Below, one piece after another: positions 1-64,000 of a stretch of DNA of 64,000 bases. The notes beneath the pieces are model-generated. The model worked only from the letters and a program-made list of their open reading frames with translations. It had not been told where the DNA came from and did no database searches. Position 1 is the first letter of the stretch; each line of letters starts with the position of its first letter. The translations under genes and the position numbers were made by a program. Source of the stretch: Schmidtea nova. Lineage: Eukaryota. The stretch covers positions 393,204,001 to 393,268,000 of the forward strand of contig CM097883.1 of assembly GCA_044892505.1 (NCBI GenBank), read 5' to 3'.

Positions 1-964
1 AATATAATCATAATAATAACATCAATAACAGACAATAGATACCGACGCGGTTTGTGGGGCATGACCATTAAACCGAAAATTCAAGATTAGTAAATTACTT
101 TGAGTATTCGGAATCGTCCGATGTATATTAAAAATTGTTCTCGTGGGAAACTCGGCGTAAATTAGGTTTGTCGCAAGCTCTTTCGACTCAAATAGATCGT
201 CACTGTCGAATAATTGTTTTCTGGATAATTGTGGAAATTTCCTAAATTTATCGAACAAACTGCAAATTTTTCTTGAGAACGATTGGCTATACAAAAATTT
301 TCAAGAGGTTTGCCTAGCAGGAAAAACTTTTATAGAATGGCAGTCGCAAAATTTTCGCAAATTCTGATGAAATCCATTTTGATGGCGGTATATATAGTTA
401 TCTTAGCCTATTACTTTCATTGATGTATATATTGTTTTAGAAGGAATTTTTCTAATCTTGAAATATAATTTCAATAATTTTACGCAAAATTGAATTATTA
501 TTTTTGCATATAAAATTAAATAAACTCTAAATAATTTATTTTTGCTCTAAAATTCAATTTTTAAATCAAAGTTTTCCCTAATTTAATTACCTTATCATAA
601 TTTCTAACTAAAACAATTGTCTTTCATATTTTTTTTTGAACTTCTACACTAAAATTTGAAAATTTCCTCCCGAAAAGATGTTTATTTTTCTCAGTGTATT
701 ATTCCATTACACCATTGATGTTTTCACGTTATACATGTGTTTTCCGCGTATACACTCAAGGCGCTTTTGTTAGTTTCAATTTTTCAACGTGTTGTATTTA
801 ATTATTTCATGTGTTCTGCTGTTACTGGGTTGCACTTGGTGTTTTGAATTGCTAGAATTTCAAATCTATTTCTTGCGCACTCCTTACATGTTGTAATACA
901 TTTAAACAAATCTCAGTTTTCGCCCAACAGTACCAAAAAGACAAAGATCACAAATATAGATTAG

Positions 965-1440
965 TTAGTACGTCTCGGAACTTGACTCGTCAACCCAGTC
1001 TTGAGTATACTGGCTGTTCTGGCGAATACCATCCTTTCGATAAAAGGTCGGATTCAGCTTCCAACATAGGTTATCTTGGTACAGGATGGTGGCGGCCCAT
1101 AGTGACCTCGATTTCCACTCTTCCAAGAATCCATACGGCAAATTTGGGTAGTTAATCCCTTCCCCCGAAACGATATTGCGAGGTGGAGCTAAGATGATAT
1201 AACTATATCAGCCTAGCTTTCGTATACCAATATCTAAAATGGAGTAGCCATCGTGGTGTTCCCCCTTAGCCCCGAACCTCGACGAACCACTGGATACATT
1301 CGAACTTAGAGTTATTCCTGGTCAGGGGCCAATGATGCCCTCCTTCATAGCGGATTTCAAATTCCGGACATTCATGGAGCCCAAAAAGAGCTTGTTAAAG
1401 AAAGTCCCTCTTCCAATGTCGCATATAAAGATTTACCTCC
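965..1440 (-). pseudogene. Decayed copy of unknown repeat-borne ORF-A (MRHWKRDF..EIRYEGGHHWP..YIILAPPRN..EWKSRSLW..NPTFYRKDGI..QDW)
   Basis: Manual minus-strand translation matches by eye the degenerate ORF at 37250-37730 and the I-x-Y-x-G-x3-WP motif of ORF 20264-20752; contains stops. Confidence 0.55.
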
Positions 1441-1490
1441 GTTTAGACTGTAATGTTCATAATCGGTGTTAATCATTTACCCCTTTAATC

Positions 1491-2183
1491 TGTTCCCCCC
1501 CCCCCGTTTTTTATTTTTTAGTTTAGTGTATGTTATTATAATAATTATTAATATTTAAATTATAAATTTTATATTACCTTAATATAGCAAATTGATATAG
1601 TAAGTCTAATTACAAAATAAAAAATATCGATTTAAAAAAAATTTAAATTAAAGAATTGGTTAAATATCTGAGTTATAAATTATAAATCCAAAATAAATCT
1701 CTATACTATAATTACCCAGTAAAACCAATCCTACAAATACTTTGCTATCATCATATTACAAATTAGCTAACCATCGTAATCCCGATATTGTTATTCAAAC
1801 ATTATTCAAAAATTAATTAACAATTATAATCCTTATCCGGCACACCTAAATTACCTACTGTATTAAAGTAGAAACGAAAGAGATCCTAATCCAGCAATTA
1901 TTTTTTCTAGCCTTATACAATAATCAGCTAACCAGTATATTCCTGATATTGCTATTCAACAATTATCTAACACTTATATTTCGGCTATCATCCTATGAGT
2001 ATTTAATCTACTATTAGTTTTGGATTAATAAATAAAATTTTATAAAGTTAAAAAAGGTTTTGTTATTTTCTTCTCTTGTTGTTAATTAGTCTGTACAACA
2101 TACACACGCACGTAATCACACATAAATATACACATTCACCCCGTTTGCCCCTACACAATCGGAGACTCTTTCAGGAACTTACA
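1491..2183. mobile_element. LTR-like repeat (TG...CA), related to 54876-55386
   Basis: Starts TGTTCCCCC, ends CTTACA. Shares the ttagtgta(t)tgtt start and the cacacgcac...cacccc..ccc(c)ta(c/t)acaat..ggagact end with 54876-55386. No TSD found. Confidence 0.5.
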
Positions 2184-2864
2184 AGTTTCTGATCATTAAA
2201 CAATACATAATATTAATATCCCATTAACATAGCAATCACATTTAATAACTCACAAGAAAAACTATACATAATATGGACCATAGCTGGAACTTCGATCGGC
2301 GCCTGGAACGCCGGTTTATGAATTTTCCTATTTCGATGGTACGTGGCTTTCGATTTCGGGGAAGAGTTAGTCATCGGGATCGCTTTCACCTTAATTTCTA
2401 TTGTAATTGAATGAAACACAAAAATATAGATTTTATACTATTGCTAAGAAATCAAAATAACCTGACCTCTTTTTCTGCCTACAGGCTAATATTTTCCATG
2501 CATCCAACCATTTCTCAATCCTCAAACTTCAAACAAACCTTAAAATAGACAATTCATACCATACCCAGTCAGACATTCCCCAGACAACTCAATTAATTGA
2601 ATTTAGCTGTCTACCAACTGCTGATTATTTTCGGGTTGACTGCCAACTCTCAACAATTTATACCCGCGAAAATTATGGCAACCAATGGATATTCAACTGC
2701 AATTCCGCCTGCTATTAGCGATCGATAAATTCATTAATCCCCGATTCGTTCTATGGTTGATAGTTATGATTATTTGTGGTAATAATTCATTCATCCCCGC
2801 AGATCAACTGTCAAACTTCAAGCTGTCGTCATCATTTCAACGATCTATCATCAAGTATCCATTA

Positions 2865-3719
2865 TGTTGGGGTTGTGAAAATCACAAAAGCTAAATTTGT
2901 AATTGCACAAATCAATAAAAATACAAAATTTTAAAAATAATAGTTAATGTTCAAAGATTAATTTAAAATTAATTAAAAAAATTAAAATAAAGTTTGAGCG
3001 GGGGAAACTGGTATGGGAAGATGCCAAATGATGAGACGAATTCAAATATGGGTATATAAAATTGAAATGGGACCCCCAGAAAGATAAATTAAGAAAATAC
3101 AAATTAATTAAAAAATAATTAATCGTCTAATGGAAAACCCGAGCCAATGGGAAACCCGAGCTTATGGGAAACCCGAGCGATGTGGGAAACCCGGGGCATC
3201 AACAAAATCATTTAATTATCGAAATAAATTTAATGCCCCGGGAAGAGACGAAAAACCATTAGCGGCGAAACTCAATTAGGCGGCGGTCAAACAAATCTAA
3301 TTATCTCATTTTCTCCAGATCCAATTAAGCCGACAGGATGACAACAAAAAAAAATAGTATATAAACGGAGAGCAAATTGCCGATATCGCCATGTGGTCAA
3401 AGTCAAAGTTTCGAGGTCAACCGATTGAAGAATAAAAGTAGGCAACGTGAAGCAAATCGTTAGAAGACATTTGAAGGAGACGTCGAAAGAAAACCAAAAG
3501 TAGAGTTTATACTTAATCTATTGCGTGTCAGAGAGGGAGATATCCCATTGGGTGTTCTACCCTCACGCGAAGAGTGCAGAACCGGCGTAACTTTTTGTGA
3601 TAAAAAGAGTTGTGATCAATTGAAAATAAAGAAAGTTATTGTGTTGGGTCTTGTTTATTTTGTAATTGAAAGAGAACACCGGAGTCAGAAACTACCGACT
3701 TAACACCAATAACCCAACA
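2865..3719 (+). repeat. 5' LTR
   Basis: Direct repeat of 8707-9561 with 4 substitutions seen by eye; TATATAAA near 3358 and AATAAA near 3431. Confidence 0.95.
3129..3197 (+). repeat. Four ~17-bp tandem repeats (aatgggaaacccgagc) in the LTR
   Basis: Units start at 3129, 3146, 3163 and 3180; repeated in the 3' LTR at about 8971-9039. Confidence 0.85.
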
Positions 3720-3723
3720 TATT

Positions 3724-3741
3724 TGGTGAGCCCGATGTGAT
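3724..3741 (+). promoter_or_regulatory. Primer-binding site complementary to tRNA-Trp 3' end
   Basis: TGGTGAGCCCGATGTGAT lies 4 nt after the 5' LTR and matches the classic tRNA-Trp PBS TGGTGACCCCGACGTGAT at 16/18 positions. Confidence 0.85.
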
Positions 3742-4022
3742 CAAAGTCGGTGAAGCGTTGCAAAAAGAAATCGAATATTTATTGGCAAAAAGAAATTAAA
3801 AGTTTCTAAAAAGTTTGGAAATTGTGAAATTGATTAAAAGAAAAAGTCAGTAAATCGAATCAAGGATTGAGAGAAGTTTGTTGATAATTGTGGAAAGATT
3901 TATACTGTTGAAATTAAAATAAAAGGTAAAATTTATAATTGATATTAAAATTTAGAAGAGAAAAAGTTGTACCAAACCGACCATATTACGAATTGAGAAG
4001 TAATAAACAACCAGAAACAAAA

Positions 4023-7000
4023 ATGAGTAATACAAACCATCAGGATGATACGCCCATGTCCACCAGCAACGGCAATGGCAATGACTATGCTAGCTGCCAG
4101 AAACTGCCAGTAAATCAGTATGGAGGCGATCCAGTGGAATTCGTTGATTTTATGGCTGATTACTACATGTACGCTACAGCCTATGGATGGAGCCAAGCGA
4201 CAATGGTGCAAAGATTGCCACTATATCTAAAGGGAGCAGCGAGAGAAGCCTGGCAACAAATTGACAAAAGAACAATTGCGAATAACTGGACGAAATTGAA
4301 AGATGCCTTAGCCGCGAAACTAATTGGAGGGGATATAAAACGGATAATGCGGCAGAAGTTCTATAATCGAGTGCAAAAATCAGAGGAATCGGTAAGTGAA
4401 TTTGCGTACCACTTGACTACTCTTGCAGAGAAAGCATTCGAAGTAAAGCCGGAACAGATTGAAGTGGCAAAGCAGGTGAAAGAATTGCTACAAGACCAGT
4501 TCTTAACGGGAGTCAAAAAGGAGATCAAAAAGGCATTATGTTATGTGGACTTCAATAACTTTGATGAGTTAATCAAAAAGGCGATGAAAATTGAGTTAAA
4601 TCTGAAAAGTTCACAGCCAAAATCAGAATCGTTTGCCATCATCAATGAACCCAGAGAACGGTCCATAACTCCAGTCAGAAACAATCGGCTTCAGCAATCA
4701 ATTAGTCCATCACCAACGTTTAGACAAAGATTTGAGCCAAATAAATCAACAAATGTTCAAATTGATGAAAAAGAGAGGCCAATTCAATGCAGCCATTGCC
4801 AACGAATAGGACATCATGTTAATCAATGTTGGTTCAAAAATAGATCTCCAAAAAGTCCAACTCCAATTCAGTGTGATTATTGTCAAAGGATGGGACATAA
4901 CAGCAATCAATGCTGGTCTAAAAACAACGTTCAACGAAGCCCAAAACGAATGTGGCCAGATTGGTTGAAGGGTAATGGTGAGAAAAGTTTTAATAAACTA
5001 AATTTTAACGATCAGCGTAAAAACGATAATGTGCAATGTTACAATTGTGGAAGGAAAGGACATGTCTCTCGGAATTGTTTTGCTAGATCGAGGTCTCCAT
5101 CAACTTCGCCATCCCCACAAAGAGATAGAGTGAACCTTCAAGGTCAAATTCAATGTCATTCATGTAGAGGATATGGACACATGGCTAGATCATGCCCGAG
5201 GAATGTCGACAAATTTCAGAAACCTATATTGAAAAAATCGATAAGATTTCAAAATGATCAACTGCAGACAGACAACGTGGCTTTTGTTCAATCAGATGAT
5301 TTCAATGAAAAGATTGAAAACCAAGTGAAAGAAATGGGTCGACGTTTAGATCGTTTAATGTCCAAGTTTGAATCTGATGATGAATTGGATAATCACATGA
5401 TGTATGGATCGCTGCAAGACATGACAGAAGCTGACACGACAACTGGGTGTACAAAAGACGATTTGGAAAGCGAAAAGGCTTCCATGATGATGAAAAGACT
5501 TGAGAAATTACTAGAAGCTAGCGTGGAAGAATCATCTAAAATATTGGTATCGGTTAAAAGCCTGAGTCAAATGTCGTTAAGTATGAGAAAATTGAAAGGC
5601 GCGATTAATTTGTGTGCTAATTATTATCAAATAAATGTAACAAATAGAGAAGAAATTAAAGAATTGATGAGAAAATTTGGGAAAGCGTTTCGAGAAAATA
5701 AATGGTTAGATTTTATTTCTATTGATGTTGTTAATGAAAATGATAAAAATGTGATTACTTGTCGTTGTGAAGCCTATGATCGCGTAAAAGATTTAAAAAG
5801 GAGACTAAGAGAGAAATGTGAAGGCTGGGTAGTCGAATTAAAGTTTAAAAATAGAGATTTAGAAAATGATGAATATTTAATAGATTGTGGTCTTATACCA
5901 AGGAACAAAAATGAATTACAAATAGCCAGTATGATGAGTAACAGTGAAATGACAAGAAGTGATCCGATGCAAATAGTAAAGGAGCTAAATGATGTTTTAT
6001 GTATTGGTGACGAAAACGAAATTAAAGAAATAGTAAAATTAATAGAGGAATCTGAATTTGGGCAAAAGGAAAAATTAGAACTTGCTAATGCGATACGACC
6101 CTATTTGTTTAGAAGAACGGGATATAGACAATGTTTAAAGAGAATAATGAGAAAATTGGGTAAAGAGCTTAGAAAAGATAGAGTTGAGTTAAATTCGTTA
6201 ACAATTGCAATAGAATATGAAGATATTGGGAAAACTGAGTATGTAGAGGAACACTGGTGTACGAAAGTTCGAAAAGAGCGTAAAAGAGCTGCGGAAATGT
6301 TAGGTAAAGATGGAATTATAGTGCTGAGATATAAAGGGGAAGAATTGGATGACGATGAATATTTATATGACTGCGGATGTGTGCCACAGGAACTGGATGA
6401 ATATGGGTATTTAAGTACTAATGGAAGTCAGGGGTATTTGATAAATCGCATAATCGCAAATAAAGAATATAATTCGAGGATGCTTGACAAAGTTGAATTT
6501 TCAGACACAGATGAGCAAACAGAAGAAATAAAGGAAAGCGAAATTGAAATAGTTACTGATGGTTATAATGGGGAAAAGAGGGTTAATAATAATGCTCAGA
6601 CAGCAGAAATGGCAGTTATTGAAGATACGAATATCGAAAAAGGTGAAATAAAAAGTGCGAATACGAAGACTAGAACATTGTATGAGATGAAGAAAACCTT
6701 AGTAAAATTAGAGCAGGAAGTTAAAGAAACAAGTGACGTAATAAGAAATTTGGTTGGAATCGTATACCCAATTCTAAAAATAGAGACTGAAACGGAAGAG
6801 GAATTGAAGGGAATAGTAGAAGAAGTGAAAATCAGACTTCCAGAAGTAGTGCGGCAATTGGGCAAAGAGGATAGCTTTTGTAACTGTGAAGTAATAGAAA
6901 AGTTGATCGAAAATGGGATCGATAAAGAAGTAGTGCTAATAATTCTAACCTACGTTGTTTCAGAGATCGGTATTCATGCATTTACAAAGTCAGACAAGCT

Positions 7001-7166
7001 TGATAATTTCTTTGACATTGCGGCTCGACTAATAAATGATTCTTTAATTAATTGGCTGAGAGAGCGTGGAGGGTGGAAAACATTAAATTTATCGATAATA
7101 AAGAAAAGAAAGAAACCGGAAAATGATTCACCGCAAAGGCAATTAAACGGAAGAGTAAGTCCATAA
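4023..7166 (+). CDS. gag: Gag polyprotein: capsid-like domain, 4 CCHC knuckles, duplicated unknown domain, C-terminal Bcl-2-like domain
   Basis: Open ORF (track 3939-7166; first ATG at 4023). Gag-type motifs LPLYLKGAAREAW and FYNRVQKSEESVSEF. CX2CX4HX4C at 4788, 4872, 5037 and 5154. Ends with NWLRERGGW (BH2-like). No protease, RT, RNase H or integrase motifs seen. Confidence 0.9.
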   Translation: MSNTNHQDDTPMSTSNGNGNDYASCQKLPVNQYGGDPVEFVDFMADYYMYATAYGWSQATMVQRLPLYLKGAAREAWQQIDKRTIANNWTKLKDALAAKLIGGDIKRIMRQKFYNRVQKSEESVSEFAYHLTTLAEKAFEVKPEQIEVAKQVKELLQDQFLTGVKKEIKKALCYVDFNNFDELIKKAMKIELNLKSSQPKSESFAIINEPRERSITPVRNNRLQQSISPSPTFRQRFEPNKSTNVQIDEKERPIQCSHCQRIGHHVNQCWFKNRSPKSPTPIQCDYCQRMGHNSNQCWSKNNVQRSPKRMWPDWLKGNGEKSFNKLNFNDQRKNDNVQCYNCGRKGHVSRNCFARSRSPSTSPSPQRDRVNLQGQIQCHSCRGYGHMARSCPRNVDKFQKPILKKSIRFQNDQLQTDNVAFVQSDDFNEKIENQVKEMGRRLDRLMSKFESDDELDNHMMYGSLQDMTEADTTTGCTKDDLESEKASMMMKRLEKLLEASVEESSKILVSVKSLSQMSLSMRKLKGAINLCANYYQINVTNREEIKELMRKFGKAFRENKWLDFISIDVVNENDKNVITCRCEAYDRVKDLKRRLREKCEGWVVELKFKNRDLENDEYLIDCGLIPRNKNELQIASMMSNSEMTRSDPMQIVKELNDVLCIGDENEIKEIVKLIEESEFGQKEKLELANAIRPYLFRRTGYRQCLKRIMRKLGKELRKDRVELNSLTIAIEYEDIGKTEYVEEHWCTKVRKERKRAAEMLGKDGIIVLRYKGEELDDDEYLYDCGCVPQELDEYGYLSTNGSQGYLINRIIANKEYNSRMLDKVEFSDTDEQTEEIKESEIEIVTDGYNGEKRVNNNAQTAEMAVIEDTNIEKGEIKSANTKTRTLYEMKKTLVKLEQEVKETSDVIRNLVGIVYPILKIETETEEELKGIVEEVKIRLPEVVRQLGKEDSFCNCEVIEKLIENGIDKEVVLIILTYVVSEIGIHAFTKSDKLDNFFDIAARLINDSLINWLRERGGWKTLNLSIIKKRKKPENDSPQRQLNGRVSP

Positions 7167-7178
7167 CTAAGGAAGACG

Positions 7179-7667
7179 ATGATATTCCCTTGGATAATGT
7201 TCATGATGATTATTCTATGTGCAGCTATTGCACAAACGACGTCATTGGTGGCATACGATTGTTCACAAACCGAAATGGGGAAAATTTACTCAGTGGTTGA
7301 TATGTCAGAGTGCCCAGACGCATACCCTCGAAAATTAAAGATTGAAAACGAAGTAAAATACCATGTGTATCAAGAGTCAGATTTACGGCGTACCAAAGTT
7401 AGAGAATGCATTGTAAAACGAACCACTTTTGTATTCTTCTGTGGTAAATGGAGCCATACGTCATTAATCAAAATGCACGCCATTCCACGACCGGTGGATG
7501 TATTGCCGGAAAATTGCTTAACAGCCTTCCAAACGGGGGAATTAAAAATCAGCCCTGAAATTCGATTAAAAGCGAAATTAAATCATCAAATTCGAGAAAC
7601 ATTAGTGGTGAAGGGAGTGATGAAATCAGACGGTGACTGTGAAGGTGAACCGTACTGGTTAAAATAA
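7179..7667 (+). CDS. env: Env-like glycoprotein N-terminus (chuvirus/Monjiviricetes-type fusion protein), 3'-truncated
   Basis: Hydrophobic signal peptide followed by AYDC..DMSEC..C.VK...FFCG.WSHTS..ENC..TGEL..DGDCEG, the cysteine pattern of chuviral-type glycoproteins. Runs into AT-only sequence after about 160 aa. Confidence 0.7.
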   Translation: MIFPWIMFMMIILCAAIAQTTSLVAYDCSQTEMGKIYSVVDMSECPDAYPRKLKIENEVKYHVYQESDLRRTKVRECIVKRTTFVFFCGKWSHTSLIKMHAIPRPVDVLPENCLTAFQTGELKISPEIRLKAKLNHQIRETLVVKGVMKSDGDCEGEPYWLK

Positions 7668-8640
7668 ATATATATATAAATATATAAAATAAATAAATAA
7701 ATATATAAAATAAATACAAAATTTTATATAAATGTATAAATATTATATATAAATAAAGGTATAAATATTGTATATATTATATGTGAATGTATAAATATAA
7801 ATATATAAAGCAAATATATATAAAATATAAATATATAAATAAATAAATACATAAAATTAATTTTAAAAATTAAAAAAAATAGCTCACCGAGTAATGACAT
7901 TTCTGATAAAAATGTGGAGCGCCGCCGCTTATATTCGCGGCGCTCTCTCTCATCTTGCGGAGGGAAATTCTGGGAGATAATTGAGTTGGACCAAATCGAA
8001 TTATCTCCCAAGCTGATGCTGAAAATTTTTAATTGTCAATTTGACAAAATGGTAAATTGGGAAAACTTAAATATTTTTTAAATATACTTAAATATTTTTC
8101 GATTTAATAATTTTTAATATTTTTCGATTTAATAAACAATTTTAGTATGAAATATTAAATGAGTTAATATTATTATTATTATTCTTCTTCTTCTTCTTCT
8201 TCTTCTTCTTATTATTATTATTGTTGGTATTATTATTATCAAGTAATATTGTTATTGATAATCATTATTATTGATCGTTAGTATTAGTATGGCTATTATT
8301 ATTAAGATTAGTACTATCATTAGTACTGTCATCGTTATCAGTGATATTATTATTATTAGTATTATTATTATTATCACTATTGTTGATATTGTTATCAGGA
8401 TTGTTGTTATCATCATCATTATTAATATCAGTATATTGCTAATGTTATTATCACTATTATAAACATCAGTACTATCATTATTATCAGTATGGTGGATACT
8501 ACTGATACTATTATCATCATCATTATTATACTTACGTCATTGTCATTACCACCAGTATTATTGTAATTATTATTATTATCCTTATTATTACAATTAGTGG
8601 GGATATCTTCATCACTACTAATTTTATATGATCCTTGTCA
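7660..8640 (+). repeat. AT-rich low-complexity 3' internal region with (TTC)n and (ATT/ATC)n tracts and a GC-rich island at 7890-8015
   Basis: Directly visible; a homologous region exists on the minus strand at about 55690-58970. Confidence 0.8.
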
Positions 8641-8689
8641 GGATGTATGATCAAAATATGTGTATATGTAGATTCGAGGACGAATCTTT

Positions 8690-8704
8690 AAAATAAAGGG
8701 GAGA
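8690..8704 (+). promoter_or_regulatory. Polypurine tract
   Basis: AAAATAAAGGGGAGA just upstream of the 3' LTR. Confidence 0.8.
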
Positions 8705-8706
8705 TA

Positions 8707-9561
8707 TGTTGGGGTTGTGAAAATCACAAAAGCTAAATTTGTAATTGCACAAATCAATAAAAATACAAAATTTTAAAAATAATAGTTAATGTTCAAAGAT
8801 TAATTTAAAATTAATTAAAAAAATTAAAATAAAGTTTGAGCGGGGGAAACTGGTATGGGAAGATGCCAAATGATGAGACGAATTCAAATATGGGTATATA
8901 AAATTGAAATGGGACCCCCAGAAAGATAAATTAAGAAAATACAAATTAATTAAAAAATAATTAATCGTCTAATGGAAAACCCGAGCCAATGGGAAACCCG
9001 AGCTTATGGGAAACCCGAGCGATGTGGGAAACCCGGGGCATCAACAAAATCATTTAATTATCGAAATAAATTTAATGCCCCGGGAAGAGACGAAAAACCA
9101 TTAGCGGCGAAACTCAATTAGGCGGCGGTCAAACAAATCTAATTATCTCATTTTCTCCAGATCCAATTAAGCCGACAGGATGACAACAAAAAAAAATAGT
9201 ATATAAACGGAGAGCGAATTGCCGATATCGCCATGTGGTCAAAGTCAAAGTTTCGAGGCCAACCGATTGAAGAATAAAAGTAGGCAACGTGAAGCAAATC
9301 GTTAGAAGACATTTGAAGGAGACGTCGAAAGAAAACCAAAAGTAGAGTTTATACTTAATCTATTGCGTGTCAGAGAGGGAGATATCCCATTGTGTGTTCT
9401 ACCCTCACGCGAAGAGTGCAGAACCGGGGTAACTTTTTGTGATAAAAAGAGTTGTGATCAATTGAAAATAAAGAAAGTTATTGTGTTGGGTCTTGTTTAT
9501 TTTGTAATTGAAAGAGAACACCGGAGTCAGAAACTACCGACTTAACACCAATAACCCAACA
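8707..9561 (+). repeat. 3' LTR
   Basis: Direct repeat of 2865-3719. Confidence 0.95.
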
Positions 9562-11199
9562 ATTATATATCATTTCATTCACTTGATGGGTCATTATTTT
9601 CCTTGTCAAAACTCTATCTCGTCGCTGTCAAAAAAATTAGTCGTCATGTATTGTACCCTGAAACCCATTCAGGAATTCCTAATCGTCTCTACAAAAACTC
9701 GTATAAAATACCTGTGCTATCTGAATGTATCCTCACCTTATATTCGCTTGTTGATGTGAGATGGTGGTGGTATTCTATTGCACTACGTACGCGAAAATAC
9801 AAATCGAAATAGCTTTATCTTTATCATTACGTATTTTCGATGTCTGATGTATATGCAAAATACAATTGAAAGTTACTTTCATTTTTGTCAGCATGTGTGC
9901 TCAGTACTCTAATTTGATTTATCGTGCTTCTGCTTTTGTGCCAGTGTGTTATTACCTTCGGTTACTCCATTTTAAAAAACTGCCAAAATATGCTGAGCCC
10001 TATGTGTTACTTTTATCCATCCCATCCAATTAGCGCCGGTACGCCACACCACTCAACACTCCAGGAAGTGTGCGCCGGGAGGCCAATTATCGCCCGTCTG
10101 GTCACGAGACCATCGGGACGTGCCTTTATCGATTTTCATCATGCATGTATTGGAGGAAAATTATGGGTTTAACCGAAATAAATAAAATAAATAAACAAAT
10201 GATACCTGTATTGTTTCCAAATTGATTAAATAGTACAAGCTGCAATAAATTCACAAGCCAAAAGTAATGCTATAAACTTGTTCAACCAAACAAAATTTTA
10301 TCAAGGTATATGGTATAGATATAATATTTTTGAAAAGTGTGTCCTTGTAAGAATTTGACTGCCGCTTATATACTATTTTTCGTTTGCGGTCAGTCTATCA
10401 AAATCCGCCTACCTTCACATAATTGGCAGGTATTTATTGTTATATTGTATGTTAAATCGATTTTTAATTCCATTTTTGGGTAAATAATCCGTTAATTCTC
10501 ATTACTAGATTATTAGATTCGCCCATGGAATAACAAATTGGTTTTAATTCACATTTTATTTTATTATCTTTCTAAGTTTAAATATAGTTTCTGAGCTTGC
10601 CGATGTTATAATTTTCTAATCCAATTGATTTTAAACTCAATCCATTCCTCATGGCTCCCATCTGCTACGATATGGTTAATTTGTTATTATGCATTTTATT
10701 GATTATTTCTATTATCGTTTTAGATTTTCGGAGTTATTTATTAATTATTTCCCCTTCTTTATTTATTATTCTATTTAGTTGTGGATTCTACCCTTATTCA
10801 GGTGGCCCAACATAAATTTGAAATTTTTTTATAGAATTCTGAAATAAAAATTTCAGTATGACGTTATCAGTTACGTAATTATTGGTTGTAATAAAAATAG
10901 GACATGTTACGTAACATACTTAACTATATAATATTATCTAAGTTTTGTAAAACCCTTTAAAATTTATGGGCTTCTGTATAATTATTTCGTATATAGTTGA
11001 GGGATAAATGGCTTGTGCCAGAGTGCTTACTCCCCTTTACTAGCTAGTTCGACCGTGTAGTATTCAACGTTTAAAATAAATCGGAAACTGTATATCGAAA
11101 ATCTGAATACGACACTAATTCAAATTTAACAATAAATACCAATGAATGATTTAGGATATCAAGTTATTTCTTTTGATGCTCCTTTATTTTTGTCAAGCC

Positions 11200-11430
11200 A
11201 ATGTGAACAGAAATCAATGACTGATCTGAATAATCGCTTAGCAGTTCATATTGAACATGTTAACAATCAGTAAAATAAGACATTTCCAAGAAAACTTTGA
11301 AAGAAATACCAGAAATTCCATCATTTCAATTAACTAATCTTAAATGAATATGAAATCAATGACTTACAAGAAGCTTTATATATTCAATCGATTAGTTTGA
11401 CATCATTGACTATTACAAATAATAACTTAT
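11200..11430 (+). pseudogene. Possible intermediate-filament coil-1A fragment
   Basis: CEQKSMTDLNNRLAVHIEHV resembles the IF/lamin motif EKxxLxxLNDRLAxYIxKV; stops follow. Confidence 0.3.
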
Positions 11431-11579
11431 ATGCTGAAAAAAAAATGTCACACATTATTAAAAATAATCAAAAAGAAAGTTGTCATGGTAATGACACAAT
11501 CATTTCTTTAACGGTTCGTTTACGTTTGGTGTGTTTTAGACACCCCACGCTTTTTTCAAGCTGCTCATTTCTTAAACTG

Positions 11580-11968
11580 AAGTATATAACAGAACCGAAC
11601 GAGACGGTGAGAGCATATCTTTATCGACACATGATAAGATAATCACATAATGTTCACTTGAACCTGTTGTTGAAACGATGAAATGAGTATCTATTATTTC
11701 CTCTAAAGTCCCCAAGACTAATGGGCTTCCTTTAATATCCTCCAGCTTAGTGCGTTCTGCTTCTGTTTGATCTTTTTCAGTGTTCAAATGTTCTTGATTT
11801 TCAATTAATTCTTGTTAAGTGAGTAAATTATCTTTAATTCGTTTAAGTTTCATTTAGCGTAACAAGCATCGTGGATGAGGCATTATTGATGACAGTTTTC
11901 AACTATCGAAGATCCTTTAGATTGTTTTTTCTTACCAATTGTTGTAGGCAGTGGTGGTTGATATTTCA
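11580..11968 (-). pseudogene. PSMC1: 26S proteasome ATPase Rpt2 N-terminal fragment
   Basis: KYQPPLPTTIGKKK..LKRIKDNLL..EAERTKLEDIKGSPLVLGTLEEII..HFIVST..SEHYVIILSCVDKDML resembles PSMC1; stops and frameshifts, no AAA domain follows. Confidence 0.75.
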
Positions 11969-13329
11969 CCTGTTTATTCAGATCTCACTTTCTATCATTT
12001 GATTGTATTTGACATTATTAAAATAATTCGAAATATTAACATTTTACGATGCTAGAAAAAAATATTTATCAGAAGATTTTTAAAAATTTAAATGCTTTTT
12101 TCTGAACTTTAATAAACACTGAGTTAGTCTACATTCGAAGATTTCTAAAATATTTGCATATATTAGTTGATTTACTTACACCCCCAACTTTCTAATATGT
12201 GTATGAGATATACTATAAGATACATTGAACGCAGTTAAAATTGATGACTGGATCTATTCACACATTACGGTACAAAGAATGACTTACTCCTCGCCATACA
12301 TGATAAATCTTTGGAGTCAATCTCATGATTTGACTATTTATGGTGACCGCCATTAAGTTTAAAGGTTACTTTCAAACTCTAGAATTTAGTCACTCTACAT
12401 TCAAACCAAGAATTGAACTTTGGTTAGACTTATATATATTTATATTGTTAACGACAACTCTATGCTCGACTGCAAATTCGATGTGTGTAAGAATTGTGTA
12501 AATGTGAATGCGTGAGTGAATGGCTACTTATTTAACCCCCGTTCATTATTTTCTTTTACTGGATACAACGAGCCGACAGACGACAAAATTTGCTATTGCT
12601 GCAAATCAAGTTCTTAAAGGTTTTTTCTGCATTACTTTAGAAGAGGTCCTATTGGATAATCTTTTACAAGATGGTGTTCCTGTTAATGAAACAGTTGTGA
12701 AGGAAGAAGAGAATGTTGACTCTAGGGAAGATGAATATTTTTATTAATTGAATGAAGATTTGCTGACTGAAATAAAAAACCTCTTCCCGCAGAGGGGGAA
12801 GTTGTGAAAGTGACATGGATGAAGAGGATAATAACATTGTTGAAGCATCCTGTGGGCCAATTTGGGACGGAATTCAGCACTTACCCCACATGCTTCGGTT
12901 TATCAGATTCGCTTTTGCCTCAGAATTGATATTCAGACACAAATTCCTCGTCAATTCCTTATAGAACTCATCAATTTATTTTAAGTTTAACTTGTTTAGT
13001 TGTCTTATCTCTTCGGTTTCCGTAAATGATTTAACAAGTAGACTTTCCAAGGTCGTTGTTTGAATCATTAAAATTTGTCTCGACTAGAAAGGATTACGTT
13101 GAATGCAATTCCTCGAAATTCCCTTGAAAGTCTCGTTCAAATAAATACATAAAGCTGCCATAATTGATATTTGATCAGAAAATTGGAAATTGATATTTTA
13201 ATGGCGAATAAATATATTTTATTTTATAGTATTTTTCATTCTGTTGGGCAAAAACTAAATATTGTTTAAATGAAGCGATAACACCATAAGTAGAGAGCGC
13301 ATAAGATTCCAATTTAACCGAAACATCAA

Positions 13330-13520
13330 TTAAAACCGAAGTGGCAAAATGGAACCAAGCCAAAAACTAGAATGCACCAAAAGCACATTGAAAATTTACG
13401 TAGCAAACACATATAATAACCCAAATCTCAAGGGTGGAAAGATAAACATATTTTCAGAAGGAAGATTGCGATTTTGAAGGGCCTGAGTTCCAGCGTACCA
13501 AATTTGTACAAGCAATCATT
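13330..13520 (-). pseudogene. Possible Cys-loop receptor TM2-TM3-like fragment
   Basis: SQSSF*KYVYLSTLEIWVIICVCYV loosely resembles SRASLPKVSYVKAIDIWMxVC; stops present. Confidence 0.2.
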
Positions 13521-14234
13521 CACATGTATTGATAGGAATTAAAAACTGTCAGGTTTTGTATAAGTTTAAGTTAATTTTTCAATGGCAATGTTCTGGCCAC
13601 ACTTTTGTTATTACATAAAATTTATTTATCTAACTATATATCGGGTCGATAACTGGTCTCTTAAAGAGAACATGTTATCTTTTTTTAAAAAAATATTTAT
13701 TGTTCATCCTTTTTTATTATTTATATAAATGTCCTCTTTTTAAAATTTTACTAATTTATAATTATTTAAAAATGCACAAATGATAAAGTTTCTCTCTAAA
13801 TTTGAAATGTAAATAAACAACACTATTTTTATTGTGTAAAAGTAAAAAGCATGTGACTTGTGAATATGATTCGTAACTATGTGATTGCATGTAAAAGCAT
13901 GTCACTTTGTTTTCTAACAGTTAATGTCATTCTTGTTGACATGTAGGTGAATTGTTAATGTTTGTTAATTTTCTCTGATTCAGTAAAAAAAGAAATTATT
14001 TAAAAAACTGCCAAAATATTCTCAAAATATCCTAATTAACATATTTTCAGATGATTGCGAATACCCACCCATTTGTTGCATTACCAACGTTACATTGTGA
14101 CGGGCAACAAGATTGTTAAATTAATGTTTTGTATGTTAAGTTGTTGATGTGAGCCATAGCAACGTCAAGGTCGTATTGACGGTCAACAACCCACCATATA
14201 AATGTTTTTAAAAAAACATCAAAATTCTAAATCG

Positions 14235-14340
14235 GAGGCGAATTATCTTGGATAATGAGGGTAGACCCATTGACACATTCATCCTATCTAAATATTATAG
14301 GACAAGGCCAAATAGATAACGAGTTAATAGAGTGCATGTC
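14235..14340 (+). repeat. Degenerate coding-like repeat (ILDNEGRPIDTFILSKYYRTRPN), homologous to 18065-18170
   Basis: Manual translations of both loci align: LDxEGxPIxTF...KYYRTxPN..RVN. Confidence 0.55.
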
Positions 14341-17300
14341 ATCACCGCCCAAAAAATCTCATCGTCGTAATACCAATCCAAATCCCCAATTACCATCAAT
14401 CCAACATTCACAAACAATTCAAACCCATTCAATGATCAAACCAAATTTGTAGAGCATAAATTTAGAACAATTTATGTGATAATTCATGACAATATCTTAT
14501 AATTAAGCAATGATCATATTAACTGATTGATCTTGCAAATCATGTGACAATTCTTTTTGATTTTATTGTGTTCGATTTTTATGGAATTTTATTATGTGAA
14601 TGTTTTATTTCTTAATTAATTCATGTAAATATTTTATTAGTCCAAACAATTTATTAAATTCAAAACATAATTTATTTATTTTATAGTGATATTATCGATC
14701 GATTGTTTGATTTTAATTGTAAATGGAAATAAAATGATTTTTTTAGTGACAACATATACATGTCGAATTATTGAACAATATTTTTTGGAAAATATAAATG
14801 TAAATATCAAGCGATTTCACTTAAGTAATTACAAACATGTGTTGAGATAGAGAAAATAATACCTTTGGAAATGAAATGTCAATAAATAATTCATTTTTTA
14901 AAGTGACTTCATTAACAGATGTCACACCGAGAAAATAATATAAATAGGAACCAAAAATTCAGACATTCACCTGCAAAAAAATATTTTAAACTTCACGCTA
15001 AAATATTCTTAGACGGACTCAAGGAAATCTAGTTCAATCTTCAAAATCAAAATTCAGTAACATTATTAAATAATTATCAAAATTTAAAAAAGTATATTTA
15101 TATATAAATAATAAAAAAAGAACAAAAATATTTTCTTAAAAATAGACCTATTAGTAACCCAAGACGGAAAGTGGACTAAAGAGAGAAAAAACTTAAAATT
15201 TCCACTATAAACGGAATTCTAAAGGTAGTTTATAATTATAAAATTATTTCGTGTATTGATTTTTATTGAGGATTATTTTATAATCGAAAATTTCGCATTT
15301 AATAAAATTGTTTTTGCAGCAAAGGCTTATATTCTTACTTATTAATTTATGAAATATAAGAAAATAATAAAATACTACACGAAATCATTAGTGTGGATAA
15401 ATACAAAAAATACGAAAGTTAGGATGATGAATAAAAAAATGACTAAATTTAATTTTTAAATTTTTATGTGCAATTAGAATTTGTTTTGAAGTTACCAATC
15501 TTATATAATTATTGTGAAAAACGTGAATTCGAATAAGTTTATAAAGAAAATAAATTTATTTAAAAAATGTTCTCTTTTATTTGTATTCAACAGTTAGCAA
15601 CCCTAATTATATATTAAAATACTTACATTTATACAATGCTTTTTGTAAAACATTATTTACCGGAACTATATTTTTATAATTCTATAATAGAAGGAATTTT
15701 AAAAATGATATAGAAAATGAATTTAATTTATTGAGTAATTATATTTTATAAGATTTAAATAAATTTTAAAATTACAAGGTTTTCCAAAGAACTAATATGT
15801 TTTCATTCTTTTTATCACTGTTTATAATATTATCTTCCTAAATTTAAATAAATTATAAAAATTAGGATTTAATTCTTTTAAAGTTCAAAAATTATATTCT
15901 ATAGTCTTTGCAATCCATGACAAAACAAGAAAATCTAAAAAATATGGAAAAATGACTAAGTAAAAATCGATAATTTCTTCAATTTAATAAAAAATTGATT
16001 TTTTAATTTTAATTTCTCGGCTTCGTAACTTGCCGATCAGCAAAAATTTACATTAACGAACCTAATGAACCGGTAAGTTTAATTTTAATGTATTTTTTTA
16101 TTTTTTTAATTTTATGTCAGGTCTTTAACTTTTCAGATTCAGAAGGTTGCCAGTATTATCTTTAGTTTGGATTCGATTTATTGGATTTCATTCATGGAGT
16201 TCAGTTTATGTTCAACAGAATACGCCAAAACCTGAAAGTTCTGAAAATCAGAAAAAATTCAACTTAAACGTTAGAAAATTGAACACTTGTGTTTTGACAT
16301 TGAAATATTTTTTGAGTGGAACAATTAATAAGAATCACTAGTCTAGTTTTCTCTCCTGACTCTTCCCACCATCAATGCATAGTATTAGATAGTATAGAGT
16401 TGTTTATATGAAGACGATATTGATATTGACACTTAAACTTGCTTGATGCACAGTTATGGATATTAATAAAGCGCAATTCATTTTATCATTGATTTGTGCA
16501 AATTGTTATAATTTTAATTTTGTAATATTCTAAGCGATTGTCTTTATATTTCATATATCATATTCATCATATATTAACTTAATTGAAATATTTTTTTCGC
16601 AAATAGATCCTTTCAGAAACAAAACAAAATGCAATAATAATTTATTTCTAAATAATAAGTCATGATTCATTTCAAACTAGAAATAATAGAAATATTTTAG
16701 AAGGATTTTGTTTTTCATGGTATACTATTTTGTAAAAAATTTGTGTGAGATAGAAATTAAATCATTTTATTTTTATATTAATTACCGTTGATCGATCAGA
16801 AATCAATAAAAAACAACTATAAAAGTAAATATATTTTCAGTGTTAATTGCCAAAGATTTCCTGCGCTTTATTCAGCAAATATCTTTTGAGATACTAGTGA
16901 AAATTTGTTAAGTAAATGAGAATGGTAAGATAAATAGTAAAACAATTAAATGTAATTAAAATAGTTAGATTTAATGAACACATTTTTAATTTATATTTTT
17001 AAATATCTTATTATTAAAATATTATTGTTTCTATCCTACTATACATACAAAAGTATAAATAAAATTTAAATGCAAAATCATAAAGAAATTCTGGGAAATT
17101 AATTTAAATTCTTAAAGTAACTTAACTACAAAAAATTATTTAAAAATTTAAAAATCAATATTCGGGGGAAAGTTTATGAGCGCGTGTAAACTGAAATTAA
17201 AAATGAATGAGGGCCCTCGGCAATGCAGCTGCAAAATTAGAAACTAATTAATTAAAATATTACTGTTGACATAAATCACTTCAGTAGTAAGACAAAATCA

Positions 17301-18064
17301 CCGAGCTTGATAAGTGTAATAGAGGCTTGTCGAATGGCGACATAACATTTGAAAACTTTACTGTAATGATTCAAATGACAGATGAAAAAAATGATTGATA
17401 ACGTTCGCAGATAAATATGATTAATGTCAGAGTAGCTCTATATAAAAGAAGGCAAACTTGACTAAACTTACCATATTAATCGAAAAAGTAAATTGAATAA
17501 AAATGATTCAGAAGGGTTGCTTAAATATTTACTATTAGATTTATAAGTATTTTATATTAAAACAGTTTGAGGTGGTTCTCCTTAGAATTACAAATATAAA
17601 AAAGCAAAATAATAATTTTGTATTGAAGTGAACAAATAAATCATTGAACTACATTGTGATGTTAATTAGTAGAGTGAATTATGAAAAAGTTATAAAAAAT
17701 AAAACTTAATTGTGTTTGGTCTTCTTTATGGAACGAGGCAGTGTCACTCAATCTCAATTAGTTCGCGACATCCTCAAAGGTATAAGGATAAGGTAAAAGA
17801 ATAAGGTATAAGAATAAGGACATGTGATTGTAACTAAATTCCTACTAGAATTATTATGTTGTACATGTAGTCTGATGCATACAGACACATAGGAAAGCAA
17901 CATATATTTTTAAAGATTAAATTTTCTGATCATTTTGCAACCAGATTTGGTAGCAAGAAACTGATTGTAAAAAGACCGGTTATTGAATAATTTTCTTTAA
18001 ATCTTCGTCGTTGTTTATTTTGACAAGTCAGTGAATATAGCTGAAGCAAAAACGTTCAAGTGAT

Positions 18065-18170
18065 ACTTATGTTAGATGACGAGGGGAAACCCATCACTAC
18101 ATTCAGGATAAACAAATATTACCGGACTGGACCCAACAAATACAGGGTCAATATTTGTGTAGAAAATATT
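18065..18170 (+). repeat. Second copy (MLDDEGKPITTFRINKYYRTGPNKYRVN)
   Basis: Aligns by eye with 14235-14340. Confidence 0.55.
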
Positions 18171-18930
18171 GATGTAGCTGTAAGAAACCCGTGTTCAATT
18201 ACCTAAATCAATCTTCATTGAATTATATTAAACATTATATTCAGAAGACAATATCATCAATCAGCATCCATAACCCAATCGTCGATCAATCATTGAATTC
18301 TACATGAACAGTTACGAACAATCATTTATCTCCCCATTATTTATTTTTGCGAACAATTATTGTATAAATTATTCTATTTTAGAGGTTATTTTATTTTAAT
18401 TATTTTATTTTGCAAGCAATTATTATTTGTGAGCAATTATTGTACAAATTATTATTTTATTTTACTTATTCTATTTTGCTAATAATTATAATTATTTTGT
18501 AAAAAAATTTTTGTATTTTGTGAACTTTTTTTTGTGGTGGGAGTTGTGGTTAGTAGAAATATTGATTATCTCGTTAAGGAGTGGCTTGGTGGAAATGTGT
18601 TGTTTTTGTAAAATGGGAATATTGATTTGTTTGAAGTATTGGTGACTTATGTTATAATAACAGCTGATTTCAATGGCAGAAAAATCCAGTATAAATACTG
18701 GACCAAAATTAATAAAAAATGGCCCACAAAATCACTTTTAAAATTAGCGATTAAAAGGTAGCTAGGTATTCTAGCTCTCTTATCAAATTAAAGACAGATT
18801 TAACGTAAAAGTTAAAGTCGCATTTTTATTGTAAACTAATTTAAGCTTATTTCTGTAGAATCGATATAATTTTCAAATATAAAGGTGTGTAGAATTTTTG
18901 ATTTAATAAAGTTTTGTTTATTTATTCATT

Positions 18931-19077
18931 NNNNNNNNNNNNNNNNNNNNNNNNNNNNNNNNNNNNNNNNNNNNNNNNNNNNNNNNNNNNNNNNNNNNNN
19001 NNNNNNNNNNNNNNNNNNNNNNNNNNNNNNNNNNNNNNNNNNNNNNNNNNNNNNNNNNNNNNNNNNNNNNNNNNNNN
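18931..19077. other. Assembly gap (N); other gaps at 33615-34307, 50168-50316, 56106-56375, 57368-57516
   Basis: Runs of N. Confidence 1.
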
Positions 19078-19571
19078 TGAGATCGAGAATAGTAAATATT
19101 CGAGACCTCAACACTTAGTGTGAAAAAAGTCATTTCTTTAAATTTATAATGAAAGAGATCCAGAAAAAAATTATTATATTAGAAGTTTTAGTTGAGTAAA
19201 AAATCAAACAAATTAAAAGTTAATGAAATAAAGCGTTCTAGAACGCAAATCTATAAAGATGCATCAACATTGATTACAGATGCTGGGTTCATGGTGGGGT
19301 CAGATTGGACGATTCTGATAGTGGCTAGGGATTCCCCATCCATGACCATACATAAATGTTTGCTATTCACACTCGAGCGCCCTTGATAATCAAGTTGGTG
19401 ATGCGCAAGGTGGTTAAACAATGATTAGCAGGTGAGCTCTATTGCTAGAACTACTTCCCATTTATGTGTACGGGTCCATGCTGCCGTAGAAGGACTTACG
19501 CTATTTGATTTGTTACGAAAATGTTTGATTCTTTTCGATTTATTTTACTATGTTGCTTGTAAATTTTTTTA

Positions 19572-20006
19572 TTAATTACGAAAAAACGAAAAATGGAAGA
19601 CAAAAAAACAATTTGGTAACACCCAACCGATACTTTTCCTTATTTTTTCGACGGAGCCTTTTACGACCGTGGGCTCCATCGGACTAGAAGGGTGTATTGT
19701 ACTCAGGCCGTCGGTATCGGTACTGACCGAACAAGCCACTTTCTGTTCCCCTACCCATCTCTGGTAGGTAATCGGTCGAATCTGCGATCGCAATTTTGAG
19801 TCTATGAAGGATGTCGTCACGGAATGGAGACAGTGGCGTAATTCTATCTTTGTCGCTTCCCATTCCGTGCGGTAGTCGTCTGCGGTTTTCTGTGCTCGGT
19901 CCGTCAGACTCATTTGCTCCTTCATACGAGCAGGGGCAAACCAGTTCTTTCGCAAGTATTGGATTTGGGCTTCGGCTTTAGTCAGTTGTGCTGTTACCTG
20001 TGTCAA
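19572..20006 (-). CDS. Unknown repeat-borne ORF-B (WFxPAxMK family)
   Basis: Aligns by eye with 38163-38546 and 49619-49890 (WFxPAxMK..KIEL..CL..QIR.IT..RW). Confidence 0.55.
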   Translation of the reverse strand: MTQVTAQLTKAEAQIQYLRKNWFAPARMKEQMSLTDRAQKTADDYRTEWEATKIELRHCLHSVTTSFIDSKLRSQIRPITYQRWVGEQKVACSVSTDTDGLSTIHPSSPMEPTVVKGSVEKIRKSIGWVLPNCFFVFHFSFFRN

Positions 20007-20263
20007 TTCCTTTTTCAGAGCTCGACGAATCCTCCAAGCTTTATCTAACTCCCGCGGTTGACTTGTTTATGGATTCATGCTAAATATTAAATGCATTTTT
20101 ATTAGGGGGAAATTTCATTTTTAGTGGCTGCATAAGATGACAAAACTTCAGGTCCATTATGTGGACGTTGGAAAAGAAAACGAGAACTAAAATCAACACA
20201 ATTTAATACGCAATTCAAAGAACATTTTATTGATTTATCATTACACCATCGTTAGAATAAACA

Positions 20264-20752
20264 TTAAATCTTGGTTCCACGCACGGGGAAAATATGTAGT
20301 CCTCGATTGATTGGAGCTCGTCGAATGTGAGCTAACGAAAAGTTGAGCCTGTGGCGTTCTTGGACAGGTTGCGGCAAGTTGCATAGATTCAATCCCAATT
20401 TTAGCAACTCGTGTGGCGAGATGTATCTCCCATATATCGCCGTTACGGGATTTCCTTCGGAGTCCGTTAAGACTATTACGAGCGATGCTGCAGTTGCATG
20501 GTATCCTTTGTCGGAAGTCGGCCATCCTGGGCCTCCTCGATATAGTATTCGGTCCTGACCATTATTCCAGATGGAAAATGGGCACTTTCTTCCCAGTTCC
20601 CGTCTCCATTTGTACATCAAGATGTTGAGGGTTCTCATGATTTCGTGAGGCAGAACTTTCAACTCTCGCTCTTTGTTCAACATCATAGGGCTGGCTGTCG
20701 TCGCCGAATGTCGTTGAATCGCTAGAAATTGCTCCACTGCTTGTCGTTCCAT
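20264..20752 (-). CDS. Unknown repeat-borne ORF-A (PFS..N..D.I.Y.G...WP family)
   Basis: 162-aa open ORF; homologous degenerate reading at 48930-49285 lies in the same order relative to ORF-B. Confidence 0.55.
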   Translation of the reverse strand: MERQAVEQFLAIQRHSATTASPMMLNKERELKVLPHEIMRTLNILMYKWRRELGRKCPFSIWNNGQDRILYRGGPGWPTSDKGYHATAASLVIVLTDSEGNPVTAIYGRYISPHELLKLGLNLCNLPQPVQERHRLNFSLAHIRRAPINRGLHIFPVRGTKI

Positions 20753-23700
20753 ATGGATAATTCGACTAAGTATTCATCATTTAATTCTAACAAATAGGAG
20801 GTTATTTTCAAATTTTAGGGAAACCAGAGGGCCCTATGCCCGCAATTAAATAAGGTGGAAAGTGTCCAGGTTGAGAAAAAAATATACCAACCAAATGGTA
20901 TTCGTTCAACACTGCCGCTATATACAGCGATCAGAATAATCTAATATTGGACGTTAATATTTACCTGCGTTATTTACAGCGATCAGGTTAAAAATTTTAT
21001 TTGTCTACATTTAATCATCAGGTAATCACTCAATTTTAATTTTTGTTTATTCGCCTGGATCTAATCGTTATGAATAATGACGAAAATTTGTCCTGTAACT
21101 GTGTCCTTTATGTAGGGTGTCCGGATATATGTCGTTGCATGGTTGATCAGGACTATGTTAAAAAATTCGTGATGGTAGAATTCTCGACCAACATACCGTG
21201 CATAACAATTTCGGCTGATTCATTTACTCTTGCATGTAACGAGATTCGTTAGATTTGTGAATGCGCAAAAATTCGATCAATTCATTAAGATTTATCGTAA
21301 AATCAGCTAGGTTGATCATATTGTATCTACTATTTGACGACATATTTTTAAACTTTAAACTAGTACGACCTCATGCAATGTGCAGCTCTGACTCAATCTA
21401 ATTTCGAATTCGCGCAGGGTTTAAATCAAATCTGACCTCTCAAAAATAAAAAATATGAAAACTTCGCTCACCATCCGTGGAATGGTAAAGTCCCACAATA
21501 ACGACTTGCTCCCTCGCAGCGTGAGCTACGGATGAAGCACATCTATTCATAATAATAATAGTAAAATAATAATGAACTAATTCATATAAAGTATATTAAT
21601 CAAACCATAGAGATAAAATCATGGAAACAACAATACATCAAAAACTAAAATTTACTTTCAAACGCTGGATCGGAATATTCTAAAATTTCAAATTTAATGC
21701 TCTAAACTCGATGAATATACTGTAGCAAACAAAAATTCTCTAGATAAATTCTCAAAAATTAAATTGAATTCTAACTTTGTGATTTTCGGATCGGTATTTG
21801 TACTGATCCAGTTGGTCAGATTGACCAATCAGGATCAGGCCGTCCATCAAAGCCTGTCTATTGTTTTATTCTATTGTAAATAATATTTTATTTCCGATTC
21901 AGGTTTCTTGCTGGGTGGTCCTGATTTTCGAAGTAATAATTCAATTAATTGTACTTTTATTTTATTTTATTCTTAATTTTTCTGTTTCAGGCCCCCTGTT
22001 GCTTGTTCTAGTGTAAATTTCAAAACTTTCTCTTTGCTGGTAATTTATTTATTATTATTTATTTATTTAATTCTGGTTTTTAATTCAGATTTCCTATGTT
22101 TTTGGTAATTATTATTTTCATTTTTTGTTTTAATCGTATTATTATTTTTGTCTCACTTGACGGGCCCAACAGACAAAAATAATAATTTAAATATCAAAAT
22201 CAAAATCGCACGACCTAAATGAATTTTTCAAAACTAAGACCCTAACTCGTTGATTGTGTTTATTATTTTTGTCGTATTAAATAAATTTGTGTTTTACTTT
22301 ATTTTCTCATGTTACAGGTTCTTATTTTTTAGTTAGATTTAATTGTAAGGTCCCAAATTTTCATTAATATTAATATTTTAAGTTTTATATAGAGAAGGGC
22401 AATGAGTTTTCAATATTCCTGTCCAGCATGAGTATTTAATTATAGAACAAATCTGAAAGTAACATAACCTTCCAAGTGTTCGCCTAAGCTAAAGTGTGCA
22501 TAGAAGGTCAACGAATAACGACAGAAAATCACTTTTAGGAATGGTCACCCGCATGTTTAAATGATAATAAAATAAGTGAGTTTAGATCACAGTGCTAAAA
22601 TCAAAGAAACCAGACACGGTAAAATCACTGTTTAATTTTCCAGGAAAATACTATTTTATAGTATGACAAAATAATCTGTTAAATTTGACTTTAAGTGAAA
22701 TGAAAAATAAGTCACGCACAACATTTTGACATAATAAACTTTTTTGATAAAAGTGTATGGGACAATAAATCATTTCTAAATTTAATCTGCTATAACCAGG
22801 GAGTTTATACTTCACCTTTCCTTAGCTTTTTTTGTGGAAAAAATGAGAAGTTAGAACGTTCAACATTATGTGTTAATTTGTAAGGCGAGATGTGTAAATA
22901 GATTCGGATTTATTTATTATCTGTTTATCTAGCTGTCCAGTGATTTTGATTGCATTTCATAAATGTGTGTATGCATGTCTCGAATATGTTACACATTTCT
23001 CTTCTTATAGGAAAATGAATTTAGAAACGGTGTAATATACATAAAATAACTCATAAATAGAAAGTAAAATATTTGATCATGATTTTACTTAATTAATAAA
23101 AAAATAAAGCACAGAAAGTTTTAACAATATCAATATTGGATAAAAACTGTATGTGGAATTGCTTGGCTCTCTGCAACGTGAAGTGAATATTTGAAATATT
23201 TTTTAAGATTAAATTAAAAAAATATCTGATGAACAAATTACCCAACTTATTAATCGCCTAACTCTACATAGGCTTTCAGAAAATTGTGTTAATTATAATT
23301 ATTATTGTTGGGTTTATGTAAATGAGTACAAATAAATTTAAAATCACAAAAATTTGAGTGAAAAATCAATTAAAATTCAGTAAAGTTAATTTTAATTTTA
23401 AAATCAATTTCAAATGCAGAAGGTTAATAAAAATTTGTCTGAGGAAGCATGAAAAGTTGTAGAGGAATATGGTAATTTCATATCAATGGGATATTTTTGT
23501 ATTGATAGTGGTAATAGTTTGGTGATGAAATTTAGAGACATAATAAATGAGATTTTGGAAATCACTTATAGTTTTATGAAAATAAGATATAATATTGCTT
23601 CCTTCGAATATAAGAAGATGGAACTGATAACATTTGCTAGAATGTTCAGAGAAAAATGATGATTGTAGTGCGCATTACAAGTCCTGAATAGTTGTATAAT

Positions 23701-24349
23701 ACTATTCTAAAGCATCATTTATCAGTCTATACACATTCTAGTGAACGAAATTATATTGAAGTTATTGTCAGATTATTGAGAATTTGTATTACTTTGTTTG
23801 TTCCGTTTTGTACTATATAAAGGAATATGACAATTAATCAACAATTTATAACATTGAGATATTTTATAATTTGACAGTTACTCTAATCAATATGACCATA
23901 GTGGTCAAAATTTTAATCTCTTCATCAAAGATTCAAAAATTACAGCCGTAAATTTTATTACAATTTTCGCATGCATATATTTTTCTGTTTGACAAGGTTA
24001 GTTGCAAATTTTAATAGTTTCAGTTCTGTAAAATTTGATTGAAAATCGTGGATATCAAGTTTTACTTATTCAATAAAATTCCGCGGGGTACGCTATTATC
24101 GCATTGCATATAATCCGTAGGTTATTTAAGCGCCGGGAAACGTTATTTTCGCGTCGAATCTATTATATTTTATTTTAAAACATCGGGAAGCGTTTTTACT
24201 TCGTTATCATATCTTACATGTAAACAGTTTGGTGACGTAATAATAATAATAATAAGCAATAACGTGTTATATCGCGAAGTTCTAATTGAGTCGTTCACGT
24301 TACAGTTGGCCTATAAATTGTTAAATTCTGAAAAAAAATCTTTCGACAT

Positions 24350-26216
24350 GTCGAAACGTGTAATATCTGTCTGGTTAAGAGACCGACACTGATCCTTTAC
24401 TGAACACTCGCAATAGTGATTACAGTGACTGTGAATCCAGCGATAGCGTAAATTTAGAAAGTGAAAACAGCAATTCTGATTAAAGGTTTTGTGAGATAGA
24501 TGAAGAATCGGATGAAGATGATTTTACTAGTTGTTGTGTATGGAAAGAAATTGATATAAATAATATTCCCTTTATTCCACCAGCTTTTTTTAACCGCAAA
24601 TCCGGAGTAAAGATAAATGGAGATGCAAATGCAACACGACTTAGATATTTTGAAATATTTTTTGACGATATTTTGATTTGGATTCTGGTGACTGTAACCA
24701 ATAAATATGCAAGCCAGGAAGTTGCCAAGCGGTCAAGAAAAACATTATCTAAATCAAAGAAATGGACAGATTTGAGTAAGAAAACATGAGAATTTTCATA
24801 GATATTTTGTTATTACAGGTTGTTATCAATTTACGAGAACAAGAATGGTACTGGTCGAAACGCGAATCAATTCATATTCCTATTTTTTCAAGGATCAAGC
24901 CACGAGACAGATTTACACTAATTATGAAATACTGGCATTTTTCCGATAATTCTATATTCAATCAAGCCAAAAGTTACGAAAATTTTTTGAAATAATTGAA
25001 TATTTACGTCACAAGTTTAGCTCAGTATTAGTTCCAGAAAGAAATGTTAGTGTGGATGAAAGTTTTTTATTATTCAAAGGAAGACAGAGTTGGAAATAAT
25101 ACATTCCGCTAAAAAGATCCCGGTTTATTATAAAATCATTTATTTTATGTGAATCTCAATCAGGCTATATATGGAATTTTATATTTTATATTGGCAAAAG
25201 TACACAATTCATGGATAAATATGACAAATTTCCTATGTCTACCAAAACTGTGTTACATCTAATTGATCCTTTATTAGACAAAGGCTACTGTGTAACAATG
25301 GACAATTTTTATACATCTCCACCACTTACCGATTATTTGTTACAATACAAATAGAAAGGATCTACCACCTACGCTTCAAGCTATAAACCTAATAAAGAGA
25401 AATAATAGCTGATCAAAGGGGAAAAGTCATGGTCCTAAAATGGCAAGATAAGAAAAAAATTTGTACATTGAGCACAATTCACAACCCGTCGTCGAGTATA
25501 GTAAAATCAAAGAAAGATGTCGAACTAATGAAACCATAATTGCTATGTGACTACAATTATACAATGGGTGGCGTAGACAGGTTTGATCAAGAACTTTCTT
25601 ATTATGAAACCAGTCAGAAACAGCAAAAGAAGTATTAAAAAGTGGTTCGGTATTTCATCGATCAGTCTATATTCAATTCATTTATTATTTTCCAAAAGGT
25701 TACGAACAACACTAAGAAACTTTTCTGGAATTTAGAATAGAGATTATTGAATAGATTTTTAAAACATCTACAAACCGTACCCCGGCAAATACAAGGAGAG
25801 AAAAATACAACAAGGTTGATAAAAAGGCACTTCATATCTCACATTCCTCAAAATCAAATAAAAAGGGAAACTTGCAGAAGATGAGCCGTATGCTGTTCCA
25901 AAGACTTGTAGATGGGAAGAAAATACGAAAAGAAACAAGAACCTGGTGCGAGGATTGCAATGTTGGCTTGTGCATTTAACTTTGCTTCAATATCTACCAT
26001 ATACAGAAAAATTATTAGCAAGCTTACTGTTTTCTCGTTCGAACGTGATAATCACGTTTCCTGCATAATGTACGCTAAATTTCGATAAATTTGCAAATTT
26101 ATACTCAAATTTTTGTTCTTTTTTTACATTCCAATAATATAATCCTTATAACTAGCGAATAAAAATATCCCGCGATTTGATACATAAAAATAAAAAAATC
26201 GTTCGCGGCTGGTGGG
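24350..26216 (+). mobile_element. Decayed piggyBac DNA transposon
   Basis: Frameshifted transposase motifs YWSK..PIFSRIKPRDRF..HFSDN, SVDES..FKGR, MDNFYTSP, YNYTMGGVDRFDQ and a Cys-rich C-terminus. Right end ...GGCTGGTGGG followed by TTAA (26217-26220); left TIR not found. Confidence 0.9.
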
Positions 26217-27224
26217 TTAATAATGAATTAAAATTATGTTGACTTTTTTTGTTATTTTTCATTAAGTTAAAAATGTGGTAAAATGTAATCTAGACGATTG
26301 AGTATGTAATAATTCTTTATTTTTATTATGTATTTACTCAATAATTATTTATATTAGTAAGGACAAATCAACTGATCATAAATCTGAAAAATATTATACT
26401 GCAAAGTAGAAAAAAATAGACGTTACCAAGATTTGATGTAAAGTTGTATATTTTAAACTCTTAAATTATGATATCTGTTAGATTATGTTTTATGCATATA
26501 AGGCTGCTAACTAATTCAGTTGTGAAATACAAAATCAAAATCTGTTAATACTTATAAATACACTTTAGGATTTTGTGCTCGCTCTGAGCACATATTTCGG
26601 TGATTGCGAGTTTATTCGTGCAGAGTTGTTGGTGAACACCGATTTTCCTATATTAAAAGAAGTATTGTTGCTCGAGAAGAACAATTTAAACACGGCGTGA
26701 GTTAATTCGTTCGGAGCATGTGAGGCACACTTTTATTTTACGAATATAGACAGCTTGAGTTGTGAAAGAGTTAATCGATAAAGGTTAATCCACTCAAAAA
26801 ATATCCAATTGTCAAATGATAATTAATGATGTTTTTTAAAAAAAGTAAAAAATCAACTGAAATTTGCTTAATATAACCTGACAGAAAGTGTATTATATTA
26901 GGATTTAATGGGAAATGTGCGAAAAAAACGTTTTGGTTGGGGTCCGAAGCACATGGACCATACACTTTTATCCTTTGATCGGCGTTGCCGATATTTTCCA
27001 ATTTAAGCCGCAATTAGTGTCATTGATAATGAATGGTAAGTATTTATTTTATGATGCTCATAATATTTTTAATTTTTTCGACATTTGTTAATGTACTTTG
27101 TAAACCTCCAATTAATAATTTATACATTTCAGCACGTTCTGGATTATATCTTTTATAAATCAAGAATATTTTCCAACATATATATTCTTGTAAGGCAAAT
27201 CATGCCTGCAAATTTCTACTGAAG

Positions 27225-27400
27225 CCTTTGTCTTGTTATGGAAAACATTTGCCAAATTATAAAGTGCATGTGCAATGCCCGGTTTATGAATTAATTCCCT
27301 ACAAATCTTTAAATGATGCTCACATCACGTTATCAATTCTTCGAATTTTTCCAACATCTTCAACTTATTGCCAAGATTTCCTCTGGCCATTCCTTCATCC
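27225..27400 (-). pseudogene. GPSM/Pins (LGN/AGS3) TPR fragment inside a GCGTCTGTGTG-family element
   Basis: GMARGNLGNKLKMLEKFEELIT*CEHHLKICRELIHKPGIAHALYNLANVFH resembles LGN ASGNLGNTLKVLGNFDEA..CQRHL.ISREL.DKVGEARALYNLGNVYH; one stop. Confidence 0.75.
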
Positions 27401-27790
27401 GATGAATCTTCAAACCGCCTTGATAAATCCAATTTCAATATCAAAATATTCAAATCATCTTCTAATTCATTACTTTCAAAACGTTTAAAAATTTAAAAAT
27501 CAATATTATCTTTTAAAAAATATTTTTTTAGATAAATCAAGCACAATTTCAAAAAATATATTCTTCAAGACCAATTCAAAAATCCCAAAACTCAAAAACT
27601 ATATTGATTCGATAAAACAACCATAATTAATTACCCAATTATAATGATTTAAAAAATTAAAAACCACAGCACGCACACAGATGCGATCAAAATCAAAAAT
27701 GAAATCACGCACACATGCGCAAAGCCCCAAATTACACAAACACAAAGATCTCAACGCACAGAAACCGAAACTGATCTCTATCTGTGCTAA
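27400..27790 (-). mobile_element. Subterminal region of the GCGTCTGTGTGCGCA-motif element
   Basis: Degenerate reverse-strand motif copies (cgcacacagatgcg, cgcacacatgcgc) and an AAATCC-rich tract, arranged as in 62311-62700. Confidence 0.55.
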
Positions 27791-30682
27791 AACAGTACGT
27801 TTCAGAAATCTTCATATTTTTTATAAAGATTTGTGTAAAAAAACGTCGATTTTGATTTAGTCTTTATTTAAAAAAATTAAAATTTCTGAAATAGAAAAAA
27901 GAGATCAAAGGTAAAAAATGTACGGTTTTATTTTAAAAAATATTTTTTTTGGTCAATATCTTTATTATAATTTAAAATTATATTACTATCCACATTCAGC
28001 ATTACTTATTTTAAAATTAAAAAACCAATAAAAATCTTTTTTACTTTATTTTAAACTTCTCGATTTTTTTTCTGAAATTAAAGCATCGTAAATGACATTG
28101 TCAATACTTATATTGTTTCAGAGTAAAATTTATCTCTTTCCGAATTTAGCCCATTTACAGTTATTTTTTCAAAGTCTGATGTCTTTGTATGCATTGTTTT
28201 CTGATAGTAAATTTGCATCTTTGTCAATTTCATCAAAATTGTTACTAACATTTGAAACAAATTTAGAAACATTAATAGAATTATTTATTCGCTGCAACAA
28301 CATATCTCTCAATACTGTGAATAATACCGTTTTTAAAGAAAGTCAAAAATTCTAAACGAATGTAATTTGATTAATAATCCGGAAGCAAAGAAAATAACCA
28401 ATGAAAACATCCAAAAATACAAAGGATCTCTAGGAATTTTGAGAGTGTATCAAACGCAACGAAATAAAAGCTATTATACATTTCTGTCGTAAGAATTCTT
28501 GAAATAAGAATTCTTGAAACCTCAACGAATTCAATTTAATAATTTGTATTTGAAGAACTCAGTGATATTCTACTGAAAATAAGATTAAATGATAGGAAAT
28601 TTGTCAGCGATTATTGGAAATTATTTTGAACATGTATTTATTCAAAAGTATTGAAAAACTAGCTTTATCTATTATAGACATTACCTAAATCATAATAGAA
28701 ACATTAAATTAGAAAATATTAAAATGAGTAGTTCTATTTACAATATTTTTCACTGAAATTGTTAATAAAAGAACATGTAGACCATAAATGGTAATATGTT
28801 TAATTCAATTATATTTTATTTTCTTAAATATTTAAAAGTAACCACTCTATTTGATTATCTCTTTATTCTATCGAGTCAAACTAAATACAACATGATTGAT
28901 TTATGACTGTCGTTATAATTAGAGTTATAATTAATTACGCATATAATTAAATATTTTAGAAATTTAATAAGTGTCTTTATATGAACAAACTCTATTTGAG
29001 AATTTGTTTAAAAGACAGAATAAATAAAAATCAAAAATTTAGTTAAGTATTATTAGCTTTTATCTTCACGGGACATAAAAATATCTTGTAAAAAACAAAT
29101 AGCTAAGTGTGATTTATTGACTCAAAACTTTATAAACGGGAGAAAAATTGTACTCATATATAATGCAAAAAATTTAGTTTAAAACATGTTTTAATAAAAA
29201 AAATTTGAGAAGCTACTTTAGTCCCATGAGAATAGTTTAAGAAACGATAATCCTCAGAAATTAACTAAACTCCCGAAATGATGTGACAAAAAAACTTATT
29301 ATAAATTGTCTCGCCGAAAGAGTGACTGAAAATGAAAGTAAATATTTTATTTCCTTCATTTTCATATCTTTTCATACAATAAAACATAAAATACATGTCT
29401 ATGTTTCACAAAAAATCCTCCCAAAAGGTGAACAGTAGAGACATGACATTTGTAAGGGTCCAAAAAGCGAGAAAAACCCTAAATAGCATTTAACAAGAAA
29501 GCTTAAAATATTCGAAAGAAATAATAAAAATCAACACACACTAATAGAAAAACAACAGAGAACAATAAAAAACTATCAAATGAGACAAACAGTAAAAATC
29601 AAAATGCATTATGGCGTCCAACATGGCTGAATTAATTTAAAAATAAAGTAAATTAACAGAAAACATAGGCAGATTAAATTAACCAATAAAAATATAAATG
29701 AAATAAAAGAAAGAAAAGAAAAGAAAATAATTGATGGGAAAATACAAAATACATAGGAAAACCACCCGGCCAATGAAGCATAACGAAACAATCAGCGTCA
29801 CTTTTAGTCATTTTAAGAAAAGAATCTTGTTACTATTTTGCCATGTTATTGATAACATTTGTCATTACCAATACATACGCTCATTGTATTCAAAAGTTAT
29901 TTTGGCTAATACATTGTTCGAACGATAAATTGTTGTTAATTTTTATCATCTCCACAAACGATATAAACGACAAGTTGGTCTCGATTCATTGGAGAGGCTT
30001 TCATCTCAGTTAGCATCCTGTCCTGAGCTCTTTTTAGACGTGTTTATCGGAATAGAGCTTCAGGACCTCCCTGGCGAACAAATGGGTGGAATTGGTAAGT
30101 TGATGGAATGTGGAACATCCAAAGATTTTTGAATGAATCTCTTTAGGGAGAAAAATTAAAGTACGGAAATATGTAGAAAAGTCTCCTGATGAAATTTAAT
30201 ATTCATAACTGACTAATCATTTCTTCCAAAGATGCAGGAAGCCCGAGCAAATGAATAATTTTCGGAAGCACATATTCCTGCAACAAGATCAGGCGCAGAG
30301 GGGTATAGCCAAAATAAGCGCGCTGAAGGTTCAGCTAAAGAAGATGAAATACAAAGACCATAATGACTTAAAAACTGAACGTGTCACGCGAAAAACACAG
30401 CTTATAGCCTACGAACGATTTGAGCTGATTCCCGCGAAATCTCACCCAAAACTATTAATAAAAGACGCCCTCCCATCCCAGCGAAACAACAAACCAGGAA
30501 GGTCGGAGCGCAAGAGATTTAAAAAATAAATTAGATAGAATTGTTGGCCAACTTGAGTTTAAACCGAAGAAGAGAAATCAGATAGAGAATATTGATTTTG
30601 CAAAGAAAGTTTCCGTAGTTATAAATGATTTATTTAATTGAATTCTTGTTTATTTGAAATTAGATCATGGTATAGTATATTG

Positions 30683-31255
30683 CAGCGTTTTCCAAACTGG
30701 GAGGCGCGCCTCCCTATGGAGGCGTGGACTAGTCTAAGGTGAGGCGCGAATATTAGCCAGGATTGACAAAAAAGTGCACGTGCAGCTAATACAATACGTA
30801 ACATATAGGTACATATTAACTACTATGCTGCTGATGCTACCAGTACCCAATAGCAAACATTACGGTTCAGAAATATATCTGCACCGTAGGGATAGTATTG
30901 TCTATGGTTATTGGCAGATGCGTATTACTGCGTAAATATTCAGGCGCGTTGTCAGACTTCTCACTTTCTTACCAACGATATCCACTCCTTGCAAGGATAA
31001 ACCACCAGCGGCATGATACTTAACTTGGCCGACCAATAACTTTCCAAAAATCCAGACAATATCGACTTCAGTTTAGCTCAGTTCCAACTCATTAAGCGAC
31101 AATAATAAAATATAGTTGTGTGTAAGAGTTTATCTTTACGAATTTTTAAATACTAAAAATTCTTATGTTTGTAGTATTTTATAAAATGGAAGAGAGGCGC
31201 CATATGAACAAATATTTTAAGGGAGTCGTGGTAAGATAAAGTTTGGAAACCGCTG
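30683..31255. mobile_element. hAT-type MITE
   Basis: TIRs CAGCGTTTTCCAAAC / GTTTGGAAACCGCTG and a perfect 8-bp TSD GTATATTG. Confidence 0.9.
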
Positions 31256-34200
31256 GTATATTGGGTTGAATTTTGAATTTTTCTAAATTCAGGGGTAGCG
31301 TATAAAATAGTATTTGTAAATGTTATATTTAATAATTAACGATAATTAATCCAAAAAGAAATTATAAATTAGTTTTCGAAAAAGAGAGAAACCATATGAC
31401 GGAGGGATCGGAAAATAGAAAGTGTACCGAAACTTTTTAACAGTAGTACCTGAACCCAAAAGGTCACCTTTTGCAGACATCGTCGATCACTTGGTACAGA
31501 ACCAAAGTTGCCTAGTGACTGGTGTCAATGGGAGACTACATTTCATCGCGGTTGAAAATGGTAAAAGCATAAAGTGTAGTTTAGTTAGCTATCTATAACC
31601 CACTAAAAGAGAGATATATAAGCTGCCGTATTCCGATAAAGAGATACATCTTTGTGATTTGGTAGAAAGTGAGTGTGGTATGTAAAATTAATTATAAAAA
31701 TTAAAGAATTAGGTTAATTCTATCTCGCACGAAGCCGAGTAGTAAAGCTAATATTGATATATAATCTGAAAAGAAATGAAAAAAAGGAAAATAAATCAAT
31801 ACTGAAAAATATAAAATATTTTATTGAAAATATGTACGGAGTTCTAAAGCATTAATAGGATGGTAAAGGAAATGTCTATCTACTAACAGCTTGCTTGTAA
31901 GAAAAAATGAGTTGGATATATTAAAAGATATATTAATAAAAAATTATGTCATTTAAGAAAAAATATATATGTTTAAAGCCTAGACTTAATTTTAATCCAT
32001 TATTATATTAATTTGGACTACAGACGAGGCATTGAATTACAAGCGAATGAATTGAAAAACTACTTAACTTTGAACTGAATAAACAATCTTCTCGAAATAT
32101 CTAATATAACGCGATATCTAATATAACCCTTAATATAACTAATATAACCCTTAATATAACCCTTAAAATTTCTAATTGAACCAACGAAAAAAATGTTTTT
32201 GCATCGGTTTTTTTAAATATCAAAAACGAAAAAATGAAAAAAATGATCTGAAATTTATTTCGAAAATTTTAGGCAAAACATGTTTGTAAAATTCTGAATT
32301 TTTGAATTTGTCCAGTTTTTGCATTTCATGTTTTAATATATATTTTTAATCGTAGCTAGAAAATTCTGATAAATTAATGTGAAAAAATATTTTAATAATC
32401 TGTGGAAAAAAGTGAAAAATTTCTGTCAGTTTTTAAATCTATTCTAAGATAATTTCAATGTAATAATTACATTATTATTCTTTAATAGTCAAATAGAAAC
32501 TCGAATTCCATAATGGCATCTAATAAGAAAAGAAAGAGTGCGAAGAAAGACTTCCTGTTGGGAGCTATTTGGCAATCTTTTGAGTAACTATACAGGAGGT
32601 CATGAGAAACACTCCGGGAGATCATATTTCAACACAATGGGAGTTTTATCTTAGATATTTGGTTGTTTATCTATTTCAATTGTTTTTTATGTTTTGGTGA
32701 TAATAAGTTATTTAAGTGAAATTTGAATTGAAATTAATTATTTAAATTTTGAATTTTAATAAAGGTTTGTTTGAATCCTAGTTTTTTCTTGGATTTTGAA
32801 TAAAATATGCTGCTTTTAATGAGGTAGCAGAACGTGGTTCCCTTCGGGAGACTCTTTCTTATGGATATGGGAACTAGAAATCAAGGACTTTGAGAAGTAA
32901 AAACAACCAATCTTTTGTATTAATCAAATTTAATTTTTAACCAAACGAATTTAAATTCCAAATAAAAATAGCAAAACTTCCTTTAATTACTCAATATTAA
33001 AACAACTGATTAAATTAGTTTCAACATTTTTATATTAACAAAAACTATTTTTTAACCATTATCTGGTTGACTTGTTTGGTTTAGAATAAAAACTATATTC
33101 GTCGATGAATGCAGTTTAAACATTTGAACTCTGTTATTTCGAATTCCAACAGGAACAAAATTGGCTTGAAATTTGTAATCATACAGTTAAATTCTTAGCA
33201 AACGGATTTAAAAAAATAAAAGTTTCTAGTTAATTTTAGAATATCTTTAATTAATTAGATGTTAGTTTTGGTATGAAACACTTTGAAACTATTTATGTCA
33301 GGAAGCTGAAGCTGAAATGATTGCACTGGTAGTAGTCAAATTTATTCACGATAAATTTTTATATAAATAAAAAGATGAGCCCGTGAAGACATTCACGGAG
33401 GAAAAATAAAATAAACGGTTTGGAAAATTTGTAGAATGCTGTCCACATGCAAATAAAGTTACATATAATATAGGTTCACGTCATAGTATACTTCAGGAAA
33501 TTCTCATCAATAAAAATGTTGAGGTTCCGAGAATGTCAACTTGATTGTTTGTATATAAAAGTTTTATTTATCGCAAATATTTTACAAGTTAATCAAAATT
33601 ACCTTTTAATAAAANNNNNNNNNNNNNNNNNNNNNNNNNNNNNNNNNNNNNNNNNNNNNNNNNNNNNNNNNNNNNNNNNNNNNNNNNNNNNNNNNNNNNN
33701 NNNNNNNNNNNNNNNNNNNNNNNNNNNNNNNNNNNNNNNNNNNNNNNNNNNNNNNNNNNNNNNNNNNNNNNNNNNNNNNNNNNNNNNNNNNNNNNNNNNN
33801 NNNNNNNNNNNNNNNNNNNNNNNNNNNNNNNNNNNNNNNNNNNNNNNNNNNNNNNNNNNNNNNNNNNNNNNNNNNNNNNNNNNNNNNNNNNNNNNNNNNN
33901 NNNNNNNNNNNNNNNNNNNNNNNNNNNNNNNNNNNNNNNNNNNNNNNNNNNNNNNNNNNNNNNNNNNNNNNNNNNNNNNNNNNNNNNNNNNNNNNNNNNN
34001 NNNNNNNNNNNNNNNNNNNNNNNNNNNNNNNNNNNNNNNNNNNNNNNNNNNNNNNNNNNNNNNNNNNNNNNNNNNNNNNNNNNNNNNNNNNNNNNNNNNN
34101 NNNNNNNNNNNNNNNNNNNNNNNNNNNNNNNNNNNNNNNNNNNNNNNNNNNNNNNNNNNNNNNNNNNNNNNNNNNNNNNNNNNNNNNNNNNNNNNNNNNN

Positions 34201-34307
34201 NNNNNNNNNNNNNNNNNNNNNNNNNNNNNNNNNNNNNNNNNNNNNNNNNNNNNNNNNNNNNNNNNNNNNNNNNNNNNNNNNNNNNNNNNNNNNNNNNNNN
34301 NNNNNNN

Positions 34308-35480
34308 GCCCAGTTCTGAAGCACATCGATAATTTCTTTTCATAGAATCTAATAAAACTATTGACAAACGCAGCATAATCATCCATATCGGCATAATTGT
34401 GATAATTCATCTCCATCAGATCGATATTCAATCTGCAAAAACTACTTTCCAAAGTAATTACCAATAACGATTCAATTTTACCATTTTTACAAATAATTGA
34501 AGAAATCTATTCAAAAATTTGAACTATCAAATTAACATAAAACAATTCAAAGGCATCGCCGTCACCAGTCGGAACCTCATCAAGAACTGCTTCCTGAGCT
34601 TTAGGTGCAAAACTCTCGATACATTCCTCTTCACACTGTTCTCTTCGACAAGTTTCCATTAACGTGTTCACATTTTGTTTCCCACCTTTTAGTGCCGTTA
34701 TTCGTTCTCCACCCTTACTCGAGTTTCGTTTTACATCATTGCAAGAAGTTGTAAGGTGTGAGTACCTTCTCCTGTCTTACCAATCCGAGAGTTGATTCCT
34801 TGGTGGGAATAGTTGTATTTCGATTAATTAACTTAGTGAAAACGTCGCCCAGAGTTTCAATACCCAACGAAAGCGGTGTAACATCTAGCAATAATACATC
34901 AGTCACATACCCACAAGAACTCCTCCCTGTATTGCTGCACCCATTGCAACAGCTTCATCTGGATTCACACCCTTACTATGGACTCTACCGAAAGGTTTCT
35001 GTACAGTTTCTTGAACTTTAGGCATTCTTGTTATCCCACCAACTAACAACACTTCTTTAATATCCGATGTTTTTGCCTCTGCATCTTTAATAGCTTTTGG
35101 TAGAGTTTGGATTGATTTTAGTTTTAATTGGAGATATTTTGTAGATATTTTAGATTTGTTTAAATAATCCAATTGGTATTGGATTGGTTTTGGAATTTGG
35201 AATTGTTTATTTGGTTAATTGAGATTTTGAATTTTTGAATGGATTTATCCAATTGGCGATAAAATGGATTGAATTATTTTAGATTCTTTTGAAGTGGTAA
35301 AATTTAATCGTTATTGGTAATTACTTTGGAAAGTAGTTTTTGCTGATTGAATATTGCAAATATCGATCTGATGGAGATGAATTATCACAATTATGCCGAT
35401 ATGGATGATTATGCTGCGTTTGTCAATAGTTTTATTAGATTCTATGAAAAGAGATTATCGATATGCTTCAGAACCAGGCT
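34308..35480. repeat. About 190-bp inverted repeat pair (34308-34500 and 35290-35480)
   Basis: Near-identical reverse complements; the left arm abuts an N gap. Confidence 0.85.
34795..35100 (-). pseudogene. HSPA9: Mitochondrial HSP70 (mortalin) fragment
   Basis: [48 protein letters not shown], then a 1-nt frameshift, then [36 protein letters not shown]. Confidence 0.85.
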
Positions 35481-35499
35481 TGTGGAATATTCTTATGCA

Positions 35500-35992
35500 C
35501 TTTATTTATGCACTCTTATGCATCTTTATCGCGTCTGTGTGTGCGTTTTTTCTCACCGTTATTGGTGTTATTAGTAATTTATCAGCGTCTGTGTGCGCAT
35601 TAGTCTTGTTAGCTTTTGGTGCAGATTTTAATTGGATTTTATTTTAATTTGAGATTTTCGTAGATTTATTAAATTTGGATTTTTTAGATTGTTTAAATAA
35701 TCCAATTGGTATTTGGATTATTTTTGGAATTTTGAATTTTATTTTGGTAATTTTTGATTTATTAGATTTGAAATTATTTTAGAGTTGTTTAACTAATCAA
35801 ATGGAAAGGGATTTTTTTGGGATCTTTTAAATTTTTGAATTAAATGGAGTTTCTAATTGAAAAAAAACTACCTCAACTAGAATGCGCCCACAGACGCTAT
35901 AAAGAAATAAATACAAAGTAGACATGCGCACACAGACGCGATAGACTGAAAATAGCCAAAGTTTGCTACAAGCAAACTTTGGCTGAAACAAT
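35500..35992. mobile_element. GCGTCTGTGTGCGCA-motif element ends with terminal hairpin
   Basis: Motif on + at about 35520-35600 and on - at about 35880-35940. 13-bp hairpin AGCCAAAGTTTGC-tacaa-GCAAACTTTGGCT at 35954-35984. The end at 35992 matches 62311 in reverse. Confidence 0.7.
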
Positions 35993-36299
35993 TATCATTA
36001 TTTTATTATTATTATTATTATAATAATTAATATTATTATTATTAAAACAATCTTGTTATCTTTTATTTAAATCACTTGAATTACTGTTTTGCTCTTAAAG
36101 AGCTTTTAATTTAACGGCTATTAATGAGCAGAATAAAGTCTTAACACCTTGCGTCCTAAATCAACAAAAAATGCACCTGTGGTGCAAAATTAAAAATAAA
36201 TTTAATGCATAATAAATAATTAATTAGCCCTAAAGAGTTTGATTAATTATCTATTTTTATATGTATTTGGGGTGGGGGTTTTGGATAATTTTATATGAA

Positions 36300-39078
36300 T
36301 GTTGGGCTTACCAAATCACCTAGAAAGATAAAAATCCAATTAAACAATAAATTAAATAATAAGGAAATTTACTCCTAGAAATACAAATAGAAAGCTCAAA
36401 ATAATTATAAATAAAATAATGTAAAAAAATTACTTAACAGCGACAAATTAATACTCAGAGAAATAGGAGGCACAAAGAAAAACGAAAAAATAAAAGTACA
36501 ATTTATTGTTTCATTAAGTGAATTTTGAACCAGAAATCACGATATTGCCATCTATCAATTAAAATATTGAAATAAATAAAATAAAAAAGAGAATCACTTT
36601 AAAGAGCGGCACGATCCTGATTGGTCCGTTAGACGAGCTCAATTAGTATTAAATACTAAACCGAAAATCAATAAGAATCATCAAATTTTTGTGAATTAGT
36701 TTTCAGATTTTACAGATCTCGAAAACTTTTAAGCATCAGTTAGAAACCGTCGACTGAACGAATTTTGTGGATTGATAAGTAATAATATATTATTAAAAAT
36801 TTGTCAGAAATCGTTCTCTGTAGGTCACGCTGCAATGGTTATTATTATCGATTATAATCTTTACCACCCGAATATGTCTGTTTCCCAACTCGAGTGAAAT
36901 AGGATTTTTCGCGAATCGCCAGGGACAGCGTTGCAAAACCCTGACAGGAAACAATTGACAATATTTATTTAGAGCGAGATCTAATATCAAAACACGAAGA
37001 ATTCAGATCGAAATTTAAATTGGAATAAAGAGTACAAACAACTTAGCGGAATTATTTTAACAAAATTTCTAAATAAGTAAAATCTAAAGGTAAATTTTTC
37101 ATCTTTATTGAAGTCATACGAAGCACAATTACATTCTGAGCCAGCTTGGAAACCAAACTCCAGTGCAACGACTCGGCACTATATACTACCGCAACGGAAT
37201 GGTCAATAAAACAGGATTTTGGTTCCTGAAGTAAGCACCGCATGCCGGTCTAAATGACACATTCCGCCAAATGAGAAGGTGGCGTCAACAGTATATGGGT
37301 GGGTCTGATGTAAGAATTACGGTATTAGGGTGAACCTACATGGCCCTCAGCCAGGGAGATTCATAACCGTCCGAGATGGTTCATCGTGAAGCGCGGCATC
37401 GACCACGTACCTTTGTTAGAAGATCTTTTTTGACAAGATCAGGGTAAAAGAGTTCCACCAATTGGGATTTATTATATTGGATCATCCACGAAATCTCGAG
37501 ACGAGTCCACAGAATATTCAAATCCCCAGTTCAAATTCCAAGGAGAATGGAGAGATCAATCCAAATGGACCGCAATTATCAACACACAAGAGATTTTCTT
37601 ATACAAGTTCTACTTATGCTAGGCATCAAATCCAAGTATCTATGGAAAAGATGGAATAGCGAAAGACCAGGTCTAGCAGTCCAGGACTGGATCTGCGACG
37701 ACACCTACGAGGAATGCTGAATCGAGTGTGACCAGATCTCAACACTAGAACTATGATTATGTCATTGTTTTTGTAGTCGAAATATTATCGGTGTTGTATT
37801 TTGGTTTTTTTGTTGTTTGTTTGAATTATAACGGGAAATAAGGAGAGTAGAGTTGGGCATTGTGGTTTGAATGAAACACAAAATGCGATGATTACGGAAA
37901 TGAGAGTGTGATGATGAGATGAACGAATGGGAAGTAATACCTGAGATGATGCGGATTTATGGTTTTAGTTTGGGACTTGGGTGGTAATGATATTTTGATG
38001 AAATGAGTGTCATGATAAAGTTGAATGAACAACGATGCTGTGAGTATGATTGTAAGGTAACCAATGACTCTCGAAGTAAGGGTAAAATGAAAGAGTGTGG
38101 ATTAATGATTAATAATAAACAGTCATCTACCGTTATATCTACTATGGTTTTGTTTTGTTTAGATGCATAAGTCAGACACAAAAGATTCTAAGGGATCCGA
38201 ACGACAGCTCCAGCAGAGAATATTATTGCTCGAAAAGAAAAGTAATCATCAAGTAATTGTGATGGAAGAGATGAGGCGCATTTGGTTTACGCCGGCGTCC
38301 ATGAAGCCGGTATTACAGCGAAATGATCGCTTGGGAAGAGCATTAGACGAGCAGACGGCCAAACTTTCTGTAATGCCCATAGAATTGAACAAATGCCTCC
38401 GAGTATTATCGGATGATTTCGTGCAGCATCACCTAAAACTCCAAATCAGAGCTATTACTTTCGACAGATGGATCACCCCGACGGAGACGACAGTTGAGAC
38501 ACATGCGGACATTCTATCGACAGAGCATTCAAAGACTCAGGAATAGTAGACGCGGCGCAGCCAGCCAATCCAACTCAACCAAAGCCAAAAAATAGAAATC
38601 GGTTAGGAGCGAGGAGGCATCGAGAACGAAGGGCTTTTGTCGAAAGAATGAATATACAGGTATACCTGTTAAGTGACCTGTCATAAAGACAACTTATAAA
38701 CCTGATGGACACTTCGGTTTTTATTAAATAAATGTATTCTATTGTATGCGAGTTGGTTAATTGATGGATGAATGATGGGTATGACAAGCTGAATGATGAA
38801 GAACATTTTATTGAGAATTTATGATAAGGGACACATCAAAACCAATAAGACCTTTTATCGGTCAGAAAGAACCCTTAGGGGCAAGAGGGGAATAATCACA
38901 GTAAAATAGCTCACCTGCCCTCTTGACCTACACCGGTTAGTACATTTTCAACGTGATGCGCAATTAGGAGCAACTCACGGGTACTAGCGGGGGTTTAAAT
39001 TATTTTATGTGGATGGAGTTACCCTAATCACAACATCATTTTTTGAAACTCCATTTTAACACCACTAACAACCCAACA
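36300..39078 (+). mobile_element. Putative large LTR-like element (TGTTGGG...CCCAACA) carrying the ORF-A/ORF-B cassette
   Basis: Terminal 7-mers as in the main LTR; ATTGG plus TATA-like module near 36615-36650; ORF-A remnant 37250-37730; ORF-B 38163-38546; GCTCACCTGC at 38909. No TSD found. Confidence 0.45.
38163..38546 (+). CDS. Unknown repeat-borne ORF-B
   Basis: 127-aa ORF with IWFTPASMK..IELNKCL..QIRAITFDRW, homologous to 19572-20006. Confidence 0.55.
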   Translation: MHKSDTKDSKGSERQLQQRILLLEKKSNHQVIVMEEMRRIWFTPASMKPVLQRNDRLGRALDEQTAKLSVMPIELNKCLRVLSDDFVQHHLKLQIRAITFDRWITPTETTVETHADILSTEHSKTQE

Positions 39079-42000
39079 ATTCATAAAAAATATTTGCAGA
39101 TTAATACACCCATATCACTCATTAACAGCATCCACATCTAATACTACATACGACAATTTATTTATTCATAGATCCATTTAAATTCCATCGTCTCATTCAT
39201 TAATATTTCATACCCACCATGTTACATCCAGAAAATATATACAAAAATCCATTCCGATATATTTAGCCATATGCATATACCTTTTCTTTTCCTTAAGAAT
39301 TCTATAAGTAAAAAGTGGTTTGAGTAATAACAGAGATGTCGTGAGAGATAACTTTATTGTATTCCGTACGAAATTTTGTCATGATTAAAATTGATAAAAA
39401 ATCTAAGACTTAATTTTCGTTACGGGATTTGATAAGATGTTCAATATTAAATCAAAATAAAAACTTTTTTGACGCACAATATTGGTTTTGAAATAATATA
39501 TACAGTTGGTCAGTGGTTAACAGCTAACATGTTTGGAAATCGGGTTTTAAAGCGAATTTTTGGTCCGATTTTATTATGAAGCCTTAGGGGAGTTTTCGTT
39601 GAAAATTTCTCAAGTCAAAACATTATTTATAAAAATAATATATAACGAAAATTCCGATTATGCAAAAATTTTAGGATTAATAGATTCGAACATACACCTT
39701 TGACAAACGAAGTAAATATCTGTGGATAGACAATTTTCGCTATTAGAACTATCAGCCACCGCCACTCAATTCGCTTTACTTTGGTTAGTGTTCGGTGCCC
39801 CCATTATATTGGATGAATTTTGTGTACTGATGAGTAAGATTTAAAAGTTGGATACATCACTATAAATCCAAATAAATTAGTGTATGATATAAAATTTTAG
39901 TTTTTTGTCTTTGAATACTATACTGAATTTTAAATAAAATACAACACACAATATTACCAGGTCACCGTCCTCATACGTCAGCGTATAAGATGAGGTGTCA
40001 AGGGTGTTTGGGCATTGTCACAATGGATACATTGGTCAGGTAATTAACGTACCACTATTAAATCTATAAATTGTTGCGACGAAATATTCTGGAATTGTGT
40101 GAATTTGAGATTGGATAAAGCATGCGTAGAAATTAAAAATAATCGATTCGATTGAAATAATTATTAGATGGAATAAAAATTCGACAGTGTTTGGAATTTT
40201 ATTTTACATATACCCCATGGAAATGTAATTTCATATTTGGACTAAATGTAAAGTTTCTTAGCACAATATTGAGGAAACATTAGTAATCTTTGAATTGCAT
40301 GAGAACATGATAAAACTGACACAACGGCTTTGCCTTCGAATAATTTATTTAATTGTCTTTATTGGTAGTTTACTTTGTATAATTTTTTGGGGCCTTAATT
40401 TTTTTAACTACTTATATAGCAGTTTTATCTTAACTGTTCTCATGTCATTTCTTGCATGCTCTAGCTGTAAAATGGCATGGAGGAAATATTTACAGAAACA
40501 ATTTTTGGATTCCCAAATTATAATTTGTCTTCAAATTCTCTCAACAACAATTCAGTAGGTACATTTTAATTAATTTTGACCTCATATTTATTTCGTTTCT
40601 TTCAGCTTTACATTTTTAATAATTTAGTAATTTTATTTGTTTTTATTATTATTTTATTTAAATTTATTTAGCCTCTTCTTCCCCCCTTAAAATACAACAA
40701 GGTTAGAATTAATTTATATATATTTCCTTTTTTGAAACACTAATATTATTGTTATTTCTATTATTTCTAATAATAATTTATAATCAATGATAGCCGGTTA
40801 ATTGTTGTTTACTCGGGTTCTTTAAAAATAGATAATATAACTCCAACTGCATATTAAATAAAAAGTGTTTCAGACATTACAATTAAGTCATAATTATTAT
40901 ATTATTAGAACTGGAACTTTGCAATATAATATTATTTATCTTTGACAAATAATTTAGAAAATTTGTTTGACTTTTCTTAAAATAATAATTCTATCTTAAA
41001 TCTAATTGATAGTTCAGCACAATACTTTCTCAGAAGTTAAATGTGAACTTCTGTGATTCCTGCTCCTATTTTATAACACCAACAAATTCTCTCAAATTAT
41101 TTTAACATTGTAATATTGTCATTCGACAAATTAATAGGAAAAGCTATATTCTATAAATCAGTAATGGAATCGGCTAAAAATCAAAAGAAAAGTTTCTAAA
41201 ATACACACATCAAAATTATCCATTTATTTGTAATTGCAATAATCCATCAATTAATCAAAAATCTAACAAATTCTTAAAGATCAACTGAGAAAAAACAAAC
41301 AGAACATCTCTTCGCACACGCTTAGAGAAATTCAGTTACCAAATTGATTTAAAATAAACTAGAAATAGAAACAGGATTTTCATACTTCATTTAATTATTT
41401 TTTTAGATTTACTTGTTAATTACGAGGAAATTAATATTTTTTGATATTTTAGATTATTTTTGCTATTATTCTATTTTTATAATTTTTAAATTATATTATT
41501 CTTCACTCGAAAATCAATAAATATATATATATAAACATTATTCATTCAACTAAAATTTATTATTTAGAACAAAGGTTCTGGATATAGATGAATTTTATCC
41601 CAGGTTACATGGCCTAACCTTAAAATATCACCAACTCAACTAAAAAACCTATATATGCCTTATATTTCTTAGTTTTAAAGCTCTAACACCATAGTTGCAT
41701 CCTGATTTGGCTATCTCCTTCGGGCAGCTAAAGTACCAGATTTTATGACATCATTCGGGTGACATTTGGCTATTCTAAAAATGTCACCGATTCATCATAG
41801 TCAACCGTCCAATGACAGAATTTGAATCTATTATATCACTAATATTATATTTGTTGTCCTATGAGACATTTTCAAGGATTAGAGAACCTAAATGTGTTGA
41901 CAAAAATTTTAACGTAAGTTGGCTAAATTCAGTAAATTTAAGTTGTCACGGGATTTACTGACCTATCAAAGAGGCGAATTTCAAAATTAGCACATGGGCA

Positions 42001-42114
42001 GTATTTTTATTTTGCTATTTTGGTGGCTTTTGGTTAGTTAAACTGAATAAATGAATGTTGTTTTGTATAAAATTTTAAAAAAGTTCATATATTATCTGCG
42101 AATTGAAGTTAAAG

Positions 42115-42115
<1 letters not shown>

Positions 42116-42177
<62 letters not shown>
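42116..42177. repeat. (TTA)n microsatellite
   Basis: Directly visible. Confidence 0.95.
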
Positions 42178-42189
42178 GTATAAATAGCT

Positions 42190-42245
42190 CAGTGGTAGCC
42201 AAACTACGGCCGCTTACGGCCTACTAAGGGTTTTTATCCGGCCCG
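42190..42245 (+). mobile_element. hAT/Charlie-like MITE left end
   Basis: CAGTGGTAGCCAAACTACGGCC resembles the reverse complement of the 52418-52722 right end; matching right end not located. Confidence 0.4.
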
Positions 42246-42415
42246 TTTTGAATTTTGATTAATACATCCACTGTAAATTTTCATAAAATTCTATTTCACA
42301 TTAATAAAAGTTTTAAAATTTTCTGTTCTTGTTAAGAGTTTAAAAAATTATAAAAAAAGTTTTCTTATAATTTGTTGTTCTATTGAATAGAATAAAATAT
42401 ATTTTGTATATTAAA

Positions 42416-43063
42416 ACATTAAAATTAACATAGGTCTGAAGTGTTTATATTTTTGCTTTTCCAAAAATATAGTTTATAAACTTACCTGCTAAATTTGATG
42501 CTACTTAGATAGGAGAAACACTTAGAACTTTTTGCACCAGACTTAATTAACACACTATAAATAATATCAGAAATTATTACGAACACTGGGAAAAGTACAT
42601 AAAATGACCCTATATAAAGACAAAACAAAAGCCAAATTTTGTAAGACGGATTCAAAAATTCATTACAAAGATTAGCTTCTGAGACTTCTTATATCAAAAA
42701 ATAGAAACCGTCTATCAACATTTAGTTCGCATAAAAAAAAACATTAAAATTAACATAGGTCTGAAGTGTTTATATTTTTGCTTTTCCAAAAATATAGTTT
42801 ATAAACTTACCTGCTAAATTTGATGCTACTTAGATAGGAGAAACACTTAGAACTTTTTGCACCAGACTTAATTAACACACTATAAATAATATCAGAAATT
42901 ATTACGAACACTGGGAAAAGTACATAAAATGACCCTATATAAAGACAAAACAAAAGCCAAATTTTGTAAGACGGATTCAAAAATTCATTACAAAGATTAG
43001 CTTCTGAGACTTCTTATATCAAAAAATAGAAACCGTCTATCAACATTTAGTTCGCATAAAAAA
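42416..43063 (+). repeat. Tandem duplication, period about 325 bp
   Basis: Units starting at 42416 and 42741 appear identical. Confidence 0.9.
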
Positions 43064-46027
43064 TCATGTTTAAATATATAAAATAAATAATTAATGTTAC
43101 TATTTAGGATTAAGTTAATATAACGATTGAAATACACGCTTAATAACGGTTGTGCTAAAATTTCATGTACCTAACAACCAAAATAACCCAAAAAAATTTG
43201 GGTCCTACAATTTTGAAAATTATTGATATAAATAAAGAGATCAAAGGTGAAACCAAAAGATAATTATGATAAAATTTAATCACAATATTCGCCAAGGAAC
43301 ATCAATGGAATTCTTGGAAACAGTGTCTGTGAAAAACTTAGTGCAAAGAATGTTTAATAACTAAAATACAAAACTTGAAAATCAAGACGATGGTACGGTA
43401 AGTAGTGTGGTTAACAATAATAATTTGAAGGCATGAGTGGAAACTAAATTCGCGTACAGTAATTCAACCTTCAATCAATGTTGAAATGCTATTAAATCAT
43501 TTCAAGGGGTAAACATTTGAAAATAGATTTCTAAATAGTGATTGTTGGATGAACGATCAGAGTTATTCATTGAAAATTGTTTAAACCCCGGTACAACTTT
43601 TGAAGTTGAGAAATAATTCATAGAAATCTATGAAAAGAAACAAATTTTTTTAAAATCCCGGTTTTAGTTTATTAAAGGGGATCAAAATTGCGAAAGTTAG
43701 TTGTCTCAGCTTTGCTTCATTGATCTTATCAAAATTGCCACCAACTGACCTGACAATATAAAAGTCGAAAGAAATATTGCCTAAGCTTTATTAATTTGTA
43801 CGCTACTCATTTGTATTCCAATATCTAATAATCCTCAATAAAATTGCAATAATATTGATATTTTTCTAATTATCATACAATCTTTTTATGAATTATCACG
43901 CGATATTTATGAATTATTTTCATCAGGGTTTTTAAAAAATTCTGACCAATAATATTATCTGCACAAATAATGTTATTTAGATCAATTTAGAGGTGAAAAA
44001 TCAATCAGAATGTTTTCAAAATTAAATGTTTTTAATAACAAAAATCACAAACATACAAAACATACTGAACGCCATATTAAAATTGAATAGGTGTAAATTT
44101 ATATTTGAAAATTTTTAATAATGGAGATGATTAATTTATAAATATATTTAAATTAATAATAAATTTTAAGTAATAATAAATTTACTATACAAGCTAAATA
44201 TAAAGATAACCTGCATTATACTGCAATCCCAAGTAAAACCAAATTATTTATCATAAATAATGTCAAATGGCACATATAAACAACAAAATAAAGAGGACAT
44301 GTTTCTTTTAAATTATTTTTTCAGTTCTTAATTTTACACGTTGTCAAACACTTTAAGTTTTAAAATTATACACAGAAACGAAAATTTTTTATTCGTTTGT
44401 TATTACTATTGGAAAATGAACTTCAGTTATGTCTGAAAGTGAAACTTACTTATAGTACATTTTTCTGCGAAATATCCCTAATACTTTTTTTAGAGCAATG
44501 AAAGCATGCAGGACGGACATAGCGGACAAAAATATTACGTCTATAGCCGTCGTTTGCGGCAACGTGTTAAATAAAAATTAGGTGCTTATTTTTGTAGTAA
44601 TGTCAGATCAAAGTTGCATTAAATAGTTTTTGTTATAACCAAGGTCACTGTAACCATGACAGCTTCATGATTTGTAACTAATAGGCTGGTAGAAGCGAAG
44701 CTAAATTTTGTTTTATTGCGTCGAAAAATAAATACACACAAAAAGATACAAATTCAAAGATCACAATAACACATAAGAGCGTTAGGCAGTAAAATGACAC
44801 ATAAGGTTCATAAAATATTAAAGCACCAATAAGTACAGATAACTGACATACGAACCGCTTTTCATCAGTGGTCGAGGTAAGGATAAAACAATAAAAAAGA
44901 GGCATCTCAAAAGAGAGGACACAATTTGAGTGCAGCTCAAATTTACACACGAAAGGCCGCACGAGAATTGAATGGGGAAGATCATTGCTTGTACATTAAA
45001 TAGAAAAAAACATGATCAAAGATAAATTTGGTATCAAAATAAAGAGAATAATCTATGAAAATTTTTAGAAAAAATCCCCATTAAAATATCGTTAAAATAA
45101 CAGAAATAGAAACAAAATAGAAAATCTTGATTATTTAATCAATTGTTAGGGATGGACTTTGTGTCCTAATTACGTTATTTTAATCAAAATTTAAAATAGG
45201 AATAAAAGTAAAAATAGAAATGTTAAATTACTAAAATTAAAAATATAATATTTACAATGACTAAAAATAAAAATACAATATCAAAAATATTTGAAATATA
45301 CTAAAAATAAAAAAATTATAATAATAATTATTAAAAAAGTAATTTAAAAACACTAAGTGTTATTTGACAAATCAAATCGCTAATATAAATAATGTCACAA
45401 AAATCAGAAAACGACAGACGATAATTTTGTAAATCTACCAAGTGCAGAGGCGTAACTAGGGTATGGCAGGCATGGCACGTGCCATGGGCGCCAACTGAAG
45501 GGGGCACGAAAATAGCGCCTAACGTCTAAATACGCAAATGAAAATAAAAAAATATTTTTTATAGATATCAATATGTGTATTAAAAAACTGTACTTGTAAA
45601 AATTAATAATAATCAAAGAGAAACTGGAAATAATCTTAAGGGATGAGTTCCCACCAATCTTGGATTCCTTCGAAAGTATTGCAATACCAGAAATTGTTTA
45701 GGCAGACCATACGCTTACAGAAAAAGGAACGCAACAATAAATAGGAGAATTAGGACATATATTATGGACTCCGGTACATTATTCATTATCAACATGTTAC
45801 ATGAAATTGTATTGAACGTATGGCCAACCACTTTCCGTTTGATCTTTAAATGAAGATTTAAATAATTTTTCATAATAATTATGTATAATATCTATTTAAT
45901 TTAGTTAAAAACTTCGACAATGTACAAAATTAAAATAAAAGTATTGCAGATTATTATGATAAAAAGAGCAATATTTTTTTTTGTTATTCAGTCATATATA
46001 TTTGTTACTAACAGGCAGGATTGTTAA

Positions 46028-46213
46028 TTAGAATATCTTCATGGAACCTTTAAATAAATTGAAAAGGTCTTCTTTCACCACTGCTCTTGGTGATAACTTT
46101 GTAACGCGATGTTGAGGCAATGTCCCTTCAACTAGATCAGGAATGTCTTCTGTTGTGAATCCTAATTTTTCTAATCCGTCCGGTACTTTTAGATCTTCCA
46201 TATATTTGCGCAA
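46028..46213 (-). CDS. ADHFE1: ADHFE1 exon 6 (last, contains stop)
   Basis: LRKYMEDLKVPDGLEKLGFTTEDIPDLVEGTLPQHRVTKLSPR; AG acceptor at 46214-46215, phase 0. Confidence 0.93.
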   Translation of the reverse strand: MRKYMEDLKVPDGLEKLGFTTEDIPDLVEGTLPQHRVTKLSPRAVVKEDLFNLFKGSMKIF

Positions 46214-46289
46214 CTTAAAATATACGAGAAATGCAAAAAGAAAGTGGAATTGACATTTAGATTAATATTTTATTATTATAAATTCTTAC

Positions 46290-46656
46290 CACATCCGATA
46301 ATATTGTACGCGAATCATTGTTTTTATATCTAGATTCAGAAAATCTCGGGTCAAGTATTTGTGCCGCTTTCAAATGCCGATCAGGACATAGTTGGGATGT
46401 AAATTGAAAAACTGCCGGAGCAGTGATTACAACAGATAGCCCATGTGGAATCAACGGTTTCATCGTTTTTGATACCGGTTTGTAATCACTAACATTAGGA
46501 TACACGGATTTTGCAAGTCCGGAAATGGGATAGCTCATTCCATGACAAAGGTGAACCCCAGCATTGCCGAATCCCATCCCCGCTAACGCGCTGGCAAAAT
46601 GCATTTGACTGCGAGCTTCAGAATCCATAGGATCACTGACACTGCGTCGAAAATAC
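46290..46656 (-). CDS. ADHFE1: ADHFE1 exon 5
   Basis: YFRRSV..EARSQMHFASALAGMGFGNAGVHLCHGMSYPISG..PHGLSV; AG acceptor, GTAAGA donor, phase 2 in. Confidence 0.95.
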
Positions 46657-46709
46657 CTAAACTAACAATCACATTTTACTAATATAATTAAGCCAGGAAA
46701 GTTCAAAAG

Positions 46710-46712
<3 letters not shown>

Positions 46713-46756
<44 letters not shown>
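46713..46756. repeat. (TA)n microsatellite
   Basis: Directly visible; another at about 55875-55911. Confidence 0.95.
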
Positions 46757-46761
<5 letters not shown>

Positions 46762-46799
46762 ATTCTGATCTAGTGTCTAAAAAATGAAAAAGATCAAAG

Positions 46800-49700
46800 G
46801 TGACGAAAATTAATAATATTATTGGTTATTTTTTCTGGCACTAATTTGGCACTAATTAAAAAAGATTTAATTAAAACAAAATAAAAATGAAAAAATTTGA
46901 AGCAGAACAATAGGACTAAAAAAATTAAAATTAAATCAAATTAATAAAAGAAATAAGAAATAATAATCAGAAGGAGATAATCAATTAATAATAATTAATA
47001 ATAAAGAAGAAGAAATCGGAGTTCTAGTCAAGAAAAGGCTAACTCGATTCTGATTGGCTGCTTGAGCGCCGAATTTAGTATAAAAGAGGGTATAAAAGTA
47101 AAAGTATAAAAGTATAAGTATAAAAATTATTTAGTATAAAACTCAGTAAGATATATATCATTTAGGAGCATAATTTACACCATTTGTCATTTTACTGAGC
47201 GATTTTAGTTAATATAACTTAGTGAGCATCTTTCCAAATCACATTTTCGAAGTTCACAAATCTTTATGTGACTACATTTTCAACAACACTCGGAGGGAAT
47301 CAATCGTATCCTTTAACCTGAATTGTTAGAACATCACTGCAAGTATTTGGTAATTTAATAAAACTTTATTTAACATATGCGTTTTATGTTTCTCTATTCG
47401 ATATTTTGATATAGATAATGCGAGAGTCTGGACGATCACGCGGGTTGTCGGCTCTCCGGGGACTTCGCTCTCTGTTTCGTGCTCCCGAGCACGGGGCGGA
47501 GATAGGGATCTCCATAGAAGACACTTTAAATGTTAGAGTGAATGAGTAGTGAATGTTGGAAAACGGTGCGGCGCAGTGTCTAAAATTTATTTTTGATAAT
47601 AGTGAAGGCCGGACGGCCGTTACAAAGTCATATACAGTCAACAAAGGGTTTTAGACCAAGTCAGGAATTTCTAGCGAGTTAAATTTTCCCTGTATCGTTC
47701 GAGGGAGCCAACGAGTTTTTCCCCTTTTCGGAATTGTGCATGGACCCATTTTCCGAGCATTAACCGGATCAGAAAGACCATATACAGGACTAATTTCGAA
47801 TACATTCCTACATAATTATGAGGATCACAAACCCAAATTAAGCATGTTAGCGAGAGTCGAGTTTTCTCCGTTCGACGGATTGATTTATAAATATCATAAA
47901 AGCAACCAGGATTTCCACGCTGCGATCCCGACAATTTTCGTTAAATCAAGACAAATTAACTATAGTAAATCACCCCGATAATTAGTGGATAGCACAGGAT
48001 GATTTTCGCGCCGATCGAGAAAATTCCCGGGAATAAGTCATTAACACAAATCATTAACAAATGAAAATTTATGTCAAGTAGAAGAAAATACGGGGAATAT
48101 TTGTAACAGCCACTTACATTTTCCGATAACTAGACAATATTATGAATTATAAATACCACTCGAATTAAGGAGAGTGTCCCGAAACGTTACCGAGAGAGTG
48201 TAGAATGGAGCGAGTTGGGTTTTGTAGAGACACCTGAATTTCCTGAGAGAGCGGAATATTTGTGGAATCAATAACCGCCAGGCTAACAATGTTGAGTACC
48301 TTTGAGTTGAATTTTTCCAATTATGCCACGAGTGTGACAGCTGTTGAAGACTGCAAGCGAGGAGAAGAGATCACTTCATAATTCAGTTAAGGGAACAGAG
48401 TGAGAGAAGCGCGGTTCGATAACTACACACATCTCGAGATATTTGAGATAAAAAATTTTGAGTGAAGGAAGAATAAGAGACAAATTCGATCTCAAGTGCT
48501 AGTGACATACTTAACTCGTCGATAAGGGGCGTCAACGGAATAAATTCAATCATGAGTGTTATCGTAAAAACTAATGTAAATATGAGCCGTATTAGCCTGA
48601 TAAAGTTTACATATGTCCTTGTCGTTATTATTTAAATTGTGGTTAACCTTGATAATTTTTGGAAAATAAAAAAGGGATGAGTAAAATCAAATAATACTGT
48701 GACGAAACCCCACTTTACCTTAAACGGGATAAAGACGAGAACACCCGTAGGAATTACCAGCTAGCTTCCATTGAAAATTAATAATTTTATACAAATTTAT
48801 ACATTATTATTATTAGAAATTAAAATGGAACGCATATGTATAAATGTAAATACGAGCAACGTCGAGGCAAACCTACGCAGCCGCCAGACCCGATTCGGTG
48901 AATAATTACTGGGTAATAGCCGCCCTTTAAAAGAATATCCTTACCGATCTCGCAACGAAGATCCTAATCGAACATCAGGCAGCGTTTGAGGAAGATGAGG
49001 TTGTGCCACCTTTTAGTCTGCTCCGGAACAGCCACGACATCATCGTCTGATATGGAAGTAGTGCCTGGCCAATTAATATTGACCGAACATACCCAGCCGA
49101 CCTTCCCAGTTACTTTGTGGAAACGCCCACCGATGTACCCGGGCGTTTTCGAATTTATTACAAAGGAACTATTCCCTATGAAGAGTTTTGGAGCTTAGGC
49201 AGGTTCGTGATTGGCACTGTTTCTTACGATATGGCCACCGAATCCACGTATAGTCCAACTTTCGTACACGAGCTATAATTCGTAAGTGAAAATCGTAGTT
49301 GATATACTATTTGATATTGAACTTGAATGTTTTCTTGTGATGTTATAAAGTAATAATAAAAGAAATTTCCATGTACGGTGTTGTCTCAATTTAAATGTTT
49401 ATAAATTAATGTTGATCATAGTATAGCGTAGAATGATAGCTAAGAGTGACCATAGATCTAGAGAGAGGTAGGTAGAGAAGAGTCAGGGAACAATCCGTAG
49501 CCCACAGAGCAGAGGCATAGGAAACGATACTAATTACGGCATTAAATTTTAAGGATAATTAAGAGGGGATGATTAATGATAAAGGGAGATTGACGTTAAT
49601 TTTAATTTAAAGGTTACTATGTCTACCGAGAAGGAGCTGATTGAGAAATTAAAGAGAAGGATCACAGAGTTGGAGGATAGTTATTTCTCGCCCGCGGAAA

Positions 49701-50050
49701 TGAAAGGAGTGAGAGAGAAGTTGGGGCGAGCCATCCAAACAATCGAGGAGCCAAGTATTGAACTGAACGCCGCAAAAATCGAAATGAATAATGCCGGAGA
49801 TTCGTCTCCCAATCCTTCGTTATCGAGCAGTTGAAATAGCTCATTCAACTGATAACGCTTGATAAATAGTTTCCCACTCCTGGTCATATGGAGGGGACGG
49901 CGGAAGAAATAGTGGAGTCAACGGTAGCGAAAGGAAAGAAACGCCGGAAAACCCACGCCCAACGACGACGACAACTGAGACAGAGGTTCGCAGATGCATT
50001 AAGCAGGACGACTACGGACTCCGAGCTAAGAGCGGTAAAGACGAACAGAG
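46800..50050 (+). mobile_element. Further copy of the ORF-A/ORF-B cassette element, in ADHFE1 intron 4
   Basis: gattctgattgg...tagtataaaa module near 47045-47085 similar to 36615-36650; ORF-A remnant 48930-49285; frameshifted ORF-B 49619-49890. Boundaries approximate. Confidence 0.5.
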
Positions 50051-50399
50051 ATCAGTAACTAATAGACTTTGTATGATCCTTGCGTGTAGATATACAAACA
50101 AATATATGTATTGTAAAATTATGTTGTTTTTTCCTCTGTTGATTAGCATGGTTATATATTATTGTTANNNNNNNNNNNNNNNNNNNNNNNNNNNNNNNNN
50201 NNNNNNNNNNNNNNNNNNNNNNNNNNNNNNNNNNNNNNNNNNNNNNNNNNNNNNNNNNNNNNNNNNNNNNNNNNNNNNNNNNNNNNNNNNNNNNNNNNNN
50301 NNNNNNNNNNNNNNNATGTTGCGCCCAATAAGTAGTGCGATTCACACAGAAACAAATGATCAAACACAACGAATTTAATTTTAAATAACAATCAAGTAA

Positions 50400-51360
50400 C
50401 AGGTTTTATTTCTCAAAATAATTTCCTTTGATATCGACATATTTTTTCCAGCGATTAACCAAGTCAAAGAAAAACGATTTTGAAGAACTCTGAAGAGTTA
50501 TCGATGAAAATTTCCATCACTGCATCTTTCAATATCCTCTTTTGGAGCAAAGTTCTGGCCTCTCAAGCTCTTTATAAGGTGTTTGAATATGAACAATCCA
50601 GATTGGGTCAGATAAGGACTATAGGGAGGATGCTGTAGCAATTCAAGTCCACAGCTCTCAATTTTTGATGTCGAAACCATACTGGCGTAAATGAAAGATT
50701 TTTTATGCCAATAATATAGTTTAAAAACCCGGATTTTCATTCTGAGCTTTATGGCACTTTTCACGAGGTTCGAGTAGTAGGCATTTTAAATCTTAACACT
50801 ATTCACGGTAATATTATATAAAATAATGTCATTAACATTTAAGAAGACAGAGAGCGTCAAATAATTTATGGCCCTCATTTTCTTCGAACTTGGCTCTGCT
50901 GGAAATTTCCATTCTTGGGATTCTTGCCTTGACTCTAGGACAGTGATAGTGGAGCTTCATTCATGATTATTATGTTGTCCAAGAAACTGTAACCAAAACG
51001 ATAAAAAATCTTCAAATTCTTCTTTCAGTGTTCAATACGTTGATGTTGTATTTTCGTTGTTAAAACCTTGACACGAAATAAGAACATAATTTTCTTATGC
51101 TATTTTCAGCAAGTAAAGTGTAAACGGTATCTTTATTTACATTCAGACGTATTGCTAATTCATCCATTTTTTACAATTGTCTTCAGCTTTTCGATAATTT
51201 CTACACTAATTTCACAAGGTGTTCTTGGCTTGTCTTTGTCGACAACAGAGGTTCTACCTCCGTGGAAGCTGTTGTACCAGACGTTAAATACAATAGTTAA
51301 AGTTTTAATAATATCCATTGAATACCAACACAAAATATTTATTAAATTCAAAAACAAAAC
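50400..51360 (-). mobile_element. Decayed mariner (Tc1/mariner) transposase
   Basis: VWYNSFHGGRTSVVD..PRTP, RKLCSYFVSRFLT, ESQEWKFPAEP and LLQHPPYSPYL..F..L..LRGQNF motifs, with stops. Confidence 0.85.
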
Positions 51361-51373
51361 AATATGTTGGGTT

Positions 51374-52110
51374 CAGGGTTGCCAGATTTTGAAAACATCA
51401 TGTCGGGAGTAACGAAAAAAAATATTTCGACTGGTCTTTTTTTAGTTTATTTTTTTTTATACAGAAATTAAAAAGATACATAATTCTAATGCTATTGAAC
51501 AAAAAAAATTAAATCAATAAAATAAAACAAACAAAAAAAATTAAAAAATTAACAAAAAAAAACAAAAATAACAAAAATAAATAAAAAAATAAAATAACAA
51601 ACATAAAAATAAAAATAAAAATAAATAAACCATTACAAAATTCAATATTAATATATTAAGTTTTTGTAGCTTATACTTACTTTATTCTTTATATATTATA
51701 TTTATATAATGTGTTAAATATTACGTAGACGCACCGAGATTTATTTTAATTTTATTCAATATAAATTATATTTAGCTTCCTATCCTAATTGTATGATTGT
51801 ATCACTTAATTTATTTAATATTTTGTTCCAAACGACCATTTTAATTAATTTAGATTCTTAGAATACACAAATAAACAATAAGTAAATTTAGACATCAGAA
51901 CAATATTTATAGGCAAAACACAATGCGCAAAATGTCAAAAAAAGTTCACTATTTTCACCCAATTGGCATTACTTCAAAATGTTAAGTGATGACAACTGCT
52001 GAAAAAACTTAATTTACAAATCGGGAGTTTTTGGCATGTATATCGGGAGTCGGGAAATATACTTTCATAACGGGAGACTCCCGACGAAATCGGGAGGTCT
52101 GGCAACCCTG
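51374..52110. mobile_element. hAT-type non-autonomous element
   Basis: TIRs CAGGGTTGCCAGA / TCTGGCAACCCTG; 8-bp TSD gttgggtt/cttgggtt (7 of 8 match). Confidence 0.85.
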
Positions 52111-52368
52111 CTTGGGTTCTCCATTAGCTCGGGTTTCCTATTAGCCAATTAGCTCAATTAATTTTTAAATTCTTTTCTCCTGGGATCCTCCATTAATTTA
52201 ATTTTTTTTCATTTTTGGATTCGTCTCAATTTTCGGCATCCACCCATACCAATTTCCCCTGCTAAATCTCTATTTTCAAATTTTCTCAATTTTCTATTTT
52301 TATTGATTTTTACTAAGTTTTTATGGTTTTTACTTTTGTATTTGACTAATTTGCATTAAACCCCAACA
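52111..52368 (-). repeat. Diverged partial LTR related to 2865-3719
   Basis: Reverse strand begins TGTTGGGG and contains ggggaaattggtatggg..gatgcc..gagacgaat and the aaacccgagc repeats. Confidence 0.75.
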
Positions 52369-52417
52369 ATATTATTTTTTGCCATATCTTTTTCACAGAT
52401 TCTGAAATAGTATACAC

Positions 52418-52722
52418 CAGGAGTGGGCAAACCTTTTAGTACAAGGGCCGCATACAAAGTTTCAAAATTTTGAAGGGCCGCATAGTATAAAAGTGAAATA
52501 ATTAATATCGATAATAGCTATAAAATAGGTTTTTGAAGAAAAAACAATGTTCTCCCATTTATTATTTTAAGGTTGAAACATATTTGCTTGAAAAATAAAG
52601 AAACTCTGTTGAAACTTTATTTTTTAATTTTTTAAAAGAAATCTAACTTGGTCTTAGTGGGCCGCATAAAAAATATTATTCAGGCCACATGCGGCCCGAG
52701 GGCCGTAGTTTGCCCATCCCTG
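52418..52722. mobile_element. hAT/Charlie-like MITE
   Basis: TIRs CAGGAGTGGGCAACC / AGTTTGCCCATCCCTG; TSD gtatacac/gagtacac (6 of 8 match). Confidence 0.8.
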
Positions 52723-53035
52723 GAGTACACTGATTCTGGAATGTCCGAAGACCGACGGCAAGTCAGCCCTAATCTTATGTCAATAGACTTGCTTGTTGTA
52801 TTAAATAATTTTGATATTTAATTTGTTTGGAGGTTGTTTTGAGAAATAATTTTTAATTGTCGAATCTTGTTATCATATCATTGAACAAGGGATATCTAAA
52901 TTTTCCTACCGAAATCATTATAAACCAAACAAAGCAATAACAATAAAAATGAATTCATGTCATGAAATATTGAAAGGGATGATATCAATTATTGTCTAGT
53001 AATTATTAGAATATTACGATAATATTTTTATTTAC

Positions 53036-53292
53036 TTTGATAAGATTTTTAACGCATGAATTGACCAAACATCGCTTAATGGATTACTGCCTTGATATGC
53101 CGGCCTTTCAATTGGATTAGACGGACACGGAGTCCTTTGATTGTATGGGATGGCTGTGAACGATTCCAACGCATGGCATAAAACGTCAAACCCACTATAA
53201 CATGAAACATCTCTAGGCAGAAATGCTGTATGATTTGGATCGACAATACCCAAAGTGGGTTTCAGAGCTCGTTGAGAAATACCCACTTTTGC
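53036..53292 (-). CDS. ADHFE1: ADHFE1 exon 4
   Basis: AKVGISQRALKPTLGIVDP..SGFDVLCHALESFTA..RPAYQGSNPLSDVWS; AG/GT boundaries. Confidence 0.95.
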
Positions 53293-53334
53293 CTATTTTC
53301 AGCTCAAAATTATTTTTAGGTTAATTTCTTATAC

Positions 53335-53511
53335 TTTCATGGAAATTAAATCGAAAATTGCCACCCCGGTAGTTTCACTACCAGTGCCAGACGTGGTAGG
53401 GACAGCTATCATGGGTTTTAAAGGAGTTCGAATGAGTTTACCTTTACCTATTGGCACATTTACGTAATCTAGTAATTCAGCTTCATTGTCTGTTGTCAGC
53501 AAATTAATTAC
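53335..53511 (-). CDS. ADHFE1: ADHFE1 exon 3
   Basis: LLDYVNVPIGKG..PLKPMIAVPTTSGTGSETTGVAIFD; AG/GT boundaries, phase 0. Confidence 0.95.
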
Positions 53512-53687
53512 CTGAATTAATATTAATTAAAAAAATTAATAATAATAATAATATGAAAAAGAAATGTAAATTTGTTTGATGAAAGTAAGTGGTTATGTTT
53601 TATGTTAGTGCAGTTACTGAGGAGGATATCGGGCTGCAGTCGTCCCTTCTTACAGAGCTCCCACAATTATATAGAAATCAAGTACAA

Positions 53688-54041
53688 CAGAGGTGTCAAA
53701 CTCGCAGCCTGCAACGAACAGTTTTGCGAACATTTTTCAGTTATGCAAGGCAATAAGTCTCCTGTTAGAAACCGTATTAATGACGCTCACCTTGGGAAAG
53801 CGTCACTGTTAAAAGTCATCATTGCGAACAAAATTTCTTCCGAAATTGGAAAGATAGTAGCAGAGTAGAGATGTCAAGTGTCAGGACGTAATTACTAAAA
53901 TTTTCTTGTTCTTTTAAATATGTTTATTATGTATTTTTCGAAATAAACCTAAATTTCTATGAATATTGATTTTTTTGCGGCCCACCTTAAGTAAAACCTT
54001 GTTTGTTTGGCCCAAGTTAGCCTATCAGTTTGACACCCTTG
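53688..54041. mobile_element. hAT-like MITE
   Basis: TIRs CAGAGGTGTCAAACT / AGTTTGACACCCTTG; TSD degenerate (5 of 8 match). Confidence 0.6.
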
Positions 54042-54875
54042 TGCTACAAGAGTGATTTATTAATGAAAAAAGTAAATAAAAATAACGATTTAAACATGTT
54101 TATATAAAATATTAACATATAAACTAATCATTTAGTTTAATCATTATTATTCTAAATAACTTCTTTGATCGGTTAGAAAGATTAGCGAGGTTTAAGACCC
54201 CGACAAGGCGAGACAAATTATCTGATGAATCATCCAAGGGAAATGGAGCCATGTAAATCAGTAAATTAAAGCTTATACTCAGGATGAGAGGCTTCTTAAC
54301 GCAAAGGGGAAATGGTGAAAGAGATGATCGCCCAAGACAGTAGAATAAATGTGGCACGAACCACGAATTTATCTAAACAAATGTTGAAAATTAGCCAAAA
54401 CCCATAAACAGAACCCTATTTTTAATAAAAGAAAACTTTATATGATAAATTTGCAACAGCATTTTAAAGTGCGCTACATATAAGATATGAACATAGGTCA
54501 CTATGAGTGCTTACGATGCAGTATTGATCACAGAGATCAACAAATAATGACAGTGAACTTAGCCTACAATAACATTTTAAAATCGACGATAAGTAAAGTG
54601 AAAAAATTCAAAATTTTTAAAATAAAGATGGAAGATAAAACATTTAAAAAAAGAGAAAAATTTAAAGCACACCACCCACTACCACTAAACTTAAGGCAGC
54701 GGGTATATAAGCGACAGGGTTACACAGTCGATAAGAGCAGAAAATTTGCAGCCATGTTGACGAATAAATTTTTAAATCAAAGGCGAACAAGTTACTTATT
54801 AGAAGAAACCTTGATGCGAATTGTTAAGGTTAAATTATTGTTATTTTTATTATGTACTTTCTTCTGACGGGCACA

Positions 54876-55386
54876 TGATGCCCCCTTTGTAGTTAGTGTA
54901 TTGTTGTGTGCGTGCATGAATTCTTGTATGTGATTATAATTAGCATTTATTAAAAGTTAAAAATTATAAAAATTAAATAAAAAACAAAAATCGATAGAAA
55001 AATTATAAAGTTTAAATAACTATAGAAATATAAACTTGAAATTAAAAAGTTGAAAAAAAATAAAATACACAGTTGGAGAAGATTGAATTTGGAAAAATAA
55101 TAAATCAGAATAGAAATAAAAGAGAAAATTTCAGAAATAAGAAGGTTAAAGAAGATTGAAAATTTATATTATCATTGTATATTTATTCACCGTGAGTAGT
55201 GTTTTTTTTCTTTTGTATTAAATAAAGTTTATGGTTAAAATTCGTTGGTTGTTATAAACATAGATATATACGAGCATATGATCATACATGACAATTACAT
55301 ACACACGCACACATTCACACAACTGAACATAGCACTCACCCCAACTGTCCCTATACAATTTTTACTGGAGACTGTTAGGCTCTACA
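54876..55386. mobile_element. LTR-like repeat related to 1491-2183
   Basis: TG...CA ends and shared start and end motifs with 1491-2183; no TSD. Confidence 0.45.
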
Positions 55387-55404
55387 TTTTCCTCCACAAC
55401 AAAC

Positions 55405-55872
55405 ATTAGCTCGGGTTTCCCATTAGGCAATTAATTATTTTTATTAATTTGTATTTTCTTTATATTTCTTTCTGGGGCCCCTTTTCAATTTTATATACCC
55501 ATATTTGAATTCGTCTCATCATTTGGCATCCTACCATACCAGTTTCCCTCTTTAAATCTTTAGTTTTGAATTTTATAAAATTTTAATTAATGTTTGCACT
55601 TTTATTATTATTTTTCCAATTTTGTATTTTTATTGATTTGCACATAGCTTTCGTGCCTTACTTTCTGTTTATTTTAACAACCCAAACATGTCTCTCTCCT
55701 TATTTAAGATTCGTTCTCGAATCTATAATATTTAAATGTGCAATGGATTGATAGCGATTGTCTTATAAAAAGAACTCTGCAGCCAGACTTCAATCAATGC
55801 TGCTACCGGGAATTTATCGTCTCGATTACCAATAATAATATTACTGTAGTATTAATAATGCTAAATAATAAT

Positions 55873-55914
<42 letters not shown>

Positions 55915-58900
55915 TGTAATGATATGTTACGCCCAATAATCACTGTAACTAATCTAATAGCTATACCATCGTAGTCACTATAAATTTGACAATTAGTACA
56001 ATAGCTATACCAATAATAATAACGATAGCAATAACAATCCCGATTAATAATTATAACAATAATAACTGAAATAATAGTAATGATAAATAATTTCAATCAT
56101 AATTANNNNNNNNNNNNNNNNNNNNNNNNNNNNNNNNNNNNNNNNNNNNNNNNNNNNNNNNNNNNNNNNNNNNNNNNNNNNNNNNNNNNNNNNNNNNNNN
56201 NNNNNNNNNNNNNNNNNNNNNNNNNNNNNNNNNNNNNNNNNNNNNNNNNNNNNNNNNNNNNNNNNNNNNNNNNNNNNNNNNNNNNNNNNNNNNNNNNNNN
56301 NNNNNNNNNNNNNNNNNNNNNNNNNNNNNNNNNNNNNNNNNNNNNNNNNNNNNNNNNNNNNNNNNNNNNNNNNNNATTATTATTTTTAATAATAATAAAA
56401 ACTACTAATTATAATAATTATAATAGAAATAAATTTATTTAATTTGAGAAAGTTCTATAATTAAGTCTGATATGTTGAGTTGTCTTTATCTTCGGACAAC
56501 GAAAATTTAACAAAATATTTGTTTGTAGCTGCTGCTTTGAAAATAATTTGATGAATCGAATAGAAGACATTTCTAATAAGAGAAAGTAACGGACTTCTGA
56601 TAATATTTGTTAATTTAATTTATCTTTTCAGTGGGAAAAGTTGTTAGTTTTTACGTGATTTGTGCACCACAGAAATTACTCTCTGTGAAAATTAGATTTC
56701 GCGCCGCTTATTGAATTATAAGTGTCCGAATTTTTGACCAAATTTTGCCCGAAAAAAAAATCAGAGATGAGAGAGAAAGCCACCGCACATATAAGTGGCG
56801 GCCTCCTCGTTTTATTTTCATATAGATATTTTGATTTTGATTTTATGCGGCCATTTGGCCAATTTGTAAGTGCAAATGTTATTATTATATTTTCTTAATG
56901 ATAACAATATATAATATTAATAATATATTGCACTTTCGATGCAAAAAATGTGAAAAAAGATTCAGCGTGTAACACGATACATAGAGGAATTGTGTCAATT
57001 AATTGTGCACAATTAACGGCCATTTTACTTATGAAATAAAAAAACGAATCTAGCGAGATCTCATTCATAAATTATTTGCACTTATATTAATATTTTATTT
57101 GGGCGGAATTCGATTTAATTTATAATAACTAGTTGGCTTTTTGTCCGTTTGACAACTACTGACTCCAATTCCTAAGGGTTCTGCATTTGCAACAATGAAT
57201 TCCGTTTCCAATCATCTAGAAAAAAGCGCTGCTTCGGTACATAGGAATCAACGGAAAATGTTACGTTAAGCAAAAAATTTTAGATTAAATATTTCATTAA
57301 ATATTTATTTACATTTAATGTTACAATAGATTCAATTCATTGTTTGTTATGAACAATAATGATGTAANNNNNNNNNNNNNNNNNNNNNNNNNNNNNNNNN
57401 NNNNNNNNNNNNNNNNNNNNNNNNNNNNNNNNNNNNNNNNNNNNNNNNNNNNNNNNNNNNNNNNNNNNNNNNNNNNNNNNNNNNNNNNNNNNNNNNNNNN
57501 NNNNNNNNNNNNNNNNCTTTTCATAAGAGCTATTTTACTTTATAACTATATACACTATCGTTAAATAATTATAAACAACCTAAAAATTTATTATATTTCT
57601 CCGAGTTTTAGAAAAAAATTTGACTGAAAGCCAACTTCTCTATTTTTTAAAGTTCAAAATGCGAAATTCCATTTATATTTAATTTATTAATTTTTCCAAT
57701 TATTTAAAATATAAATACATATATGACGGAGGCACTACAATAACCATAATGCATTTGAGAATTTTTGAGAAATAATCGATACATATGCAGGGATGTTTGA
57801 TGGTAATTTGGGATCGAATCTGAATGAACAGGTTTATAATAATGATAATAATTCATTAATGATATGGATGATGAATTTAAAAATACTTTAGTGTATTCTA
57901 TTTATTACCCTTTGAGAGGTATGGTGTGCACAGTCGATCACCTCAAACGCCGCTCAGGGTAACCACACCCGGTGATTTATGTGTCTTAGATTGTACCCCC
58001 AGCAACCTTTATCGCCTTAAAAAAAATTTTAAATATTCGAAATAGTACTATTGATACTTTACTAATGATAATTGGAATGATAGATATTTTTTTGAAGTTA
58101 GAAGCTTCTTGCTGAGAAAAATTTGTCTTAGTCTTATTTTATTTTTTTATTAATTAACTATTTCGTAATGATTTATTTTATTATGTACTTTATAATTTAT
58201 ATTGATTTATTTTATTATGTTATTGCCACCTCCTTAATACTACTACTAACAATGATAGTAACGATAATATACTTTTACTCTACCATTAATAATATTGTAC
58301 CTAGACATTCCCATTATCGTGACAACAATATAATTATAATAATGATACTAGTAATAATAACAATGATAATAATTGAAATGGTGAATAATTGTAATAATAC
58401 ATCCGATCGAAATAATATTGATAATAGTAATTGGAATGATGAACCTCCTAATCGATATGATGGTTCTGAAATTGGTGTTGAAATTAGAAGTAAAAACGAA
58501 GATTGTCTTGGTTATTCATTTTTATTATGTATTAATTATTACTCTATAATAATATAAATTTTGTCTTATAATTAAAATTAATGATTCATTTTATTATTTT
58601 ATTCAATTTTTCAAACGTCTTTTTTTGGATTTATTTTATTACCTAATTTTGTTGTTTTATTTTTTTTTTGCCAACGTAGACTTTGTCTGCTACTTACTAA
58701 TAATGACATTAACGATAATGCGCTTTTATCGCCCTAATATTATTACAAAGATATAATAACAATAATAATACTATGATTCATTATAATATTTATAATGACA
58801 ATACTTTAAACTGAATATAGTAATAATAAATGCCAACTTTCAATCGCTGCTCAAGGAAGTGCAACCCCAGTGATTATGAGTTGTTGGTTTTTATTTAGTT

Positions 58901-59800
58901 CTAAATTTTATTCATTAGATATAATATTTATAATGATAATACTCTATGCTGAATATAGTAATAATAACTGGAAGTTATTTTTCTCACCATTACCTTTCAA
59001 CCACTTTGGCGACATTCGTTTTGGGCTTCATTGCACATTATTTTTAGACCAACTTTGACTATTACTATGTCCCATCCTTTGACAATAATCACACTGGATT
59101 GGAGTTGGACATTTTGGAGATCTATTTTTGAACCAACATTGATTAATATGATGTCCTATCCGTTGACAATTGATGCATTGTATTGACCTCTCCTTTTATT
59201 TAATTTGAACATTTGTTGATTTTCTCGTCTCAAATCTTTGTCTAAACGTTGGCGATGGACTAATTGATAGCTGAAGCCGATTGTTTTTGACTGAAGTTAC
59301 GGATCTTTCTCTGTGTTCATTAATGATGGCAAACGATTCTGATTTTTACTGTGAGCTTTTCAAATTCAACTCAATTTTCATCGCTTTTTTGATCAATTCA
59401 TCAAAGTTATTGAAGTCTACATCACATAAAACTTTTTTGATTTCCTTTTTGACTCCTGATAAGAGCTCGTCTTGTAACAATTCCTTTACCTGCTTTACCA
59501 CTTAAATCTGTTCTGGTTTTACCTAGAATGCCTTTTCTGCAAGAGTTGTAAAATGGTACGCGTATTCACTTACAGATTCATCTGATTTTTGCACTTGGTT
59601 ATAGAACTTCTCTCGCATTATCCGTTTTATATCCCCCAATTAACATCGCTGCCAAGGCATCTTTCGGTTTCATCCAGTTATTAACAATTGTTCGTTTATC
59701 GATTTGTTGCCAGGCCTGTCTCGCTGCTCAGTTTAGATATAGTAGCAGCCTTTGCACAATTGTCTCTTGGCTAGATCCATAGGCCGTGGCATGAGTACTC
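55405..59800 (-). mobile_element. Decayed, internally deleted second copy of the gag-Bcl-2 LTR family, in ADHFE1 intron 2
   Basis: Partial 3' LTR 55405-55688, PPT and hairpin 55689-55724, ATT-rich tracts, GC island near 56760-56810, gag remnant 58975-59800. Confidence 0.85.
58975..59800 (-). pseudogene. gag: gag remnant collinear with about 4165-4987
   Basis: Reverse complement follows the intact gag nucleotide sequence through knuckles 1-2, with several stops. Confidence 0.9.
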
Positions 59801-60730
59801 TCAACGAAAGAGTACCAATAACCTTCTACCGGCGTTACTTGAATTCAATGAATTGCCTGGACATTAGCAATTATTCTTTTGCAGACATATTCCCCACTTG
59901 GCACAGTACCAACGTTGCCTAGCAATTGTTTCCAAGCTGGAAGAATTATTTATTTTTATGTCGATATGTCTGTGTTAGGCATGAAGCAAAAACAGCCACC
60001 ATTACCTAGCATGGGTGTATACGCAATGAACAGTATGGACGCTAGCTAACGGTATGTTGTGCTAAAAATCGCAGTCATGAAAAAGCAAATTGCGCGTAAA
60101 TCACTAATAGCGACCATGAACACGAAATAAGTAGTTTAGGGGAGCAATTTCATTATAAACGGGTAGTCATGGATACACGAGTAAGATCATTTTCAGGAAT
60201 TATGAATATGTTGAGGTATGGTAACTTTAACTATAGAATATTTAAATTTAACAACTTATACACCAACAACAGTTAAAGAAATAGTTTCTGAAATGTTTTT
60301 ATTTCAAACCAACACTTACTTCGGGACATAAATCTTTCCCAATTGAACAATGATTTTGGAACATCGGAAGCATTAATTATAATAAATTCATTCAACATAT
60401 TACAGTTTGTTTTAATATATTAAGTTTAAGGTCTTTTATGAGGAATTACAAATATATCATCATTTAAATCAATAAATATTCCATCATGAAAATTATTCTG
60501 TCATTAAGAAAAATGTTTTGTAAAGTAATCGGATTATACGAATATTCCATAACTGTTGGAAAGGTTTTCATTGAATATCGAAGCTGAGAAATTCGTGTAA
60601 ACCAAAATTATTAAAATTTCAATAATTATAACAACGTTATTAAGTGCGAAGGAATTAACAGAAATTAATTATAAAAAAATTTGTTAAATAAATATAAAAT
60701 TTATAATTAATAAATAATAATAACTTTTAC

Positions 60731-60952
60731 CTTACACGTATCAATTGCAGAGCCACCTCCAATTGCTACAAATATGTCATAAGGCTTAGATTTGTTCCGG
60801 GCAAAATTTACAGCGTGCATCATACTGACATCAGTTGGCTCTATGTGGACTTGGTCATACAAATCATAATCAATCCCATGTTTTGATAATGAATCAAGCG
60901 CAACCTGAAAACTTGGCAACTGTGCTACATTCTTGTCAGTTACCAATAATGC
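60731..60952 (-). CDS. ADHFE1: ADHFE1 exon 2
   Basis: ALLVTDKNVAQLP..YDQVHIEPTD..FVAIGGGSAIDTCK; AG/GT boundaries, phase 0. Confidence 0.95.
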
Positions 60953-60999
60953 CTAAACACGAATAAAATTTAATTGACTCAAAGTAAATGATTATTAAC

Positions 61000-61215
61000 T
61001 TTTTTACAATTGAAATTTATGATATCCATTCCGATTTCTTTCGTAACACCAGGTCCATAACGAATGTTAGAACAGGCCATTTCAAAAGCGTATTCACATT
61101 GAGATGGATTCAATTTATTTGTGCTTGCAAATCCACACGTAGAATGGGCTGGACATCTTGTACCACTATTAATAATTTCTTTCATCAATGATATAACACG
61201 GATTTTATGGACCAT
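61000..61215 (-). CDS. ADHFE1: ADHFE1 exon 1 (hydroxyacid-oxoacid transhydrogenase; six exons total 1425 nt, 474 aa)
   Basis: MVHKIRVISLM..RCPAHS..EYAFEMACSNIRYGPGVTKEIGMD; the six exons join in frame. Confidence 0.9.
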
Positions 61216-61829
61216 TTTTAAGATTTTGTAAAATGTGTAATTTTCAAAAAATTCAGATTCTGAAATAATATCACAAAACACTTTAATGTTAAAATTTTAC
61301 AAAAATAGTTTTTTTAATAGGTTACTTGAGAAATACGAAGCTAAAATGTTATATAGATTATTTTTTGAAATTAGTAATTTATTATATTATTATTAATGAA
61401 ATATATTTATATATGTGTGTGATTTATATTCTAAAATCTTATGTATAAATTTTTCTAACTGATGAAAGTGCAAAAGTTCACGAGGCCTTGATATTTTTAT
61501 AAAATGAAAATATTTTTTTTATAATTTAAAATTTAGTAATTAAATAACTTTATGAATCGGAAGAATATTTCATTTATTTCTGAAAATAGATCTAACAAAT
61601 ATTTTAAAACAGTAAATTGTTGGACAAAAACTGAAATTTGTTTAAATAAAACGGTAATACTGCATGTAGAGAGCGCGCAAGAAGTAAACTTAAAATTCTT
61701 TCTTGAGAAACACCAAGTAAAACAAAGTAACAACAACACACATAAAAATATAAATGAATAAAAGCTTACCAAGTATACTAGTGCTGGTTTGTTGGTTTGG
61801 TCTTTAAACTGAGATTTTTATTGATGTTA

Positions 61830-62280
61830 TCATTAGGGTAATCTCACCAACATAAAAACATTCACCCCTCTGATACCCATGACTTGTCCCTAATTACTCA
61901 CCATGTTGGTAATGTATCTATCGTTGTAGAATGATGAGGCAGGTGAGCAACCTTGCGGCTACTATTCCCTCATTTATCTACGGTTCCACCACTGTCGATA
62001 GAAGACCTATGTAGATTTCGTCTGGTCCCAACTTAACTTTCTTGCTCACATCGTTTCGTTTTAGGGTTTACTTTAAGTAACTATCTTAATATCAGACATC
62101 AAGAAATAATAGTAATAATATTTATTTAAAAACAACTCGTTCTTGTTGATTATTTAAACAACATTGTTTTTTAATAATCATTACATTACTTTCCCCTCCT
62201 CAACTTTGATGCCATCTCTTCAGCCATTCCATCCGTCTCGGTCGTCTAGCATCCGGAAATTGTAGCTCGACCTGGTGTTC
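61830..62280 (-). repeat. Tail remnant of the ORF-A/ORF-B cassette element
   Basis: GCAGGTGAGC at 61939 with downstream similarity to 19428-19500; TTETDG-like ORF-B C-terminal remnant near 62230. Confidence 0.45.
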
Positions 62281-62717
62281 CGACAAAAATCTAACAATCT
62301 TATATGGTCCATTGTTTCAGCCAAAGTTTGCCTGAACAAACTTTGGCTGCTTTTTGCTGCATGTAATTTCGGTTTAATTGATCAGCGTCTGTGTGCGCAT
62401 TTTTTAATTACTGTTGCGCCTGTGTGCGTGTATTCTGAATTAATTCTCGCGTCTGTGTGCAGTTTATTGTAAATTTTAGCTACACGCGTCTGTGTGCGCA
62501 AGATTATTTTGCAAATTGGAGATTTTTTTAGGATTTATTGTTTAAATATTCTGATGGAATTTTAGTTTTCGATATTTTTTGATTTTGAATTTAGTTCCGA
62601 TTTGGATGAATTGGGTGAATTTAGGAATTTAGATTTGTTTCTTTGAATTCCGGCTAAAAGGGGTATCAAAAATGGAATTTTCATTGTTTATCTATCCTTT
62701 CGCTTTCGATGTGGAAA

Positions 62718-62940
62718 ATGGAACATTCATTGCGTGATTCGTTTTGTGTTGTTAAAAGGGCACTGGAAAGTAAATCTGTTGTTCCTAGTGGAGGCGCATG
62801 TGAAGCCGCTTTGCATGTATATCTCGAGAAATATGCTATGACGATTAGTTCCAGAGAACAAATTGCAATTGCTGGATTCGCTAAAGCCTTGTTGGTTATT
62901 CCCAAGCAGTTGGCTGTCAATGCTGCCTTGGATCCTACTG
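62718..62940 (+). pseudogene. TCP1: Chaperonin CCT-alpha fragment
   Basis: MEHSLRDSFCVVKRALESKSVVPSGGACEAALHVYLEKYA..SREQIAIAGFAKALLVIPKQLAVNAA. Confidence 0.85.
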
Positions 62941-63262
62941 AAATGTATCCTGAATCAAGACTCTGCTGGTTTAACAAAATGATATTTGATGACAATTTAA
63001 CCCAGTTTACTGTGATCGGTAGATTGTTTGGTCTCGCAATTTACAATAACTTTATGATTGATCCTCACTCTCCTCGTGTAATGTTCGAAACATTGTTCAA
63101 TGAAAAGGCTAATCTAGATGATTTAATCGAGCTCAATCCAACCTTGGGGAAATCATTACAGACATTACTTCATTTCGATCAAGGTGATTTTGAGGACATA
63201 TTTATGATTAATTGTGTTATCTCTCTCGAGTCAATTGATAATAAAATCCTTGAAACAGTGTT
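62941..63262 (+). pseudogene. HECT E3 ligase (HERC-like) N-lobe fragment, in frame with the TCP1 fragment
   Basis: SRLCWF..IGRLFGLAIYN..LDDLIELNPTLGKSLQTLL..FEDIF. Confidence 0.8.
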
Positions 63263-63605
63263 GCGTGTTGTCAGAAACAAAAATGGTAGCAGAGCGTGGT
63301 TGCCATCGGGGGACCACGCGCTCTCTGGAATTTTCTAGCTATCCAGCCAGAACAAGGTACCTTTGCTTGGTCTATGTTTTTGTAATATCTTTTTACATTA
63401 TTTTGAACCTTATTATTGTAAATTTTCATCTTGGGTTAAAACATTTCCCCCTCTGCCCTTTACCATGTTTTGCGGTGGGTTGGGTCCATTAAGGGACCGG
63501 AAAAGATGCTGCTATGGGCCCCAGCATTCTTTTCAATTGGGGGACGAAATAGCCAGGAGAACAGATGGACATAGGAGATCTGTTCCTTTAATTGGAAAAA
63601 ATAAA

Positions 63606-63785
63606 ACGGGTGGGGCTTGTGTGAATAAGGGGTGTGTTCCAAAAGAAATAATGTACAATACAGCGATGATTAGAGAGATAGGGCGAGAGGTTAAAAATTA
63701 TGGATTTAAAATCAATTATGAGTGTTTCAACTGGGAAATCATTAAGCTAAAGCGAGATAGTTATATAAAAAATCTGAATAATAGT
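63606..63785 (+). pseudogene. Glutathione-reductase-like fragment (redox-active disulfide motif)
   Basis: [40 protein letters not shown]. Confidence 0.8.
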
Positions 63786-64000
63786 TTTGAAGTAAAATCT
63801 ACAAGTGGGGATACGTTTTTGGGTGGGGAAGATTTTGATAATGTGCCGTTACAAAATATTGTTAATGAATTTAAACGTGATCCAGGCGTTGATGGTAATA
63901 AAGCCCCTATGGCTTCACAGAGAGTTAGAGAAGCAGCTGAAAAGGTTAAAATTGACCTGTCATCAGCTATTCAAACGCACATTAATCTTCCATATTTGAC
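63786..64000 (+). pseudogene. HSPA9: Mortalin HSP70 fragment, in frame with the reductase fragment; open to window end
   Basis: [45 protein letters not shown]. Confidence 0.88.

Follow-up and report, generated by a model that had tools for sequence, protein, structure and literature searches.

Large DNA viruses are well known for Bcl-2 mimics, which in them are free-standing genes with an anchor of their own. KSHV Bcl-2, ASFV A179L, canarypox CNP058 and ORFV125 resemble the domain described here in their Bcl-2 fold, in their decayed BH motifs and in being borne by a parasite. The difference is one of setting. Here the domain is part of the polyprotein of a reverse-transcribing element, and its anchor would be the signal sequence of Env. 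The cellular proteins Bcl-xL, Bfl-1, Trichoplax Bcl-2L2, BAK and BOK share with it the fold, BH2 and a hydrophobic segment at a similar distance past BH2, whereas the element domain lacks NWGR, has a degenerate BH3 and is 9-18% identical to cellular Bcl-2 proteins in structural alignments.

The closest described systems are the giant gypsy-like elements of planarians, Burro1/GYPSM1 and Burro2-4. An earlier sequence-only reading of this DNA recommended a look at the annotations of such elements, and the motif is indeed on record for Burro. Arkhipova and Yushenova (2019, PMC6431247), following Grohme et al. 2018, give Burro-2, -3 and -4 a BCL2-like motif. They place a SUMO-like motif ahead of BCL2 and an in-frame env between BCL2 and the protease, and they urge experiments. 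Capture of a Bcl-2 domain by such elements is therefore already published for planarian Burro. Burro1 has a further apoptosis regulator. According to PMC13465017, which cites Lee et al. 2026 (Dev Cell), its BIR-RING (B-IAP) region guards stem cells against apoptosis, and PMC8532177 shows that BURRO1 is under PIWI control. B-IAP, so described, is likewise a host-derived apoptosis regulator in a giant retroelement, but it acts on caspases and comes from another captured gene. Our literature search found no functional test of the Burro Bcl-2 domain; the full texts of Grohme 2018 and Lee 2026 lie outside its scope and may bear on novelty. What is new here is structural support, selection counts and an argument for a single origin across many families. 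The reading of a shared anchor is also new, as is the capture of Bcl-2 by a Maverick-like element on a separate occasion.

The element and its sister copies

The window is a 64,000-nucleotide stretch of the Schmidtea nova genome (GCA_044892505.1, contig CM097883.1, positions 393,204,001 to 393,268,000). The LTR retroelement in it is a young insertion, judging by the identity of its LTRs and its 4-base target duplication (Table 1).

Table 1. Features of the retroelement, in window coordinates
Feature	Position	Strand	Details
LTR retroelement	2865-9561		between two LTRs
Left 4-bp target-site duplication	2861..2864	+	ATTA; second copy at 9562-9565
5' LTR	2865..3719	+	TG...CA ends; 99.4% identity with 3' LTR
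Primer-binding-site-like sequence	3724..3741	+	begins TGG, directly inside LTR; role inferred from position
Open frame, N-terminal third of polyprotein	3939..7166	+	1,075 codons; first ATG 4023; ends at private stop
Gag capsid domain	4218..4457	+	PF03732, E 1e-7
CCHC zinc knuckles	4788..5195	+	four
Two helix-plus-ubiquitin/SUMO-like repeats	5646..6413 (approximate limits)	+	PF11976 E 0.002, PF00240 E 0.058, both below cut-off
Bcl-2-fold domain	6702..7109	+	about aa 922-1057; Pfam, profile and structure searches
Likely BH3 position	6804..6827	+	LKGIVEEV, degenerate, register uncertain; structural match
BH1 position	6900..6956	+	KLIENGIDKEVVLIILTYV; DKEV in place of cellular NWGR
BH2	7023..7085	+	ARLINDSLINWLRERGGWKTL; WLRERGGW at 7053-7076
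Basic linker	7086..7163	+	sequence
Premature stop	7164..7166	+	private to window copy
Hydrophobic segment and predicted signal-peptidase site	7179..7244	+	hydropathy and -3,-1 rule; Env internal signal sequence, role inferred
Env start, cut by deletion	7245..7654	+	Monjiviricetes fusion glycoprotein PF24664, E 1.5e-23
Junction of internal deletion of about 10 kb	7646..7654	+	9 bases common to both sides
AT-rich 3' non-coding region, remnant	7655..8706	+	
3' LTR	8707..9561	+	

The sequence-only reading put the domain at the C-terminus of Gag, in an intact frame. The frame is intact as far as the stop; beyond it about 10 kb of env and pol is missing. The stop itself is private. An exact pattern search finds it once in the genome, and a sense codon stands at this position in 38 of 39 sister loci (the remaining one is not covered). 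In the sister copies the frame runs on into Env and Pol, and the domain is not at a Gag C-terminus at all. Even in the window, Pfam places the start of Env downstream of the stop in the same frame as Gag. The element in the window is a dead derivative, able at most to make a Gag-Bcl-2 protein with no anchor. A spreading subfamily of this deleted, stop-bearing form was ruled out, since the stop occurs in one place and, although a 22-base junction pattern has 14 matches in the genome, the env side is absent from all 10 others that were examined.

A genome search gave 1,612 candidate copies, of which 150 were scored. The domain is stop-free in 121 of the 150, and 19 have the entire 3,401-codon frame unbroken. 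An unbroken element is about 17 kb with 0.86-kb LTRs. Pfam gives the order Gag, Bcl-2-like, Env, protease, RT, RNase H, integrase in one such copy, and the sister-copy frame as a whole reads Gag, two ubiquitin-like repeats, Bcl-2, hydrophobic segment, Env, Pol. The features of a Ty3/gypsy LTR retrotransposon are present (LTRs, PBS, target duplication and PR-RT-RH-IN order), with the pol order taken from sister copies since it is deleted in the window. Seven families in this genome have the layout Gag, ubiquitin-like, Bcl-2, hydrophobic segment, Env.

The element is Burro-like. We liken it to Burro by the described domain layout. In the published descriptions, Burro shares with it a single ORF with Gag and CCHC, SUMO-like, BCL2-like, mononegavirus-type env and PR-RT-RH-IN. 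By the same descriptions Burro1 is larger, at more than 30 kb with its LTRs and 4,873 aa against about 17 kb and a 3,401-aa ORF here, and the second ORF of our unbroken copy differs from Burro in being an ISG20L2-like exonuclease. Burro is also described as carrying MATH/TRAF, BIR and ankyrin domains, whereas neither ORF1 nor ORF2 of one unbroken copy has a Pfam match to MATH, BIR or ankyrin. MATH, BIR and ankyrin accessory domains are carried by a different element in the same genome. A high-copy BIR element was considered as a partner Bcl-2 carrier and ruled out, as the profile match is absent in both copies examined.

Fold, motifs and anchor

Judged by sequence profiles and a predicted structure, the Bcl-2-fold domain in this retroelement is real and its likeness is beyond chance. 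The span first proposed for it, 6810..7090, is Bcl-2-like but too short. The Pfam check that had been suggested divides: PF00452 matches the window protein over aa 948-1046 at 19.0 bits (E 0.002), below the curated cut-off of 31.4, while sister families B and C exceed that cut-off. Against the genome, 33 of 150 PF00452 rows are above it. We inspected 30 of these loci: two sister retroelement families account for 16, which carry this same domain, and the other 14 are of cellular type. Profiles made from element rows only were compared with the PDB, where a profile of 13 rows matches Bcl-2/Bcl-xL at E 8e-8 and one of 25 rows matches Bcl-xL at E 4.4e-10, both covering BH1 to BH2. Alignment of the element domain with six cellular-type exons by hhalign gives 96%. 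A profile search of 1.84 billion proteins returned 24 matches, which comprise 14 cellular-type Bcl-2 proteins, 9 element-like proteins (6 of them with Gag or Env attached) and 1 repetitive protein. With phmmer, the window domain finds designed helical repeats at the top of the PDB and the Bcl-2 family at E 0.06 or worse. A word-based protein search with the domain, covering near lengths, has nothing at E 0.001 among 990 candidates. ESM Atlas recognition is low, and the nearest clusters are BID and BCL2L15.

The alignment-based model from 25 element rows has pLDDT 83.5 and pTM 0.80; a single-sequence model was poor (pLDDT 48.5) and was set aside. In VIA-align the best match of the model is a Bcl-2 structure (Z 14.1, rmsd 2.7, 131 aligned). 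The top 33 rows are all Bcl-2-fold, and the first unrelated chain has Z 5.5. Because helical models can reach such Z values by chance, we base the fold claim on the gap to unrelated rows and on the sequence profiles. The 40 rows listed by Foldseek are all Bcl-2 family, but the best, at probability 1.00, has E 2e-3 and none of those listed reaches E 0.001. Viral Bcl-2 proteins rank first in a viral structure library, at E 0.012 or worse. Profile and structure searches point the same way.

Three motifs had been read in one frame with a basic tail behind them, and all three do lie inside the open frame ahead of such a tail. BH2 is as it was described. It is nearly invariant across 25 rows, with an invariant Gly and both Trp at least 90% conserved. 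The BH1 position indeed lacks the canonical NWGR. EVVRQLGKE (6843-6869) is rejected as BH3: it is about 21 residues ahead of BH1, falls outside BH3 and in helix 3 in both registers, and probably is that helix by alignment and model. The two registers differ by one helix. In the structural match, which starts with the first helix of the model, BH3 falls at LKGIVEEV; the sequence alignment (MAFFT) sets BH3 one helix earlier. The Gly-Asp of the BH3 L-x-x-x-G-D motif is absent from the window in both. The BH3 exon of host Bak-like genes was not found in 20 kb upstream or by a genome search. Modelling the domain together with a 38-residue BOK-like BH3 stretch of the host, without an alignment, scored 0.02 and counts neither for nor against binding.

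Of the 28 element rows, 27 lack the BH1 Gly. The BH1 Arg is absent from all 16 rows of the window's clade, and its position is K or R in all 12 rows outside that clade. One sister copy reads NWDR. In the window's clade there is a K or R two places before the Arg position in 16 of 16 rows, which are related to each other. PMC8310162 names the BH1 Arg as the hallmark contact for BH3 binding. By the same account, NWGR is often missing from viral Bcl-2 proteins that bind BH3 all the same, some poxvirus proteins through a different Arg.

A transmembrane anchor had been denied to the domain. A hydrophobic stretch does lie at 7179-7229, just past the stop; the window protein lacks an anchor because the private stop precedes this segment. 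A hydrophobic 17-mer starts 20-45 residues past BH2 in all 14 elements having both parts, and BH2 is 10-34 residues from the anchor in 8 cellular proteins. In 13 of the 14 elements the residues at -3 and -1 of the presumed cleavage site are small, although the cut was taken as two residues ahead of the Env motif after inspecting the sequences, and the rows are related. It must be noted that the signal sequence also occurs without the domain, so its conservation does not demonstrate Bcl-2 anchoring. In unbroken copies the internal signal sequence of Env would nevertheless be a likely tail anchor for the Bcl-2 domain.

We propose that this is a Bcl-2-fold domain of an env-bearing Ty3/gypsy polyprotein, likely captured once, that keeps the expressing cell alive; we give this pro-survival reading an even chance of being right. 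As the internal signal sequence of Env, the hydrophobic segment would be inserted in the ER. A signal-peptidase cut just ahead of Env would leave it attached to the Bcl-2 domain as an anchor at the C-terminus, an arrangement like that of cellular Bcl-2 proteins. The element's protease would probably release the domain from Gag, and the anchored domain could then restrain host effectors of the Bak/Bok type. In favour of the proposal stand the fold, the place of the domain in one long frame, the segment past BH2, the selection counts and the single origin, with two precedents: the reported stem-cell protection by the BIR-RING region of Burro1, and the viral Bcl-2 proteins that bind BH3 in the absence of NWGR. 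The losses of BH1 Gly and Arg, the BH3 without Gly-Asp and the only moderate constraint speak against a pro-survival function.

The degenerate BH1 leaves room for a non-apoptotic role. The poxvirus proteins A46, A52, B14 and N1 have the Bcl-2 fold and block innate-immune or autophagy signalling, and the element domain could be a scaffold of this kind that does not bind BH3. We think this unlikely, though worth weighing. NWGR is lost, these four proteins are among the fold matches of the model, and the element also has ubiquitin-like repeats and the ISG20L2-like exonuclease. MATH/TRAF domains are mentioned for Burro elements in PMC6431247. However, cellular Bcl-2 proteins match at Z 12-14 and A52, N1, B14 and A46 at Z 5.5-7.7. 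A nearly invariant BH2, and a basic residue kept at the BH1 Arg position in every row outside the window's clade, also argue against such a scaffold.

Distribution, origin and constraint

Among 120 relatives listed by RT similarity, 18 have an in-frame Env. The Bcl-2 profile finds two clear matches among these 18, one weak match over most of the domain and one weak match over part of it. The signal and the start of Env are present in 16 of the 18, scored by eye. In one relative (P0072) PF00240 matches at E 4e-5 upstream of its Bcl-2-like stretch. The same relative carries ankyrins. An RT tree of 29 rows, made after leaving out one truncated relative and two outgroup candidates, has Env elements without Bcl-2 both inside and outside the Bcl-2-bearing clade, on a weak root (77/55). 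Such a distribution agrees with a single insertion ahead of a signal sequence that was already there, and with later losses. Most env-bearing relatives lack the domain, which argues against a role essential to the particle, and by this sequence comparison the domain looks accessory. A structural role is another reading, with the domain as a matrix-like spacer that binds membrane and holds Gag and Env together during budding. In every family the domain sits between Gag and the signal sequence of Env, and a basic linker comes after it, as would suit a spacer. We nonetheless consider it improbable, since the domain is absent from most relatives with gag, signal, env and pol, some of them outside the Bcl-2-bearing clade, and its rate of change is about five times that of Gag capsid or Env.

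The capture of a Bcl-2-fold gene by a retroelement was inferred in the sequence-only reading, and for this gypsy-type element it is supported. A tree of 37 domains has a branch (support 98/93) that separates the 18 element rows from the 19 others. This tree has ten long branches and leaves out three search hits. The comparison with host paralogues that had been called for unites the element rows but does not resolve the donor paralogue. The domain was likely captured once from a cellular gene, given this branch. One 'cellular' row of the tree sits on a Maverick-like element in the same genome, which is a separate Bcl-2 capture.

The domain is under moderate purifying selection, constrained yet fast-evolving. 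Synonymous distances between families are mostly saturated, so the estimate uses counts within a family. In 40 family-A copies, pN/pS of the domain is 0.30 for shared variants and 0.64 for singletons (p 5e-4). Over 4,869 codons there are 5 singleton stops and no shared ones. Elsewhere in the polyprotein, Gag and Env have a pN/pS of 0.05 and the acidic linker one of 0.43. When 20 older copies are compared in pairs, the ratios range from 0.16 to 0.66. Between two families dN is 0.36 for the domain and 0.07 for Gag capsid or Env. Absence of the fold and neutral evolution had been named at the outset as outcomes that would count against the capture; a fold was found, and the shared variants depart from the singletons.

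Constraint little above that of the acidic linker, decayed functional motifs and the losses implied by the RT tree could mean that the domain is a relic, retained for no other reason than to keep the frame open through to Env and Pol. This is hardly probable. Amino-acid changes are purged and not stops alone, the hydrophobic core and BH2 are retained across families of 15-30% identity, and the fold is still predicted confidently. A pro-apoptotic or membrane-permeabilising domain, Bak/Bok-like and aiding particle exit, is very unlikely, for although the best fold matches include BAK and BOK, and BID and BCL2L15 are the nearest ESM Atlas clusters, pro-survival proteins match equally well, BH3 is degenerate, and killing the host cell would give a genome-resident element little gain.

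Meaning for mobile DNA and cell death

Returning to the proposal that the domain keeps the expressing cell alive, the seven related families include some that keep the BH1 Arg, family C among them, and others that have lost it, and these are natural variants for comparison. We tentatively suggest a wider picture, which is possible but short of probable. One signal-peptidase cut would release the envelope protein and, with it, a death blocker anchored by its tail. This element, together with the BIR-RING LTR element and the Maverick-like element of the same genome, would make three kinds of mobile element that captured apoptosis regulators separately, and cell death would be the host's main check on mobile DNA. 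If the proposal is true, a transposon steers mitochondrial cell death from within its own polyprotein, and the reported case of Burro1 would be extended from caspase inhibition to the Bcl-2 checkpoint.

The Bcl-2 domain and its neighbours in the retroelements

The Bcl-2 core of the window's element (window 6726-7091) was compared with a sister copy and gives a dN of 0.025 and a dS of 0.065. The remainder of the frame changes less than the core, with a dN of up to 0.006. The core is possibly a mosaic of sub-lineages. In the sister families B, C and D (L109, L111 and L113) a BH3-like helix, AE[KR]L[RK]EIA, precedes helix 1 of the domain. The helix may resemble that of BH3-only proteins.

ORF2 of the window's family resembles exonucleases, and a Pfam search with ORF2 of families B, C and D gave no match. 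The polyprotein extends beyond the integrase, and this extension has no Pfam match either. It starts hydrophobic and has a strong hydrophobic segment at its C-terminus, a pattern resembling a second membrane protein. Two relatives carry an immunoglobulin domain in the post-integrase region.

Features of the window, of its family (locus L022) and of two other element types
Feature	Location	Strand	Remarks
Proteasomal ATPase fragment	window 11572-11814	(-)	
Fe-alcohol dehydrogenase fragment	window 46257-46661	(-)	
Older LTR fragment, window's element family	window 55404-55725		~84% identity
Older gag fragment, window's element family	window 58979-59790	(-)	86% identity
Single frame	window 62658-64000	(+)	pieces of TCP-1 chaperonin and of a HECT ligase, followed by Hsp70
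Post-integrase polyprotein extension	L022:590-1879		~430 residues
ORF2	L022:2276-3727		483 aa; like ISG20L2/ISG20 exonucleases, E 2.6e-7
BIR-RING LTR element	L151-L158, G000:C1:552695350-552720348		24-25 kb; LTRs 4-4.4 kb
Maverick/Polinton-like element	L171-L176, G000:C1:16320343-16335738 and others		DNA polymerase B (PF03175); inverted repeats 3-4 kb

Host-gene fragments and a BIR-RING element

The three host-gene entries of the window look like captured or retroposed pieces. The host genes that contributed to the single frame are unrelated to each other.

The BIR-RING LTR element has ORFs for a protease with ankyrin, a RING-TRAF-MATH protein and a BIR-RING protein. The last of these (399 codons) accounts for most of the 150 BIR rows listed. 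The element has the same type of accessory set as Burro1, the planarian giant retroelement. No RT motif was found in it, and a profile search of two copies gave no Bcl-2 match.

Bcl-2 in a Maverick/Polinton-like element

Each inverted repeat of the Maverick/Polinton-like element carries a Bcl-2 ORF of 154 codons that has a hydrophobic end and scores above the Pfam cut-off. A TBP-like ORF is also found in each repeat, and one copy has a prenyltransferase ORF. This type makes up about 120 of the 136 rows of one genome search. A literature search found no report of a Maverick/Polinton-like element bearing Bcl-2. The tree of 37 domains places its Bcl-2 apart from the retroelement domains, so it is a capture separate from the retroelement one.

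Follow-up and report, generated by a model that had tools for sequence, protein, structure and literature searches.

A deleted Ty3/gypsy retrotransposon copy in Schmidtea nova and its gag-env-pol parent family with a gB-type Env

Errantiviruses with the gene order GAG-ENV-POL and a gB-type envelope glycoprotein occur in nematodes, bryozoans, and flatworms, and the part of the survey available to us includes six families from Schmidtea mediterranea (PMC13524379). According to the same part of that source, elements with this order are not monophyletic (PMC13524379). One of the six, Smed_errantivirus_1 (Platyhelminthes_Rhabditophora), has 45 listed copies there and spans ~14.8 kb (PMC13524379, eLife 2026). 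In the planarian element Burro / GYPSM1, as described in the accessible part of its report, a CCHC Gag, a BCL2-like domain, and an env with matches to mononegavirus fusion glycoproteins lie in frame before PR-RT-RH-IN, an order shared with the family examined here, in which the Bcl-2-like domain is putative (PMC6431247). Moreover, a study cited in the available portion of PMC13465017 ascribes protection of stem cells to the IAP domain of Burro1. The unconventional gag-env-pol order and the Bcl-2-like domain have thus already been published for planarian elements, as far as these sources were available. Outside the flatworms, non-canonical nematode ERVs, reportedly described by Sacco et al. in 2022, are said to carry an env from an RNA virus before pol in a continuous gag-env-pro-pol frame. 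They resemble the present family in the position of env but belong to a different phylum, and we know of no Bcl-2-like domain in them. Mosquito BEL/Pao elements, reportedly described by Dezordi et al. in 2020, share the chuvirus glycoprotein family with our elements, but the glycoprotein is said to lie downstream of pol and the BEL/Pao backbone differs.

The window analyzed here is a stretch of 64,000 nucleotides from Schmidtea nova, and the features of the element are given by their window positions on the plus strand. An LTR element of 6.7 kb (2865-9561) carries gag followed by an env fragment and is flanked by a 4-bp target-site duplication (2861-2864, repeated at 9562-9565), as is one long sister copy (L034/L036). 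The 5′ LTR (2865-3719, 855 bp), of the TG...CA type, differs from the 3′ LTR (8707-9561) at 4 of the 855 positions. The primer-binding site (3724-3741) is complementary to the 3′ end of the host tRNA-Trp(CCA), with 17 of 18 positions paired by eye in the window copy and all 18 paired in two of the long copies, and a polypurine tract is present at 8690-8704. On the basis of the LTR termini, primer-binding site, polypurine tract, target-site duplication, and the PR-RT-RH-IN order of sister copies, the element is classified as a Ty3/gypsy LTR retrotransposon. The genes for the primer tRNA form a large tandem array (G000:C3 from ~128,022,000, period ~282 bp), and a genome-wide pattern search for tRNA-Trp(CCA) gave 1,984 matches (one strand only).

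The Gag reading frame (4023-7163), which corresponds to the N-terminal third of a single polyprotein in intact copies, encodes a capsid domain (PF03732, E 9.5e-8), four CCHC knuckles (4788-5195; PF00098, E 2.1e-8), a long linker, and a putative, divergent Bcl-2-like domain at the end (6690-7100). The Pfam match of this last domain to PF00452 (E 0.023) is below the cut-off. The domain retains a BH2-type GGW and lacks the NWGR motif, and when a profile built from four of its sequences was compared with the PDB, all 60 listed of the 95 matches belonged to the Bcl-2 family (best E 0.0024). An AlphaFold model of the domain was too poor to use (pLDDT 47), and a Foldseek search with it returned no match at E 0.001, the best being a viral Bcl-2 at E 0.89. 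These results are suggestive of a Gag ending in a Bcl-2-like domain.

Downstream of Gag, a 162-aa ORF extends from an ATG at 7179 to 7667; it begins with a hydrophobic stretch and contains the motifs AYDC, CGKWSH, and DGDCEG. The earlier note had proposed that it encodes a chuvirus-type fusion glycoprotein, and profile searches confirm this: the ORF (7179-7664) matches the Pfam family PF24664 (Monjiviricetes_fusion) at E 1.4e-23 over profile positions 5-159 of 653, and its score of 83 bits, where the cut-off is 27, excludes a chance match, while the full-length Env of a sister copy (L032) covers positions 5-633 at E 9.8e-88. A comparison of Env with PDB sequences gave six matches at E up to 5, none of them relevant. 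The window ORF represents the first quarter of a class III (gB-type/chuvirus-like) Env. The sequence derived from env spans 7179-7654, and the last few codons of the ORF are 3′ non-coding DNA joined to it by a deletion.

The structure of the family becomes clear from its other copies. A search of the same genome with the window ORF gave 2,740 candidates, and all 150 that were scored matched; for 26 of these 150, the surrounding open frame measures 3381-3402 aa (hand count). In L032, one frame without a stop encodes the Bcl-2-like end, the full Env, an aspartic protease, RT, RNase H, and integrase. Likewise, L094, which represents a family at 72% Env identity, has a single frame of 3178 aa from part of Gag to the C-terminus at a single locus. 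Three more subfamilies keep the domain order, although the L079/L081 copy is interrupted in gag and env. The recovery of the full env and of the position of pol from other copies, which the earlier note had suggested, therefore places a full-length env before pol and in frame (L032, L094). As env is in frame within one polyprotein in the intact copies, neither splicing nor frameshifting nor reinitiation is needed for its expression. The span of one long copy is 17,307 bp. The two LTRs are 99.6% identical to each other in one long copy and 99.9% in another, which indicates recent movement of the family.

Pairwise dN/dS between three subfamilies was 0.035-0.053 for Env, 0.037-0.043 for the capsid, and 0.015-0.027 for RT/RH (the latter two from the two of three pairs that were computable), all rough values as dS is near saturation. 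With the same limit, the Bcl-2-like domain gave 0.21-0.36 and the region following the integrase 0.18-0.22. Env is under purifying selection.

Windowed Kyte-Doolittle hydropathy identified four hydrophobic segments, each present in every one of the five subfamilies examined. H1 separates the Bcl-2-like domain from Env (7179-7238 in the window copy), H2 closes Env, H3 follows the integrase, and H4 lies near the C-terminus. The hydrophobicity of H3 is only moderate (1.7-1.9), and in some copies a helix within the Bcl-2-like domain also exceeds the threshold. Small residues after H1 and H3 fit the (-3,-1) rule by eye, and the furin site R-x-R/K-R is absent from the L032 frame. From this pattern we propose that the polyprotein may be inserted across the ER membrane and cleaved by host signal peptidase together with the protease of the element. 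H1 would act as an internal signal directing Env to the lumen and, after cleavage, would remain on the cytosolic Gag-Bcl2 portion as a tail anchor; the tail anchor of cellular Bcl-2 proteins sits after BH2. H2, the predicted transmembrane segment of Env, would bring the chain back to the cytosol, where PR-RT-RH-IN would hang from the Env tail until released by PR, and the region downstream of the integrase would enter the membrane through H3 and H4 as a second type I protein. Gag, Env, and Pol would then be present in equal amounts on one membrane, which could allow budding of enveloped particles that would likely pass between cells. In the same scheme, the window copy itself would produce an unanchored Gag-Bcl2 at most. 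Overall, we hold with high confidence that the parent is a Ty3/gypsy element of ~17 kb with Gag, a likely Bcl-2-like domain, a gB-type Env, and Pol in one frame of ~3,400 residues, for which ER threading and cleavage are predicted, and that the window copy is a dead, deleted member.

The region between H3 and the C-terminus is encoded in frame (L032:6060-7265, L076:1508-2722, L078:1469-2677, L079:7477-8706, and in L094) and consists of a signal-like segment, an ectodomain of ~320 aa, a strong transmembrane segment, and a short tail. Identity across subfamilies is 50-61%, the L032 ectodomain has eight N-glycosylation sequons, and the tail ends in a PDZ-type motif in four of five subfamilies. 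The module has no significant Pfam family and no PDB match, and a protein search limited to proteins of near length yielded none among 1032 candidates. Four remote homologs were found among 1.84 billion representatives, one of which is a protein of 410 aa with the same plan of signal, ectodomain, and transmembrane segment. A possible relation to FN3 domains is weak (atlas recognition 1804 against a mark of 2300), and an AlphaFold model of the post-integrase tail was too poor to use (pLDDT 35). Judging from this plan, the module is likely a second surface protein. If it is, the family would be a Ty3/gypsy element that enters by means of two glycoproteins, a system unmatched in the literature searched.

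A separate downstream ORF2 of 467-515 aa is found in L032 (L032:7662-9110), with matching ORFs in L076, L078, and L080, and a full frame of 483 aa occurs in many copies; in L096, no ORF of at least 250 aa of this kind follows the tail. Its domain matches ISG20L2 (E 2.6e-7) and ISG20 (E 1.1e-5), is of the DEDDh exonuclease type, and keeps the catalytic D-E-E-H-D residues in four of four sequences; synonymous sites are saturated in the ORF2 pairs. ORF2 is likely an ISG20-like exonuclease, as judged by these residues and matches. No description of the post-integrase module or of ORF2 for this family was found in the literature searched, and subscription journals and Repbase entries may have one.

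Taken further, these features could describe an active, enveloped, retrovirus-like agent, an idea that we put forward tentatively and with low confidence. All of its parts would derive from one four-pass polyprotein with processing similar to that of flaviviruses and alphaviruses, and the Env signal would double as the tail anchor of Gag-Bcl-2. The second surface glycoprotein, possibly made of FN3 repeats, could be a partner of the gB-type fusogen that binds receptors or serves as an immune decoy, and the ISG20-like exonuclease of ORF2 could blunt host RNA defence. Alternatively, Env may be kept for an intracellular role, such as membrane anchoring or budding into the ER or vesicles, with no movement between cells, which we consider possible but rather doubtful. 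The predicted synthesis of Env in a 1:1 ratio to Gag and Pol as parts of one chain, the missing consensus furin site in L032, and the lack of documented particles of this family in the literature searched would suit such a role, but the whole Env ectodomain is constrained as strongly as the capsid by the rough dN/dS ranges given above, and Env extends over nearly the entire PF24664 profile.

The window copy departs from the parent in two ways. Compared with a long copy, it is shorter by ~10,130 bp, and both ends of the deletion share a 9-bp microhomology (7646-7654). The deletion removes the rest of env from ~residue 159, PR-RT-RH-IN, the post-integrase module, and ORF2, and env is followed directly by an AT-rich, microsatellite-rich 3′ non-coding region (7655-8689) that matches the 3′ region of the long copies L033/L036. 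With one mismatch or less allowed, the env-end junction is found at one locus of the genome, that of the window, and env continues through the junction point in all 31 other loci. Stop positions had raised the suspicion that L018, L097, or L098 shares the deletion, which the comparison of loci through env did not bear out. In addition, a stop codon at 7164-7166 ends Gag 12 nt before the ATG at 7179. It was found in one of 96 junction matches genome-wide (30-letter pattern with the stop codon left open), namely the window copy, and is absent in all 29 other loci translated, where the Bcl-2-like domain reads on into Env. It is therefore private to this copy and is not the gag stop of the family. 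The stop, the 12-nt gap, the hydrophobic start, and the cysteine motifs that the earlier note described are all present, but as a trait of the family the arrangement falls away with the single occurrence of the stop, and so does the proposed separate env ORF, since the other 29 loci carry env in frame.

The stop may be a private nonsense mutation or an assembly error, because contigs lose rare variants. It is improbable, in our estimation, that the stop and/or the 10-kb deletion arose as an assembly error in a collapsed repeat. The letter of the window at 7164 is absent from the contigs of four public runs of one study, and next to the deletion junction lies low-complexity DNA at which the reads are truncated, so that contig coverage ends at 7666. 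On the other hand, one copy in ~100 is not expected in such contigs, as they drop rare variants, low-depth contigs bridge the left flank into the LTR, the target-site duplication is intact, and the junction lies on the 9-bp microhomology. Real deletions often sit on microhomology.

It is very improbable that the family is a gag-env family without pol, or that its gag ends in a genuine stop and env is translated separately by reinitiation or splicing: in the window alone, the ATG shortly after the stop opens a signal-like segment, and the nearly intact LTRs, primer-binding site, and polypurine tract could let this copy be mobilised in trans, but the stop and the junction each occur once and env runs on at every other locus compared. 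Among the three parents that the earlier note had offered, the sister copies thus favor gag-env-pol; a precise deletion of pol is contradicted by the cut in env itself and the additional loss of ORF2, and no pol-less family was found. The window copy is a dead, internally deleted member of a young, many-copy retrotransposon family, and the feature that had been flagged is ordinary in that a known in-frame gag-env-pol layout was mistaken for a separate env gene through a broken copy.

Several other features were observed in the window. On the minus strand, 55404-59832 holds a decayed member of a sister subfamily that has suffered deletion, with a partial LTR and gag at 82-87% DNA identity and one frameshift. 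It sits between two ORF pieces (53032-53292 and 60707-61296) that resemble exons of a hydroxyacid-oxoacid transhydrogenase gene. At 62658-64000, ORFs resemble patchworks of unrelated host gene fragments, presumably chaperonin and HECT-like on the plus strand and glutathione reductase and Hsp70-like on the minus strand, and are possibly the cargo of another transposon. There is also a near-exact tandem duplication of ~325 bp (42413-43037) and a long inverted-repeat pair (121 nt, 97%; 34308-35479), which may be a DNA-transposon relic.

At the family level, the broken window copy aside, the elements match the planarian GAG-ENV-POL errantiviruses, as presented in the available part of the survey, in the gB-type Env, the uninterrupted domain order, and the presence of several near-identical copies. 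Smed_errantivirus_1 has the same Ty3/gypsy affiliation, HSV/gB-type env, and GAG-ENV-POL order in that part of the source (PMC13524379). In the Env stretch, to which the comparison was confined, 86 of 104 residues of the window Env are identical to it by eye, and it is far closer to the window Env than the other five Smed families in the part available. By Env similarity, the window family is probably the counterpart of Smed_errantivirus_1 in a related planarian. No tRNA or LTR is listed for Smed_errantivirus_1 in the accessible part, whereas the window family has a tRNA-Trp primer-binding site and defined LTRs (PMC13524379). The accessible main text of that paper contains no mention of the terms "in-frame", "polyprotein", "fused", "exonuclease", or "accessory" (PMC13524379).

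An accessory exonuclease is known from the bdelloid elements Juno/Vesta, in which, according to the part of the report available, a DnaQ-like ORF3 with DEDD changed to DEED lies downstream of pol, as ORF2 does here (PMC5408684). That exonuclease is described there as RNase D-like, of the DEDDy type, and as replacing env, whereas ORF2 is ISG20L2/ISG20-like, of the DEDDh type, and coexists with env (PMC5408684).

Burro, as far as its report was available, differs from the window family mainly in size and content. It exceeds 30 kb and has an ORF1 of 4,873-5,140 aa, in contrast to ~17 kb and ~3,400 aa here (PMC6431247). It has MATH, BIR, ankyrin, and dUTPase domains, none of which was detected by Pfam in the gag or env-pol frame of the window family (PMC6431247). 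The accessible part of the Burro description includes neither a membrane module after the integrase nor an ORF2 for an exonuclease, both of which are predicted for the window family (PMC6431247). As the family works in a Burro-like manner but lacks the size and extra domains of Burro, we file it under the planarian GAG-ENV-POL errantiviruses. Being young, abundant, and compact, it is less complex than the 30-kb Burro as a system in which to ask how a single polyprotein could combine cytosolic Gag and Pol with a luminal Env between them.
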